From NCBI GenBank assembly GCA_048939995.1, contig JBHLOY010000002.1, positions 96,001 through 160,000 of the forward strand: 64,000 nucleotides of DNA, written 5' to 3'. The notes beneath the pieces were generated by a model that saw only the letters and a program-made list of their open reading frames with translations, made no database searches and was not told where the DNA came from. The first letter of the stretch is position 1. The number at the start of each line of letters is the position of its first letter. Below are positions 1 through 64,000 of the stretch, one piece after another. The translations under genes and the position numbers were made by a program. The stretch comes from Promethearchaeota archaeon (GTDB lineage Archaea; Asgardarchaeota; Lokiarchaeia; Sigyniarchaeales; SOKP01).

Positions 1-35
1 GAAATTCCAGTATTATGTATTAAAAGTTAAGCTTA

Positions 36-1016
36 TTGATTAAAATGGAAATTCAATATCCTAAAATGATCCTTTATGGGTCGATAAGAGCTATTTTTTA
101 TATGATAATACCTCTTATCTCAATTTTTATCCTTTCAGTTCTCGAAATTGTAACATTTAGTAATAATTTTATAATTTCTCTTCTGGTTATTGGATGTATT
201 GGAGTATTTTTAACCATACTGAAACATATATACCCAAAACAAACAGTAGCTAATCGATTAATTGCTTTTGCAGTTAAAATTTATCAAGGAATTTACTTAT
301 TTTACGTTTTTGGTGGCTTTAATCCGGGTGTAAAGCTAGGCACTTACTATATAAGTACAACTCAAGTACAAGTCCTTTTAGGTCTTCAATTTATCGCTTG
401 GTTACTTCTTGGAATCGCAGGAATAACTGCGATTCAAAATTTAATTGAAGCCATTGAACTTCAAAAGGAAAAGAACTATCTTCTTAGAGGTAAAAAACAA
501 ATCAAATTGAGTAAATTTTTCAAAACCTTAGGTTTAATATTAAATTTAGCAATGGGAGGGTATGTTTTGAGTATAGTAATAAGCGGACTTAATTTAAAAG
601 TAGATTTAAAAAAAAGTTATGCAATTAACTGGAATACTGGTACAATTCCTGATCCCAGTGATGATAGGATAAATATAACTATGTACTTTGATGTTTTTAA
701 TATGGGAATATATTCTATAAAAGAGATATATTTAGATGCTGATATTTATACAGTGGTTTCTTTTAATTTTGTTACCCTTCCTGAAGATACTAAGATTGGT
801 GAGATAAATAATGTATATTTTAGTGAATTTAAAGCTCTATTTATCACAAGAAATCAAACTGTTCTTATTGAAATTAATCCTTTATATGCTCCAGGATTGG
901 CAATTACAGATGCCATTTTAGAATTTAGAATTTCATTTATGAGTATCTATGCTGGTATTTCCATTGAGTTGAATACTTCAATAACTGTACTTTGGAGTAA
1001 ATTATTTACCCCTTAA
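36..1016 (+). CDS. Hypothetical membrane protein (N-terminal TM helices, C-terminal beta-rich, possibly LEA2-like domain)
   Basis: 326-aa ORF with about 5 hydrophobic segments followed by a beta-rich region (ITMYFDVFNMGIYSIKEIYLDADI). Confidence 0.6.
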   Translation: MIKMEIQYPKMILYGSIRAIFYMIIPLISIFILSVLEIVTFSNNFIISLLVIGCIGVFLTILKHIYPKQTVANRLIAFAVKIYQGIYLFYVFGGFNPGVKLGTYYISTTQVQVLLGLQFIAWLLLGIAGITAIQNLIEAIELQKEKNYLLRGKKQIKLSKFFKTLGLILNLAMGGYVLSIVISGLNLKVDLKKSYAINWNTGTIPDPSDDRINITMYFDVFNMGIYSIKEIYLDADIYTVVSFNFVTLPEDTKIGEINNVYFSEFKALFITRNQTVLIEINPLYAPGLAITDAILEFRISFMSIYAGISIELNTSITVLWSKLFTP

Positions 1017-1103
1017 ATTTACAAATTTATTTTCTTAACATTTTATCTTAATTAATAGTTTATAGACAATTTCTTTAAATTGAATATGAAAAAAATATTA
1101 ACT

Positions 1104-1616
1104 ATGACAGAAGAGGAACCGCCACGACCTAAGGGATTACCAGTTGGTATGAAGGCTCCCAAATTTGACACAGTCGACATTTATGGGAATGAGATTAGTT
1201 TAGCAACTCTACTTGATAACTATGATGGCATTATAATTGACTTTTTTCGGGGGAACTGGTGAAATCACTGTAAAAAACACCTTAGACTATTAACAGAAAA
1301 GAGTTCTGAATTTAAGAAGAGAAATATTAAACTGCTTTCAATTGCGAGTGATAGTATGCGTTTATTACAAAAGTTTAGAGAAGAGAACAACTTTAATGTG
1401 GATATTATCTCCGATAGAGGGGCTAAAATCGCTAAAGATTATGATGTTTATTGGTTTGCACCTGGAGGAGGTGGAAAAATCAACGTTAAACAAGCAGTTC
1501 CCAGTAAATTTCTCATAAATAAAAATGGAATAATAATTTGGAAATATATTGGAAAAGATAAGACTGATAGACCCTCAATAGAATTAATGACAAAAATAAT
1601 TGATGAAAAAATTTAG
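1104..1616 (+). CDS. Peroxiredoxin-like (AhpC/TSA, BCP-like) selenoprotein; Sec encoded by TGA at 1260-1262 (UxxC)
   Basis: ORFs 1080-1262 and 1356-1616 share a frame and are separated only by TGA. Readthrough gives FFRGNW-U-NHC-KKHLRLLTEKSSEF, with U at the peroxidatic Cys position. ATG 1104 is the likely start. Confidence 0.9.
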
Positions 1617-1628
1617 AATCCTATAAGA

Positions 1629-1663
1629 ATGATTCATTCATAGAAAAATGAGATGAGTGATGA
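1629..1663 (+). ncRNA. Candidate eukaryote-like SECIS element in the 3' UTR
   Basis: ATGA(1629-32)-TTCATTCAT-loop AGAAAA-ATGAGATGAG-TGA. This gives a ~9-bp stem with one bulge, an A-rich apical loop and a UGA/GA core, 12 nt after the selenoprotein stop. Confidence 0.65.
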
Positions 1664-1700
1664 CAGCCCTGCAAAGGTTTTAGGTATTTGTTTCTTTTTT

Positions 1701-2522
1701 TTAATAATTATAAAAGCCCTTCCCTGTTTTACGTCCTAATAAACCATTATCTACCATTTCTTTAAGTTTTTGAGGAGGTTTATCATTTAAATCTCCACTT
1801 TCTGCATAGTAAGACATTTCTACGTCATAAGTTACATCAAGACCAACATTATCCATTATTTCAAATGGTCCAATTCCCATTTTGGTAAAGATTTTCCATG
1901 CTTTGTCGATGGTCTCAACATCAGCAACTCCTTCAGCCCACATTTTTAAACATTCTTTCCTTGCGGCTCTCCACATTCTATTGAATACAAAACCAAAACT
2001 CTCTTTTTTTAATATTATGGGAGAAATTTCCAAGCTTTCAACCCACTGAATACCCTTCTTGAAAGTGATATCTGAAGTTTTTGTCCCTCTCATAATATCC
2101 GCCATTGGAAGAGCTTTTAAATTATAAAAATGAATATTTAAGACCTTATCTTTTCTCTTTACTACTCCTTCTATTCTTGATACAGGAAGAGACGAACTAT
2201 TAGTTGCGATAATAGCATGTGGTGGAGCAAATCGATCTATTTGGGAAAAAATTTCTTTTTTTAGCTCTAATTTTTCTGGAACTGCCTCAATAATCAAGTC
2301 AGCATCTTTTACGGCGGCAGCAAGAGAGTCATGAAGTGTGACTTCTCCTGGAATTCCTTTCATTTTTTTCTTCCGATTCATTCTCCTTACAAAAGATTTT
2401 AAAAACTCGAGTAATTTGTCATGAACTCGCACAGTATATCCATTTATGGTTGCTCTTTCAATAATTTGTTGACCCATGGTTCCACCACCAATTACAGCTA
2501 TTATCATATTTTTTAAGGTCAT
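1701..2522 (-). CDS. 3-hydroxyacyl-CoA dehydrogenase family protein
   Basis: GGGTMG Rossmann motif, IIEAVPEKLELK, ATNSSSL, GPFEIMDNVGLD, GRKTGKGFY. Confidence 0.9.
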   Translation of the reverse strand: MTLKNMIIAVIGGGTMGQQIIERATINGYTVRVHDKLLEFLKSFVRRMNRKKKMKGIPGEVTLHDSLAAAVKDADLIIEAVPEKLELKKEIFSQIDRFAPPHAIIATNSSSLPVSRIEGVVKRKDKVLNIHFYNLKALPMADIMRGTKTSDITFKKGIQWVESLEISPIILKKESFGFVFNRMWRAARKECLKMWAEGVADVETIDKAWKIFTKMGIGPFEIMDNVGLDVTYDVEMSYYAESGDLNDKPPQKLKEMVDNGLLGRKTGKGFYNY

Positions 2523-2680
2523 TGTAACACCTATTTTACTATTATTTAAAGATAAAATAAGATTTGTATTAAATCTGTATAATCTATATTGAGTTGAAAA
2601 AACTTATATATACATCTTTAGAAAAAGTACTATACATTAGAATTTATTAGGATTATCTTATATTCAAGTGTTAAATATAA

Positions 2681-3031
2681 ATGTCAGATAAGGAACATGC
2701 GTGGAATGAGGATCCCAATTTAGAATTTCTTTATCTCGGGGCAAACTCAAAAGGAATGAGAGGATATCATGCTCCAATTATAAATCCTAAAATTATACTT
2801 TTTTTCCAAAAAATGTTGCACGAAATTTCAAATAGTAAATTCCAATAGTATAGAGTTAATTCTTTCATAAAAAAGATTAACAGCAGAGCTTTAAAGGGCG
2901 GTTGTACAGCCGGAATTGATGCAAATCTTGAGGAAAATTTAAAAACTTATTATAAAATTCGGGGATGGGATTGGAATACAGGTTGGCCCACCCAAGAAAA
3001 GTTAAAGGAACTAAATATTGAAATAAAGTAA
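2681..3031 (+). pseudogene. Remnant of an aldehyde:ferredoxin oxidoreductase gene (C-terminal fragment)
   Basis: The frame from ATG 2681 has one TAG (2846-48), then reads ...LKTYYKIRGWDWNTGWPTQEKLKELNI*, the typical AOR C-terminus. Compare YKERGWNENGCPTVKKVRELGI in the intact AOR at 56941-59121. Confidence 0.65.
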
Positions 3032-3033
3032 AA

Positions 3034-4137
3034 TTACTCCACTTTTTTGATTATTTCTTCTTTATATCCAGTAATCACCTTTGAAAAACCCCGAAGTATT
3101 TCATCCACCTCATTTTTTCCAGTATCTACTCTTAGAGATTCTAATTTCTTGATTTTTTCTTTTGTCGAAATAATAATAATATTTTCTTTTCCAATTTTCT
3201 TTATGACTTGAGGAGTAAATTGCTTATTTCCTCTTCCAAAAATAAAGCCTTGTCCTCCAATGGGCGTTATAATAATCTTTACTTTTTCATATTTTCCCAA
3301 AAGTCTTAGAATAGCCTTCTCATTTAAATCAAATTTGATTATCTCTCTGTTATATAATCCATCGACCCCTAGAAGGGTTTTCTTTAATTTTAATTTATCT
3401 GTAACAGCTTTTATAGTAGTTCCGGGACCTAATAAGTATAATGTGTCACTTTTTATTTTCTCAATCACTTCTAAAGCAATTTCATCTTTATTCTGCTCTA
3501 TTGAGCCACTTGTAATAGAACTATCTTTACTTAATTGGACTAAATTATGCTTTATAGGAACTTTTAGAAATCCAAAGAGATTTGATTCTAATCTTCCCTG
3601 AAGGTAAGATTCCTCATTTATATCTAATATTTCTCTCTCTTCAGTTTCTATTTCTCCTGCTAAAAATCCTTCCAATAATTCAGCAGCAGCTCTTGGATTT
3701 ATTGTAAATACAGAACTAAACATTTTAACTCCTGAGGGAATCGCAATTATAGGGATTTTCATATCTATTGCATCAAAGATGTCTTTTGCAGTACCATCTC
3801 CGCCACAAAATATCAATATTAAAATATTTTTGCTTAACATAGATTTTGCTATTCGAATTGTATCTTCTGCTGTAGTTTCAATTCCAATTTCCCCAATTAC
3901 TTCAAATCGATAATTATAATTTTTAATATACTTTTCTCCCATTTTACCAGGAGCGACTAAAAAAAATAAATTTTCTCTATATTTTAAATTTCTAAAGAAC
4001 TCAACCATTCTGGAAGGAGCAATGGGAACAGCACCCAATTTTAAAGCTAATTTATAATTTTCTTTATCAGTTTTTTTTAAACCTACGCTACCTCCCATAC
4101 CAGCGATAGGATTAACAATTAATCCTACTTTCTTCAT
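3034..4137 (-). CDS. ATP-NAD/AcoX kinase family protein
   Basis: GLIVNPIAGMGG, FCGGDGTA, SGVKMFS, GQGFIFGRGN motifs. Confidence 0.85.
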   Translation of the reverse strand: MKKVGLIVNPIAGMGGSVGLKKTDKENYKLALKLGAVPIAPSRMVEFFRNLKYRENLFFLVAPGKMGEKYIKNYNYRFEVIGEIGIETTAEDTIRIAKSMLSKNILILIFCGGDGTAKDIFDAIDMKIPIIAIPSGVKMFSSVFTINPRAAAELLEGFLAGEIETEEREILDINEESYLQGRLESNLFGFLKVPIKHNLVQLSKDSSITSGSIEQNKDEIALEVIEKIKSDTLYLLGPGTTIKAVTDKLKLKKTLLGVDGLYNREIIKFDLNEKAILRLLGKYEKVKIIITPIGGQGFIFGRGNKQFTPQVIKKIGKENIIIISTKEKIKKLESLRVDTGKNEVDEILRGFSKVITGYKEEIIKKVE

Positions 4138-4315
4138 AATTAATTAAATATTTAAAAAAATCGGTATTTATGTCTAATTATTATTTTAACGCCTAAAAAA
4201 AAATTTTGGAATTCTTTCTGAGAATTTCTATATGCACACATCCCTTGTAAAAAAAGTATATAAACGGAAAAAAGATAGTAATACAATAATCAAATTAGAT
4301 AAATAATTATAAAAA

Positions 4316-4786
4316 ATGACAGAAAATTTAGAATTTAATTTGGGAAATTTAAAGATAGATCAATTAAGTTTTGTTTATAAAGACATTAAAGAACAAGCTA
4401 AAATTATGGAAGAGATTTACCGAATTCCTAAATTTGCACAAATGGAAAACATAACTCACCAAAACGCAACCTTCCGAGGTAAGGAAGTAACCATCACAAC
4501 AGATTATGCATTTAGTCGTTTAATTAATGTACAAATTGAATTACAGCAATGGAAAAGCGGTGAATGTCTTTTTAAAGAATTCATAGATCAAGGTAAAGAA
4601 GGATTGCATAGCATAGGAATCTATGTTGACGATCTAGATGCCTATATAAATGAATTTAAGAAGATAGGTATAAATATCATTCAAACAGGCCAAGTAGGTA
4701 AACAAAAATTTGCTTATTTAGACACCGAAAAAACTTTCGGTTTTTTATTAGAGATATCCATGACTGTAAAGCGTCGAAAAAAATAA
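4316..4786 (+). CDS. VOC/glyoxalase (methylmalonyl-CoA epimerase-like) protein
   Basis: IDQLSFVYKD, QIEL, EGLHSIGIYVDD, FAYLDTEK...LEI pattern. Confidence 0.8.
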   Translation: MTENLEFNLGNLKIDQLSFVYKDIKEQAKIMEEIYRIPKFAQMENITHQNATFRGKEVTITTDYAFSRLINVQIELQQWKSGECLFKEFIDQGKEGLHSIGIYVDDLDAYINEFKKIGINIIQTGQVGKQKFAYLDTEKTFGFLLEISMTVKRRKK

Positions 4787-4789
4787 AGT

Positions 4790-5653
4790 TTAAATTTTTC
4801 TTCCTGTTTTTCTTCTTGCTCTTTTATAAAGACGATCTAGTACTCCTCGAGAGTCATCAGGATTCGCTCTCATAGTTTTAAGTTGAATATCAGCTTCTCC
4901 TGGTAAAATCTCGAAGCGTTCTTCTAGAACATTTTTAATAAAAGTATCAGCTACCTCTTCTGCTTTCATAATTGTACCACTTTGTGAAATAATTGTACAC
5001 TCTAGTGGTTTAAGCTTATTTTCTTCTGCAAATCCTGGAGTATCAGTATCAGGTGGGAAAAGGACTGAAACTTTAATATTGTAAGGTAACAACTCATGTC
5101 GTAAAATCTCTGCTAAACCAAAAATGGCGTATTTAGTTGGAACATAGGTAGCATAACCCATAATTGCCATAAATCCTAAAACTGAAGACGTAAACGTTAT
5201 GTACCCATTTTTTGATTCCATAAAGTATGGTAAAAGAATGAGAGTGGGTATAAGCTGTGCATAATAATTTCCATCCATATTTCTTTTAAAATCCTCCAAG
5301 GTTAATTTTTCAAGATAATCTAAATGAGCAAAACCCACAAAATTAAATAAATAATCTGGTACTTGATGTTGGTCAATTAGTTCAGTTATAAGTGGCTTTA
5401 ATTTATCCCTGTCTGTAGTATCACAAGAGATTATCTCAACAAATTGTAAATCATCCGATTTTAGCTTATTACATTCATCTTGCGTTTCTTTTAATATATC
5501 CAACCCTCTTGCAATCAGACAAACACTTCCTCCTAATTTGATAAATAACTTAGCAGTTGCTTTCCCTATTCCTTTTGAACCGCCAGGAATTACAGCAAAC
5601 TTTCCTTTAAATGGTTGTTGATTTATTAATTCTTCTACTGTCATTTCAATCAT
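4790..5653 (-). CDS. SDR oxidoreductase, 3-ketodihydrosphingosine reductase (KDSR/Tsc10)-like
   Basis: GGSKGIG, YxxxK (YVPTK) and the KDSR-type segment PPDTDTPGFAEENKLKPLE. Confidence 0.75.
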   Translation of the reverse strand: MIEMTVEELINQQPFKGKFAVIPGGSKGIGKATAKLFIKLGGSVCLIARGLDILKETQDECNKLKSDDLQFVEIISCDTTDRDKLKPLITELIDQHQVPDYLFNFVGFAHLDYLEKLTLEDFKRNMDGNYYAQLIPTLILLPYFMESKNGYITFTSSVLGFMAIMGYATYVPTKYAIFGLAEILRHELLPYNIKVSVLFPPDTDTPGFAEENKLKPLECTIISQSGTIMKAEEVADTFIKNVLEERFEILPGEADIQLKTMRANPDDSRGVLDRLYKRARRKTGRKI

Positions 5654-5670
5654 CTTTAATCATTTTTTAT

Positions 5671-6483
5671 TTAAATTTCTGATTTCAAATAATAAGCTGG
5701 AACACCAACTTCTATTATACCGCCATCAATTGGAAAATTATGTCCTGTTATAAAGTCTGATAAAGGAGAGGCGAGGAAAATCATAACATTCACAACATCT
5801 TGAATTGTTCCCATTCGATTTAATGGAGTTTTAACATGACCGTCATCCATTATCACTTTCATTGCGTCTTCTCTATTATCATATATTCCAGTCACGTGAT
5901 AGCCTGGAGAGATGGAATTTACAGTAATCTTAGGAGCCAGACTCTGAGCTAACATTTGAACCATAGCAATAATTCCAACCTTTGTTATGCTATAAACAGG
6001 GGTCTTATTATCAACTTTCATTCCTGCAATTGATGCTGTGTGAATTACCTTTCCAATAAATGGTTTAAATGTCTGTTTTTTCATCCTTTTGCATACAAAT
6101 TTCGAGACCAACCATTGTCCTTTAAGATTTACTTCTAAAAGTCTATCCCAGTCTTTTTCTTTAGTTCTTAATAAATCTAGTCCATAAGGATATCCAACAC
6201 CTGCATTATTGAATAATATATAGACATTATCTAACTCCTGAAAAGCTTGTTTTGCCATAGCTTCTACTTGATCAGATTTTGAAACATCGCATATTATTGG
6301 TATAACTTTTTGTTTTGTTTTTTGTTCTAGGTCATTTGCTGTTTCTTCTAAAAGTTCTTTATTAATATCTACTAAAACAATGTTTGCTCCTCTTTCAGCA
6401 AAAGCATATGCAACACCCTTTCCAAATCCAGAAGCACCGCCTGTAATTAACGCTCCTTTTCCTTCTAAAAATTTACCTTCCAT
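5671..6483 (-). CDS. Classical SDR (FabG-like) oxidoreductase
   Basis: TGGASGFG, NNAG, YSITK, ITGHNFPIDGG. Confidence 0.9.
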   Translation of the reverse strand: MEGKFLEGKGALITGGASGFGKGVAYAFAERGANIVLVDINKELLEETANDLEQKTKQKVIPIICDVSKSDQVEAMAKQAFQELDNVYILFNNAGVGYPYGLDLLRTKEKDWDRLLEVNLKGQWLVSKFVCKRMKKQTFKPFIGKVIHTASIAGMKVDNKTPVYSITKVGIIAMVQMLAQSLAPKITVNSISPGYHVTGIYDNREDAMKVIMDDGHVKTPLNRMGTIQDVVNVMIFLASPLSDFITGHNFPIDGGIIEVGVPAYYLKSEI

Positions 6484-6688
6484 AGTTTATCAAATCTATT
6501 TGAATTCTTTGTTAAATTTATGTTTTTTAGTTTTACAATTGATATTATATTCAAATTATATAATAGCTTTAAACTTAATCAACGGATTTCTCTAATATAT
6601 AGAAATAATTAATATTTTGAATAAAACCAAAAATTTAATTATTTAGCTCTTTTTAAAATTTAATATAGAAACGGCATGTGATTCAAAA

Positions 6689-8269
6689 ATGGTTGATAAA
6701 ATCATTCCTTTTTTAATAAATGTTGGTGAAGTTCTTCCAGCTCGAAGTAAAGCTACATTGTTAGATGAAATGGCAATGGCTTTAATTGAATGTATTAATC
6801 TATATGGGAAAGTACTCAAAAGATTAGGAAAAATTAACAAGATATCCATGTGTTTTTGGCCAGTACGTTTAATTCCATTAAATGAAACGAGAGCCTGTGT
6901 ATGTAGTTATTTATTAAATAAACAGGAAAAATTAATTGTTGGAAAATTTTCCCAAATGCCACCACCTCCGGGAAACATAATAAAGGGGGCAGATCCAGAA
7001 ACCTTCTTGAATGCCCTACAATCATATAATAGTAGTTATTTAAAAAAAAGTAAATATTTTAAGAGGGGTACAGTAATTCAAGAAGCACTGTTTAACGCTA
7101 GTGAGGTTGAGTACTTCAAGAATTTTTTCCTAAACCAATATGGAGTTGGAGCTTTCGGAGAACCTTATTTCACATTAGAAGGTGGTCCTATTCCTAAAAG
7201 TATCAATCAAGCGAAAATTATTCCCGAGATTCTTGAATATGTCTCCCAAAAAGACATTAGAATTCTTGATGATTTTGGTACTGAAATTACTAAATTATGT
7301 GATGTTTGGATTCAACGAGGAGCTCAAGAAGCTGATAAAATAAGGGGGAAAAAGATTGATACAAGTGAAGAGGAAAAACAATTAGCTATATTAAACAAAG
7401 AGCTAGAAGCTGAGAAAGCTCGAAAGATAGAAACCTCTCCAGAAGAATTAGTAAAATCAGGAAAATACAAAATAAATGATAAATCTAGTGACTTCTATAA
7501 TAATAATAACGCAATTAAAAATAGTATTGATCGTCTTAGAAATGCAATAAATAAAAATGACCTCTTTGAAGTAGAAGAATCTGTAAAAGATTTAGAGATT
7601 AAATATCAGGATTTAGGTAACTCAATAAATAGATATAATACCGAACTCGCTCAATTAAGAAAAAATATCCAGAGAGAAATAGCTGATTTAGAAAAAACAA
7701 AACAGCAGAAGATAAAAGAATTAGAAAAGAAAATATCAGAAGTAAAAAGTAAAATTGATTCAAAACATAGTGAATTAAGCAGTGATTTGACTAGCGCTGA
7801 AGATATTATAGCGAAAATTAAGGTAGAAAAACAATCTTGTTTAGATAATATCGAAACTGTAAAAGATAACGAAATGACAGGAGTTCAAGATTTCTTTAGA
7901 ACCTATACAATAGAAATTAAAACTCAAAACGTGGTTGTTGGGGTTCCAATGTTTATTTTTTATTTCATTGATCCTAATACTAGGCGAACTACTGAAAGAG
8001 CCCCAATATTTCCAATCCTCATTGAGAAAGGTAAGATGCAAAGAACAAAAGCTACAGATGCTTTTAGAAATAAATTAAGAGATTTAATGAATAAAGATAA
8101 CGCAATGGTAAATCTTGTAGAAAAAGGTGGTGAGAGTGGTAATCTTATGGATATTAAAAATCTTGACACTCAACTAGAAGATGCGATTAATGATTTGAGG
8201 ATACGAAAGATCCTTGGTAAAAAGGAAGCAGAAAAAGCAAAAGAGATTATTAATAATCTTGTATGGTAA
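6689..8269 (+). CDS. Hypothetical protein with a long central coiled coil
   Basis: 526 aa; E/K-rich heptads at about aa 200-400, flanked by globular segments (CFWPVRL; VGVPMFIFYF). Confidence 0.7.
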   Translation: MVDKIIPFLINVGEVLPARSKATLLDEMAMALIECINLYGKVLKRLGKINKISMCFWPVRLIPLNETRACVCSYLLNKQEKLIVGKFSQMPPPPGNIIKGADPETFLNALQSYNSSYLKKSKYFKRGTVIQEALFNASEVEYFKNFFLNQYGVGAFGEPYFTLEGGPIPKSINQAKIIPEILEYVSQKDIRILDDFGTEITKLCDVWIQRGAQEADKIRGKKIDTSEEEKQLAILNKELEAEKARKIETSPEELVKSGKYKINDKSSDFYNNNNAIKNSIDRLRNAINKNDLFEVEESVKDLEIKYQDLGNSINRYNTELAQLRKNIQREIADLEKTKQQKIKELEKKISEVKSKIDSKHSELSSDLTSAEDIIAKIKVEKQSCLDNIETVKDNEMTGVQDFFRTYTIEIKTQNVVVGVPMFIFYFIDPNTRRTTERAPIFPILIEKGKMQRTKATDAFRNKLRDLMNKDNAMVNLVEKGGESGNLMDIKNLDTQLEDAINDLRIRKILGKKEAEKAKEIINNLVW

Positions 8270-8307
8270 TTCATTTTTCAAACTCTCAAATTTTTTTCAA
8301 GAAAAGT

Positions 8308-8508
8308 CTATTCACCTATGTATTCCATAGTCGTATCACAACATATAGGTATAGCCTGATAACCACATCCCTCTGTATTGCAACAACATAATAAATATCC
8401 TTCTTTTACAATCATTGATTTGTCACAACACTTAGGAACTTCCTGTTCTCTTCCACAAATCTTACAAATTAGTCTTGGTATGTCTATATCACCTAATTTT
8501 TTACTCAT
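8308..8508 (-). CDS. Small Cys-rich metal-binding protein (two desulforedoxin-like modules)
   Basis: 10 Cys in 66 aa: CKICG..PKCCDKSM and CCC....CG..PICCDTTM. Confidence 0.7.
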   Translation of the reverse strand: MSKKLGDIDIPRLICKICGREQEVPKCCDKSMIVKEGYLLCCCNTEGCGYQAIPICCDTTMEYIGE

Positions 8509-8715
8509 AAAATAATAAAAAAAGAGCCTAATAATATGCTTCTGTTATCCAATATAAATTGTGATTTGCAACTCCCTTATGAATAAAAAATGAAAAAGCC
8601 CAAAATTTTATGAGATATTAGATTTATCAAAAATTTAAGAAAAAATTCATTTAAAACATTTCAATTATTATAAATTATATTTAGATGATTTAATAGAGAA
8701 AATTGGAGAAAATTC

Positions 8716-9966
8716 ATGGTTAATAAATTAACATTAAATAGAACTTTTCAGTTATATGAGGAAGCATTGAAATTAATCCCTGGAGCCATCTTAGGCATTC
8801 GTAGACCTTATAATTTTGTTGTAGGAGAATATCCGATATTCTTTGACACTGCCAAGGGAGGAAATGTGATTGATGTAGATGGAAATTCTTATATTGACAT
8901 GCTTTGCGCTTATGGACCTATTATAATAGGCCATCAGGAAAAAGAAATAGATGACGCGGTAATTCAACAGATAAAAGACAAAGGTTTTTGCATGTCCCTA
9001 ACTCAACCAATACAAAATCAATTAGCTAAGAAATTGAAAAATCTCATACCCTGTTGTGAAAAAATGGTATTTACAAAAATGGGCTCTGATGCTACAACAG
9101 CAGCGATTAGAGTGGCACGTGCCTATACTAAACGTACAATAATATTACATTGTGGTTATCATGGATGGCATGACTGGTCATGTGAAGTACATGGGGTTGC
9201 CGCAGGTATTCCTGAAAAACTCTATGAAGATATTCATGAATTTGAATTCAATAATCTTGCTCAACTGGAAAAATTGTTTAAAATGTATAAGAATCAGGTT
9301 GCAGGAGTCATTCTTACCCCTATAAATACACCGGGAGGAAGAGAGGTTGAAATGCCCATAAAAGGATTCTTAGAAGCAATCAGAGAATTAACTGCTGAAA
9401 ATGGAGCGCTTTTAATTTATGACGAGATAAGAACAGGTTTTAGGGTAGATATGGGTGGCGCACAGAAAATGTTCGAGGTAATACCTGATCTAGCTGCTTT
9501 TGGAAAGGCAATGGGAAATGGATACCCTATTAGCACACTTGTAGGTAAGGAAGAATTTATGGATGTACTTGTTGAAAAGGTTTTTTTAAGCTCAACCTTT
9601 TTTCCAAATAGTCTTTCTCAGATTGCCTCGCTTAAAACTATAGAAATTTTGCAACGTGAAAACGTTTTAAAGGATATAAGTGAAAAGGGTAAATATTTTG
9701 CAAAGAGGATAAAGGAAAGTATTGAAAGATACAATATTCCTTGCAACTTTACAGGAGAACCATGGATGCCATATATTACATTCACGCCTGATCCTAAATT
9801 TCTATATCGAAAATTAAGAGAAGAGTTTTATAGACAACTTATTAGACGAAAAGTTTTCTTACAACCTTTTCACCATGGTTATATTTGCTATCGTCATTCA
9901 TATGAGGATTTAGATTTTGCTGCAGACATGATCTCAGAATCAATGGCAGAATTAAAGAAAATGTAG
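8716..9966 (+). CDS. kat: Class III PLP aminotransferase, probable 3-aminobutyryl-CoA aminotransferase
   Basis: HemL-like fold (DEIRTGFR, FGKAMGNG, CGYHGWHDW) with GIRRPYNFVVGEYPIF; lies next to kce/kdd/kam genes and no kal is seen in the window. Confidence 0.7.
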   Translation: MVNKLTLNRTFQLYEEALKLIPGAILGIRRPYNFVVGEYPIFFDTAKGGNVIDVDGNSYIDMLCAYGPIIIGHQEKEIDDAVIQQIKDKGFCMSLTQPIQNQLAKKLKNLIPCCEKMVFTKMGSDATTAAIRVARAYTKRTIILHCGYHGWHDWSCEVHGVAAGIPEKLYEDIHEFEFNNLAQLEKLFKMYKNQVAGVILTPINTPGGREVEMPIKGFLEAIRELTAENGALLIYDEIRTGFRVDMGGAQKMFEVIPDLAAFGKAMGNGYPISTLVGKEEFMDVLVEKVFLSSTFFPNSLSQIASLKTIEILQRENVLKDISEKGKYFAKRIKESIERYNIPCNFTGEPWMPYITFTPDPKFLYRKLREEFYRQLIRRKVFLQPFHHGYICYRHSYEDLDFAADMISESMAELKKM

Positions 9967-10548
9967 GATTAAAGACATAATTGAAGTAGTTACAAAACCA
10001 ATAGTAGAAAAAGAGCTAATAATAGTTATTTTAAATTTAGAATATTTTTTCTTATAGGTAGTATCTAATTCTTCTTCTTTAATTGGAAAAGAGCTATCAG
10101 GGTTCCAAATCTCATCCATCCTAAAGCCTATAGCTCCAGAAGTTGGAGGTCCAACACTCAAATTATACATACGCACTGTAGAATGATCATAATATGGGAG
10201 CCTTGAATCTTTTGAGACTTTCATCCGATTGTAAATCTGACCAGAACTAGGACCTTTGAGGATTAGAGACGTCAGAAAGATTATTTCTGGTATCAGGATT
10301 ATTAAAGTTAAAGGAAGCACGATTGAAACAACAATACTACTAATTATAATTCCAGAATAAAAATAAAAAAAATAATTAATCTTAACTAAAATAGTGTAAA
10401 ATGTTCCTAAAACAAGACAGCTTACTGTAATTGCCTCAATTATAGTTAACAGAAAATTTTGGTGTGAAATAACTAAAAAGTAACCAAATATGACAATATG
10501 AATTGTTGTTAATATGAAAGTAAAAATTTTTTTTAAACTATTATTGAT
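9952..10548 (-). CDS. Membrane protein, paralog of 10575-11186 (start uncertain, probably non-canonical)
   Basis: The frame is open to beyond 10560 with no ATG/GTG/TTG upstream of 10320. The extension encodes VISHQNFLLTI, matching the paralog. Confidence 0.65.
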   Translation of the reverse strand: MNNSLKKIFTFILTTIHIVIFGYFLVISHQNFLLTIIEAITVSCLVLGTFYTILVKINYFFYFYSGIIISSIVVSIVLPLTLIILIPEIIFLTSLILKGPSSGQIYNRMKVSKDSRLPYYDHSTVRMYNLSVGPPTSGAIGFRMDEIWNPDSSFPIKEEELDTTYKKKYSKFKITIISSFSTIGFVTTSIMSLILHFL

Positions 10549-10574
10549 TCTTTGTACACCTGATGTTATTTTAA

Positions 10575-11186
10575 TTAAAATTTAAAATATATTATTAATG
10601 ATTCTATCGAACAAATTGAAAATCCTATGGTACAAATAAGGCTAATCATAGTTACTTTCAACTTGGAATACTTTTTCTTAATTGATATCACCTTTTCTTC
10701 ATCATCAATCGGTTTAGTACTATCTGGATTCCACACTTCATCCATTTTCACTCCTGGATATCCTGGTGCCATACCATACATACGTGTGACAGCTAGATCA
10801 TAATAAGGTAAATGTTGTTGTTTTGAAGCTTTCATTCTAGCATACCTCTGTCCTGGACTTGGACCTCTAAGAGTTAAAAGATATAGAAAAACTAGTTCTG
10901 GAATAAGTAATACTAAACTTATAGGAAGTAAGAAAGCAACAATTATAGCAGCAATTACTATTCCAATATAAAAATAAAAATAGTATGGATTCTTAACTAA
11001 GAAGGCATAAAATGCTCCAGAAACAAGAAAAAATAAAAAAACGGACTCAAAAATTGTTAATAAAAAATTCTGATGAGAAATAATTATAAAAAAGACAAAG
11101 AAAACAACATGCATCCCAATCAAAGTGAAAAAAGCAATAGTTTTAAGTAGTGAGATTTTATATTTTTTGTTTTGAGCCCTTATTAT
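10575..11186 (-). CDS. Membrane protein, paralog of 9952-10548
   Basis: Shared motifs ISHQNFLLTI, GPS.GQ.Y.RMK, LPYYD, MDE.WNPDS, KKKYSK. SD AGGTGAG is followed by in-frame ATA ATA. Confidence 0.7.
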   Translation of the reverse strand: MIRAQNKKYKISLLKTIAFFTLIGMHVVFFVFFIIISHQNFLLTIFESVFLFFLVSGAFYAFLVKNPYYFYFYIGIVIAAIIVAFLLPISLVLLIPELVFLYLLTLRGPSPGQRYARMKASKQQHLPYYDLAVTRMYGMAPGYPGVKMDEVWNPDSTKPIDDEEKVISIKKKYSKLKVTMISLICTIGFSICSIESLIIYFKF

Positions 11187-11316
11187 GACTCACCTTTTCT
11201 TTTTATATAATATATTTATATATAGAATAATATATATAACTAATCTCTACCATATAATAATATAGATAAGGATATATAAAAACTTTTCTAAATAATTAAT
11301 AATATTTGTATTTAGT

Positions 11317-12138
11317 ATGGAAAAATTAATTATTACGGCAGCAATATGTGGCGCAGAAGTCACAAAAGATCAAAATCCAAATATACCCTATTCAGTAAAA
11401 GAAATAGGAATAGAGGCGGAACAAGCTTTTCTGGCTGGAGCTAGTATTATTCATTTGCATGTACGAGAAGACGACGGAACCCCTACCCAGTCTAAGGATA
11501 GGTTTAAAGTTTGTATTAATGAAATTAAAAGAAGATGTCCCGATGTAATTATCATGCCTTCCACTGGAGGAGCTTTAGGTATGAATAATGAAGAGAGAAT
11601 TCAACCAATAATTCTTGAAAATATTGAAATGGCAAGTTTGGATTGTGGTTCTATGAATTTTGGTGGAGATGAGATTTTTGTTAATACTGAAAACACAATA
11701 AAATATTTTGCGACTGAGATGAAAAAGAAAAATATTAAACCCGAATTAGAATGTTTTGATAAAAGCATGATAGATATGGCTTTAAAGCTACGTGATGAAG
11801 GTTATATAAATAATCCAATGCATTTTAATTTAGTTTTAGGGGTAAATGGTGGTATTAAAGCTTCGCCGAGAGATCTAGTTTTTTTAATTGATAGTTTGCC
11901 TTTGGATTCAACATATACAGTAACAGGAATAGGTAAACATGAATTTCCAATGGCTATAATTAGTTTAACTATGGATGGTCATGTCCGAGTAGGTTTTGAA
12001 GATAATATATATATTTCCAGAGGTAAGCTAGCTGAATCTAATGCCCAGTTAGTCGAAAAGGTCGTAAGAATTGCTAATGAGCTTGGTAGAGATATTGCAT
12101 CTCCTTATGATGCCAGAAAAATTTTAGGAATATCTTAA
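11317..12138 (+). CDS. kce: 3-keto-5-aminohexanoate cleavage enzyme
   Basis: MEKLIITAAICGAE, IIHLHVR, STGG, HVRVGFEDN; adjacent to kdd. Confidence 0.93.
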   Translation: MEKLIITAAICGAEVTKDQNPNIPYSVKEIGIEAEQAFLAGASIIHLHVREDDGTPTQSKDRFKVCINEIKRRCPDVIIMPSTGGALGMNNEERIQPIILENIEMASLDCGSMNFGGDEIFVNTENTIKYFATEMKKKNIKPELECFDKSMIDMALKLRDEGYINNPMHFNLVLGVNGGIKASPRDLVFLIDSLPLDSTYTVTGIGKHEFPMAIISLTMDGHVRVGFEDNIYISRGKLAESNAQLVEKVVRIANELGRDIASPYDARKILGIS

Positions 12139-12223
12139 TTCAATTTAAAATTAAATAACGTGACTTCAATGTATAAATGATTAGCTAAATATTATGATTT
12201 ACTCATAAAAAGAAGTGTGAAAA

Positions 12224-13264
12224 ATGAAAAAGGGAAATAAATATGGAATACATAGAGTTATTGAACCGGTTGATTCTTTACCCCAAGCTGCAAATAAGCT
12301 ATCTAATGATATGGAATTATTTGACAATGAAATTTTAATAGATGTAAATTATTTAAATATTGATGCTGCTAGCTTTAAACAGATAAAGCATATTGCTAAT
12401 GATGATGTAGCAGTTATTGAAGAAATAATATTAGAAATTGTCCAAGAAAAAGGAAAGATGCAAAATCCTGTTACTGGTTCGGGAGGGATGCTGATTGGAA
12501 GAGTTAAAGAAATTGGAGAGGCTCTTAAAGATAAAGTTGACTTGAAAGTTGGAGATAAAATTGCTTCATTAGTCTCTCTTTCACTGACACCTCTTAAAAT
12601 AGATAAAATCATTAATATATATCCAGAAACTGATCGTGTTGATATTGAAGGGAAGGCAATATTATTTGAAAGCGGAATTTACGCTAAACTTCCAGAAGAT
12701 ATGAAAGATACATTAGCATTAGCAGTACTAGATGTTGCAGGTGCTCCAGCTCAAGTAAAAAAATTAGTAAGGGAAGGTGATACTGTGCTAATTCTTGGTG
12801 CGACTGGAAAATCTGGTCTTTTATGCTCATATGTAGCCAAAAAGATGGTCGGAAAAGAAGGAAAAGTAATAGGTCAAGCAAGAAATAAAGCAAGAGCAGG
12901 ATTTCTTACAGTAACAGAATTTTGTGATGAAATTATAATTGCAGATATCTTAAATCCCATAAATGTATTAGAAGAGATATTGAAAGTTAATAATAATCAA
13001 GAAGTAGATATCTCTTTTAATTGTTTAAGCATTGCAAATACTGAAATGTCAAGTATACTACCTGTACGAGAAGGGGGGATCGTATATTTCTTTTCTATGG
13101 CTACAAGTTTTACAAAAGCAGCTTTAGGTGCTGAAGGTATAGGAAAAGACGTTACAATGATAATCGGGAATGGTTATACAAAAGGACACGCTCAATTTGT
13201 TTTAGATCTACTCCGAGAATCTGAAGTTTTAAGAAAAATATTTGAACAAAAGTATCTAAAATAA
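12224..13264 (+). CDS. kdd: L-erythro-3,5-diaminohexanoate dehydrogenase
   Basis: GNKYGIHRVIEP, NPVTGSGGML, LDVAGAPAQ, AALGAEG. Confidence 0.93.
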   Translation: MKKGNKYGIHRVIEPVDSLPQAANKLSNDMELFDNEILIDVNYLNIDAASFKQIKHIANDDVAVIEEIILEIVQEKGKMQNPVTGSGGMLIGRVKEIGEALKDKVDLKVGDKIASLVSLSLTPLKIDKIINIYPETDRVDIEGKAILFESGIYAKLPEDMKDTLALAVLDVAGAPAQVKKLVREGDTVLILGATGKSGLLCSYVAKKMVGKEGKVIGQARNKARAGFLTVTEFCDEIIIADILNPINVLEEILKVNNNQEVDISFNCLSIANTEMSSILPVREGGIVYFFSMATSFTKAALGAEGIGKDVTMIIGNGYTKGHAQFVLDLLRESEVLRKIFEQKYLK

Positions 13265-13369
13265 AAAATTGAAACAATTAAACATTTTGAATAAAAAAAT
13301 AAAAAAAGATGAAGCGAAATCTAAATCCTAATCAAAAAGATTCAGATACAAATTAATTTAGATTTTTAA

Positions 13370-14377
13370 CTAATATTCTTCATCAAGATTTACAATATTT
13401 AAAGGTTTTTCCCCTTGGATAAACCTAATCACATTATTGAGGAAAGGTTTAAGATCCGTCATTAAAGCATCTGATTGCCAAGCTCTATGAGCTGTCATAA
13501 CTACATTCCTTAACTCATGAAATGGAAATTTAGAGGGATAACATGGCATTGGATCTTGCTTTTTTGCCCCTCTTACCTCTGGATAGTTGTACCATACATC
13601 TAATGCTGCTCCTCTAATTCGTTTATCTTTAAGTGCTGTATATAATTCTCGTTCATTTATAGTATCACCACGACCTACATTAACAATTATTACAGATTCC
13701 TTCATAGCACCAAATTCAAGAGCATCAAGAAAACTTACGGTACTTTTTGTCAAAGGAAGAGTATTAATAATGATATCAGCCTGTCTTATGGCTAGTAGTT
13801 TCTGATCTGGTGTGTAAATCTCAACATAAGGATCTTTACATGATTTTGTTCTTTTCACTGCAATATATTTCATATTTAATGGTTCACATAACTTTTTAAA
13901 GGTTTGTGCTATATTTCCATAGCCCAGAAATAAAATTGTTTTCCCAAATAGGGTTATAGCTGGAAACTGGGTATAGTCCCAATTACCTTCTCTTAAAAGT
14001 TGATCATTTGTAATCAATTCTTTAGAAATTGATAGTAAAAGAGCAAAACCATATTCTGCAATAATTTTAGAATGTGTATGTGAATTACACAGGAGAATAT
14101 TATTTTTCCTATAAAATGGAAAATAATAATCTTCCAAACCTGTAGCATAAGTTTGATGCATTTTTAGATTCTTATATAAATCAAATTCAGTTTCCTCAAT
14201 CTTTGGGCCAATAAGAACATCGATATCTTTGATAATTTGTACCTTCTCACTGCTATTAATCTCATCATAAAAAACTACATCTACATTTGGTCCTAATGAT
14301 TGTCTAATATTAGTTTTAATATCCTCTCTTGAAAGAAGGTTTACTAACTCTAATCTTGGCTTAATCAGAACTTTCAT
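13370..14377 (-). CDS. D-isomer-specific 2-hydroxyacid dehydrogenase
   Basis: GYGNIA, LPLT, NVGRG, AALDVW, TAHRA. Confidence 0.85.
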   Translation of the reverse strand: MKVLIKPRLELVNLLSREDIKTNIRQSLGPNVDVVFYDEINSSEKVQIIKDIDVLIGPKIEETEFDLYKNLKMHQTYATGLEDYYFPFYRKNNILLCNSHTHSKIIAEYGFALLLSISKELITNDQLLREGNWDYTQFPAITLFGKTILFLGYGNIAQTFKKLCEPLNMKYIAVKRTKSCKDPYVEIYTPDQKLLAIRQADIIINTLPLTKSTVSFLDALEFGAMKESVIIVNVGRGDTINERELYTALKDKRIRGAALDVWYNYPEVRGAKKQDPMPCYPSKFPFHELRNVVMTAHRAWQSDALMTDLKPFLNNVIRFIQGEKPLNIVNLDEEY

Positions 14378-14447
14378 AGTTATATTTATACATGAATTTT
14401 AAAAAAAATTTAGTGTAAAACATTGAAATAATACATTTAAGTAAAAA

Positions 14448-15254
14448 TTAACTCTTTTTTTCCTCTTCTTTTTTTTGAGAATCATATTCTTGTAATTTTT
14501 TTGTGAAAAAATCGGTTAAAACGCCTTCTAATTCCGAGGGTGCAAGTAAACGACCTTTTTCAGACACTGCTTTCCTTAAATGTTCTTGAAATTCCGATAC
14601 TGATGTATCATCGGATTTTTGGTTTATATCATATTTCTCAATGTAATCAGGACCAGTTGCCAATTTTTTAGATTCTTCTGCTATATTTAAGCCTGGTTTA
14701 AGTATTTTAGCTTTTACAGCACAATCTAATGCTTCTTGTTCTCGTCCAAGTCTCATTAAAGCTATACCTTTATTATACCATAATTCATATGATTGTGGAT
14801 GAAATTCTAGTTCTTTATTAACAATTTTCAGCGCCTCGTCTGATCGTCCAGTTGAAATAAGGAGCATTGATTTTAGAGTACATGCTTTAATGCTTCTAGG
14901 ATTTTGTTCTAAATATAAGTTAATTATTTTTTCAGCTCCACTTATATCTCCTTTATTGGATAATAAATAAAACTCCTTAAAAACCCGTTCTTCATTACCT
15001 TTATCTTTAGGTTCTTCTAGATTACTTATTTGAGAAGGTACAGTTTTACGAATGACAGATTTTCGTAATAACTCTAAGATAATTACAATAGGGATGCATA
15101 TCCCTAAAATTATCAAAATGACTAAAAAAAGTTCAAAACCGAATATAAAAATACCAAAAGCTGCATAACCAATCAAAAGAATAAAGTCAATTATTATAAT
15201 ATAGGCAAGAATACGAATAATATTTTCTAAAATTTTAATATCCATAATATACAC
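14448..15254 (-). CDS. TPR-containing membrane protein
   Basis: Two N-terminal TM helices; TPR motif LWYNKGIALMRLGREQEALDC. Confidence 0.75.
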   Translation of the reverse strand: MYIMDIKILENIIRILAYIIIIDFILLIGYAAFGIFIFGFELFLVILIILGICIPIVIILELLRKSVIRKTVPSQISNLEEPKDKGNEERVFKEFYLLSNKGDISGAEKIINLYLEQNPRSIKACTLKSMLLISTGRSDEALKIVNKELEFHPQSYELWYNKGIALMRLGREQEALDCAVKAKILKPGLNIAEESKKLATGPDYIEKYDINQKSDDTSVSEFQEHLRKAVSEKGRLLAPSELEGVLTDFFTKKLQEYDSQKKEEEKKS

Positions 15255-15426
15255 GTTTTTGTCTTATTGATTAAGTAACGATTTTGTTCTTTCACTTTAA
15301 AAATCTTATGCATAAAACTCGGGTTAAAAATTCACTAATTAAAACTTCAAAAATTGCAAAAATTATTTGAACAAACATATTTTTAATAAATTGTTAAGTA
15401 AAAGAAAAAATTTAGAAATAAAAATC

Positions 15427-16665
15427 ATGAAAGTCAATAGAAGAAACGAATTATTTGGTGATATAAATGATAAGGAATGGTGTGATTGGCGATGGCAAGT
15501 CAAAAATAGGATTACTACGATAGAACAACTCAAGAAATATATTACATTAACTAAAGAAGAAGATGATCCCAGAATCTTACAAGAGTATAGGATGGCAATT
15601 ACTCCTTATTACTTATCTTTAATTGATCCTAACGATCCCTATGATCCTATTAGAAAACAAGCTATCCCAACAATTTATGAGTTAGAAAGATATGTTGGGG
15701 ATCTTAAGGACCCTTTAAGCGAAGACGTTGATTCTCCTGTTGAAGGATTAACACATCGTTATCCTGATCGAGTATTATTCTTAGTTACTGAAAATTGCTC
15801 AATGTATTGTAGACATTGTACTCGGAGAAGATTTGCAGGCCATCATGATAAAGCACCTCCACAATCACAAATAGATGCATGTATAGAATATATCCAAAAA
15901 ACACCTTCAGTTAGGGATGTGTTATTATCCGGAGGCGATGCCCTTTTAATGTCTGATGAAAAACTAGAGCAAATTCTAAAAAGGTTAAAAAAAATCCCTC
16001 ATGTAGAGATAATTCGTGTAGGATCTAGAGCACCAGTAACAAATCCATACCGCATTACTCCAGAATTGTGTGAAATTTTAAGAAGAAATCATCCTATTTG
16101 GTTTAATACACATTTCAACCATCCTAATGAAATTACAGAAGATTCTACAAGAGCTTGTGAAATGCTTGCTGATGCTGGGATACCCCTTGGAAATCAATCT
16201 GTCTTATTGAGAGGAATAAATGATTGTATTCATATTATGAAAAGATTAGTCCAAGAATTAGTAAGGATTAGAGTCAGGCCATACTACATATACCAGTGTG
16301 ATCTTTCAATGGGATTAGGACATTTTAGGACAAGTGTTGCACAGGGAATTGAAATAATTGAAGGTTTAAGAGGACACACCTCTGGTCTTTGTGTCCCTAC
16401 ATTTGTAGTAGATGCCCCTGGAGGGGGTGGGAAAATACCTGTTATGCCAGATTACACAATTTCTCAAGGACACAAACGAGTAGTTTTAAGAAACTTTGAA
16501 GGTGTGATTACAACTTATGATGAGCCTGTAGATTATCATCCTAATTGTCATTGCGAAGATTGTGAAAAGCAAATTGGAGTTAGTGCTTTATTAAGTGGTC
16601 AAAAAAGGACAATTGAGCCGGGAGATTTGATGAGAAAGTTAAGACGGAAAAAACTCACTAAATAA
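15427..16665 (+). CDS. kamA: Lysine 2,3-aminomutase (radical SAM, PLP)
   Basis: [30 protein letters not shown]-terminal Zn Cys (CHCEDC); ATG 15427 chosen as start. Confidence 0.95.
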
Positions 16666-16722
16666 TTCTAAAATAAGAAAAGTTTATTTTAAATTTTTAT
16701 ATCTAATAGTTTTGGCGAGAAT

Positions 16723-17751
16723 ATGGAACCTATAACGAAATTTATTGATAACATTACTAAATACTCTACAATATCAATAATCGGCCTCGCGAAAAATGTA
16801 AGCAAAACTACCACATTGAATCATTTAATAAAAAATTTGAAAGAATATAAACTAGGTTTAACATCTATAGGAAGAGACGGAGAAGAATATGATGTAATTA
16901 CAAACCTTCCAAAGCCTCGAATCTATGTTGAAGAAGGAACCTACTTTGCAACTGCCCAACAAAGTCTAGAGAATAGTGATATAAAATTTGAAGTCATTAA
17001 AAATACGGGAATAAGCACACCTATGGGGAAGGTCTTAATTTTAAGAGCACAAAGCTCTGGTTTAATTGAACTCGCAGGTCCTTCGATCAGTACCCAATTA
17101 CCTCCAATATGCAAGGAACTAAAAAGTCTTGGATGTGAAATAATTCTAATAGATGGAGCATTTGACAGGCGAACTTATGCTACACCTTTGATATCAGAGG
17201 CAACTATAATCTCAACCGGAGCATCAGTATCAGAAGATATGAAGAAAGTTGTTGATTTAACAATATTTACTCTAGAGTTGTTAACACTTCAAAATGAGAC
17301 TAATCATGAAATCTTAGGATTAGCGAAGAAAATTTTTGAAGATAATAATGTTGGGTTTATAAACAAAGATAATACTGTTAAAAAATTAGAACTACCAACT
17401 GCTTTGGATGCTGCAGAAGAAATTAGAGAAAATTTAGATGAAAATTCAAAATATGTTTTAATTAAGGGAGCACTTACAAACAAGTTATTAGGAGATTTGA
17501 TGAGAATAACAAATAAGTACAAAAATTTAACCATTTTAGTTGAAGATGGAACCAAGTTATTTTTAAGTAAAAATATATTTAATAAATTTCATAAGAAAGG
17601 AGGCTTCATAAAAGTATTGAATCCAATAAAGGTTATTGCAATAACTATCAACCCTACTTCTCCAGATGGATTGAATTTTAATAAAGAAAAATTTTTAAAA
17701 CTGTTAGAAGAAAAAGTTAAAGTTCCCGTTTATGATCTTGGACCAAGTTAG
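16723..17751 (+). CDS. kamB: KamB-like accessory protein of lysine 5,6-aminomutase
   Basis: GLAKNVSKTT, TSIGRDGE, IDGAFDR, STGA; located between kamA and kamD. Confidence 0.7.
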   Translation: MEPITKFIDNITKYSTISIIGLAKNVSKTTTLNHLIKNLKEYKLGLTSIGRDGEEYDVITNLPKPRIYVEEGTYFATAQQSLENSDIKFEVIKNTGISTPMGKVLILRAQSSGLIELAGPSISTQLPPICKELKSLGCEIILIDGAFDRRTYATPLISEATIISTGASVSEDMKKVVDLTIFTLELLTLQNETNHEILGLAKKIFEDNNVGFINKDNTVKKLELPTALDAAEEIRENLDENSKYVLIKGALTNKLLGDLMRITNKYKNLTILVEDGTKLFLSKNIFNKFHKKGGFIKVLNPIKVIAITINPTSPDGLNFNKEKFLKLLEEKVKVPVYDLGPS

Positions 17752-17819
17752 CTCTATTATTTAAATATTATCTCAATTAATTTAAATAAAGATTTGAAAA
17801 AAATGGAGAAAAACCTGAA

Positions 17820-19391
17820 ATGATTATGAGTAAATTAAATATTGACTTCACTGTTGTAGAAAAAGCAAGAGATAAAGCCAAAAAAATAGCATTAGATACT
17901 CAAAAATTTATTGATCAACATACTACAACCACTATTGAGAGAACTGTTTGTAGGTTAATGAGTATAGATGGAGTCGATGATTTTGGAGTACCCTACCCAA
18001 ATATTGTAATTGATCATATTAATAAGAAAGATAAACTTGGAATTGGAGTCTCACTATTAATTGGAAACGCTATGATACATACTGGTCAAAATCCTCAAAA
18101 AATAGCGGAACAAATTGTAAATGAGGATTTGGATCTTCTAACTTTGGAACTTAATGATCTAAATAAAATTAAGAAAATAATTCAACCTATAGTTAAAGAA
18201 GCACTTGAAAAAATTAAAAAAAATAAGGAAAAGCGGATAGGTCTGCTTAAAAGATACGGTGATAAAGAAGGACCTTATATCTATGTAATTGTGGCAACTG
18301 GAAACATTTATGAAGATATAATCCAAGCAAAAGCTGCAGCAAGACAAGGTGCAGATATAATAGCAGTCATTAGGTCCACTGGTCAAAGTCTTCTAGATTA
18401 CGTACCATATGGTCCAACTACCGAAGGATATGGAGGAACTTTTGCAACTCAAGAAAATTTTAGACTTATGAGAGACGCTTTAGATGAAGTGAGTGAAGAA
18501 TTAAAAAGATACATCAGATTAACTAACTATTGTTCTGGTTTATGCATGCCTGAGATAGCTGTTATAGGTGCATTTGAACGCTTAGACGTTATGCTAAATG
18601 ATGCTCTCTATGGAATTCTTTTTAGAGATATTAATATGCAACGAACAATTATTGACCAATACTTTTCCAGAATGATAAATGCATATGCAGGTGTAATAAT
18701 TAATACAGGTGAGGATAATTATCTCACAACAGCCAATGCTTTCGAAGCAGCTCACACAGTTTTAGCGTCCCAATTTATTAACGAGCAGTTTGCTTTCCTA
18801 GCTGGCTTAAAAGAAGAACAAATGGGATTAGGTCACGCTTTTGAGATGGATCCAGATTTAGAAAATGGGTTTTTATTTGAATTAGCTCAAGCACAAATGA
18901 CACGAGAAATCTTTCCCAGAGCTAGTTTGAAATATATGCCCCCAACAAAATTTATGTCCGGAAATATATTCAAAGGGCATATCCAAGATGCCTTATTCAA
19001 TATTATTACAATTATGACTGATCAAAAAATACATCTTTTGGGTATGCTCACAGAAGCAATCCATACTCCTTTTATGTCTGATAGAGCATTATCAATTGAA
19101 AATGCACGCTATATATTTAATAACATGAAATCAATTAGTGAGGAAATATCATTTAAGAAAGGGGGTTTAATGGAAAAGAGAGCTAGACAAATCTTAAATG
19201 ATGCATTCCAATTACTACGAGAAATTGAAAAAGAAGGGCTATTTAATACTATTGAAAAAGGTATTTTTGCTAATATTAAAAGAGCTAAAGATGCTGGAAA
19301 AGGTTTAGAAGGTGTAGTGAAGAAAGATAAAGATTATTTTAATCCATTTTTGGAAATCATGAAAAAAGAATTAATGGGTGGTGAGGGCTAA
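17820..19391 (+). CDS. kamD: beta-Lysine 5,6-aminomutase alpha subunit
   Basis: IVATGNIYEDI, VIRSTGQSLLD, NYCSGLCMPE, KYMPPTK. Confidence 0.95.
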   Translation: MIMSKLNIDFTVVEKARDKAKKIALDTQKFIDQHTTTTIERTVCRLMSIDGVDDFGVPYPNIVIDHINKKDKLGIGVSLLIGNAMIHTGQNPQKIAEQIVNEDLDLLTLELNDLNKIKKIIQPIVKEALEKIKKNKEKRIGLLKRYGDKEGPYIYVIVATGNIYEDIIQAKAAARQGADIIAVIRSTGQSLLDYVPYGPTTEGYGGTFATQENFRLMRDALDEVSEELKRYIRLTNYCSGLCMPEIAVIGAFERLDVMLNDALYGILFRDINMQRTIIDQYFSRMINAYAGVIINTGEDNYLTTANAFEAAHTVLASQFINEQFAFLAGLKEEQMGLGHAFEMDPDLENGFLFELAQAQMTREIFPRASLKYMPPTKFMSGNIFKGHIQDALFNIITIMTDQKIHLLGMLTEAIHTPFMSDRALSIENARYIFNNMKSISEEISFKKGGLMEKRARQILNDAFQLLREIEKEGLFNTIEKGIFANIKRAKDAGKGLEGVVKKDKDYFNPFLEIMKKELMGGEG

Positions 19392-19392
19392 T

Positions 19393-20148
19393 TTGGAACG
19401 AAATAAAGCTATAGATCTTACTAGAATAAAGCCATATGGAGATACACTTAATGATGGAAAAATTCAAATTAGTTTTACGCTTCCCGTAGAAGATGGCGAA
19501 AAAGCAGTAGTTGCTGCTAAAAATGTAGCTGAAAGATTAGGTTTAGAAGATCCTAATGTAGTTTATCATAAAAAACTGGACGTTGGATTTACATTTTTCA
19601 TTATATATGGTCATATAAATTTCACCATTGATTATAAAAAAATCAAGACTGAATCGGTTGAAGTTGAAAAGATGACGATTCAGGAAATTAATGAATATAT
19701 TCGTTCCAACATTAAACGTAAAGTTATAGTACTTGGTGCAACTACTGGAACCGACGCTCACACTGTTGGAATATCAGCAATTATATCGATGAAGGGTTAT
19801 GCAGGACATAAGGGGCTTGAGAGTTATGAAATGATAGATGCTTACAATTTGGGAAGCCAAATATCAAACGAGGAATTTATAAAAAAGGCAATTGAGATGA
19901 ACGCAGAGGTACTCCTTGTATCTCAAACAGTAACTCAAAAGAATATTCATATAAAGAATTTAACAAATTTAGTTGAATTATTAGAAGCAGAGGGTATTAG
20001 AGATAAAATCATACTTATCTGTGGAGGTCCTAGAGTAAGTAATGAATTAGCAAAAGAGCTAGGGTATGACGCCGGTTTTGGTCCGGAGACCTATGCAGAG
20101 ACTGTTGCCTCTTACTTTATCAAAGAGATTGTTAATCGGCAACAATAA
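19393..20148 (+). CDS. kamE: beta-Lysine 5,6-aminomutase beta subunit (B12-binding)
   Basis: KPYGDTLNDGK, DAHTVG (DxH B12 motif), MKGYAGH PLP lysine, VSQTVTQK; TTG 19393 follows an SD. Confidence 0.95.
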   Translation: MERNKAIDLTRIKPYGDTLNDGKIQISFTLPVEDGEKAVVAAKNVAERLGLEDPNVVYHKKLDVGFTFFIIYGHINFTIDYKKIKTESVEVEKMTIQEINEYIRSNIKRKVIVLGATTGTDAHTVGISAIISMKGYAGHKGLESYEMIDAYNLGSQISNEEFIKKAIEMNAEVLLVSQTVTQKNIHIKNLTNLVELLEAEGIRDKIILICGGPRVSNELAKELGYDAGFGPETYAETVASYFIKEIVNRQQ

Positions 20149-20177
20149 TAATATAAACATAAGGAGGTGTTTTTTTA

Positions 20178-21767
20178 ATAAGCAATTTCAATTGGGAATT
20201 TCCTTTTTCTTCTAAAAGGATGCCTATTTTAGCAGAAAATTTGGTGGTTACCTCTCAACCTTTAGCATGTCAGGCTGGATTAGAAATGCTTAAAAACGGA
20301 GGAAATGCGGTCGATGCTGCTATAGCAGCGGCTATTACGTTAACTGTTGTGGAACCTGTAAATAATGGTATAGGTAGTGATGCATTTGCGATACTATGGA
20401 ATGGTAAGGAATTGATTGGGCTGAATGCATCGGGAAGATCACCTTCAAATTGGACTTCTGAACTGTTCTCACGCTATAAAGCTATGCCACAATTAGGATG
20501 GCCCTCTGTAACTATTCCTGGCGCAGTTTCGGCTTGGGTTTCCCTTTCAAATAAATTTGGAAAATTGCCTTTCAAAAACTTGTTTAAGCCAGCTATTAAA
20601 TATGCTGAAAATGGGTTTTTAATATCACCTATAATTGCTGAGGTTTGGAAGCTGGAATCTCAAATGTATAAAAAAAGAAAATTCCCCGTTTTTTGGAGTA
20701 CTTTTATGCCCAATGATCGGGCACCACAGGCAGGTGAGCTCTTTAAATTACCATATCATGCTAAAACACTTAAAATTATAGCAGAAACTAAAGGAGAGGC
20801 TTTCTATAATGGTGTTTTGGCAAAAAAAATGGTAAAATATGCTAAAGAAACTGGAGGCTTTTTTGAACTTGAAGATTTTGAAAATCACCAACCAATATGG
20901 GAAAAACCTATCTCTATTGAATATAAAGGCATAAAATTACATGAAATGCCTCCTAACAGTCAAGGAATAACCGCTCTTATAATGTTGGGTATTCTTAAGC
21001 AATCCAAATTAGAATCCTATAAAAATGATGCAATTGGGTCTATACATCTACAAATCGAGGCTATGAAATTAGCATTTTCTGATGCTAACAGCTATTTGTC
21101 TGATATAAGTACCATGGAATTTCACCCAAAGTATTTATTAAAAGAATCCTATTTAAGTAAACGATCTGATCTCATCAATCGAACGTATGCCCAAAAATTT
21201 GAGCATGGATTCCCTCATAACGAGGATACTGTATATCTTACTACAGCAGATTCTAACGGAATGATGGTATCTTATATTCAATCCAATTTTTGGGGATTTG
21301 GATCGGGGATCGTGATACCTAGTACTGGAATAAGCCTTCAAAATAGAGGTTGTGGTTTCTCTCTGGTTAAAGGTCACCCAAATCAAGTAGGTCCTAATAA
21401 AAGGCCTTTTCATACAATAATCCCTGGTTTTGTAACCAAGAAAGGTAAACCTTTAATGAGTTTTGGTGTAATGGGAGGACAATTTCAACCTCAAGGTCAT
21501 GCACAAATGATTGTTAGGATTTATGACTATAGACAAAATCCACAAGCGGCTCTTGATGCACCACGATGGAGGGTAATGCAAGGTCTTAATGTAAAAGTTG
21601 AGAAAGATTTTAACGAAGACTTAATTAATGGTCTAACTCAATTAGGACATATCGTATCCAAATCACACTACTTTGATTTTGGTGGAGGGCAAATAATCTT
21701 TAAATTAGATAATGGATATTTAGGAGCCTCAGATAAAAGGAAAGATGGCCAAGTAGTCGGATTTTAA
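20178..21767 (+). CDS. ggt: Gamma-glutamyltransferase family Ntn hydrolase
   Basis: TSQPLA, GGNAVDAA, nucleophile EDTVY, RPFHTIIP, GASDKRKDG. A conserved-looking N-terminus FNWEFPFSSKRMP lies upstream of ATG 20220, implying ATA 20178 as start. Confidence 0.9.
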   Translation: MSNFNWEFPFSSKRMPILAENLVVTSQPLACQAGLEMLKNGGNAVDAAIAAAITLTVVEPVNNGIGSDAFAILWNGKELIGLNASGRSPSNWTSELFSRYKAMPQLGWPSVTIPGAVSAWVSLSNKFGKLPFKNLFKPAIKYAENGFLISPIIAEVWKLESQMYKKRKFPVFWSTFMPNDRAPQAGELFKLPYHAKTLKIIAETKGEAFYNGVLAKKMVKYAKETGGFFELEDFENHQPIWEKPISIEYKGIKLHEMPPNSQGITALIMLGILKQSKLESYKNDAIGSIHLQIEAMKLAFSDANSYLSDISTMEFHPKYLLKESYLSKRSDLINRTYAQKFEHGFPHNEDTVYLTTADSNGMMVSYIQSNFWGFGSGIVIPSTGISLQNRGCGFSLVKGHPNQVGPNKRPFHTIIPGFVTKKGKPLMSFGVMGGQFQPQGHAQMIVRIYDYRQNPQAALDAPRWRVMQGLNVKVEKDFNEDLINGLTQLGHIVSKSHYFDFGGGQIIFKLDNGYLGASDKRKDGQVVGF

Positions 21768-21776
21768 ATGTATGTT

Positions 21777-22322
21777 TTAAGATGCTATCTTGACTCCTAA
21801 ATTGTATGCTTCTTCTAATTTCTCTTTAAGGTTTTCTATAGGGATATCTTTTTGGGTATTTGTATCATATGTCTGACATATAACAAAGTCTAATTCCAAA
21901 TCAAAAAAAGGTGCTATTCGCTTAAAGAATACTGCAGTTGATTCATAATGATGCCGATAAGTGATAATTACAACAAAATGCTTATGATAAAAATGCTCCC
22001 AAGCAAGAGCTTCCATCCTATCAATTGCTATTTTTAATTGAGCTGTCATGTAGCCCCAATACATAGGTGTTGCAAACACAATAATATCTGCATTAATATA
22101 GGCGTCGTAAATTTCCTGCATATCATCTTGAATAGCACACCTGTGATTTATTGATGTCTCACAACTTAAACATCCCTGACAAGGACTAATATTTAATGTA
22201 TTTAAATAGAAATGGTTGATTTGATGTTTCTTATTTTTATTCATTCCTCTTATAAAATATCTTACTAATGTATCTGAATTTTTATTTTTCCTTGGACTAC
22301 CATGAAGAATTATTATTTTCAT
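21777..22322 (-). CDS. Flavodoxin-like iron-sulfur flavoprotein
   Basis: GSPRKNKNS, CQGCLSC..C, DDMQ, TPMYWG. Confidence 0.88.
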   Translation of the reverse strand: MKIIILHGSPRKNKNSDTLVRYFIRGMNKNKKHQINHFYLNTLNISPCQGCLSCETSINHRCAIQDDMQEIYDAYINADIIVFATPMYWGYMTAQLKIAIDRMEALAWEHFYHKHFVVIITYRHHYESTAVFFKRIAPFFDLELDFVICQTYDTNTQKDIPIENLKEKLEEAYNLGVKIAS

Positions 22323-22403
22323 TAACTCTCCAAATATTATTAAATTTTTAATAATGAGAAGAAAAAAAAGAAAATTTATTAAGTTTAAGTAGATTGAAAC
22401 TAG

Positions 22404-24365
22404 TTATATTTCTACAAATAGGTGAAGAGCTGCACTAACACCAAGAGCGTTAGAAATTACAGCAGAAAAGAATAATTGAATAATTATAAATGAACTTAAG
22501 ATTACAGAACCAAAAGATTTCGTATATTGAAAGATAATTGTATTTTGAATGACAACTAGTAGTAGAATTAAATATGTGAACATTACCGAAGGAAAGAAAG
22601 CCCAAGACCATGTCAGAGAAATTAAATTTATTTGTACATAAATCGCTAAAATGATTATTATTTTAGATTTTGTCCATTCATTTTTAATAAAGCCTAAATG
22701 AGGATAAATTACCTTTCTATATAGGATTTCCATTGAGAAATAAACTGGAAATGCTGTAATCGATCCTAGTATGAAATTAATATAGTTTGAAGGCCACATA
22801 AAAGCAAATGGATAAAAGAAGGAAAAGATCAGGTAAATAACTATAAAGTATAATGAACAAACTGTAGAATATATGAAATACTTGTAATGAATCTTAAACT
22901 TAAAAAGACCCTTCAAATCACTTTTAATGTCATCTCTCCTTCTTTTTCTAAGATAAATCCTCCATCCAAGTATAGCAATAGTAATAGTTATCGCAGTTAA
23001 AGAAATAAGAATAACACTTATTGGAATTATATAACTATACAATGGATTAGTTGGTGAAAATAAGAATATAAAGTAAACGATAACAAAATAAATTGAATAT
23101 ATTAATAAAAAGATCAGTATCCTTAAACTTATCTGAGTTTCAAAAAGTTCTTTCAAATTGATTTTCCCTATATCTGCCCTATATTTTCTTAAATAAATTA
23201 TAGATTCAACAATTCCATATATTAACAGAATATTCAATGAAGCAAGAAAAATTCCCGGTAAACCAAATATCCTTTCAAATAACTCCCAATTTAAAATAAA
23301 TATAGCGATAAAGAAAATGAGTTTTATTATGGTTATGATGATTTTATGCTTAGGATACTTTTCTTCAATTTCAGGTTTAAGTATGTTATCAACTTCATTA
23401 TGACTCTTAACTTTTTGCTTTTCAGCGAAAAATCTTGAAGAATAGGAAATTAATAATAGAATTAGTAAAAATAGAAGGCCTAACGTAATAAAGATTACAA
23501 CGTAATTAATATAATAAGTAATAAAGATCGGTCCGTTGATGCTAATAGATCCAAAAAAGTTTAATTCAAACCATTGAATTGAATCAATAATTACAACATC
23601 ATCAAGCAATTGATGACCTCCACCTATTAAGGGCCAAGTGATACTTCTTACAGAACAACCAGTTAAATTTTGAGCTACTAATGCCTGATTTTCAAAACTT
23701 AACATTTCATCATATATATGCATGATTATTAGAAGATTATGGGTATTTGTTGTGTTTAAAAGATTTACTGGGATAAATTCTACGAATTCAGTTATTTGAA
23801 AGATTCCAAGTTGTTGAGGGTCAAAATTTACTAACGGTGCCCAAGCGACAGTTAAATTGAAACGAGAATCTAGTGCTTGATTCATAAGAACAACCATCCC
23901 TCCTAATGAGTGGCCTATTAATCCAATCTGAGATGCATTTACATCAGAATAAAAAGGGAGTGTTTCTAATTTATCTAGTAAAATGGAACAATCCTGAGCT
24001 AATGCAGGAATTCCACTTGGGTCTACGTCAGTTATACTACCCCCACTCTCACCATGCCCATGATAATCTAAAGCAGCAACATAAAAACCTCGTTTTGTTA
24101 ATTCTATTGGGATTCTTAAATCAAAATCTCTTTGACTCCCAATTCCATGACAGTAAATAACTAAAGGCTTATTCGATTGAAACTCTAAACTCCTTGAAGG
24201 ATAATATAAATTAGCATATAATGTGGCTCCACTTGATTGAAATTCTATCCTATCGTATTTATAATAACTTAGCTCTCTATTAAAGTGCAAATATATTAAT
24301 GATCCTATTAATAATCCAACAAGAATTAAAATCCGTTTGAAAAATTTAATATCATTCTTATTCAT
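22404..24365 (-). CDS. Membrane-bound alpha/beta hydrolase
   Basis: HGIG, GHGES, GHSLGG nucleophile motif; multi-TM C-terminal half. Confidence 0.85.
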   Translation of the reverse strand: MNKNDIKFFKRILILVGLLIGSLIYLHFNRELSYYKYDRIEFQSSGATLYANLYYPSRSLEFQSNKPLVIYCHGIGSQRDFDLRIPIELTKRGFYVAALDYHGHGESGGSITDVDPSGIPALAQDCSILLDKLETLPFYSDVNASQIGLIGHSLGGMVVLMNQALDSRFNLTVAWAPLVNFDPQQLGIFQITEFVEFIPVNLLNTTNTHNLLIIMHIYDEMLSFENQALVAQNLTGCSVRSITWPLIGGGHQLLDDVVIIDSIQWFELNFFGSISINGPIFITYYINYVVIFITLGLLFLLILLLISYSSRFFAEKQKVKSHNEVDNILKPEIEEKYPKHKIIITIIKLIFFIAIFILNWELFERIFGLPGIFLASLNILLIYGIVESIIYLRKYRADIGKINLKELFETQISLRILIFLLIYSIYFVIVYFIFLFSPTNPLYSYIIPISVILISLTAITITIAILGWRIYLRKRRRDDIKSDLKGLFKFKIHYKYFIYSTVCSLYFIVIYLIFSFFYPFAFMWPSNYINFILGSITAFPVYFSMEILYRKVIYPHLGFIKNEWTKSKIIIILAIYVQINLISLTWSWAFFPSVMFTYLILLLVVIQNTIIFQYTKSFGSVILSSFIIIQLFFSAVISNALGVSAALHLFVEI

Positions 24366-24488
24366 CGTTAATTTATCTTAGACGTTCAAAATATTTAATC
24401 TTTTAAATTTTTAAAAGTCTCATTTCCCTAAAAAATTAATAATATAAAAATTTTTTATGATCAAACCTCAAAAAGTAAAAAATATAGT

Positions 24489-25037
24489 ATGTCTGAAGAC
24501 CAAAAACGCCAGTTAGTATTTAAAATTGTGATATTAGGAGATAATGCGGTTGGAAAAACCTCTCTAATAAATCAATACGTTCAACATATTTTTGAGATTG
24601 ATTATAAACCTTCTATAGGTGTGAACATTGTTATCAAGGAGTTAGATCTGGATGATCTTAACGTTAAAATCCGATTAATACTCTGGGATATAGCAGGACA
24701 ATCAAAATATGATTTATCGCGTAATTTATTCTTCCAAGGGTCTCAAGGCGCTTTTTTAGTTTATGATATGACTCGACCTATAACTTTTGAAAACATCAAA
24801 GAAAAATGGTTAAATGATCTCCAAAGATTTGCTAAAAAAGATGTTCTATTCCATTTGATTGCAAATAAAAATGATTTAACGGATTTGAAGAAAATTTCAA
24901 CAGATGAAGGTGAAAGATTAGCTGAAATGTTAGCTGCTAACTATTTCTTTGAAACAAGTGCCAAATCTGGAGAAAATGTTGAAGAAGCATTTGAAAAATT
25001 GGTTTATATGATGTTAAAGGAAAGAAATATTATTTAA
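24489..25037 (+). CDS. Rab-like small GTPase (eukaryotic signature protein)
   Basis: GDNAVGKT, WDIAGQ, NKND, ETSAK. Confidence 0.93.
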   Translation: MSEDQKRQLVFKIVILGDNAVGKTSLINQYVQHIFEIDYKPSIGVNIVIKELDLDDLNVKIRLILWDIAGQSKYDLSRNLFFQGSQGAFLVYDMTRPITFENIKEKWLNDLQRFAKKDVLFHLIANKNDLTDLKKISTDEGERLAEMLAANYFFETSAKSGENVEEAFEKLVYMMLKERNII

Positions 25038-25072
25038 AAGACAAGAAAAAAAAAGTTTTGTTTAAATTTTTT

Positions 25073-27520
25073 TTAGAAAGTTAATGTCATTAAACTTTCA
25101 GCTACATCCATAATGTTATTATAGCGGAATAGCATAGGTTTGTATGTCCAAGTCTCATATAGAGGTAATTGATCGTAGGCGTGATTAAATTGTCCCATAT
25201 AATTCACAAAGCCACTTTGACCAGGAGGAATCACATCTACACCATGAGGTGGGGCTTGTTTAGTTAAATCTTTCCATTTCCACTTTGGCATCTCCACTAT
25301 ATGATTATAAGTGCCTCGATTCATTGAATGCATTCTTAAAGCTGGTTGACCAAATAGAGGGTTACTTAGAAAACCTTGAGGGCCAAATGTCGTAAGACGA
25401 ACTGGAGTAAGCCATGTTGAAATAACTGGACCATATTGTATTTCTAATTCAGCAAGAGCTTCTTTTAATACTCTGACTATTAAAACATCTCGATCCTCCC
25501 CATTAAGATAGTCATAATTTAAAGGCAATTTTGAATTTTCCCCATCAAAAACGTGAAGTAATGTACTTGGATCTACACCAACTCCAGGAGGAAGGTCATC
25601 ATCAAATACCTCATTATCAACTTTTGAAAACCACTTATCGAAGATTGTGAGCCCTGGATCATCATATGTAGCACTAGGATCAGGATATACTGGATCTATT
25701 ACATCATTATAATGCCAATTCCATGATTCAAGAACTTCAATAACTTCAAGGGGAATAGATGAATCTTTTTGAGCAGCATTTATTAAAAAGTCTAGGAAAT
25801 GCATTCCTCCAAAATGTGCATAACCAGTGTCCCGGTTGATATTATTCATATCTTCAAAAGTTAATTTACCTCCAGTTGCAATCTGTTCTTGGATCCATTG
25901 AACTCCGTGAACTTCCCCCCAATCAGCTTCCTTATAAGGCCAATTGGCCATCGGTTTATTATTCCAGTTTGCTAGGTAACCTTGTGCGGGATTAATTGAT
26001 TTCGGGATCTCATCAAATCCAGTGACACCTAACCATTCTTCTTCTCCGGTGCCCCATAATGGAAATCTATCATCAATTACTCTTCCATTTCTTCCTGTAG
26101 TTGGTCTTTTTGGAAAAGCCCCACAATGCCAATATCCAATATTCCCGCGTCTATCTATCCAAAGAAAGTTATGACCCGCTGTTACGACTCTCGTTGCATC
26201 GTCAAAATCAGAGATACTTCTTGATTGTTGAAATAATAACCAACCTTCTTCAGCAGCTAACTCATTCATATAGTAATCTGCTTTCATAGAATAACATCGA
26301 TTATTATCAATATCCCATGCTCTAATGGGACCATGAACCGTACGATAAATATCTCTATCTTCATACCCCATTTTCTTGTACCCGTAAATTCTTTCTGTCC
26401 TCTTTTCCATATCAACCCATTCGCCATTATACAAATATTGATAAGGATTTTCAGGATTTAGCACTTCTATATAGGTATCAATTAGATCAGAAGAACCTGT
26501 GGTTGATGTCCAAGCGCCAAAATCACTTGCACCAATTAAAATGGATGGAGCATGAGGCATCATCATCCCAACAGCATTAATCCCTGCGCCGTGCAGACCT
26601 ACCTCTAAAACTATCTGAGGAATTGAATGTCCCATTTGCGGCCCTCCAACTTGCATAGTATTTCCCGTTTTAGATTTTTTTGGACGTACAATCCACGCAT
26701 TGCTACCAAATTTGGTTGGCAATCCAAGGGATTCAGACAATTGTTCTTGCGCTGTGGTAGCTCCTATAACTTGCTCATAGATTTCGTCAATATTGGTCGG
26801 GAGGGCAGGGATGCTACTTTGGATCGGACCTTTAGGATAATGGCTTCCCTTACTTGGAATTGTAGTTGGTGCTCCAGGATCTACTTGAGGATATAGATCG
26901 TTAAAGATTGCCCATGCTGTATCTTCATCATATGTTGTATTTAAAGCTTGGAAGCGTGCAGCATAACCGAGTTCTCCTCCACCAGTTCCACCAAATCTCC
27001 AGGCCATCATTACAACAATAGCCACGCAATCTTCAATTGTAAAGGGTTCGATAGGAAGATCTAATAATAAATATTCAATTGGTATGAGGGTGGGATTCAT
27101 ACTTGCTTCAAAAATGTACTGATTAATCCCATCTACGTATGCCAGCATCATTTCTTTTAACTTTGCTTCAGGTTTAATTGGAACCCATTTATTGAAAATT
27201 TCTAATAATTCTTCCCTACTATAACCTAAACTTCTAGTTCTATAATCTGAATCGATTGATGCAAATCCAAATTCGGCTAAACTACCAAAAGCATCTCTTC
27301 GGTATAGATCTGCTTGCCACAATCGATCTTGTGCCATAGCATATCCTGCACCATAAGCTAAACCTTCTTTTGAATTTGCAAAAATATGAGGAACACCATA
27401 ATTATCTCTTATAATTAAAATTTCATTATTAGCGGCAGATACCGGAGCCATTGGGATTAACCCTAACATAAATACTAAAGATAAAAATAGTGTTAAGATT
27501 TTTTTTTTCATAATTTTCAT
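25073..27520 (-). CDS. Secreted penicillin acylase family Ntn hydrolase
   Basis: Signal peptide, RDNYGVPHI, AQDRLWQ, GSNAW, NWNNKP. Confidence 0.92.
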   Translation of the reverse strand: MKIMKKKILTLFLSLVFMLGLIPMAPVSAANNEILIIRDNYGVPHIFANSKEGLAYGAGYAMAQDRLWQADLYRRDAFGSLAEFGFASIDSDYRTRSLGYSREELLEIFNKWVPIKPEAKLKEMMLAYVDGINQYIFEASMNPTLIPIEYLLLDLPIEPFTIEDCVAIVVMMAWRFGGTGGGELGYAARFQALNTTYDEDTAWAIFNDLYPQVDPGAPTTIPSKGSHYPKGPIQSSIPALPTNIDEIYEQVIGATTAQEQLSESLGLPTKFGSNAWIVRPKKSKTGNTMQVGGPQMGHSIPQIVLEVGLHGAGINAVGMMMPHAPSILIGASDFGAWTSTTGSSDLIDTYIEVLNPENPYQYLYNGEWVDMEKRTERIYGYKKMGYEDRDIYRTVHGPIRAWDIDNNRCYSMKADYYMNELAAEEGWLLFQQSRSISDFDDATRVVTAGHNFLWIDRRGNIGYWHCGAFPKRPTTGRNGRVIDDRFPLWGTGEEEWLGVTGFDEIPKSINPAQGYLANWNNKPMANWPYKEADWGEVHGVQWIQEQIATGGKLTFEDMNNINRDTGYAHFGGMHFLDFLINAAQKDSSIPLEVIEVLESWNWHYNDVIDPVYPDPSATYDDPGLTIFDKWFSKVDNEVFDDDLPPGVGVDPSTLLHVFDGENSKLPLNYDYLNGEDRDVLIVRVLKEALAELEIQYGPVISTWLTPVRLTTFGPQGFLSNPLFGQPALRMHSMNRGTYNHIVEMPKWKWKDLTKQAPPHGVDVIPPGQSGFVNYMGQFNHAYDQLPLYETWTYKPMLFRYNNIMDVAESLMTLTF

Positions 27521-27668
27521 CTCTTTTTAAAGGATTTACTTTTTTTGTTAAATTTTTTGTAAGATCATTTTTGATTTCGATGTATATAAATCTTTTTATT
27601 AGAATAATATACTTAATAGATTCAGCAATCCCATTTCTTTTTAAATATAAAAAAGGACCTTTAAATCT

Positions 27669-27914
27669 TTATTTTTCCCAAGATTTCATTACCATATGGG
27701 TATTAGAGATTGTAATTCCATTAATCATATCAATTTTATTCGCAAATATTTCAAATAATTCTTCAGGCGTTTCTACAATAATCTCGGCTAACACATCATA
27801 ATCTCCTGTTAATGACATGATTTTGGTAATTTGAGAGATTTTTTTTAACTCCTCAATTACTGGTTTTATTACACTGGTTCCTAATTTAAATAATATAATC
27901 GCTTTTATTGCCAA
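27669..27914 (-). CDS. Stand-alone Lrp/AsnC ligand-binding (RAM) domain protein
   Basis: AIILFK..SLTGDYDVLAEI..IDMINGITISNT. Confidence 0.85.
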   Translation of the reverse strand: MAIKAIILFKLGTSVIKPVIEELKKISQITKIMSLTGDYDVLAEIIVETPEELFEIFANKIDMINGITISNTHMVMKSWEK

Positions 27915-27934
27915 ATTTAATTACTCCTCCTTTA

Positions 27935-29239
27935 CTAGTTTGACATTTTTTCTATTTGATTTGTAAACAAAATTTCTATATTTTGAATATCATTTAAAGG
28001 TTTTAACCTTAAATCTACTAATTCATAAAAATCTTTTATAGAACTTATTTTCACATTCAGAAGTAAATCATTAGTCCCAATTAAAGCATAGGTGGAAGTC
28101 ACTCCGTAATATTTAAAAACTCGCAAAGCAATTTTATTCATTGAGCCTTTTTTTATTTTTAATAGTAAAACAGCTTGAACTAAATTCTTTACTTCGTGTG
28201 AGTATCTCAGTATCACCGTGGTAATTATTAAAAATATTACAATTATTAACAATTCCATCGGAAAGTATTCATTCACAAAAATAACGGAAAAGATAATTGA
28301 TCCCATAGGATCAATTAGATTTAGTATGCTACTCCATTGACTATAAGTTAAACTTTCTGGTTTCCAATTAACATTAGCAATGAAAACCAGAAGATAGGGA
28401 GTAATTGTTGAAAAAATAATCAAGAAAATGATTTCCCATCTACTTAAAATCAGAAATAGATCTGGAAACTGCTCAAAGAATTTTACTACTTCAAGAGTTA
28501 AATCCGTTTCTACTGGTAATAAATAGATAATTAATACAAATGGAATCATAAATATTACTCCAATTAAAAAAGAAAATGCCATTTTAACAAGGAATCTCGG
28601 AATCTTGTAATATTTATTCTCATTAATTTTTGTAATCTCATCTTTCGAATATGCATCTCTATTTATACTAATGTAAAGAAATGAGATAGTGACACTAAAA
28701 ATTAGCAGGTAAATAGCACCATTTAACGAAATTGGGGCTCCTGTCGTTCCTACAAATATAAGAAGGATAATAGTGAACAATAGAATTATAATATAAAGTG
28801 TTTTAAAAATGTCGAATTTTTCAAAATTCACTCCTTTCTCATAGATAGCGATAAAAATTATACTGAGCAGGAAGCCCACCATTGTAAATGTAATTGAAGT
28901 TACCTTTAAAGTTAAAAAGAAAAATATAATATGAAGTATTATTCCAAAAAAACCGAGATATGTATAGTAAGAGATGTTCTTCTTATTGAAAAATCTTCTA
29001 TTTTTATGAAATAAATTTTTAAACAAAAATCTTAGCGAAATTGATTTGTTTTCAGTTAATTTATTATTAATGAACACTAAAAGTACTGCTAGCACTATTA
29101 ATGTAAATCCTGAGATTAAAAATCTTAGAAAGATTACCATTATTATAGAAACTTCTATAAATAATTCAGAGACTACAATTGGAATGAAACTCCACAACAG
29201 ATTTGCCAAGATTATATTAATAATTAATTTGTTTTTCAT
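27935..29239 (-). CDS. EamA/DMT-like transporter fused to a C-terminal Lrp/AsnC RAM domain
   Basis: About 10 TM helices (NLLWSF, FLRFLISG, IDPMGSIIFS..FVNE), then AVLLLKIKKG..YALIGTNDLLLNV. Confidence 0.7.
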   Translation of the reverse strand: MKNKLIINIILANLLWSFIPIVVSELFIEVSIIMVIFLRFLISGFTLIVLAVLLVFINNKLTENKSISLRFLFKNLFHKNRRFFNKKNISYYTYLGFFGIILHIIFFFLTLKVTSITFTMVGFLLSIIFIAIYEKGVNFEKFDIFKTLYIIILLFTIILLIFVGTTGAPISLNGAIYLLIFSVTISFLYISINRDAYSKDEITKINENKYYKIPRFLVKMAFSFLIGVIFMIPFVLIIYLLPVETDLTLEVVKFFEQFPDLFLILSRWEIIFLIIFSTITPYLLVFIANVNWKPESLTYSQWSSILNLIDPMGSIIFSVIFVNEYFPMELLIIVIFLIITTVILRYSHEVKNLVQAVLLLKIKKGSMNKIALRVFKYYGVTSTYALIGTNDLLLNVKISSIKDFYELVDLRLKPLNDIQNIEILFTNQIEKMSN

Positions 29240-29445
29240 CCTTTCAAACTGCTTTCTAGTACTATTCTTTGTACATAAATGAATAAAGATTATAGAATTT
29301 CTTAAAATATGAATCTTTTTGTTGAAGTATTTTACTAAATCCCATCAAGTTCCCAAATCCTCTTGATATTGAAAATCGAAAACTTTAATCTTAAATAAGA
29401 TTTATAATTTAATGAATTTCTTTAGAAAAAGAGAATTGTGATTTT

Positions 29446-30705
29446 ATGCCAAGTTCAAAAGATTATATTGAAATGGATGAAATTTATTGCGCTCACAATT
29501 ACCATCCCATTCCTGTTGTGATCTCGAAAGCAGAAGGAGTTTGGGTTTATGATCCTGAAGGAAATAAGTATTTGGATTGCTTATCAGCCTACTCTAGCCA
29601 AAATACTGGACACTGCCATCCAGAGATAATAAAAGCTTTAAAAGAACAAGCAGATAAAGTAACTCTTACGTCTCGCGCATTCCATAACGATGTAATGGGA
29701 CCATTTTTAAAGAAACTATGTGAAATCGTAGGTCCTCATATTAATGACCCAAAAAAGATTGGAATCATGGCTCTTCCAATGAATACAGGCACTGAGGCTG
29801 TGGAGACAGGGCTAAAAGTCTGTAGAGCGTGGGGTTATATAAAAAAGAAAATTCCGAAGGATCAAGCCCATATTATAGTTTGTAGAGACAACTTTCACGG
29901 TAGAACTATTAGTATTGTGGGGATAAGTACTGATATTGCTGCTGTAAAGTATTATGGTAATTTTGGACCATTTACTCCCGGTTTTTCAATAATCCCTTAT
30001 GGAGATGCAGAAGAATTGGAGAACAAAATTTTAGAAATAGGTCCAGAAAGAGTAGCAGGCTTTCTTTTTGAACCTGTACAAGGAGAAGCAGGAGTTAAGG
30101 TCCCTCCAGAAGGCTATATAAAGAAAATAAGAGAAATTTGTACCAAATATAATGTTTTAATGATTGCAGACGAAATTCAGACCGGTTTTGGAAGAACAGG
30201 AGAATTATTTGCTTGTGATCACGAAAATATAAAACCTGACATGCATCTATTAGGTAAAGCCTTAGGTGGAGGAGTTTATCCCGTGTCTGCAATTGTTACT
30301 ACAAAGGAAATCGTTGGACCTGATGTAATAAAGCCGGGGACTCATGGAAGTACGTTTGGAGGTAATCCTTTAGCTAGTGCTATAGCCATGAAGTCGTTAG
30401 ATATTCATATTGAGGATCATTTAGCTGAAAGAGCTAAACAATTGGGTGAATATTTCATAAATGGGCTTAAAAGAATTGCTGAAAAAAAGACAATTGTTCC
30501 AATAAAGGAAGTTAGAGGAAAAGGTCTTCTTTTGGCTATCGAATTTACAAGCGATGCAAGACAAATCGTTGAGATGCTAAAAGATAATGGAATCTTGGCT
30601 AAAGATACGCATTCTACTATCATTCGTTTTGCTCCACCTCTTATAATTACAAAAGAAAATATTAGTTGGGCTTTAGAAGTCATCGAAAGTATACTAGTTA
30701 AATAA
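29446..30705 (+). CDS. rocD: Ornithine--oxo-acid aminotransferase
   Basis: AHNYHPIPVV, LSAYS, NFHGRT, EPVQGEAG, DEIQTG, GKALGGG, HGSTFGGNP. Confidence 0.93.
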   Translation: MPSSKDYIEMDEIYCAHNYHPIPVVISKAEGVWVYDPEGNKYLDCLSAYSSQNTGHCHPEIIKALKEQADKVTLTSRAFHNDVMGPFLKKLCEIVGPHINDPKKIGIMALPMNTGTEAVETGLKVCRAWGYIKKKIPKDQAHIIVCRDNFHGRTISIVGISTDIAAVKYYGNFGPFTPGFSIIPYGDAEELENKILEIGPERVAGFLFEPVQGEAGVKVPPEGYIKKIREICTKYNVLMIADEIQTGFGRTGELFACDHENIKPDMHLLGKALGGGVYPVSAIVTTKEIVGPDVIKPGTHGSTFGGNPLASAIAMKSLDIHIEDHLAERAKQLGEYFINGLKRIAEKKTIVPIKEVRGKGLLLAIEFTSDARQIVEMLKDNGILAKDTHSTIIRFAPPLIITKENISWALEVIESILVK

Positions 30706-30805
30706 ATAATCTTTTCTTAATTTTAGATTGGATTCAGATACCTTTTTGTTAATCTATTATTAAATTTTTCCTATTAAGTTAATAGGCATAATTTTGGATA
30801 AAAAA

Positions 30806-31717
30806 TCAAAAATAAAAAGATGTTCCCGCATTTCCCTCTAAAGCATCTTTTATTTTTTCAATAGACGTAATAATTCCTTGCTCTCCCCCAGACTCTAAGA
30901 AATTTATTAAAGATTGTACTTTAGGTCCCATACTTCCTGCAGGGAACTGATCTTCCTTCAAATATTTTTTTGCTTCTGCAACTGAAATTCTATCTAAAAA
31001 ATATTGATCAGATTGTCCGTAGTTCAACGCAACTTTTTCAACATCAGTAGCAATTAATAAAATGTCCGCTCCAATTTGCTCAGCTAATTTTGCACTAGCT
31101 AAATCTTTATCAATAACAGCTTCAACACCATATAATCTCTTCTCTTCTTTTATGACTGGAATACCACCACCTCCACAAGCAATAACAATCCAACTTCCCA
31201 ATTCCATTAATTTCTTAATCTCACGCCATTGATAAATTTTAATAGGTTTAGGAGAAGGAACAACTCGACGCCAACCTTTTACCGTTTTTACTTGATTTGG
31301 ACCAGTCTTAACTGGGTAAGCAGGCCCAATTGGTTTAGTAGGATGTCTAAAAGCAGGATCATTAGGATCAACCTTAACATAAGTTAATACAGTTAAGAAA
31401 AATTTTTCTTGATCTAGACCGATCTGCATAAGCTCTTCGTCTAAAGTACTCTCGATCATGTATCCGATCTGCCCCTGAGTCTCCGCAACCAAGATTTGTA
31501 AGGGTCTTTTTGCTACAAATTCAGTAGCTTCTTGCTGCAACAATAATCCACCGATTTGGGGCCCGTTACCATGCGAAATTATGATATTATAATGCCTAGA
31601 AAGCCCAGCTATCTGCTTCATTGGAGCCCTTAAATTCTCCATCATTTGCTCAATAGTTCCTTCCTCTCCTTCTTTAATAAGAGCGTTTCCTCCAAGAGCA
31701 ACTATTAATGTTTTCAT
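30806..31717 (-). CDS. arcC: Carbamate kinase
   Basis: VALGGNAL, HGNGPQ, RRVVPSP, EAVIDKD, GSMGPKV. Confidence 0.95.
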   Translation of the reverse strand: MKTLIVALGGNALIKEGEEGTIEQMMENLRAPMKQIAGLSRHYNIIISHGNGPQIGGLLLQQEATEFVAKRPLQILVAETQGQIGYMIESTLDEELMQIGLDQEKFFLTVLTYVKVDPNDPAFRHPTKPIGPAYPVKTGPNQVKTVKGWRRVVPSPKPIKIYQWREIKKLMELGSWIVIACGGGGIPVIKEEKRLYGVEAVIDKDLASAKLAEQIGADILLIATDVEKVALNYGQSDQYFLDRISVAEAKKYLKEDQFPAGSMGPKVQSLINFLESGGEQGIITSIEKIKDALEGNAGTSFYF

Positions 31718-31925
31718 AACATGCTTTTAATTAGAAATTTTGAATCCAACAAATTGAGTTTTATTTGACTATTCAAAAAATTAATTTAGTTTTTACATTT
31801 TTAAAAATTTTATGCATATTTTTAGGATAAAACTATCATACTTTTCGCTTAAAGGACAAATTCAAGTTTTATGTTTAATTTTTAAATCCTAATATATAAA
31901 AATCGAAAAAAAAAAGATTAAATAA

Positions 31926-32033
31926 TTATTCGGGTTGCTCTTTTATTCCTAAATTGGGAACAAAATCAGGAAGTGGATTAAAAAAGTCCTCCTCATCTAA
32001 GGGATCCATATTCTCCTCCACAGCTTGAACCAT
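31926..32033 (-). CDS. Small acidic ORF (35 aa), not in the ORF track
   Basis: MVQAVEENMDPLDEEDFFNPLPDFVPNLGIKEQPE*, with an SD-like GTGAG, 22 nt downstream of the 32056-32280 gene. Confidence 0.45.
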   Translation of the reverse strand: MVQAVEENMDPLDEEDFFNPLPDFVPNLGIKEQPE

Positions 32034-32055
32034 ATAATCATCTCACTTTATTCAG

Positions 32056-32280
32056 TTATTCATAGAGTGTGGTTACAAAGTTTTTTTCAAATAGAATGAG
32101 AGGCTTAATGAATGTTTTATCTTTAGTTCCAATATTGCGCATATTTTGATAACAATTCCACTGATATTCATATGAACTTGAATCAAACACCCTTCTATGG
32201 AATATGATCTCATTATCACATAGATGTACAATTCTTCTGCCATAAGATCTCTTTTGATTACATATTGGACAATGGAACAT
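32056..32280 (-). CDS. Small zinc-finger-like protein
   Basis: CPIC...HLC; SD GAGAGG. Confidence 0.6.
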   Translation of the reverse strand: MFHCPICNQKRSYGRRIVHLCDNEIIFHRRVFDSSSYEYQWNCYQNMRNIGTKDKTFIKPLILFEKNFVTTLYE

Positions 32281-32322
32281 TATTCATAGACCTCTCATCT
32301 TTTCTAAGATGATATTACCCTC

Positions 32323-32364
32323 TCTATATAAAAGAAAATTTTACAAATTTTTTTCTTTATATAC
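32323..32364. promoter_or_regulatory. Divergent promoter pair with pyrimidine-rich BRE-TATA
   Basis: Minus strand AATTTTCTTTTATATAG (from 32340); plus strand AAATTTTTTTCTTTATATAC (32345-32364). Confidence 0.6.
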
Positions 32365-32419
32365 ACTTGCCATAAATCTTCCTTAACAATTCTATATTCA
32401 TAAAATAAGGTTAAAAATA

Positions 32420-33496
32420 ATGCAAGAAATTGAAATTATTAAAAAATTATCAACGAGAATTGAAGATCGTCCTGAAGAGATTTTAAAATATATCCATATT
32501 GGAATTAGCATTCCTGTATTGCCCCAATTCCATAAATATATTAAAAGTGATATTGAGGAATATAATGCTAAATCTATCCTTCTTGAAAACCAAATTGAAG
32601 CGAAAGAATTCGGAAAACAAACCGATAATGTGATTGGTCATACTCTTATATACGATGATGGCGGAGAAGTATTATTTTTTGGATTTTTTAATATATATGA
32701 TCATGATCCTAAGAAAATAGAACTTTTAGCAGATGAAATCATTAATTATGCTAAAGACAATGACTTTAGTATTATCAGGGGGCCAATTAATGTACCTACT
32801 GTAATCTTTGGATGGGGATTTATGGTTGAGGGGAGTAGAAAAGACTTATTCATCGGATCTCCAATTAATCCACCAATCTATCAGCAAATCTTTATGGAAA
32901 AAGGCTTCACTATCAAATTTCAAGAGGATAGGTACTGGATGCCTGCCTTAAAAATGGATCCCCATAATAATCCTGCTCTAGTCAAGAAAGGAGTAAATTT
33001 TGCGGAATATGAATTTAGCAATCCAGGAAGAGATGGGTTGATGGCAATTAAGGAAGAATATATTGAGCTTCACGCGACCTACATGCCGAATTCGGCTCGT
33101 ATTACTCCCAGAGCATCAAAGAATTTTGATAATATTGTAGATTTCACCCATACCTTTGGTGCAAACTGGATGATGTGGATTGTTCGCCATAAAGAATCTG
33201 GTCAGATGGCAGGGTGTGGATATATTATCCCTGATATTTTTCACTTAAATCGTAAAGGTGAATTAGATTCAGTAAGTTTTCATGATTGGGTTGTACATCC
33301 TGATCATCGCCGTAAGTATTTGTCAATGCTTATGTATGGAGAGACCTCTCTTCTTGCGAAAGACCGAAGAACACCTCACTATATTAATCGTGGATCATGG
33401 CCCGTAGGAGCGGATAATGTGGCAAATGCGAACGCTGCCATGAAGATGGGTGGAAAGAAAGATAGAAGCCATATAATTCTGGAAAAAACAGTCTAA
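32420..33496 (+). CDS. Tandem GNAT-fold protein (YghO-like)
   Basis: FFGFFN, IRGPIN, NPPIYQ, WVVHPDHRRK, AMKMGG. Confidence 0.7.
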   Translation: MQEIEIIKKLSTRIEDRPEEILKYIHIGISIPVLPQFHKYIKSDIEEYNAKSILLENQIEAKEFGKQTDNVIGHTLIYDDGGEVLFFGFFNIYDHDPKKIELLADEIINYAKDNDFSIIRGPINVPTVIFGWGFMVEGSRKDLFIGSPINPPIYQQIFMEKGFTIKFQEDRYWMPALKMDPHNNPALVKKGVNFAEYEFSNPGRDGLMAIKEEYIELHATYMPNSARITPRASKNFDNIVDFTHTFGANWMMWIVRHKESGQMAGCGYIIPDIFHLNRKGELDSVSFHDWVVHPDHRRKYLSMLMYGETSLLAKDRRTPHYINRGSWPVGADNVANANAAMKMGGKKDRSHIILEKTV

Positions 33497-33509
33497 AAAT
33501 TATTATTTT

Positions 33510-33869
33510 TTAATATCTATTATTTTTTTCTTTGAGTTTTCTATAAATATTATCTACTTTTAATTCAAGTTCAGTTAGAGTTTTCTTTTTTTCATTTAGT
33601 TCCTTCTCTAATTTGGCGCATATTTTTACATTTTTCCTTTGGTGTTCTAAATTTGCATAAAATGGGAAAAAATTAATGAGTTTATCAATAGTATTCTCTC
33701 CAAGTTTTAAAATGGCCTTCCTAAGTACGATATCTTCTATTTTTCCTGTTTTTAATTCTTTTATTAGCGATTTTAGTTTAAGTAGTTCATCGCCATCTAG
33801 CACGATTGAAATTAAATTATCTCGCAAGGTCTTATTATTATCAAAATCTTTTCCTTTAGCTGAGGTCAT
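33510..33869 (-). CDS. Hypothetical coiled-coil protein
   Basis: 119-aa ORF with SD GAGGAG; last gene of a minus-strand operon. Confidence 0.6.
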   Translation of the reverse strand: MTSAKGKDFDNNKTLRDNLISIVLDGDELLKLKSLIKELKTGKIEDIVLRKAILKLGENTIDKLINFFPFYANLEHQRKNVKICAKLEKELNEKKKTLTELELKVDNIYRKLKEKNNRY

Positions 33870-33904
33870 TATTTACCTACTCTCCTCTAACTCGAGATAT
33901 ACTT

Positions 33905-34447
33905 TTATAAAAATGTACTCGAATCTTTTTTTTTCTGGACTACTTGGAATGAAAAGGGAAGGGTAGGTTCGACAGTAGAAAGGCTTCTTAGAAATTGATT
34001 AATATTCGCATGTACAGTTTCAGGAACTACTTCAATCCTGAAAATCTTTAATCCAACAGTTAGAAGGTCAACCTTGTTCGTATAGAATATAATTTTAGGG
34101 TCATTAATAATGGTCCAAAATACAATATCTTTGAATGGATTTATAGATTGAAATTGAAATAATCCTTTTAGATGAAAGAATGACTCCCGAAATATTAATG
34201 AAAATATACTAATAAGAAGAATTGCAGATCCTAAAGCTATATAGACATTGTTAATAAGTAAATAGATGCATACTGAAAATAAAATTCCTAATATTACTAA
34301 AAATATTAGCTTAAATATTGAAAAGATGCTATTAGTATCATTGTAAGAAGGATGGATATCCCAAATCATCTTAAAATCTTCATTTGTGTCTTTTCTATCA
34401 GAATTTTGCTCACTTCCATTAAGAAAGTTTGTATAAAGATTAGTTAT
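33905..34447 (-). pseudogene. Membrane protein, probably truncated or frameshifted at an A9 tract
   Basis: Two TM helices followed by a short soluble segment. The ORF ends shortly after A9, and the shifted frame reads KKIRVHFYKSISRVRGE* to 33877. The frame extends upstream to ATA 34447, after SD GGGGGAG. Confidence 0.5.
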
Positions 34448-34448
34448 T

Positions 34449-35279
34449 TTATTTCTCCCCCCTAAGAAAGAATTTTAGATACAATAATAAAGTCAAAAAG
34501 CCACTTCCAAAAAAAATCACAAGCAAAAGGCTTATAGCGAAAGTTAAATAAGGAAACATAATCATCTCATATAGAATTACACTCCCTAATAAAAAGAAAA
34601 AAATAATTGCCCCTATTATTACACATCCTAAACAAAAGGTTCTTATCCTGTTATTATTCCCCGAAAAAGATAGGATCTTCTTTTGTTTTGTAATTGATGT
34701 TTCTAATTGTTTCATATGTATGGCTTCCTCAAAGGAGCTTTTATGGAACCTCTGCTGTAATGTTTTCTGAAGTAAAACTTCTCTCTGACGTATATTATGG
34801 AGAAGAAGCTGTCTTGCTTTATTATTATCACTCTCATTCTTTTTATTTCGTGTCATTACCATAAAAAGATTTAAGTCCCTATGTTCAGGCCAAATATCGT
34901 CACCTAAAACCTGGTAGATATCTGGAACATCCATCTCTTGTAATTCATAATATAATGTAAAAATCTCTTTAATCTGATCATAGGAAATTTCACCTCGAAG
35001 TTTTAACAACATCAATTCTGCTAGTTTAAGGCGCTCCAATGTTGAAGTTTGAAAAATTGGGCTTTTAATAAAATTATAAAATGTTTCATTTATGAACTCT
35101 AAATAACTATAGAGATGTTCATTTTCCTTCTTTTTACGAGGTCGGAATCCTAAATAAGCACCTATCTCATCAATTGTATTGCTTAAAAGAACAAACCCTA
35201 CTACTGCTAATTTTTTAAAATTATGTGTTTGTTTGCATAGGTGAATAAGAAGCTTTAATTTAGAGTTTACATTATTCAT
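34449..35279 (-). CDS. Hypothetical protein with two C-terminal TM helices
   Basis: 276 aa; ATGA overlap with the upstream gene. Confidence 0.65.
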   Translation of the reverse strand: MNNVNSKLKLLIHLCKQTHNFKKLAVVGFVLLSNTIDEIGAYLGFRPRKKKENEHLYSYLEFINETFYNFIKSPIFQTSTLERLKLAELMLLKLRGEISYDQIKEIFTLYYELQEMDVPDIYQVLGDDIWPEHRDLNLFMVMTRNKKNESDNNKARQLLLHNIRQREVLLQKTLQQRFHKSSFEEAIHMKQLETSITKQKKILSFSGNNNRIRTFCLGCVIIGAIIFFFLLGSVILYEMIMFPYLTFAISLLLVIFFGSGFLTLLLYLKFFLRGEK

Positions 35280-35971
35280 GCCCTTATCACACTCTTTTGT
35301 TTTTTATTATTAGATGCGTTTTTATATTGATTAAGCACAAGTTCCTCTTCTTGGATATATTTATCTAAATCAAGAGGTTCTTGAATTTTCTGAATATATT
35401 TCTCTAATATTCCTTCAGAAGATTGAGGGTTTTGTTCTAATGAGGTTGCTATCCTATAATATAAAATTGTATAAGGAAATAAGAAGATAAAGCTGATTAC
35501 TTCCATAATATATCCGATGTTAATTGAATATTGAAAGATAACTTCCAAATCGGGATCATAGAACGAAATATTTGGGAAATAATATTGATAGGGGAATAAG
35601 TACATAATAGGATAAACTACTATGAAAAATACGACTAAAAGCAATGTGAAAATATTTATGTATGAAACTAATCTATTCGGAGTTCTATAAACTAAGCCTA
35701 TTAAGGTAAATGCTAAACTGACAAGAAAACAAATCACAATTATAAATGGTAAAGACTCTGCAGTTGGGGTATAGATTTCATTAAATATTGATCCTGATGC
35801 AAAGATGGTATACCAGTTAAAAATAGGATTATAACTCCAATAGACTACAAGGTTTCCGTTCTCGTCAAAAGCTTGGAAAATATACCAATCAAAAAACAAG
35901 AAAACTCCTGCAATAATAATTCCTATTATAAACATTATCCGTGTAAAACTAGGGATCTTAATTAAGAACAC
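35276..35971 (-). CDS. Hypothetical 4-TM membrane protein
   Basis: Four hydrophobic segments with FFDWY and YSINIGY; operonic. Confidence 0.65.
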   Translation of the reverse strand: MFLIKIPSFTRIMFIIGIIIAGVFLFFDWYIFQAFDENGNLVVYWSYNPIFNWYTIFASGSIFNEIYTPTAESLPFIIVICFLVSLAFTLIGLVYRTPNRLVSYINIFTLLLVVFFIVVYPIMYLFPYQYYFPNISFYDPDLEVIFQYSINIGYIMEVISFIFLFPYTILYYRIATSLEQNPQSSEGILEKYIQKIQEPLDLDKYIQEEELVLNQYKNASNNKKQKSVIRA

Positions 35972-35974
35972 CTC

Positions 35975-37726
35975 TTATTCAGCCAAAAATTCATAAATCT
36001 TAGCGTGGTATCCATCTTCTTTATTTTCTGGGTCATCATCTTCTTGTTCGAATAAATCTTCTAAATCTTTCTCTTGAGGTTTTAGAAGTTGATTCTTGAT
36101 CATCAGTTCAGATTTTGTATGTTCAATTTTATTCAATAACCTATATGGATTCGATTTACCGAAACATTCATAACCAAGCTGAAGCATTAAATCATCAATA
36201 AACTCTTGATAAATTATCTCTAAACTTGCCTCATCTAATGTTATTTGCCTTTGATAACTATGGATCATATACTGATCCCTAATATTCTTTCTCTTAACCC
36301 TAAAAATATAAAAAAGATATGCTACTAATGCGGTATAAATGCCAAGTATCACATAACTTAACCCTATAAACGGAAGGAGCAAAGAAGGTATTTGTGTTAA
36401 TGCTACAATTATAGTAAGAAACCCAAAACCAAAGGGTAAAAGAGAGTATCGCAGAAGTTGCTTTTGAAACCTTTGATTTGCTTGATTTTCTGTAATTTCA
36501 CCTTCTTGTGCAGTATTATATTCTGCTACAAACTTATGCTTATTCTCCAGAAACTGTGTAAGCGTGGTAACTTGATTTTCTTGAATAAAATGAATATTTG
36601 AGCTTTTTTGATAAGCAAAAGGAATTGATTTCTCTAAGAACTTAATTTCTGATAATGAGATTAAAATTGGATCAACATGAACTAAATAATGAGTTTTTGA
36701 AGAATTTAATAATACCTCATCACTCTCATAAAAATTCTGGTTTACTTCAAAATTAGTTATCAAAAATTTCTGAATATACTCAAATAGAGCACCTTTATTT
36801 TTAACATTTTCAATTATATTATGCATTACTTCCGTTAAATTTGCAGCAAAATTATTGATCATTAGATTTTTCTCTCTTTGGCTTCGATAATAAATAGAAT
36901 CTTCAGAAATTATTAATAAATCATCAATTTGGGCAAATTTGATTGGATAAATGAAGATTATATGCTGAGTTTGCCTAAAAGAATCTACCTTAAATATTAA
37001 CTCATCTATATCCTGAAATTGATCCTTAATTTTCTCTAAAGGTATTGAGAAGTAACCTTTTGAGGTTAATTCTTCTATTATTTTTGCCTTAGAGTCTAAA
37101 ATCTCCGGTATCTCTTTAATCTCATCTGGAAGAATTTCTTCTTTTAGATATTCATGATATGAGGTCTGATCCTTAATTGAATCTAGTTGGTCTAAGGGTC
37201 CATTTAGCTTTGACTTAATCATTAGTTCTCTAGAGTCTTTTACAGGCTCAAATTCAACAGAAATTTTACTTTTTGGCTGGATGTTAAGATTAGTTTGCTT
37301 TGTTTTAGGATAATCGTTCAAATTAGAAATCCTTAGATACTCCTGTGCTGAGATAACCATTTGCTTCGCAGTTTCGATTCCTATTCCTTTAATACATGCT
37401 AATGTTTTTGGACTAGATTTAGCAATTTTCTCTATTGTATTATATCCTGCTTCCCATAATTTATGTTCATGAGTAGGACCTACTCCCTTCAGTTTTGTAA
37501 GACCTGCATTTAACTTTTTCTCCTCCTCCGCCTTATATGATTTCATGAGAACAAATGAAAGCTCTCTAAACTTAGTTGACCATTCTTTTTCTGCATGTAA
37601 TTCTGACTCTTCTATGCCCTTTTTTGCTAATTTTGCAGCTTGATCTGTATCCCCTGCTTCCAATGCTTGTTGTGTCATATCATATAGATAATTTAGATCC
37701 CATTTCTTTTCTAATAGGTCTTGCAT
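35975..37726 (-). CDS. Membrane-anchored helix-hairpin-helix (RadA-N/DUF4332-like) DNA-binding protein
   Basis: LTKLKGVGPTHEHKLWEAGYNTIEKIA..IKGIGIETAKQ; two TM helices near the C-terminus. Start moved to ATG 37726 because the longer ORF overlaps the divergent gene and its promoter. Confidence 0.75.
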   Translation of the reverse strand: MQDLLEKKWDLNYLYDMTQQALEAGDTDQAAKLAKKGIEESELHAEKEWSTKFRELSFVLMKSYKAEEEKKLNAGLTKLKGVGPTHEHKLWEAGYNTIEKIAKSSPKTLACIKGIGIETAKQMVISAQEYLRISNLNDYPKTKQTNLNIQPKSKISVEFEPVKDSRELMIKSKLNGPLDQLDSIKDQTSYHEYLKEEILPDEIKEIPEILDSKAKIIEELTSKGYFSIPLEKIKDQFQDIDELIFKVDSFRQTQHIIFIYPIKFAQIDDLLIISEDSIYYRSQREKNLMINNFAANLTEVMHNIIENVKNKGALFEYIQKFLITNFEVNQNFYESDEVLLNSSKTHYLVHVDPILISLSEIKFLEKSIPFAYQKSSNIHFIQENQVTTLTQFLENKHKFVAEYNTAQEGEITENQANQRFQKQLLRYSLLPFGFGFLTIIVALTQIPSLLLPFIGLSYVILGIYTALVAYLFYIFRVKRKNIRDQYMIHSYQRQITLDEASLEIIYQEFIDDLMLQLGYECFGKSNPYRLLNKIEHTKSELMIKNQLLKPQEKDLEDLFEQEDDDPENKEDGYHAKIYEFLAE

Positions 37727-37747
37727 ACTATAAACTAATTTTTTCCT

Positions 37748-37799
37748 CATATATAAAGAAAAAATTTCCATGAAATGTTTGAAATTTTCCTTTAAATAG
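37748..37799. promoter_or_regulatory. Divergent promoter pair with pyrimidine-rich BRE-TATA
   Basis: Minus strand AAATTTTTTCTTTATATATG (37767-37748, about 22 nt before ATG 37726); plus strand AAATTTTCCTTTAAATAG (37782-37799). Confidence 0.65.
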
Positions 37800-37834
37800 T
37801 TAAGAAAATTAGAATTCAGTTGAGGCTGGTAAAA

Positions 37835-38131
37835 ATGGGGATTGAGCTTAAAATTAAAAAGAATACGAAAGCAATACCAAGGAAGTTTTTTAAGTGTGCT
37901 CATTGTGGCTCTTTTATCGAAATTAAAATAGACTATAAAGTAGTAGAACAATCTAAAGAGAAAGGTCAGTTTATTATTCCTCATTTTCATCTACATGGTA
38001 ATCCCTTACATGGTACTCTCTGTCATTTTAACTTAAATGGAGATATAAGAAATATAGATATAATAGAAAATATCTCGGTTGCAAAAGAGCCAAATATTCT
38101 ATACCAAATACTAGATAAATTGTTAAACTAA
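37835..38131 (+). CDS. Small CxxC/His zinc-binding protein
   Basis: CAHC...HFHLHGNPLH; SD GAGG/GGT before ATG 37835. Confidence 0.7.
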   Translation: MGIELKIKKNTKAIPRKFFKCAHCGSFIEIKIDYKVVEQSKEKGQFIIPHFHLHGNPLHGTLCHFNLNGDIRNIDIIENISVAKEPNILYQILDKLLN

Positions 38132-38147
38132 CTTTAACAGGGAAATA

Positions 38148-39042
38148 ATGACTCTTCATAATTTCACCACTGATGAGATTCCAGAGTTAGTAAAACAAGA
38201 TAATGAGATCTTTAAATACATCTCTGATGATAGAATTCTCCGAGTACTATTCGAGCAAAAAATTTTTGTCTTAAGAGAAATTCAAAAAAAAGCTATTGAG
38301 AATGGTTTGTTTTTCCGAAAATCATTCTTAATTTGTTCACCTTCTGGGAGCGGAAAGACATTAATAGGAGAGATTTGTGCGTTTCATAATATATTTAATA
38401 ATTTTGGGAAATCTATATACTTGGTTCCGTTTAAGGCATTAGCCACTGAGAAATATTATTATTTCAAAAAATATTATAGCCGTTTTAAAGTAAATGTTAC
38501 ATTATCAATTGGAGATTATGATGTGGATGATTTGAAATTAGAAAAAGCAGACCTGGTTATTACCACATACGAAAAATGCGACTCGATTCTCAGAAATTTC
38601 TATGATAAAGCGTGGATCCACGATATCTCTACAATCATCATAGATGAGATACATATAGTAGGAGAATCAGACCGTGGTCCACGATTGGAATCATTAATAG
38701 TGCGATTAAACGAGTTTCTTCACCACCCCCAATTTAGAGCGAATTATCACTTTTATTGGAATTATTGCGATCCACTTAAGTGATAATTATATCGAACTTC
38801 AAGACAAAATGATTCATATTGCAGAGATAGCTGAGACTTTGAAGATTCGGGTACATTATGGAATAAAAGAACAATTATTCGATTTAGTATTGCGTTTAGA
38901 TAATGTAGCGCTGGTGAGCGCGCGTATTATTTATAACGCGGGCTATCATACCGCTACACAGGTACGTAAAGAGAATCCTTATAAATTACATTGCAAAACC
39001 GGATTAGGAATAAATATATGTAGAAAAATCATAAAAAGCTAA
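38148..39042 (+). pseudogene. Ski2/Hel308-like SF2 helicase, internally deleted
   Basis: Q motif, SPSGSGKT, PFKALATE, TYEK and IIDEIH, then a frame switch near 38731 directly into the C-terminal region (NLERIITF..RVHYGIKEQL..NVALVSARIIYNAGY). RecA2, winged-helix and most of the ratchet domain are missing. Confidence 0.8.
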
Positions 39043-39228
39043 TATGTAAGATTTTTTATTTAAATATAGTTATTATTTCTTTTATCCAAGAGGTAACTAC
39101 GTAAAATTTTTACTCAATTGGAAAATTCTCCTTAAAATCTCTACCAATAATGGTATTTAAAGGTTTAAGTAGTCCCTCTTTCTTTTTTTTCTTTTTATAG
39201 TCTTAAATTAAATACGAATAGAGAATAA

Positions 39229-39543
39229 ATGGATAAAGCAGAAAAATCTGAAGAATCTAAAGAATTTCAGTGGAAAGATTATATTAAGAGAAGAAACAGG
39301 CAACCTGGAGGGGCTCAAATTCAAGAGTATATTATATATCAAAAGCCAGGTAAAGAGAAAAATCATTACTATATTAGGAAATATGAGAAAACTAAAGAAC
39401 AAAATTTAGAAACATTAAATTTAATCCAAGAAATTCTTGACAATACAGCAGATTTGACTCCAAAACAAATAATAGACTATTTTAATAGTCAAAGATACTT
39501 TATCAAACTCTATTTTAAACAATTAAACGAAGAAAGAAAATAA
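39229..39543 (+). CDS. Hypothetical protein
   Basis: 104-aa ORF; TTTTTTTTCTTTTTATAG upstream. Confidence 0.55.
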   Translation: MDKAEKSEESKEFQWKDYIKRRNRQPGGAQIQEYIIYQKPGKEKNHYYIRKYEKTKEQNLETLNLIQEILDNTADLTPKQIIDYFNSQRYFIKLYFKQLNEERK

Positions 39544-39670
39544 ATTTGTTTAAGTAAATTAGTAAATTTTCAATCTAATTTTGTTTTTCTATTAATTCTT
39601 TAATATGCAAGTTATAATTTTCCTTTAAATTAAATTAAAATTATTATATTTAAAAAAAAAGTGAATAAAG

Positions 39671-39886
39671 ATGAGTTCTGGAATTACCAAAATTAAAAAG
39701 CATTTAGAAACTGAGATGAATAGTGATCTAGAGTTAGTATATATTCTATCTAAAACCTTAATTCCTTTTTCCAAACTCTTCGACAAGAAAAGAGACCCAG
39801 ATATATATACTGGGCAAGAAATAATACCTTTTCGAGAAAAACACCCTATTTTTAAAGCTTTAATGCGAATTGAGTTTGAGGATTGA
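39671..39886 (+). CDS. Small hypothetical protein
   Basis: 71 aa; SD GTGA; AATTTTCCTTTAAAT at 39616-39630. Confidence 0.55.
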   Translation: MSSGITKIKKHLETEMNSDLELVYILSKTLIPFSKLFDKKRDPDIYTGQEIIPFREKHPIFKALMRIEFED

Positions 39887-39989
39887 AAAGAATTTAAAGT
39901 AAATTTTCATCCTTTTTCCCGTATTTTTAATTATCTGAATCCAAATAAAGGTATAATTAGATTATAAAAAGTGGAAATAAAAAAGATAA

Positions 39990-40151
39990 TTACTTTTTTT
40001 GAAATAATTTAATAATTTGATCCCAAAGTCTAGGATTCGAAATTCTATATTCCCGAATCTTTTGGAGCATGATCTCTGTGTTTTCTTGTTGTGGGATAAC
40101 ATGTGTAATAAATTCTATCGTTTGTGTCATCTTTAATTTTTCTTTTAGCAT
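39990..40151 (-). CDS. Small hypothetical protein (53 aa), not in the ORF track
   Basis: MLKEKLKMTQTIEFITHVIPQQENTEIMLQKIREYRISNPRLWDQIIKLFQKK*; SD GAGGT. Confidence 0.5.
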   Translation of the reverse strand: MLKEKLKMTQTIEFITHVIPQQENTEIMLQKIREYRISNPRLWDQIIKLFQKK

Positions 40152-40327
40152 ATTTTACCTCAATGAATATAATGATTACTTATAATCAAATATAGAAATA
40201 TTTAAACAAAAAATTCAGAAAAGTAGTTAATTGCTAGATAAGAATATTTTTTCAAGTGGATTAAATTTTTCTTTATAAATAATCGCTATTTTTTGACAAT
40301 ACAGAAATTATTGGATATAAAAATAGC

Positions 40328-41554
40328 ATGATCACTCAAAATATTCTCCCTTTCTATATAGTGCAGCATGAGGAATTATTTCCTAACACTATAGATGAAT
40401 ATCTGCTTAAATTATTCCCTCTAGTGGATGTAAATATAAATAATCGAGTATACTATCCATTTGAATTAGAAACTCGATTAGGAAATAAAAAAATAAATCC
40501 CTATCTGCGAATAGCTCAACCAGATGATGCTCCGAAGATTGCCGAGATTTGTAAAGAAGTATATGAATCCTCATATCCATATAAAGAAATGGAAGACGCT
40601 GTTCATATACATGAAATGATATTGAGTTCAAATCATCATTTTATCCTCTTTGAGACTGATACAGGAGAAAATGCAGGATGTTTTCGCTGTGCATTAGATT
40701 TTGAGCATAAAAAGGGATATATGGGAGGATTTATGGTTCGTAAGAAATTTCAAGGAAAATTGGACGTAGTACGAGCGATTATGGGATCTTATATTTGGAT
40801 GTGGAATTCTTTTAAAGATGAAATTTTGGTGTGGTATTGTGAGAATCGAACCGCTCATGCCACTTCTCAATATATTACCGCTATTTGTGGCATATACACC
40901 GTGGCCATCTTTCCTAATAAAGATCGATTCTTTGGTAAGATTGAATCGGATGTTATGGGTATTATCTATGTAGAGAAAGTATTGCGAGACTTACGAATCT
41001 CTCAAACTCCTTGTTTTATAGAAGCTGTAGAGAAACCATATCTGTATTCAGATAAATTATATAATCTTGGACTCTATAGAAAAGTAAAGCCAATGATTAA
41101 ATTAGATACACACAGGATTGATAAATTTAAGAAAGATTTTAGATGTAATGTTACAAAAGATAAGTATGGCTATGAATATTATTGTTTCTCTATAGAGCAT
41201 TCTGGCTCATACTTTAATTTTCTCCATAACAGCCATATTCAAAATCTTGAGAAAGCTGAATTTCGAGTTGATTCTACAGAAGAATTGTATTTATATATTC
41301 AAGAGCTAAAAAAATTAATGACCGACTTAAAAATTCGATATTGTGAGGTATTTGTCTCTGCTTATAATCCGGAATATCAACAATTATTCTTTAATGCAGG
41401 TTTTAGTCCAAGAGGATATGTACCTTGCTGGACCTATAACCCTGAAAAAAATAGATTTGAAGATAAAATTATTTTTAACTATTTCGAAGGAGATATTACC
41501 CATATAGATTTATTACCTCAAGGATATGAACTACTTAGTTGTATCCAGGTATGA
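40328..41554 (+). CDS. GNAT-family protein
   Basis: LRIAQPDDA, YPYKE, VRKKFQG, ENRTAHATSQ, GFSPRGYVP. Confidence 0.75.
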   Translation: MITQNILPFYIVQHEELFPNTIDEYLLKLFPLVDVNINNRVYYPFELETRLGNKKINPYLRIAQPDDAPKIAEICKEVYESSYPYKEMEDAVHIHEMILSSNHHFILFETDTGENAGCFRCALDFEHKKGYMGGFMVRKKFQGKLDVVRAIMGSYIWMWNSFKDEILVWYCENRTAHATSQYITAICGIYTVAIFPNKDRFFGKIESDVMGIIYVEKVLRDLRISQTPCFIEAVEKPYLYSDKLYNLGLYRKVKPMIKLDTHRIDKFKKDFRCNVTKDKYGYEYYCFSIEHSGSYFNFLHNSHIQNLEKAEFRVDSTEELYLYIQELKKLMTDLKIRYCEVFVSAYNPEYQQLFFNAGFSPRGYVPCWTYNPEKNRFEDKIIFNYFEGDITHIDLLPQGYELLSCIQV

Positions 41555-41688
41555 TTTTTTTTTATACTAATTCATTCTGAATTTGTATCTTTGCTTACCT
41601 AATGGAATAAGAATTTTTTCTTGTATTGCTTTTCTAATATAGTGGTTCTTTAAGTCGCTCTTATCTAAATCAAAGGAAATTATTTTAG

Positions 41689-42267
41689 TCACCTTTCCTC
41701 TTGAATTATAATAAGATAATTAGAAAGACTAATTTGCTTTATTGGTTTATTAGCTCTTTTGTAGGCGAGAATCGGGACTCCTAGATCAATTGCTATTTTA
41801 GTGAGGTATATCAAACCATTTCCTCTATGTTCAAAAAAATAGGGATGTTTTAATTTTAAATTCTTTACGTTGTGAATCAATTTGGAACTATTTTTCCCTA
41901 AATAAAACCCTTTTCCGATTTTAATATGCTGAAAAAAATAAATGATATCACTAAGTAAGTTAGCATGTTCATAGTTAATGGAAATTTCATTTTTATTAGT
42001 TTTTTCATCTATTTCAGACTTTGGTTTTAACTCTAAATAGATTGTGTTATTTTTCCTTTTCTCAATTATTGTATAATCTTCTAAAAGCGAATGGAATAGG
42101 TTTTGGACATGGAATATAATATTTAATAGTTCTTTTTCCTCTTTAGGAAGTATTTTCAGAACTCTACATAATTTACTGAAGTTAAAATGTGCCCGAGGAT
42201 GGTCTCGGAATTTCTCCAAAGCATCAATAATAAGCAGAAACCTCTGAAGATTATCACTAGGGGGCAT
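41689..42267 (-). CDS. Hypothetical protein, possibly winged-helix
   Basis: FNFSKLCRVLKI helix; GNGLIYLTKIA wing-like turn. Confidence 0.55.
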   Translation of the reverse strand: MPPSDNLQRFLLIIDALEKFRDHPRAHFNFSKLCRVLKILPKEEKELLNIIFHVQNLFHSLLEDYTIIEKRKNNTIYLELKPKSEIDEKTNKNEISINYEHANLLSDIIYFFQHIKIGKGFYLGKNSSKLIHNVKNLKLKHPYFFEHRGNGLIYLTKIAIDLGVPILAYKRANKPIKQISLSNYLIIIQEER

Positions 42268-42355
42268 CTATTCAAATAAATCATGCTCAAATAAAAAGAA
42301 AAAATTTCTTGAAAAAGAAATCTAATAAGATAAAATGATTAAATAAGAAAAAAGG

Positions 42356-44680
42356 TTATAAATTTAGTTTTTTATGTAGTGATACTTTTTTTAGGTTTAT
42401 GAAATGTATCTTTTTTGATGTAATAAGAAGAACAACGAAAGGAACTCCGATCAAAAGACCTCCTAAAATGGTAATATGAATGAATTCGCTGCTAAAATCT
42501 CTAAAAAAGTTGATGTCTCTGTAATCAGGATTCATAAAATTTTTTTCTAAACTACAAACCCAATAAAAGCCTTCATAACACATTGTTGTCTTTTCAATAG
42601 ATTCATAAAATTCATACAAGACATTATCATATACGTTTAAAATGAGTGTTTGAATAGAGGGAATATCAAAATAAATACTTAGATTTAATAAATCGGAAAG
42701 CTGATAGCTATAGTATACATTTTTCAGATTGGTATAATTAAGATTATTATTCAGATAACTTTTTATTTTTGCAGAGTCTAATTCATATCGTCCCAGAGCT
42801 TTCAACATGTAGACTGCATAATAGGTATATTCTAAAATCAATTCAACCTTTCGAATGCTTCGAGGTGTGAAGAATATCTCTTTTTCTGTCTCATTAATCA
42901 GAAAGAGAATATACGAATTCAGAGCATCAACATCAAATGAGAATGCTGATGCATTATCTAACTGTTGATAGTCCGCGAGAAGTTCCAAACTACGAAATGC
43001 GTAATATGCATCAATAAAATCCACACATTCATCTTGATATTTTGGAGTAGCCATAATCATGAATGAGGGATTAGGTAGAAATCCTCCGTAATTAGTATAA
43101 TTTTCTTCTAAAAACTGGCTTTCAAGAATAGTAGCAATAACACTAGAGAGGTCATAACTCATCTCAAATATATGCAATTTAGATAATATTGCTAATGAGT
43201 TCAATGCCAAAAACGTGTTTTTTTGAGAGGTCATCCTCTCAATTCCCCAGATATATTTCTGATTCCCTATTGAAAAATATTCTATAGGAAATGAGCGGAA
43301 TACTGGAGCACTAAGATACATATTAATACTTCCTCGAAAGTTGTTATCTATTGTAAAACAGCTCTCTAGTGCAAGGTATAATTGAGTAAGAGGAAGATCA
43401 GATAACCTATCGAAGGTATCAAATGAACTAAGTAGGTAATTAATTGATTGAAGTGAAATATAATCCTCTGAAAGAAGTGTATATCCTCCCTGTTTAAAGT
43501 AGTAGTTCAAAGCGGTAGCGACTATGTTTTTCTCACTTTCTACCATAGAGAGTCGATTCATATTAACTAAGGATCGAACGATCTGGAAGGTATCTATTAG
43601 TTCATGGTATTGGATGTCAGTAGATTGGTCCCATATGCCCCATTCATTCTTATTGAGGAGGAGAAAAGTGATACTTTGCTCTTGGTCATGACCTGAAAAA
43701 CTTGTTAAATCAGCAAGTTCCAAAGCGAGTGATGTTCCTACAATGTTTAATTCATTATCGGATGTATGACTTTGAAATCCAGAAAAGTAGAAACTGGAGG
43801 AACTAGGTTCATATAAATTATCAAGGTAACTATGAAAATTGTTTATATTGATTGTATTAGTTTTTCCTATTATATCAAGAGTTTTTATACAATAATATGC
43901 TGTAACTACATTAGGTTCAATCATCATAAGAGCGCTCGTATTACCCCAACTGTTGTAAAATCCACCAAACCATTTTGGATCACTCATTGTCAACTGAAGA
44001 CTGGATATAAATGATGCAATTTTATCTTTTGCATTATTATAGAGGTCCCAATTATCTAATATATCAATTACCTGAGTAGCAAAAAAGGTATTATCTCCAG
44101 TAGGGTCTTTAAGATATTCAGGCATATTCACATCAAACGGCATTCCGATAAATCCACCAACCACAGGATTATAGCAATCCCATATAAAATCAACTATACC
44201 TATTTTGTCAATGAAGTGTAAGCCTCCCAGAATCTCTAAAGAAAGGACTGCATAGCTATTAATTTGGAGTAGAGATGATAATGGATATATAACTTTTCGG
44301 TTAGGGTTCGCATCAAGCCAACGCTTTGCATAAGAATCAATAAATAAACTCTCATTTGGATTATAAAACGACATTATATAGTCAATGAGCGCACTCGTGT
44401 TAACATCTTCTAGCTTATCGATCGCATTAAGTATATAAAGCGCATAATATGTGGCTTGAATAGAAGACTCATAAATTTGGGGGAAATATCCTTTATTCCC
44501 GTATTGTTCTAACTTTTTATTGTAAATTCTGTTAATTAAACCTGAATAACCTAGTGAAGAACTTGAAATATTTTGAGAATTTATCAAATCTATAGAATTA
44601 AAATCTGACATTGTAAAAATTAGAACATTGCTCGTAAAGAATATCACTACCAACAAGGAAAAAAACTTCTTTATATTCAT
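42356..44680 (-). CDS. Secreted, C-terminally anchored prenyltransferase/squalene-cyclase-repeat (alpha/alpha toroid) protein
   Basis: Signal peptide; repeats such as WDCYNPVVGGF, SLQ..FGGF, ESQ..YGGF, TYYAL, AYYCI; C-terminal TM. Confidence 0.75.
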   Translation of the reverse strand: MNIKKFFSLLVVIFFTSNVLIFTMSDFNSIDLINSQNISSSSLGYSGLINRIYNKKLEQYGNKGYFPQIYESSIQATYYALYILNAIDKLEDVNTSALIDYIMSFYNPNESLFIDSYAKRWLDANPNRKVIYPLSSLLQINSYAVLSLEILGGLHFIDKIGIVDFIWDCYNPVVGGFIGMPFDVNMPEYLKDPTGDNTFFATQVIDILDNWDLYNNAKDKIASFISSLQLTMSDPKWFGGFYNSWGNTSALMMIEPNVVTAYYCIKTLDIIGKTNTININNFHSYLDNLYEPSSSSFYFSGFQSHTSDNELNIVGTSLALELADLTSFSGHDQEQSITFLLLNKNEWGIWDQSTDIQYHELIDTFQIVRSLVNMNRLSMVESEKNIVATALNYYFKQGGYTLLSEDYISLQSINYLLSSFDTFDRLSDLPLTQLYLALESCFTIDNNFRGSINMYLSAPVFRSFPIEYFSIGNQKYIWGIERMTSQKNTFLALNSLAILSKLHIFEMSYDLSSVIATILESQFLEENYTNYGGFLPNPSFMIMATPKYQDECVDFIDAYYAFRSLELLADYQQLDNASAFSFDVDALNSYILFLINETEKEIFFTPRSIRKVELILEYTYYAVYMLKALGRYELDSAKIKSYLNNNLNYTNLKNVYYSYQLSDLLNLSIYFDIPSIQTLILNVYDNVLYEFYESIEKTTMCYEGFYWVCSLEKNFMNPDYRDINFFRDFSSEFIHITILGGLLIGVPFVVLLITSKKIHFINLKKVSLHKKLNL

Positions 44681-44773
44681 CTCTATATCATATTAATAAT
44701 TTCAATATATTGAAACAAAGATAATTGTCGATATATTTAAATAAAAAAAACAAAAAGTGGGTTTCAGAATTAT

Positions 44774-46021
44774 TTATGATATAATGAGTGGAGGCCCCTT
44801 TACTCTCCAGATTGCCATATTAAATAATTGATCTCGTTCTGTGTCAGGATCAGGAATTTCTTCTGATGGGTTCCTATTTTCAAATAATTCTTTGATCCTT
44901 CCTTTATCAATAGCTAATGATAATAGAATAGGTTTATTATGTAATTCCCTAAAAGCATAGAAATAGTACTCGATAGTGTCAAACGCATTGAATGTTTGCA
45001 TCCCATTTCCTAATTCAATCTCTATGATTTCATTATATTCAGGTTCTTCCTCAATTTCTTCCATAAGGGCCCCAATCTTGAGCATAACCTCTTTAAGTAA
45101 TTCCGCTGATTTTACTAGAGAGACAAATCCAGGAACTCGGAATCTCTCAAAAATTTTCCGTTCCACTTGTTTATGAATTGTACTCATACGAATATTCAAT
45201 TTTCTGCAGATTTCACTAACAGAAATTAGTTTATCAGGCAAACATAGAGCGGATATGGAGGTCACTACCCCCGCAATGACATTATCCTTCGTATTTTTGA
45301 TCATTTCCCAGAGCTTATCCAAAATTTTCTTTGATTGGTAATAGAAATACATACCTAATTCAAAATGTTCGGAAATTTCTAAAACTTTCTGGCATACATA
45401 TTCCATTCGATTCCTTTCTTTATATTTCGGTTTAAAATCGCATATTTGAAGCTTAAACGACTGGAAGTCCTTTTTTTCAATATTAGAGACTCCTAAAAGA
45501 GCTTGTTCATCGATAGGTTTACAGTCAAATTTATAGGTAAAATAGATTACTAAGGGAATTAGCTTCTCTGGGCTTCGATACTTGGTACCATGCACAATTT
45601 TCGAACGAATCTGAACGAAATTGCTAAATACTTTCTTCTTATCAGATTCAGGAAGAGAAAGTACCTCAAAAATTCGATTTATCTCTATCATAGCTCTTGT
45701 TTTCACATTTTCTTCATTTGATTTTATAGAATCAAGTCTGTTCAATCGATTTAATCGGTAGGATTGAGGATTTTGCATTCGCTCTTTTGTTGACCCTATC
45801 TGAGTTTTCCCTAATGGGGCATACTGTATAATATCTTGATTATATGGGATATGATATTCTAAAATCTGTAAATCAAGCATGATTCCACACTCTTTACAGA
45901 CATAACCCGACTCATTTTGGGTAACGTTTTCTGAACCACATATATCACACTGCAATGATGTGTATGTAGCTTTTTGATTAAATTGAGATTTATTTAAACT
46001 TGCCAATTTACTCACGATCAC
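44774..46021 (-). CDS. tfb: Divergent transcription factor B (TFIIB) paralog with an acidic C-terminal extension
   Basis: Zn ribbon CDICGS..YVCKECG, LNRLNRLD linker, two cyclin repeats, HTH SVSEICRKLNIRMSTIHKQV. Confidence 0.8.
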   Translation of the reverse strand: MIVSKLASLNKSQFNQKATYTSLQCDICGSENVTQNESGYVCKECGIMLDLQILEYHIPYNQDIIQYAPLGKTQIGSTKERMQNPQSYRLNRLNRLDSIKSNEENVKTRAMIEINRIFEVLSLPESDKKKVFSNFVQIRSKIVHGTKYRSPEKLIPLVIYFTYKFDCKPIDEQALLGVSNIEKKDFQSFKLQICDFKPKYKERNRMEYVCQKVLEISEHFELGMYFYYQSKKILDKLWEMIKNTKDNVIAGVVTSISALCLPDKLISVSEICRKLNIRMSTIHKQVERKIFERFRVPGFVSLVKSAELLKEVMLKIGALMEEIEEEPEYNEIIEIELGNGMQTFNAFDTIEYYFYAFRELHNKPILLSLAIDKGRIKELFENRNPSEEIPDPDTERDQLFNMAIWRVKGPPLIIS

Positions 46022-46177
46022 AAATTTTCATTTATTACTAAAGAACAGAAGATGAGGAGTGTTATTTAAAAATGTTACGGTTTGGATCGAAAAATAGGGA
46101 TAGAAGCTTTCTTCTCTCAAAGTACATTCTTCCTGTTTTTGATAAAAGTGTCGTTTTTCAATTTTACTGATCACTTC

Positions 46178-46195
46178 TTGGACACTATTGTCCAA
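46178..46195. promoter_or_regulatory. Inverted repeat, candidate operator between the divergent tfb and protease operons
   Basis: TTGGACA-CTAT-TGTCCAA, perfect 7-bp arms. Confidence 0.45.
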
Positions 46196-46221
46196 TTCTA
46201 TCTTTTTTTCTTAAACTCTTG

Positions 46222-46239
46222 ATTTTTCCTTTATATATC
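46222..46239 (+). promoter_or_regulatory. Pyrimidine-rich BRE-TATA promoter (leaderless)
   Basis: ATTTTTCCTTTATATATC about 20 nt before ATG 46259. Confidence 0.65.
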
Positions 46240-46258
46240 TCTATTAGGTATTTATTTC

Positions 46259-47035
46259 ATGACATTAGTAGATCTGATCTTTTGGTTTTTCATAATATGG
46301 ATCATTTCTCTTATTTGTCAGGAGCTCTATATTAGAGTTAATGGTGTTGAGCGAGCAGTTTTCAATGTAATTGCATTTATAGGAGTATTTGTTCACGAAG
46401 TAGGACATATATTAATGTGTATTTTGTTTCGGGTGCCCTTTAATGGCTTTTCAGTTTACTTTCGTCAAGGAAATAAGATTTCTCCTCATGGTCATGTGAA
46501 ATTAAAAAATTGGAATAGAAATTCCTTCTTACAAGATTTTATGGTTACTTTTGGTCCACTGTTTCTCTCTACATGGGTATTTTTATTCTGCCTTGATCTG
46601 ATATGGGTACAAGGTGTAGATAGTCTTGTAGGGTTTATTTTACTAGGAATAATGATTTCTGTCATATTCGGAGCAAGTCCGTCTCGACCCGATTTAAATG
46701 GTATGTTTCATGTCTTCTCGAAAAACCCTTCCTACTCAACCTATCAAATTTTTTTAGCAGGATTATCAGTTATCATCGTCTGTCTAACAATCGATTTTTC
46801 TGTGATGATTTACTTACCAATGGAGCTGTTCTATTATATATTGGCTTTCTTTACAATAGTATTGGTCTATTACCTACTTAAGTACTCTTTTAGAGCTATT
46901 GGCTATGTTTTTAGACGAGTTTTTAATTTATCAATTTTGGACGCTAAAACAGTAACGCGTAGACGACATAGACCCCGCGTACGTGGACTTTATAGTTATA
47001 ATTATGGAAATAGACAGGAGGTAAAGAAAAAATGA
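46259..47035 (+). CDS. Membrane zinc metalloprotease (M50-like/DUF3267-like)
   Basis: GVFVHEVGH, FGPLF, SPSRPD; multiple TM helices. Confidence 0.75.
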   Translation: MTLVDLIFWFFIIWIISLICQELYIRVNGVERAVFNVIAFIGVFVHEVGHILMCILFRVPFNGFSVYFRQGNKISPHGHVKLKNWNRNSFLQDFMVTFGPLFLSTWVFLFCLDLIWVQGVDSLVGFILLGIMISVIFGASPSRPDLNGMFHVFSKNPSYSTYQIFLAGLSVIIVCLTIDFSVMIYLPMELFYYILAFFTIVLVYYLLKYSFRAIGYVFRRVFNLSILDAKTVTRRRHRPRVRGLYSYNYGNRQEVKKK

Positions 47036-47376
47036 AAATTTTATGTTATTTAATTCTCGTAGTTGCATTTATGATGTATTACCAAAAGAATCCAGTTTAT
47101 ACAATCATTATAATCGCAATTGGAATTGGAATTTATATTTTTTTTAAATCCAGAAAAGGAAAGGGAGGATTATTTAAAAAATTTATAGGACGAGATCGCT
47201 CTGAAACTGATGATCGTATGGATGATTTAATTACTCTTTTTATGCTTCAACAGATGTTTAATAATTCTATCCAAAATAAAAACCAAATTCAAGAGAAAGA
47301 AACCCCTAAGAATAAACGCAGTGAGGAATTAGAGAAAGAGAAACAAGAGATTCTTGAATTATTAGAGGGTGATTAA
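47032..47376 (+). CDS. Small membrane protein
   Basis: Two N-terminal TM helices and a charged tail; ATGA-type overlap with the upstream gene. Confidence 0.65.
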   Translation: MKILCYLILVVAFMMYYQKNPVYTIIIIAIGIGIYIFFKSRKGKGGLFKKFIGRDRSETDDRMDDLITLFMLQQMFNNSIQNKNQIQEKETPKNKRSEELEKEKQEILELLEGD

Positions 47377-47985
47377 GTGAAAAATATTTTTATGGAAATC
47401 CAATCATCGTTACATAAAAATTGTATTTTATCCCTATATGGTAAATCAGGAACCGGTAAAACTTCTTTTACATTATATTTTGTGGGCTACTTGATTACTA
47501 GATGTAAGCCTTATCAAGATCAGTGCGTATGGATACAAGCAAGTGAGTTTTTTCCATCTAGAAGGCTTGTTCAATTGTTTAAAGAGGATATTGAGATTTT
47601 ACGATATATTCGTAACAATATCTTTATTACTCCTTCTAAACACCCTTTTCTTTCATATCAAGAACAAAGTAGGTATTTATCTGAGATTGAAGGTAGAACT
47701 TTTCCACCTGAATTGAAGTACATCGTAATTGATAATATTTCTCATCACCTTCGCTTTGAGGTTTCTAGGTATCCCTCAATATCAGAAAAAGTAAAGTTAT
47801 TAAATTCATTCTATGAGTCTCAATTATTACCGTTAGTTTTATTTTGCCAAATAAATAATATTAATCTAATTCTAATTCATGAAGTATCATATCATCCCTC
47901 ATTAGAGCGGACAGTTCCTTTCTTTTATAAGTTATATAGTCGGATAGAGAAAAAAAAAAAAAAGAAAAAAATTAGCTCATCCTGA
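47377..47985 (+). CDS. RadB/RecA-superfamily P-loop ATPase, probably C-terminally truncated
   Basis: LYGKSGTGKT, WIQASEFFPSRRL, YIVIDNIS, LILIHE; ends in an A14-G-A7 tract. Confidence 0.7.
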   Translation: MKNIFMEIQSSLHKNCILSLYGKSGTGKTSFTLYFVGYLITRCKPYQDQCVWIQASEFFPSRRLVQLFKEDIEILRYIRNNIFITPSKHPFLSYQEQSRYLSEIEGRTFPPELKYIVIDNISHHLRFEVSRYPSISEKVKLLNSFYESQLLPLVLFCQINNINLILIHEVSYHPSLERTVPFFYKLYSRIEKKKKKKKISSS

Positions 47986-48016
47986 ATTATCTCAGAAATT
48001 TGAAATAACCCCCTTA

Positions 48017-48223
48017 ATGAAAATTAAATGCAGAGAGGTTTATAATGATTTCATAGTTTATTTTTATACTAATCAAATAAAAAAAATCGCCCAGAATGAA
48101 GATTGGGACTTATATGAATATGGATCAAAGATTAATAAATTCTTAACAATAACTTATTTTGAACCACTTGAACTTCAAAATTTTTTTCCTTTAAATAGTT
48201 TAGTTAGAGGAGTGGGTATATGA
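48017..48223 (+). CDS. Hypothetical protein, possibly an N-truncated fragment
   Basis: The frame stays open upstream into the poly-A tract (..LAHPELSQKFEITPLMKIK..). Confidence 0.45.
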   Translation: MKIKCREVYNDFIVYFYTNQIKKIAQNEDWDLYEYGSKINKFLTITYFEPLELQNFFPLNSLVRGVGI

Positions 48224-48600
48224 TTACTCATGATGCAATTTCAGAAAAGGGGAAGCTTAAATCAGTAGTTTGTAGAATTTGCTATAATAATACTGGAAAG
48301 AAACCTCAAATCGTAAAACTAGGGACAGAATTTCAAGTTATTTGTAATGAGTGTACCGAAAGATTTACACCTGAAGAAAGAGATTTAATCTATAATATGT
48401 TTACTGCATTTGGTGGTTATTTTGGAAAATTAAAGGATGAATCCTCATATAAGGTTATCACTCGGTTAATGAAAGAATACAATTTAGAAGGGGCTGATCT
48501 GAAGTTGAGTGCAATTGATGTTAGGGTGCTTCATGAAGCATTACTTTATGGAATTGCTCCAAGACATTTAATTCAAGGGATCAAAATACTCCAAGAATGA
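48220..48600 (+). CDS. Zinc-finger protein
   Basis: CRIC..CNEC, FGGYFG, LHEALLYGI; SD GGAG. Confidence 0.7.
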   Translation: MITHDAISEKGKLKSVVCRICYNNTGKKPQIVKLGTEFQVICNECTERFTPEERDLIYNMFTAFGGYFGKLKDESSYKVITRLMKEYNLEGADLKLSAIDVRVLHEALLYGIAPRHLIQGIKILQE

Positions 48601-48764
48601 TTTCAAGATATATTTATTTTATTTAATGTGATTTAAGATTAAAAAATTAATTCCATTTAAAAATGGATCTTAGATTATAATCCTTATATATTCACTTAAC
48701 TTATTTATAAATGAGAAATCCATTTAATTAAAAGTATTATCTAAAATTAATTTAAGGAAGAGAA

Positions 48765-49448
48765 ATGACAATCACCTTTCATTTTTGGTTTAGTTCTTTT
48801 GCATATTTCTTACCATTAGGAATGTATAGCGCTTATATGATTGCATTTAGTGTCTTTCTGATTATCGCTAGCCAAGAGAAGGAAAGAACCACTATTTTTA
48901 AAAATCTTTTAAAATCTGCGGCAATTGTTAATTTAATCAGCATTACACTGCTGTATTTCTTTCCTATCGGTTCTACCGCTTATAGTCCAACTGAACAGGA
49001 ATTAATGTTAATGTATCTTCTTACAGGTATATTACCATCCTTACTAACTTATATTCCAAAAATATATTCTTTTGGTATAGTATTTTTTATTTACGGCTAT
49101 AAAAATAGAAGTTTAATTAAAGATTATCTTAAGTACACAGGTATCTTTTGGCTTATCTTTACTATTTGGGCTTCTATTACTCTTTTCTCGCCATTTGCAA
49201 GTTTTTCTCAGCTAGTCTATATATTAGATTACATTTATAATCTTCCTAGTTTCTATCTTTATTCAATTCTTTTTCAGATTTTTGGAATTGGAGGTATTTT
49301 TAATTCATTAGCAGTCATTTTTCTATTGATTCATGCATTTGTTAATAGTGATTCTTCATTAAAAATAGCAGGATTTATTTATTTCATTGGGAATGCAACA
49401 ATTGGGCTTAGTCAAATCGCGCTATATATTCAAATGATAATATATTAA
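48765..49448 (+). CDS. Hypothetical multi-pass membrane protein
   Basis: About 6 TM helices. Confidence 0.65.
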   Translation: MTITFHFWFSSFAYFLPLGMYSAYMIAFSVFLIIASQEKERTTIFKNLLKSAAIVNLISITLLYFFPIGSTAYSPTEQELMLMYLLTGILPSLLTYIPKIYSFGIVFFIYGYKNRSLIKDYLKYTGIFWLIFTIWASITLFSPFASFSQLVYILDYIYNLPSFYLYSILFQIFGIGGIFNSLAVIFLLIHAFVNSDSSLKIAGFIYFIGNATIGLSQIALYIQMIIY

Positions 49449-49455
49449 GAAATAA

Positions 49456-50199
49456 TTATAAGTAACAAGAAATATTTGAAACCTCATCAATGATCTTTAT
49501 TGTAGGGTAGTTTTCATCCTCTCTTTGGCTTAAATTAACAATCCTCATCTTTGAAGTATGGAAAGTATTGTTAAAAATATAAAAAGTAGAAGTATAATCT
49601 TGCTTGATTCTTTCAAAGCGGATTTCCATACTAGTTTTCAAATTAGAAAAGAGATCTCTGTTATTGGAACATAAATAATTTACCTTTTGATTCAACTTAT
49701 CTATTAAGATATAACATTGCAATCTTATATCATAATAGATATGAAATTTATCCCTATAATGCTTCCAATCAAGGAGAAAGTTAATTAATTCTGTGTTAAA
49801 TATCTCATTAACCATTTTATCTCCATATTTCATTTTTTCAATAGAATAACTTATAAGATCATTGATATTATATCGTTTTCTTTCACCTGAAATTATAATG
49901 GGTATGTCAAAATAATCCTCATTTCTTATAGCTATTTTTATTATCATTTCACCTTTCTTGGGATATTTTTCATGAAGAATTTTAATAGCTAATCTTCGCA
50001 CCTCAGAACTGGGATCTTCTAGAACTAGTTTTTTTAGAGTAGGAAATAGATCATATTTTCCAAAATCCATTATTGAAATTCTTTTAAGCGATCTTAATCG
50101 CGCTTTATCGCTATTAATCTTTAGGGATTTTAGTAAGGATTCTAATTGCCAATTTTTTTCTAAGAAGTTAATTTTATTTGATTTAGTTTTTGTTTTCAC
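49456..50199 (-). CDS. HEAT-repeat-containing protein
   Basis: LKKLVLEDPSSEVRRLAIKIL. Confidence 0.6.
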   Translation of the reverse strand: MKTKTKSNKINFLEKNWQLESLLKSLKINSDKARLRSLKRISIMDFGKYDLFPTLKKLVLEDPSSEVRRLAIKILHEKYPKKGEMIIKIAIRNEDYFDIPIIISGERKRYNINDLISYSIEKMKYGDKMVNEIFNTELINFLLDWKHYRDKFHIYYDIRLQCYILIDKLNQKVNYLCSNNRDLFSNLKTSMEIRFERIKQDYTSTFYIFNNTFHTSKMRIVNLSQREDENYPTIKIIDEVSNISCYL

Positions 50200-59188: not shown

Positions 59189-60529
59189 TCATTTTTTTAA
59201 ATATTTTTCAGTAAAATCATCTAACACACTTTCAATTGTAGGCTCTTTAACTGGTTCTATGTCGTATGAGACTTTTACTATTGGTTTATTGGTTTTAATT
59301 AGTTTTGTTAGATCTATTGGACTTCCATTTAGGATTATATCACATTTAACTTTATTGAGAGTTTTTTCTAAATCATCTATTTGTTGATCTGTGTAACCCA
59401 TTGCCGGCACTACTTCAGTTATTTGAGGAAATTCCTCGAAAACATCCCTTATAGAACCTACCAAATAAGGTCTAGGATCAACAATTTTAGCGTTAGCATT
59501 CATAGCTGCAACATAAGCAGCTCCAATTGACATCCCGCCATGTGTAAGTGTGGGACCGTCCTCTACGATTGCAGCTTTCTTTCCTTTCAATTTTAGAGGA
59601 TCCTCTGCTTTTACAACTGAATTAGTATATACTCTTATGGCGCTTGGATTCAGTTCTTGCAGATTTTTTTCAACAATTTTTACATCTTCTGGTCGAGCAC
59701 TATTCATTTTATTGATAACGAAAACATCAGCATACTTGGCATTAACTTCTCCTGGATGATATTTATTTTCATGACCAGGTCTTAAGGGATCTACAACAAC
59801 AAATAATAAGTCAGTTACATAGAAAGAAATCTCATTATTTCCTCCATCAAATATTATTACATCTGCTTCTTGTTCCGCTTCACGGATAATTTTTTCATAA
59901 TCAACACCCGAATAAATGACTAAACCTTGTCTGATATATGGTTCGTATTCTTCGCGCTCTTCAATTGTACAATCGTACTTATCTAAGTCCTCATACTTTT
60001 CAAATCTCATTACATTTTGTTGGACTAAATCCCCATAAGGCATTGGTTCCCTTATCGCTACGACCTTATAACCTTTTGCTTTAAGATAACGATACACGGC
60101 TCTCGATACTTGACTTTTTCCACAACCTGTTCTAACTGCACATACGGCTATCAAAGGTTTATTAGCTTTTATTTGTGTAAAACGTCCTGAAATTAATCGA
60201 TAATTTGCACCAGCTGCTAGAGCTCTCGAAGCCTTATGCATTACTTCTTCGTGGGAAACATCTGAATAAGCAAAAACAACTTCATCAACCTTATATTTTT
60301 TAATTAGGGTCTCTAAATCTTCTTCAGAGACCATTGGAATTCCATTAGGATACAATTTCCCCGCCAATTGGGAAGGGAATTTTCTTTCTGCCTGATCCGT
60401 TGTTCCGACATTTTGCTCTCCAGCTATAGTAAATGCTATAACATCATACTGTTCGTTGTCTCTAAATATTCGGTTAAATACATGGAAATCCATCCCAAGT
60501 GCGCCTATAATGATAACCTTCTTTTTCAT
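59189..60529 (-). CDS. arcE: Arginine synthetase (ArcE)-like P-loop protein (cDPGS-like family)
   Basis: DFHVFN, AVRTGCGKSQ, PMPYGDL, CTIEEREEYEP, DGGNN, EDGPTLTHGGM, PAMGY; first of a co-oriented gene run ending in argF. Confidence 0.75.
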   Translation of the reverse strand: MKKKVIIIGALGMDFHVFNRIFRDNEQYDVIAFTIAGEQNVGTTDQAERKFPSQLAGKLYPNGIPMVSEEDLETLIKKYKVDEVVFAYSDVSHEEVMHKASRALAAGANYRLISGRFTQIKANKPLIAVCAVRTGCGKSQVSRAVYRYLKAKGYKVVAIREPMPYGDLVQQNVMRFEKYEDLDKYDCTIEEREEYEPYIRQGLVIYSGVDYEKIIREAEQEADVIIFDGGNNEISFYVTDLLFVVVDPLRPGHENKYHPGEVNAKYADVFVINKMNSARPEDVKIVEKNLQELNPSAIRVYTNSVVKAEDPLKLKGKKAAIVEDGPTLTHGGMSIGAAYVAAMNANAKIVDPRPYLVGSIRDVFEEFPQITEVVPAMGYTDQQIDDLEKTLNKVKCDIILNGSPIDLTKLIKTNKPIVKVSYDIEPVKEPTIESVLDDFTEKYLKK

Positions 60530-60714
60530 GTAAAGCGACCCATAAATCTTAATCTTTGATTGATCATCATATTTAATTTGGGACTTGTTATTAAGATTAT
60601 TAATTCAATAAAGGGAATGATAACCCACCTTTAAATAAGAGTAAAAGTAAAACAGAAACACACAATTTTATTTGATTAAAGATAAGATTATTTTTGTAGT
60701 TTAAGAAATAAATT

Positions 60715-61047
60715 CTAATTTTTCAATTTCATGATTTCTGCTTCTTTTTCTTTACTTAGTTCTTTTAGTCTTTGCTTTAATAATTTCTTTTTATTCTTAG
60801 TTAAAATTGAAATCTCTTTTTTAAATATTTTTAATATATATTTCAATTCAGAGATTCTTCCCTTTAAATTTCTTTTTTCTTTTTTAACATTCCCCATATC
60901 TCGATAATCTTTTTCATATTTTGAATAAATATCGTTGAGTACTGAATCAAATTCTATTGAAATTTTTTCTTGAATTTCAGCTTCCTTTAGCTTATATTCT
61001 TTTTCTATTTCATCAATTTTTTTCTTAATTTCAACCTCATTTGTCAT
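60715..61047 (-). CDS. Small K/E-rich coiled-coil protein
   Basis: 110 aa; SD GAGG. Confidence 0.55.
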   Translation of the reverse strand: MTNEVEIKKKIDEIEKEYKLKEAEIQEKISIEFDSVLNDIYSKYEKDYRDMGNVKKEKRNLKGRISELKYILKIFKKEISILTKNKKKLLKQRLKELSKEKEAEIMKLKN

Positions 61048-61212
61048 AATATTTTCCTCAATACATTATAATAAAAGTTTAATGCTTTATTTTTTAAAAA
61101 ATCTTAAATTTTAAATTGGTATAACTTAAAATCCCTGATAATCCAAAAGTTATAAAAATACGATTAAGAATAGATATATTAACAATTTTATAATTAATGA
61201 AGGCTAGAAACA

Positions 61213-62535
61213 ATGAGGCAAAAAAAATTAAAAATACTTATTATTTCTATAATAATCCTTAATTTTATGTTCTTTAGTACTTATTCTATTGCTAATCCCC
61301 CCATGAACAATGTCCTTATCGATGGTATTATTCACGAAAATGAATGGAGCGATGCCGATTGGAAAGTTGTATTTTATTTAGATGTAGATAACACTCCAGA
61401 TTACAGTGGAAAGATAAATGTAGATGGAGAGAATGTATTATATATAGGAGAGGATTTAAATAATCTTTATTTAGCACTTGACCTATGTAGTGATCGGTCT
61501 GATAATGAAACAGGTGAATGGATTGGTGTTTGGTTAAACACTGCCAACAGAACATTTGATAACTGGGTTGATTGGGTTACGTTTTTTGATAATGGAGTAG
61601 AAACAATGATGCATGATGTTGAAGAGAATCAACCTTGGGAATACTATTTAGAAGACATTTTTTTATATACTGAACATATAAATGATGATACCGAAATTAT
61701 ACCAACTTTAGGAAAAGTTGACGGGAGTGCTGACTTTTTACGAGAGTGGTGGACACCAGATTATGTGAACATTACTTCAGAAACAATAGGGGCTAATGAA
61801 ATTTACTGGATAAATTTCTCAGTAGATCTCTCCAAATGGTATGAATTCCAGGATGAAATAAACGCAATCCAGAGATTACAAATAAGAGTGGGAACCGAAC
61901 ATAGTATATTTGTCGATGAGCATAAACTAATTTTATGGAATAGTGATGGTACATTACCAGCATTAAATGATCCTCAACAAGTAATCTCCTTAAATAATCA
62001 AAATTCCTATTTGTTGGAACTTCATGATTATTGCTTAGCTAATTTGACTGTCGATAATAAACTCCAATTCAGCTTATTTGCGAATAATTCTGCTCCCTTT
62101 ACTACTCGATTAGAAAGACTCGACTTTAATGTGTATAGAAATCAGACTAACTGGGCAGGAGATATTTCTGTTCCCCATTCTACTATAAATTCATATCAAC
62201 TGGATTGGAGTTTTGGATCCAGCCCAAATAATGCTACCGATCACAGGATGTTTGAACTTTCTATCCCAAAGTCAGAACTTGAACATTATGACCCAAATAG
62301 AGATTTGGGAATTATAGTTGGAGGTTATGGCACTTTAAGCTATATTAATGGCTCAAATTTCTGGGTAATTTCAACAATTGATTATTGGCAACGTGTAGAA
62401 AATAGTTCATATTACTTATATTATAATATGAAGGGAGTTGAAATCTCGGGAATTATTTCTGGATATCCATTAATCATTTTAATTGGAATTACAATCATAT
62501 GCTCTATAATAATAATAAAGAAGAAATTCAAATAA
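61213..62535 (+). CDS. Secreted surface protein with DOMON/CBM9-like segments and a Loki-CTERM-like anchor
   Basis: Signal peptide; IDGII..EW, LYLAL, FELSIP; C-terminus ISGYPLIILIGITIICSIIIIKKKFK. Confidence 0.75.
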   Translation: MRQKKLKILIISIIILNFMFFSTYSIANPPMNNVLIDGIIHENEWSDADWKVVFYLDVDNTPDYSGKINVDGENVLYIGEDLNNLYLALDLCSDRSDNETGEWIGVWLNTANRTFDNWVDWVTFFDNGVETMMHDVEENQPWEYYLEDIFLYTEHINDDTEIIPTLGKVDGSADFLREWWTPDYVNITSETIGANEIYWINFSVDLSKWYEFQDEINAIQRLQIRVGTEHSIFVDEHKLILWNSDGTLPALNDPQQVISLNNQNSYLLELHDYCLANLTVDNKLQFSLFANNSAPFTTRLERLDFNVYRNQTNWAGDISVPHSTINSYQLDWSFGSSPNNATDHRMFELSIPKSELEHYDPNRDLGIIVGGYGTLSYINGSNFWVISTIDYWQRVENSSYYLYYNMKGVEISGIISGYPLIILIGITIICSIIIIKKKFK

Positions 62536-62622
62536 TTTATTTTAATTTTTTTTCATTTTTTACATTTATTACCAATTACGATATAGTGGAAGGTAGTTAA
62601 AGAACGTGAATATCGAAATAAT

Positions 62623-62925
62623 TTAACTCCTTTTTTTCTTTTTTTTTTTTTTCTTCTTTCTTTTTTTTTCTGGTTCAGGCGTAACATCTACATCTACTTC
62701 AGCAACAATAAAGGCTAAGTATATAGGCGTTGAATGAGGATAACGTTGGTCATTAAAAATATTAAACTTAATATCTTTAATTTTATAATACTTATTACTT
62801 TCATGTAAAATTACAAGATTTCTATTTACCTTATTTGTAAAATCCGAAGGATCATCAAAACTTCCCCCTACCACATATACTTGATCAATTCTTACAATTT
62901 TTTTCTCTACTGGACTTTCTTCCAT
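62623..62925 (-). CDS. Small hypothetical protein with a poly-Lys tail
   Basis: 100 aa ending PEPEKKRKKKKKKKKKRS. Confidence 0.55.
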   Translation of the reverse strand: MEESPVEKKIVRIDQVYVVGGSFDDPSDFTNKVNRNLVILHESNKYYKIKDIKFNIFNDQRYPHSTPIYLAFIVAEVDVDVTPEPEKKRKKKKKKKKKRS

Positions 62926-63041
62926 AATTCATATCAGAAAATTAAAAAAAAGATAAATAATTTATGTTTGAATTAAAAAGATTTAGTTTTGTTTTGTTAG
63001 TCGATAAGATATTTATATAATTTCCAATGAAAAATGATTTA

Positions 63042-63992
63042 TTAATCTTGTTTGTAATAAAATGAATTATTATCTGCGTTTAATATGCATTGTTCTAATA
63101 ATTTAAGTATTTCATCTCTATTTTGGAGAGAATTATAATATGGGTGTGCAAACAATCCTTTTCGGGTGATTCCAAATTTGACCATCAAATAGAAATCTTT
63201 GAAAAACCGTTCTACATGGAAGTAACCATTCAACTTATCTGGCTCTTTTGCAAAATTCCAAAATCGCTTTCCCTGGAAAGGAGCAAATAATGAAGATAAC
63301 CAGTGGTTAATTTCGTATGTATCAAGTTTATTTCGTAATAATGCTGTATAAACTGCTAAGGCTATTCTTAACTCTTCCTTCCCATTGAATGCTCTGAGTG
63401 AGGGTGAAGCTAATTTCTGTTTAAAAAGTTGAAGTATTTGGAGAATTTCCTCTTTTTGAATTAAACGATGTCTCGCGAAATTCCTAAACAAATCTGCACC
63501 ATGGGCAATCGAATGTGCCCAACCTTTCCCAATTACATAAGATCTATAGTCTCTTTCTTGCTGATAATATTCCACTGCTGAAATGAACCATCTTTTTACA
63601 ATTTCTGGGGTTAAGAATGCATTTCTCCCTTCTATTTCTCCTTTTTCACAATTTTCATCAAAAAGCAATATTCCAGCCACTTCTAATGCCGTAAATGCCC
63701 GTAAAAACACAAAATCGGATATTTCTTGATCTAATCCTGCGTGTGTCAGGGATATAAGTTGATCTCCTAACAAAATAAGAGTTGCATCATCATATTCTCC
63801 ATTCATTATCCACGCATACAAAATTTCCAAGCAACCTTCTCGAACATCGGAATCAATGGCGCCTAATTTTTCAATCAACATAGGAGTTATCTCCATTAGA
63901 GAAGATTCTGAAGGGATCTGAAAATTATTATCCATAATAGATCTGATTTGCTCTATGGTTAATTCCATTTTATCTTGCTCCATTTTATTCAA
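63042..63992 (-). CDS. DUF2785-like helical protein
   Basis: VFLRAFTAL, ERDYRSY..KGWAHSIAHGADL. Confidence 0.8.
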   Translation of the reverse strand: MNKMEQDKMELTIEQIRSIMDNNFQIPSESSLMEITPMLIEKLGAIDSDVREGCLEILYAWIMNGEYDDATLILLGDQLISLTHAGLDQEISDFVFLRAFTALEVAGILLFDENCEKGEIEGRNAFLTPEIVKRWFISAVEYYQQERDYRSYVIGKGWAHSIAHGADLFRNFARHRLIQKEEILQILQLFKQKLASPSLRAFNGKEELRIALAVYTALLRNKLDTYEINHWLSSLFAPFQGKRFWNFAKEPDKLNGYFHVERFFKDFYLMVKFGITRKGLFAHPYYNSLQNRDEILKLLEQCILNADNNSFYYKQD

Positions 63993-64000
63993 AATTAAAA

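What the first reader, a model, noticed from the sequence alone, without database searches (positions are those of the whole stretch)
44774..46021. TFB paralog with a rewritten BRE-recognition helix and an acidic tail
Seen: the Zn ribbon and both cyclin repeats are retained. The HTH in repeat 2 (about 45163-45223) reads SVSEICRKLNIRMSTIHKQV, against the recalled canonical TQREVA..AGVTEVTIRNRY. The B-reader region is also divergent, and there is a ~95-aa acidic C-terminal extension (EEIEEEPEYNEIIEIE). Established: this helix contacts the BRE. Sulfolobales TFB3 is a precedent for a specialised TFB driving a DNA-damage/DNA-exchange programme, although TFB3 is truncated and this one is full length. 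Inference: altered promoter specificity, which independently fits the block-wide promoter motif.
Basis: partly seen in the sequence, partly recalled or inferred. Interest (0 to 1): 0.72.

Follow-up and report, generated by a model that had tools for sequence, protein, structure and literature searches.

The report
Divergent island-encoded TFB with rewritten BRE helix
A Loki-type Asgard archaeon encodes, inside an accessory recombination/membrane gene island, a complete but very divergent copy of the transcription initiation factor TFB whose DNA-reading helix has been rewritten. The island's genes carry a matching unusual promoter, so this may be a natural archaeal counterpart of an alternative sigma factor, though that has not been shown.

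Summary
ORF 44774-46021 (-) is a full TFB-fold protein; its real start is probably TTG at 46006, giving 410 aa. It has a four-Cys zinc ribbon and both cyclin repeats (Z 16.8, rmsd 2.9 A to P. woesei TFB in its TBP/BRE complex; hhalign 98.6% to the genome's own TFBs).

It fails the Pfam TFIIB model and is separated by a long branch from all seven canonical TFBs of this genome. Those all read (V/I)TEVT(L/V)R(S/N/M)R in the BRE helix. This family reads IRMSTI(Q/H)xQV: both arginines are lost and one is gained. That helix is among the most conserved segments of the family.

The "acidic tail" is a helix, an acidic linker and a conserved ~75-aa domain of no known fold ending in invariant KGPP.

The family (>340 clusters) was found only in one Loki-type GTDB family, sometimes in several copies or as pseudogenes. 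Its nearest outside relative is the TFIIB-like protein of Lokiarchaeal virus WyrdV1.

It sits in a conserved island whose genes use a rare TTTTTC(C)-TATA promoter, enriched ~7-9x. Its own promoter has a purine-rich BRE.

Altered promoter specificity is the best reading (about 0.55) but is unproven; one relative keeps the promoters without the gene. Earlier reports of this scan noted the same island on other genomes.

The parts
44774..46006 (-). Coding sequence of the divergent TFB-like protein (410 aa from TTG 46006; the open frame runs up to GTG 46021; stop codon 44774-44776)
45887..45949 (-). Zinc ribbon, residues 25-45 (CxxC...CxxC, four invariant Cys)
45779..45862 (-). B-reader/B-linker equivalent, residues 54-81. 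It carries the family motifs LEYxRPYN and TQIGxxxER, which are conserved in the family but unlike the canonical GPEWRAF / GLSTxI
45422..45724 (-). Cyclin-like repeat 1, about residues 100-200. This is the only part that a sequence profile matches to TFIIB, Brf1 and Brf2
45131..45409 (-). Cyclin-like repeat 2, about residues 205-297; seen by structure and by profile-profile comparison only
45164..45223 (-). Helix-turn-helix of repeat 2, residues 267-286. Its recognition helix reads N-I-R-M-S-T-I-H-K-Q-V, against G-V-T-E-V-T-L-R-S-R-Y in the genome's canonical TFBs
45068..45130 (-). Extra conserved helix after the core (GFxSLVKS..., residues 298-318)
45008..45067 (-). Acidic linker, residues 319-338, net charge -9; its length varies across the family
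44777..45007 (-). Conserved C-terminal beta-rich domain, residues 339-415, of no recognised fold. It ends in the invariant K-G-P-P motif (DNA 44789-44800)
46016..46021 (-). Shine-Dalgarno GTGATC, 9 nt before the TTG start; conserved upstream of orthologues
46056..46080 (-). The gene's own promoter: purine-rich BRE (CCGTAACA), then TTTTTAAATA, then a conserved ACACTCC box. The type is conserved across loci (GGAAAAGG-TTTAAAA-aaACTCC)
46098..46118 (-). Degenerate copy of a palindrome (consensus GAGAAGAAGCCTTCTTCTC) found about 30 nt upstream of the TFB-like promoter in many loci; a candidate operator for whatever switches the gene on
46223..46237 (+). Island-type promoter TTTTTCC-TTTATATA of the divergent M50-like gene. 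The TATA starts 29 nt before the ATG, and the element is conserved at the orthologous place in most of the 13 loci compared
44734..44754 (-). T-tract/TATA promoter of the downstream 774-aa toroid gene. It lacks the C here; orthologues carry TTTTTCTTTAAATA

Best explanation
The gene encodes a complete but highly divergent member of the TFB/TFIIB family. It belongs to an accessory gene island of Loki-type (Promethearchaeia) archaea.

Proposed mechanism (inferred):
1. A host TFB transcribes the gene from its ordinary purine-rich BRE/TATA promoter. An unknown regulator probably controls this through the conserved upstream palindrome.
2. The protein binds host TBP on the island's TATA boxes.
3. Its rewritten helix-turn-helix reads the pyrimidine element TTTTTC(C), which occupies the BRE position.
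4. Its zinc ribbon and linker recruit RNA polymerase.
5. The island's mostly leaderless units are then switched on together. These encode Hel308-, RadA/RadB- and FEN1-like paralogues, an HhH membrane operon, an M50-like protease and a toroid surface protein.

This would work like an alternative sigma factor.

Shown here: the fold, the divergence, the conserved rewritten helix, the conserved synteny, and the enrichment, position and conservation of the promoter element.

Inferred: binding to TBP, RNAP and the element, and the two-tier cascade.
For: Architecture:
- Four invariant ribbon Cys.
- Two cyclin repeats superpose on P. woesei TFB in its TBP/BRE/TATA complex: Z 16.8, rmsd 2.9 A, 197/201 residues.
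- hhalign to the genome's own TFBs: 98.6%, E 5e-16, from ribbon to recognition helix.
- The linker region keeps family-invariant residues T73, G76, E80 and R81.

Recognition helix:
- All 7 canonical TFBs of the genome share (V/I)TEVT(L/V)R(S/N/M)R. This family has IRMSTI(Q/H)xQV at the aligned columns.
- Residues 275-286 are the fourth most conserved 12-mer of the family: 0.74 against a mean of 0.51.
- The changed positions lie in the turn and at the N-terminal end of helix 3, where HTH recognition resides (PMC4581349).

Promoter element:
- TTTTTC{1,2}TTT..A.A occurs 7 times in the 18-kb island against 0.79 expected from the genome rate.
- It occurs 111 times in 390 kb around 20 homologues from other genomes, or 5.2 per 18.4 kb.
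- It sits at the orthologous place before the M50-like gene in most of the 13 loci compared, although those proteins are only ~30% identical.
- The TATA-to-start distance peaks sharply at 29-31 nt.
- Only 4 of 527 TATA-bearing upstream regions genome-wide have it.
- In G207, 11 of 47 sites lie within 25 kb of its three gene copies.
- Sites elsewhere precede RadA, FEN1-like and OB-fold paralogues.

Own promoter: it lacks the element and has a conserved purine-rich BRE.
Against: - There are no binding, expression or transcription-start data.
- G264 (same genus, 99% complete) has the island with six motif sites. Its M50-like and toroid genes are adjacent, with no TFB-like gene there or elsewhere in the assembly.
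- Four further relatives lack the gene in their assemblies. At least one (G231) does so because a contig breaks next to where the gene should be.
- Within the genus, motif counts do not track presence of the gene: G000 has 20, and genomes without the gene have 20-25.
- WyrdV1, which encodes a relative, does not use the element.
- The canonical B-reader and B-linker motifs are not kept, so RNAP engagement is unproven.
- Gene copies with internal stops exist, so the gene is dispensable.
Confidence: 0.55

Rival explanations
1. It is a TFB-derived regulator rather than a promoter-selective initiation factor. It could be a co-activator working with a canonical TFB (as Sulfolobales TFB3 does), or a decoy or repressor that occupies TBP/TATA or RNAP. 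The T-tract-C element would then be read by another island factor, or would be a poor BRE that keeps the promoters silent.
For: The canonical B-reader and B-linker motifs are replaced. The extra C-terminal domain and acidic linker suggest partner binding or autoinhibition. G264 keeps the motif promoters without the gene. The viral relative WyrdV1 lacks the ribbon and so cannot act as a normal TFB.
Against: The ribbon Cys and the linker residues are invariant, and the recognition helix is among the best-conserved segments, which points to sequence-specific DNA reading. No other TFB of the genome has an altered helix that could read the element.
Confidence: 0.22
2. It is a gene of viral or mobile-element origin. 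It serves the element itself by taking over host transcription, or by an Orc6-like DNA-binding role in replication or partition, rather than driving a cellular programme.
For: Its nearest relative outside the family is the TFIIB-like protein of Lokiarchaeota virus WyrdV1: BLASTP 1e-12, while that protein does not match canonical TFBs. Asgard viruses and MGEs are known to encode TFBs (10.1101/2021.07.29.453957, PMC13700489). The family is patchy, multi-copy and sometimes pseudogenised. Distant relatives carry transposase-type HTH domains. Orc6 appears among weak matches.
Against: No hit in plasmid records, and the IMG/VR scan, which reaches close relatives only, found none. No integrase, capsid or replication module was seen beside it in the loci examined. 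Gene order around it is conserved across genera, as for an inherited island. The motif sites are spaced like promoters, not like an origin.
Confidence: 0.13
3. It is an ordinary, redundant housekeeping TFB paralogue with unchanged specificity.
For: The genome already has seven TFBs, so paralogy is common here. JGI names some homologues TFIIB/Brf1.
Against: No PF00382 hit even at E 10. NCBIfam scores 23 bits against a cut-off of 384. It is separated from all canonical TFBs by about 3.8 substitutions per site. Both recognition-helix arginines are replaced. It was found in only one GTDB family of 30 sampled.
Confidence: 0.03

Closest known systems
Canonical archaeal TFB (e.g. Pyrococcus woesei TFB, PDB 1D3U/1AIS; the seven TFBs of this genome)
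   Same: [quoted passage not shown] The core superposes at rmsd 2.9 A, and profile-profile probability is 98.6%.
   Different: About 16% identity, and it fails the Pfam and NCBIfam models. The B-reader/linker motifs are replaced. The recognition helix is rewritten: both Arg are lost and one Arg is gained. It has about 115 extra C-terminal residues forming a new domain. It is accessory, limited to one family, and sometimes multi-copy.
Sulfolobales TFB3 (DNA-damage programme: Ups pili, Ced importer) and TFB2 (cell-cycle waves, 10.64898/2026.09.06.749720)
   Same: A TFB paralogue dedicated to a sub-programme. The programme here also centres on recombination and membrane genes.
   Different: TFB3 is truncated and acts with TFB1 rather than reading DNA itself (my knowledge, not tested here). 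This protein is full length, has its own conserved DNA-reading helix, and comes with a distinct promoter element.
TFIIB-like protein of Lokiarchaeota virus WyrdV1 (QYW08131, MZ666939)
   Same: It belongs to the same divergent clade: BLASTP 1e-12 over residues 58-285, with shared IPY and C..LGI..ST motifs. It is not recognisable as a canonical TFB by hhalign.
   Different: It is 240 aa, with no zinc ribbon and no C-terminal domain. Its helix residues differ (ITQSTVFRR). The virus uses CGAAAAGC-type promoters, not the T-tract-C element.
Eukaryotic TFIIB-related factors Brf1, Brf2 and Rrn7/TAF1B
   Same: The architecture is ribbon, two cyclin repeats and a C-terminal extension. Brf1 and Brf2 are among the profile and fold matches.
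   Different: The C-terminal domain shows no similarity to the Brf extensions. The narrow distribution and the viral kinship argue against direct ancestry.
Bacterial alternative (ECF or phage-encoded) sigma factors
   Same: By analogy only: a dedicated initiation factor, made from a housekeeping-type promoter, that redirects RNAP to a private promoter class. A site-2-protease-like gene lies next to it.
   Different: It is not an orthologous system. No anti-factor has been shown.

Membership tests
TFB/TFIIB family | N-terminal zinc ribbon (CxxC...CxxC) | tested here: met
   C25, C28, C42 and C45 are invariant in 49 sequences. Zn_Ribbon_TF scores 20 bits, below its cut-off. The ribbon aligns to TFB by hhalign.
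TFB/TFIIB family | Two cyclin-like repeats forming the core domain | tested here: met
   1d3u_B gives Z 16.8, rmsd 2.9 A, 197/201 residues. Foldseek's top 40 are all TFIIB, TFB, Brf1 or Brf2. hhalign gives 98.6%.
TFB/TFIIB family | Scores above the curated sequence models (PF00382, NF001658) | tested here: not met
   No PF00382 hit at E<=1 on the protein, or at E<=10 in the genome search. NF001658 scores 22.9 bits against a cut-off of 384.
TFB/TFIIB family | Canonical B-reader and B-linker motifs | tested here: inconclusive
   The region aligns in register and is conserved within the family (LEYxRPYN, TQIGxxxER), but it shares no canonical motif beyond a T.I-like core.
TFB/TFIIB family | Canonical BRE-recognition helix (VTEVTxRxR) | tested here: not met
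   The aligned columns read IRMSTI(Q/H)xQV. All 7 genome TFBs keep the canonical text.
TFB/TFIIB family | Forms a TBP-DNA ternary complex and recruits RNAP | not testable with these tools
   This needs biochemistry or complex modelling.
Sulfolobales TFB3-type co-activator | Truncated protein lacking a DNA-binding core | tested here: not met
   The core is full length and has a conserved HTH.
Brf1/Brf2-type TFIIB-related factor | C-terminal extension homologous to the Brf TBP-anchoring regions | tested here: inconclusive
   Profile matches to Brf1 and Brf2 cover only the ribbon and cyclin 1. The C-terminal domain model (pLDDT 66) has a best Z of 4.4, and that match is not to Brf.
WyrdV1-type viral TFIIB-like proteins | Direct sequence similarity across the linker, both repeats and the HTH | tested here: met
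   BLASTP 1e-12, 23% identity, residues 58-285. In the tree it falls inside the divergent clade, on a long branch.

The most novel reading that the evidence does not exclude
The protein is the output of a membrane-gated switch that resembles the bacterial ECF-sigma / anti-sigma / site-2-protease circuit. Its conserved C-terminal KGPP domain would be held by the co-conserved 2-TM 114-aa protein. Cleavage by the adjacent M50-like protease would release it, after which it reprogrammes RNAP to the TTTTTC(C)-TATA promoters of a DNA-exchange/recombination island. This would be the first archaeal initiation factor controlled by regulated intramembrane proteolysis, with a natural swap of BRE code.
Probability: 0.1. 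Interest if true: 0.9.

Novelty: new variant of a known kind. Interest (0 to 1): 0.68.

Why it matters
Archaea often carry several TFBs, and it has long been proposed that these act like sigma factors. Clear cases of a TFB with its own BRE code and its own promoter class are rare.

Here the rewritten, conserved recognition helix and a rare, conserved element at the BRE position occur together across many genomes. That gives a directly testable pair: one protein and two short promoter types.

[quoted passage not shown] This bears on how these archaea exchange and recombine DNA.

The family also links cellular and viral (WyrdV1) TFB-like proteins. It adds an undescribed C-terminal domain to the TFIIB superfamily, which current Pfam and NCBIfam models miss.

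Tried and rejected
Context was rebuilt with the genome search and the fetch from genomes instead.
- The search for related loci with the 49-row alignment had no stretch conserved enough to search with.
- The IMG/VR scan with the single protein found nothing.
- Plasmid records gave no hit.
- PHROGs gave nothing useful.
- phmmer against PDB sequences found nothing; the profile was needed.
- C-terminal domain: the AF2 model has only pLDDT 66. The wide VIA search gave a best Z of 4.4; Pur-alpha repeats recur at ranks 1, 5, 22, 30 and 43 but are not significant. The ESM Atlas gave TM<0.5. The fold therefore remains unassigned.
- The crude genome-wide TATA-anchored logo showed no clear canonical BRE, because AT-rich DNA gives spurious TATA matches. 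Only the counts were used.
- WyrdV1 was scanned for the island element and none was found.
- The window's palindrome TTGGACACTATTGTCCAA is not conserved in other loci.
- Two unannotated ORFs in the G264 island were tested as hidden TFB-like genes; neither is one.
- No covariation between helix variants and motif variants could be exploited, because both are nearly invariant in the loci in hand.
- dN/dS was not computed, as synonymous sites are likely saturated at 72-78% protein identity.

Full report
**What is there**

The minus strand carries an open frame at 44774-46021 (415 aa from GTG). Four lines of evidence place the real start at TTG 46006, giving 410 aa beginning M-A-S-L-N-K:
- Upstream of orthologues in 20 loci there is a conserved GTGATC Shine-Dalgarno about 8-9 nt before the start, and in the window the GTG is part of that element.
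- The family alignment begins MA(T/S).
- The database representative is 410 aa.
- The ESM Atlas record starts at my residue 6.

**Is it a TFB?**

Curated models say almost nothing. Pfam gives only sub-threshold zinc-ribbon hits and no TFIIB repeat. The genome-wide PF00382 search finds seven other TFBs but not this gene, even at E 10. NCBIfam's TFIIB model scores 23 bits against a cut-off of 384. phmmer against PDB sequences finds nothing.

More sensitive methods are clear:
- A profile of 49 family members hits the first cyclin repeat of TFIIB (E 5e-6), then Brf1 and Brf2.
- hhalign against six canonical TFBs of the same genome gives 98.6% probability, E 5e-16, over 264 columns from the ribbon to the recognition helix.
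- The AlphaFold2 model has pLDDT above 90 for residues 100-320.
- Foldseek's top 40 hits are all TFIIB, TFB, Brf1 or Brf2.
- VIA-align gives Z 16.8, rmsd 2.9 A and 197 of 201 residues against P. woesei TFB in its TBP/BRE/TATA complex.

**How it differs from ordinary TFBs**

The seven canonical TFBs of this genome all read (V/I)TEVT(L/V)R(S/N/M)R in the recognition helix of repeat 2. At the aligned columns this protein reads I-R-M-S-T-I-H-K-Q-V, and the family consensus is I-R-M-S-T-I-Q-x-Q-V. Both invariant arginines are gone, and an arginine appears where the canonical proteins have threonine. These positions lie in the turn and at the N-terminal end of helix 3, where HTH recognition of the upstream BRE resides (PMC4581349).

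The new helix is not decaying. Residues 275-286 are the fourth most conserved 12-residue stretch of the family, at 0.74 against a mean of 0.51, level with the ribbon.

The B-reader/linker aligns in register. It carries family motifs of its own (LEYxRPYN, TQIGxxxER) in place of the canonical ones.

After the core come 127 more residues:
- a conserved helix (GFxSLVKS...);
- an acidic linker of variable length (net -9 here);
- a conserved beta-rich domain of about 75 residues that ends in an invariant K-G-P-P.

That last domain has no convincing match. The best Z is 4.4; Pur-alpha repeats recur among the weak hits, and the Atlas gives nothing.

**Family and distribution**

More than 340 clusters at 50% identity match, and almost all are 400-445 aa with the same architecture.

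In 301 genomes sampled across the phylum, strong matches occur only in the window's own GTDB family. Other Asgard families give only about 50-bit hits to their ordinary 300-aa TFBs. Named records are Promethearchaeota/-ia MAGs, plus a few MAGs from one study that carry other Asgard labels.

Some genomes hold three or four full copies. Others have fragments or copies with internal stops, and a few lack the gene.

In a tree, the seven canonical TFBs form one clade. It is separated by about 3.8 substitutions per site from a clade holding this family, more distant relatives and the WyrdV1 protein. Some of the distant relatives have transposase-type HTH domains in place of the ribbon.

The only hit among phage records is the TFIIB-like protein of Lokiarchaeota virus WyrdV1. 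It matches at BLASTP 1e-12 over residues 58-285, yet hhalign does not recognise it as a canonical TFB. TFB genes on Asgard viruses and MGEs are known in general. I found no description of this cellular family.

**Context**

tblastn of the window's ORFs against +-10 kb around 20 homologues shows a conserved block:
- a 192-aa protein;
- a 774-aa membrane-anchored prenyltransferase-like toroid protein (13/20 loci);
- the TFB-like gene;
- divergently, an M50-like membrane protein (13/20), a 2-TM 114-aa protein (10/20), a RadB/KaiC-like ATPase (10/20) and a 126-aa protein (10/20);
- further out, a Hel308-like helicase and an HhH membrane operon.

No TBP gene lies in the island. The genome has one canonical TBP, elsewhere.

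**The promoter element**

- TTTTTC(C)TTT..A.A occurs 161 times in the genome (0.79 per 18.4 kb) but 7 times in the island.
- It occurs 111 times in the 390 kb around the 20 homologues, or 5.2 per 18.4 kb.
- It sits at the orthologous place before the M50-like gene in most of the 13 loci compared, although those proteins share only about 30% identity.
- The distance from the start of the TATA to the start codon peaks sharply at 29-31 nt, with a second peak at 53-57. This is what promoters of leaderless and short-leader mRNAs give.
- Genome-wide, only 4 of 527 TATA-bearing upstream regions have TTTTC(C) abutting the TATA, against 39 with a purine-rich RAAA element.
- In G207, 11 of its 47 14-mer sites lie within 25 kb of its three gene copies.
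- Sites elsewhere precede RadA paralogues in two genomes, a FEN1/XPG-like nuclease and an OB-fold protein. They also precede a few unrelated genes.

The TFB-like gene itself never carries the element. Its promoter is conserved and of the ordinary type: a purine-rich BRE, TTTAAAA, an ACTCC box, and a 5' leader with a Shine-Dalgarno. A palindrome (GAGAAGAAGCCTTCTTCTC) lies about 30 nt further upstream in many loci.

**Reading**

The simplest account is a two-tier switch. Host machinery makes this factor, and the factor, with host TBP and RNAP, opens the island's private promoter class.

What is shown: the fold, the conserved rewritten helix, the synteny, and the enrichment, spacing and conservation of the element.

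What is inferred: that this protein binds TBP and RNAP and reads TTTTTC(C). A contact between the gained arginine and the single C:G pair is speculation.

**Evidence against**

G264 is in the same genus and is 99% complete. It has the island with six motif sites, but its M50-like and toroid genes are adjacent and divergent with only 205 bp between them. No gene of this family is anywhere in its assembly, and two nearby unannotated ORFs are not hidden relatives.

Four other relatives also lack the gene in their assemblies. In G231 the contig breaks inside the toroid gene, exactly where the TFB-like gene should follow, so some absences are assembly artefacts.

Within the genus, motif counts do not differ with the gene's presence.

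WyrdV1 does not use the element.

Given these points, I put the sigma-like reading at about 0.55, a non-initiating regulator at about 0.2, a selfish-element role at about 0.13, and an ordinary housekeeping TFB at about 0.03.

**Relation to earlier work in this scan**

Notes and follow-up reports on at least nine other genomes describe the same island with a "private TFB" and a rare promoter. Here I re-derived the promoter statistics and the synteny independently.

New in this report:
- the start codon;
- the residue-level helix comparison;
- the C-terminal domain;
- the WyrdV1 kinship;
- the gene's own promoter and palindrome;
- the G264 counter-example.

Noticed in passing
window 46098-46118 (-); L033, L037, L043, L044, L046, L048 upstream of the TFB-like gene: A near-perfect palindrome (consensus GAGAAGAAGCCTTCTTCTC) lies about 30 nt upstream of the BRE/TATA of the TFB-like gene in many loci. 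The window's copy is degenerate. It is a candidate operator for the regulator that switches the factor on.
   Followed up: partly
window 46171-46188: Perfect inverted repeat TTGGACA-N4-TGTCCAA between the divergent TFB-like and M50-like promoters. It is not present at the same place in 12 other loci.
   Followed up: yes
window 46259-47985 (+): An M50-like membrane protein (HEVGH motif), a 114-aa 2-TM protein and a RadB/KaiC-like ATPase form a tight unit. The first stop and start overlap (ATGA at 47032-47035), and the third gene starts right after the second stop. The unit is conserved next to the TFB-like gene in 10-13 of 20 loci.
   Followed up: partly
window 42356-44680 (-): A 774-aa protein with an N-terminal signal/TM segment, a prenyltransferase-type alpha/alpha-toroid domain and a C-terminal TM anchor lies directly downstream of the TFB-like gene. 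It is conserved in 13/20 loci, at 32-71% identity.
   Followed up: partly
L144 (G264:C31) 8204-12125: An island variant in a 99%-complete genome of the same genus. The M50-like gene and a longer (986-aa) toroid gene are divergent neighbours 205 bp apart, with no TFB-like gene. The T-tract-C promoters persist before the Hel308-like gene (full length, 846 aa) and before small genes.
   Followed up: yes
L035 (G207:C9) 11907-13340; L055 (G276:C46) 11101-12192 and 16771-17619: RadA/Rad51 paralogues sit directly behind island-type promoters in two other genomes; one has its HhH domain at the C-terminus instead of the N-terminus. A FEN1/XPG-like nuclease does so in one of them. In L035 the promoter element is doubled.
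   Followed up: partly
proteins P0252, P0255; G174:C27:8062-9039; G225 ORFs of 501-536 aa: Distant relatives of the family have the TFB-like core without a ribbon. Their N-termini carry transposase-type HTH domains (HTH_23, Sleeping Beauty HTH). One 587-aa frame matches the core twice.
   Followed up: no
G000 C11:493159-493374 (outside the window): A single TBP repeat lies inside a 431-aa frame, about 4 kb from a canonical TFB gene (C11:497526-498467). It is additional to the one canonical two-repeat TBP on C37.
   Followed up: no
L059 (WyrdV1, MZ666939) upstream of 1112, 2194, 2591: Three early viral units share a nearly identical ~45-nt upstream sequence that contains CGAAAAGC-AATTAATA, a purine-BRE/TATA promoter.
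   Followed up: no
window 38148-38783 (+): The Hel308-like frame here is only 211 aa (DEAD domain only), whereas orthologues in other loci are full length (846 aa in L144). This island copy is eroded even though the TFB-like gene is intact.
   Followed up: partly
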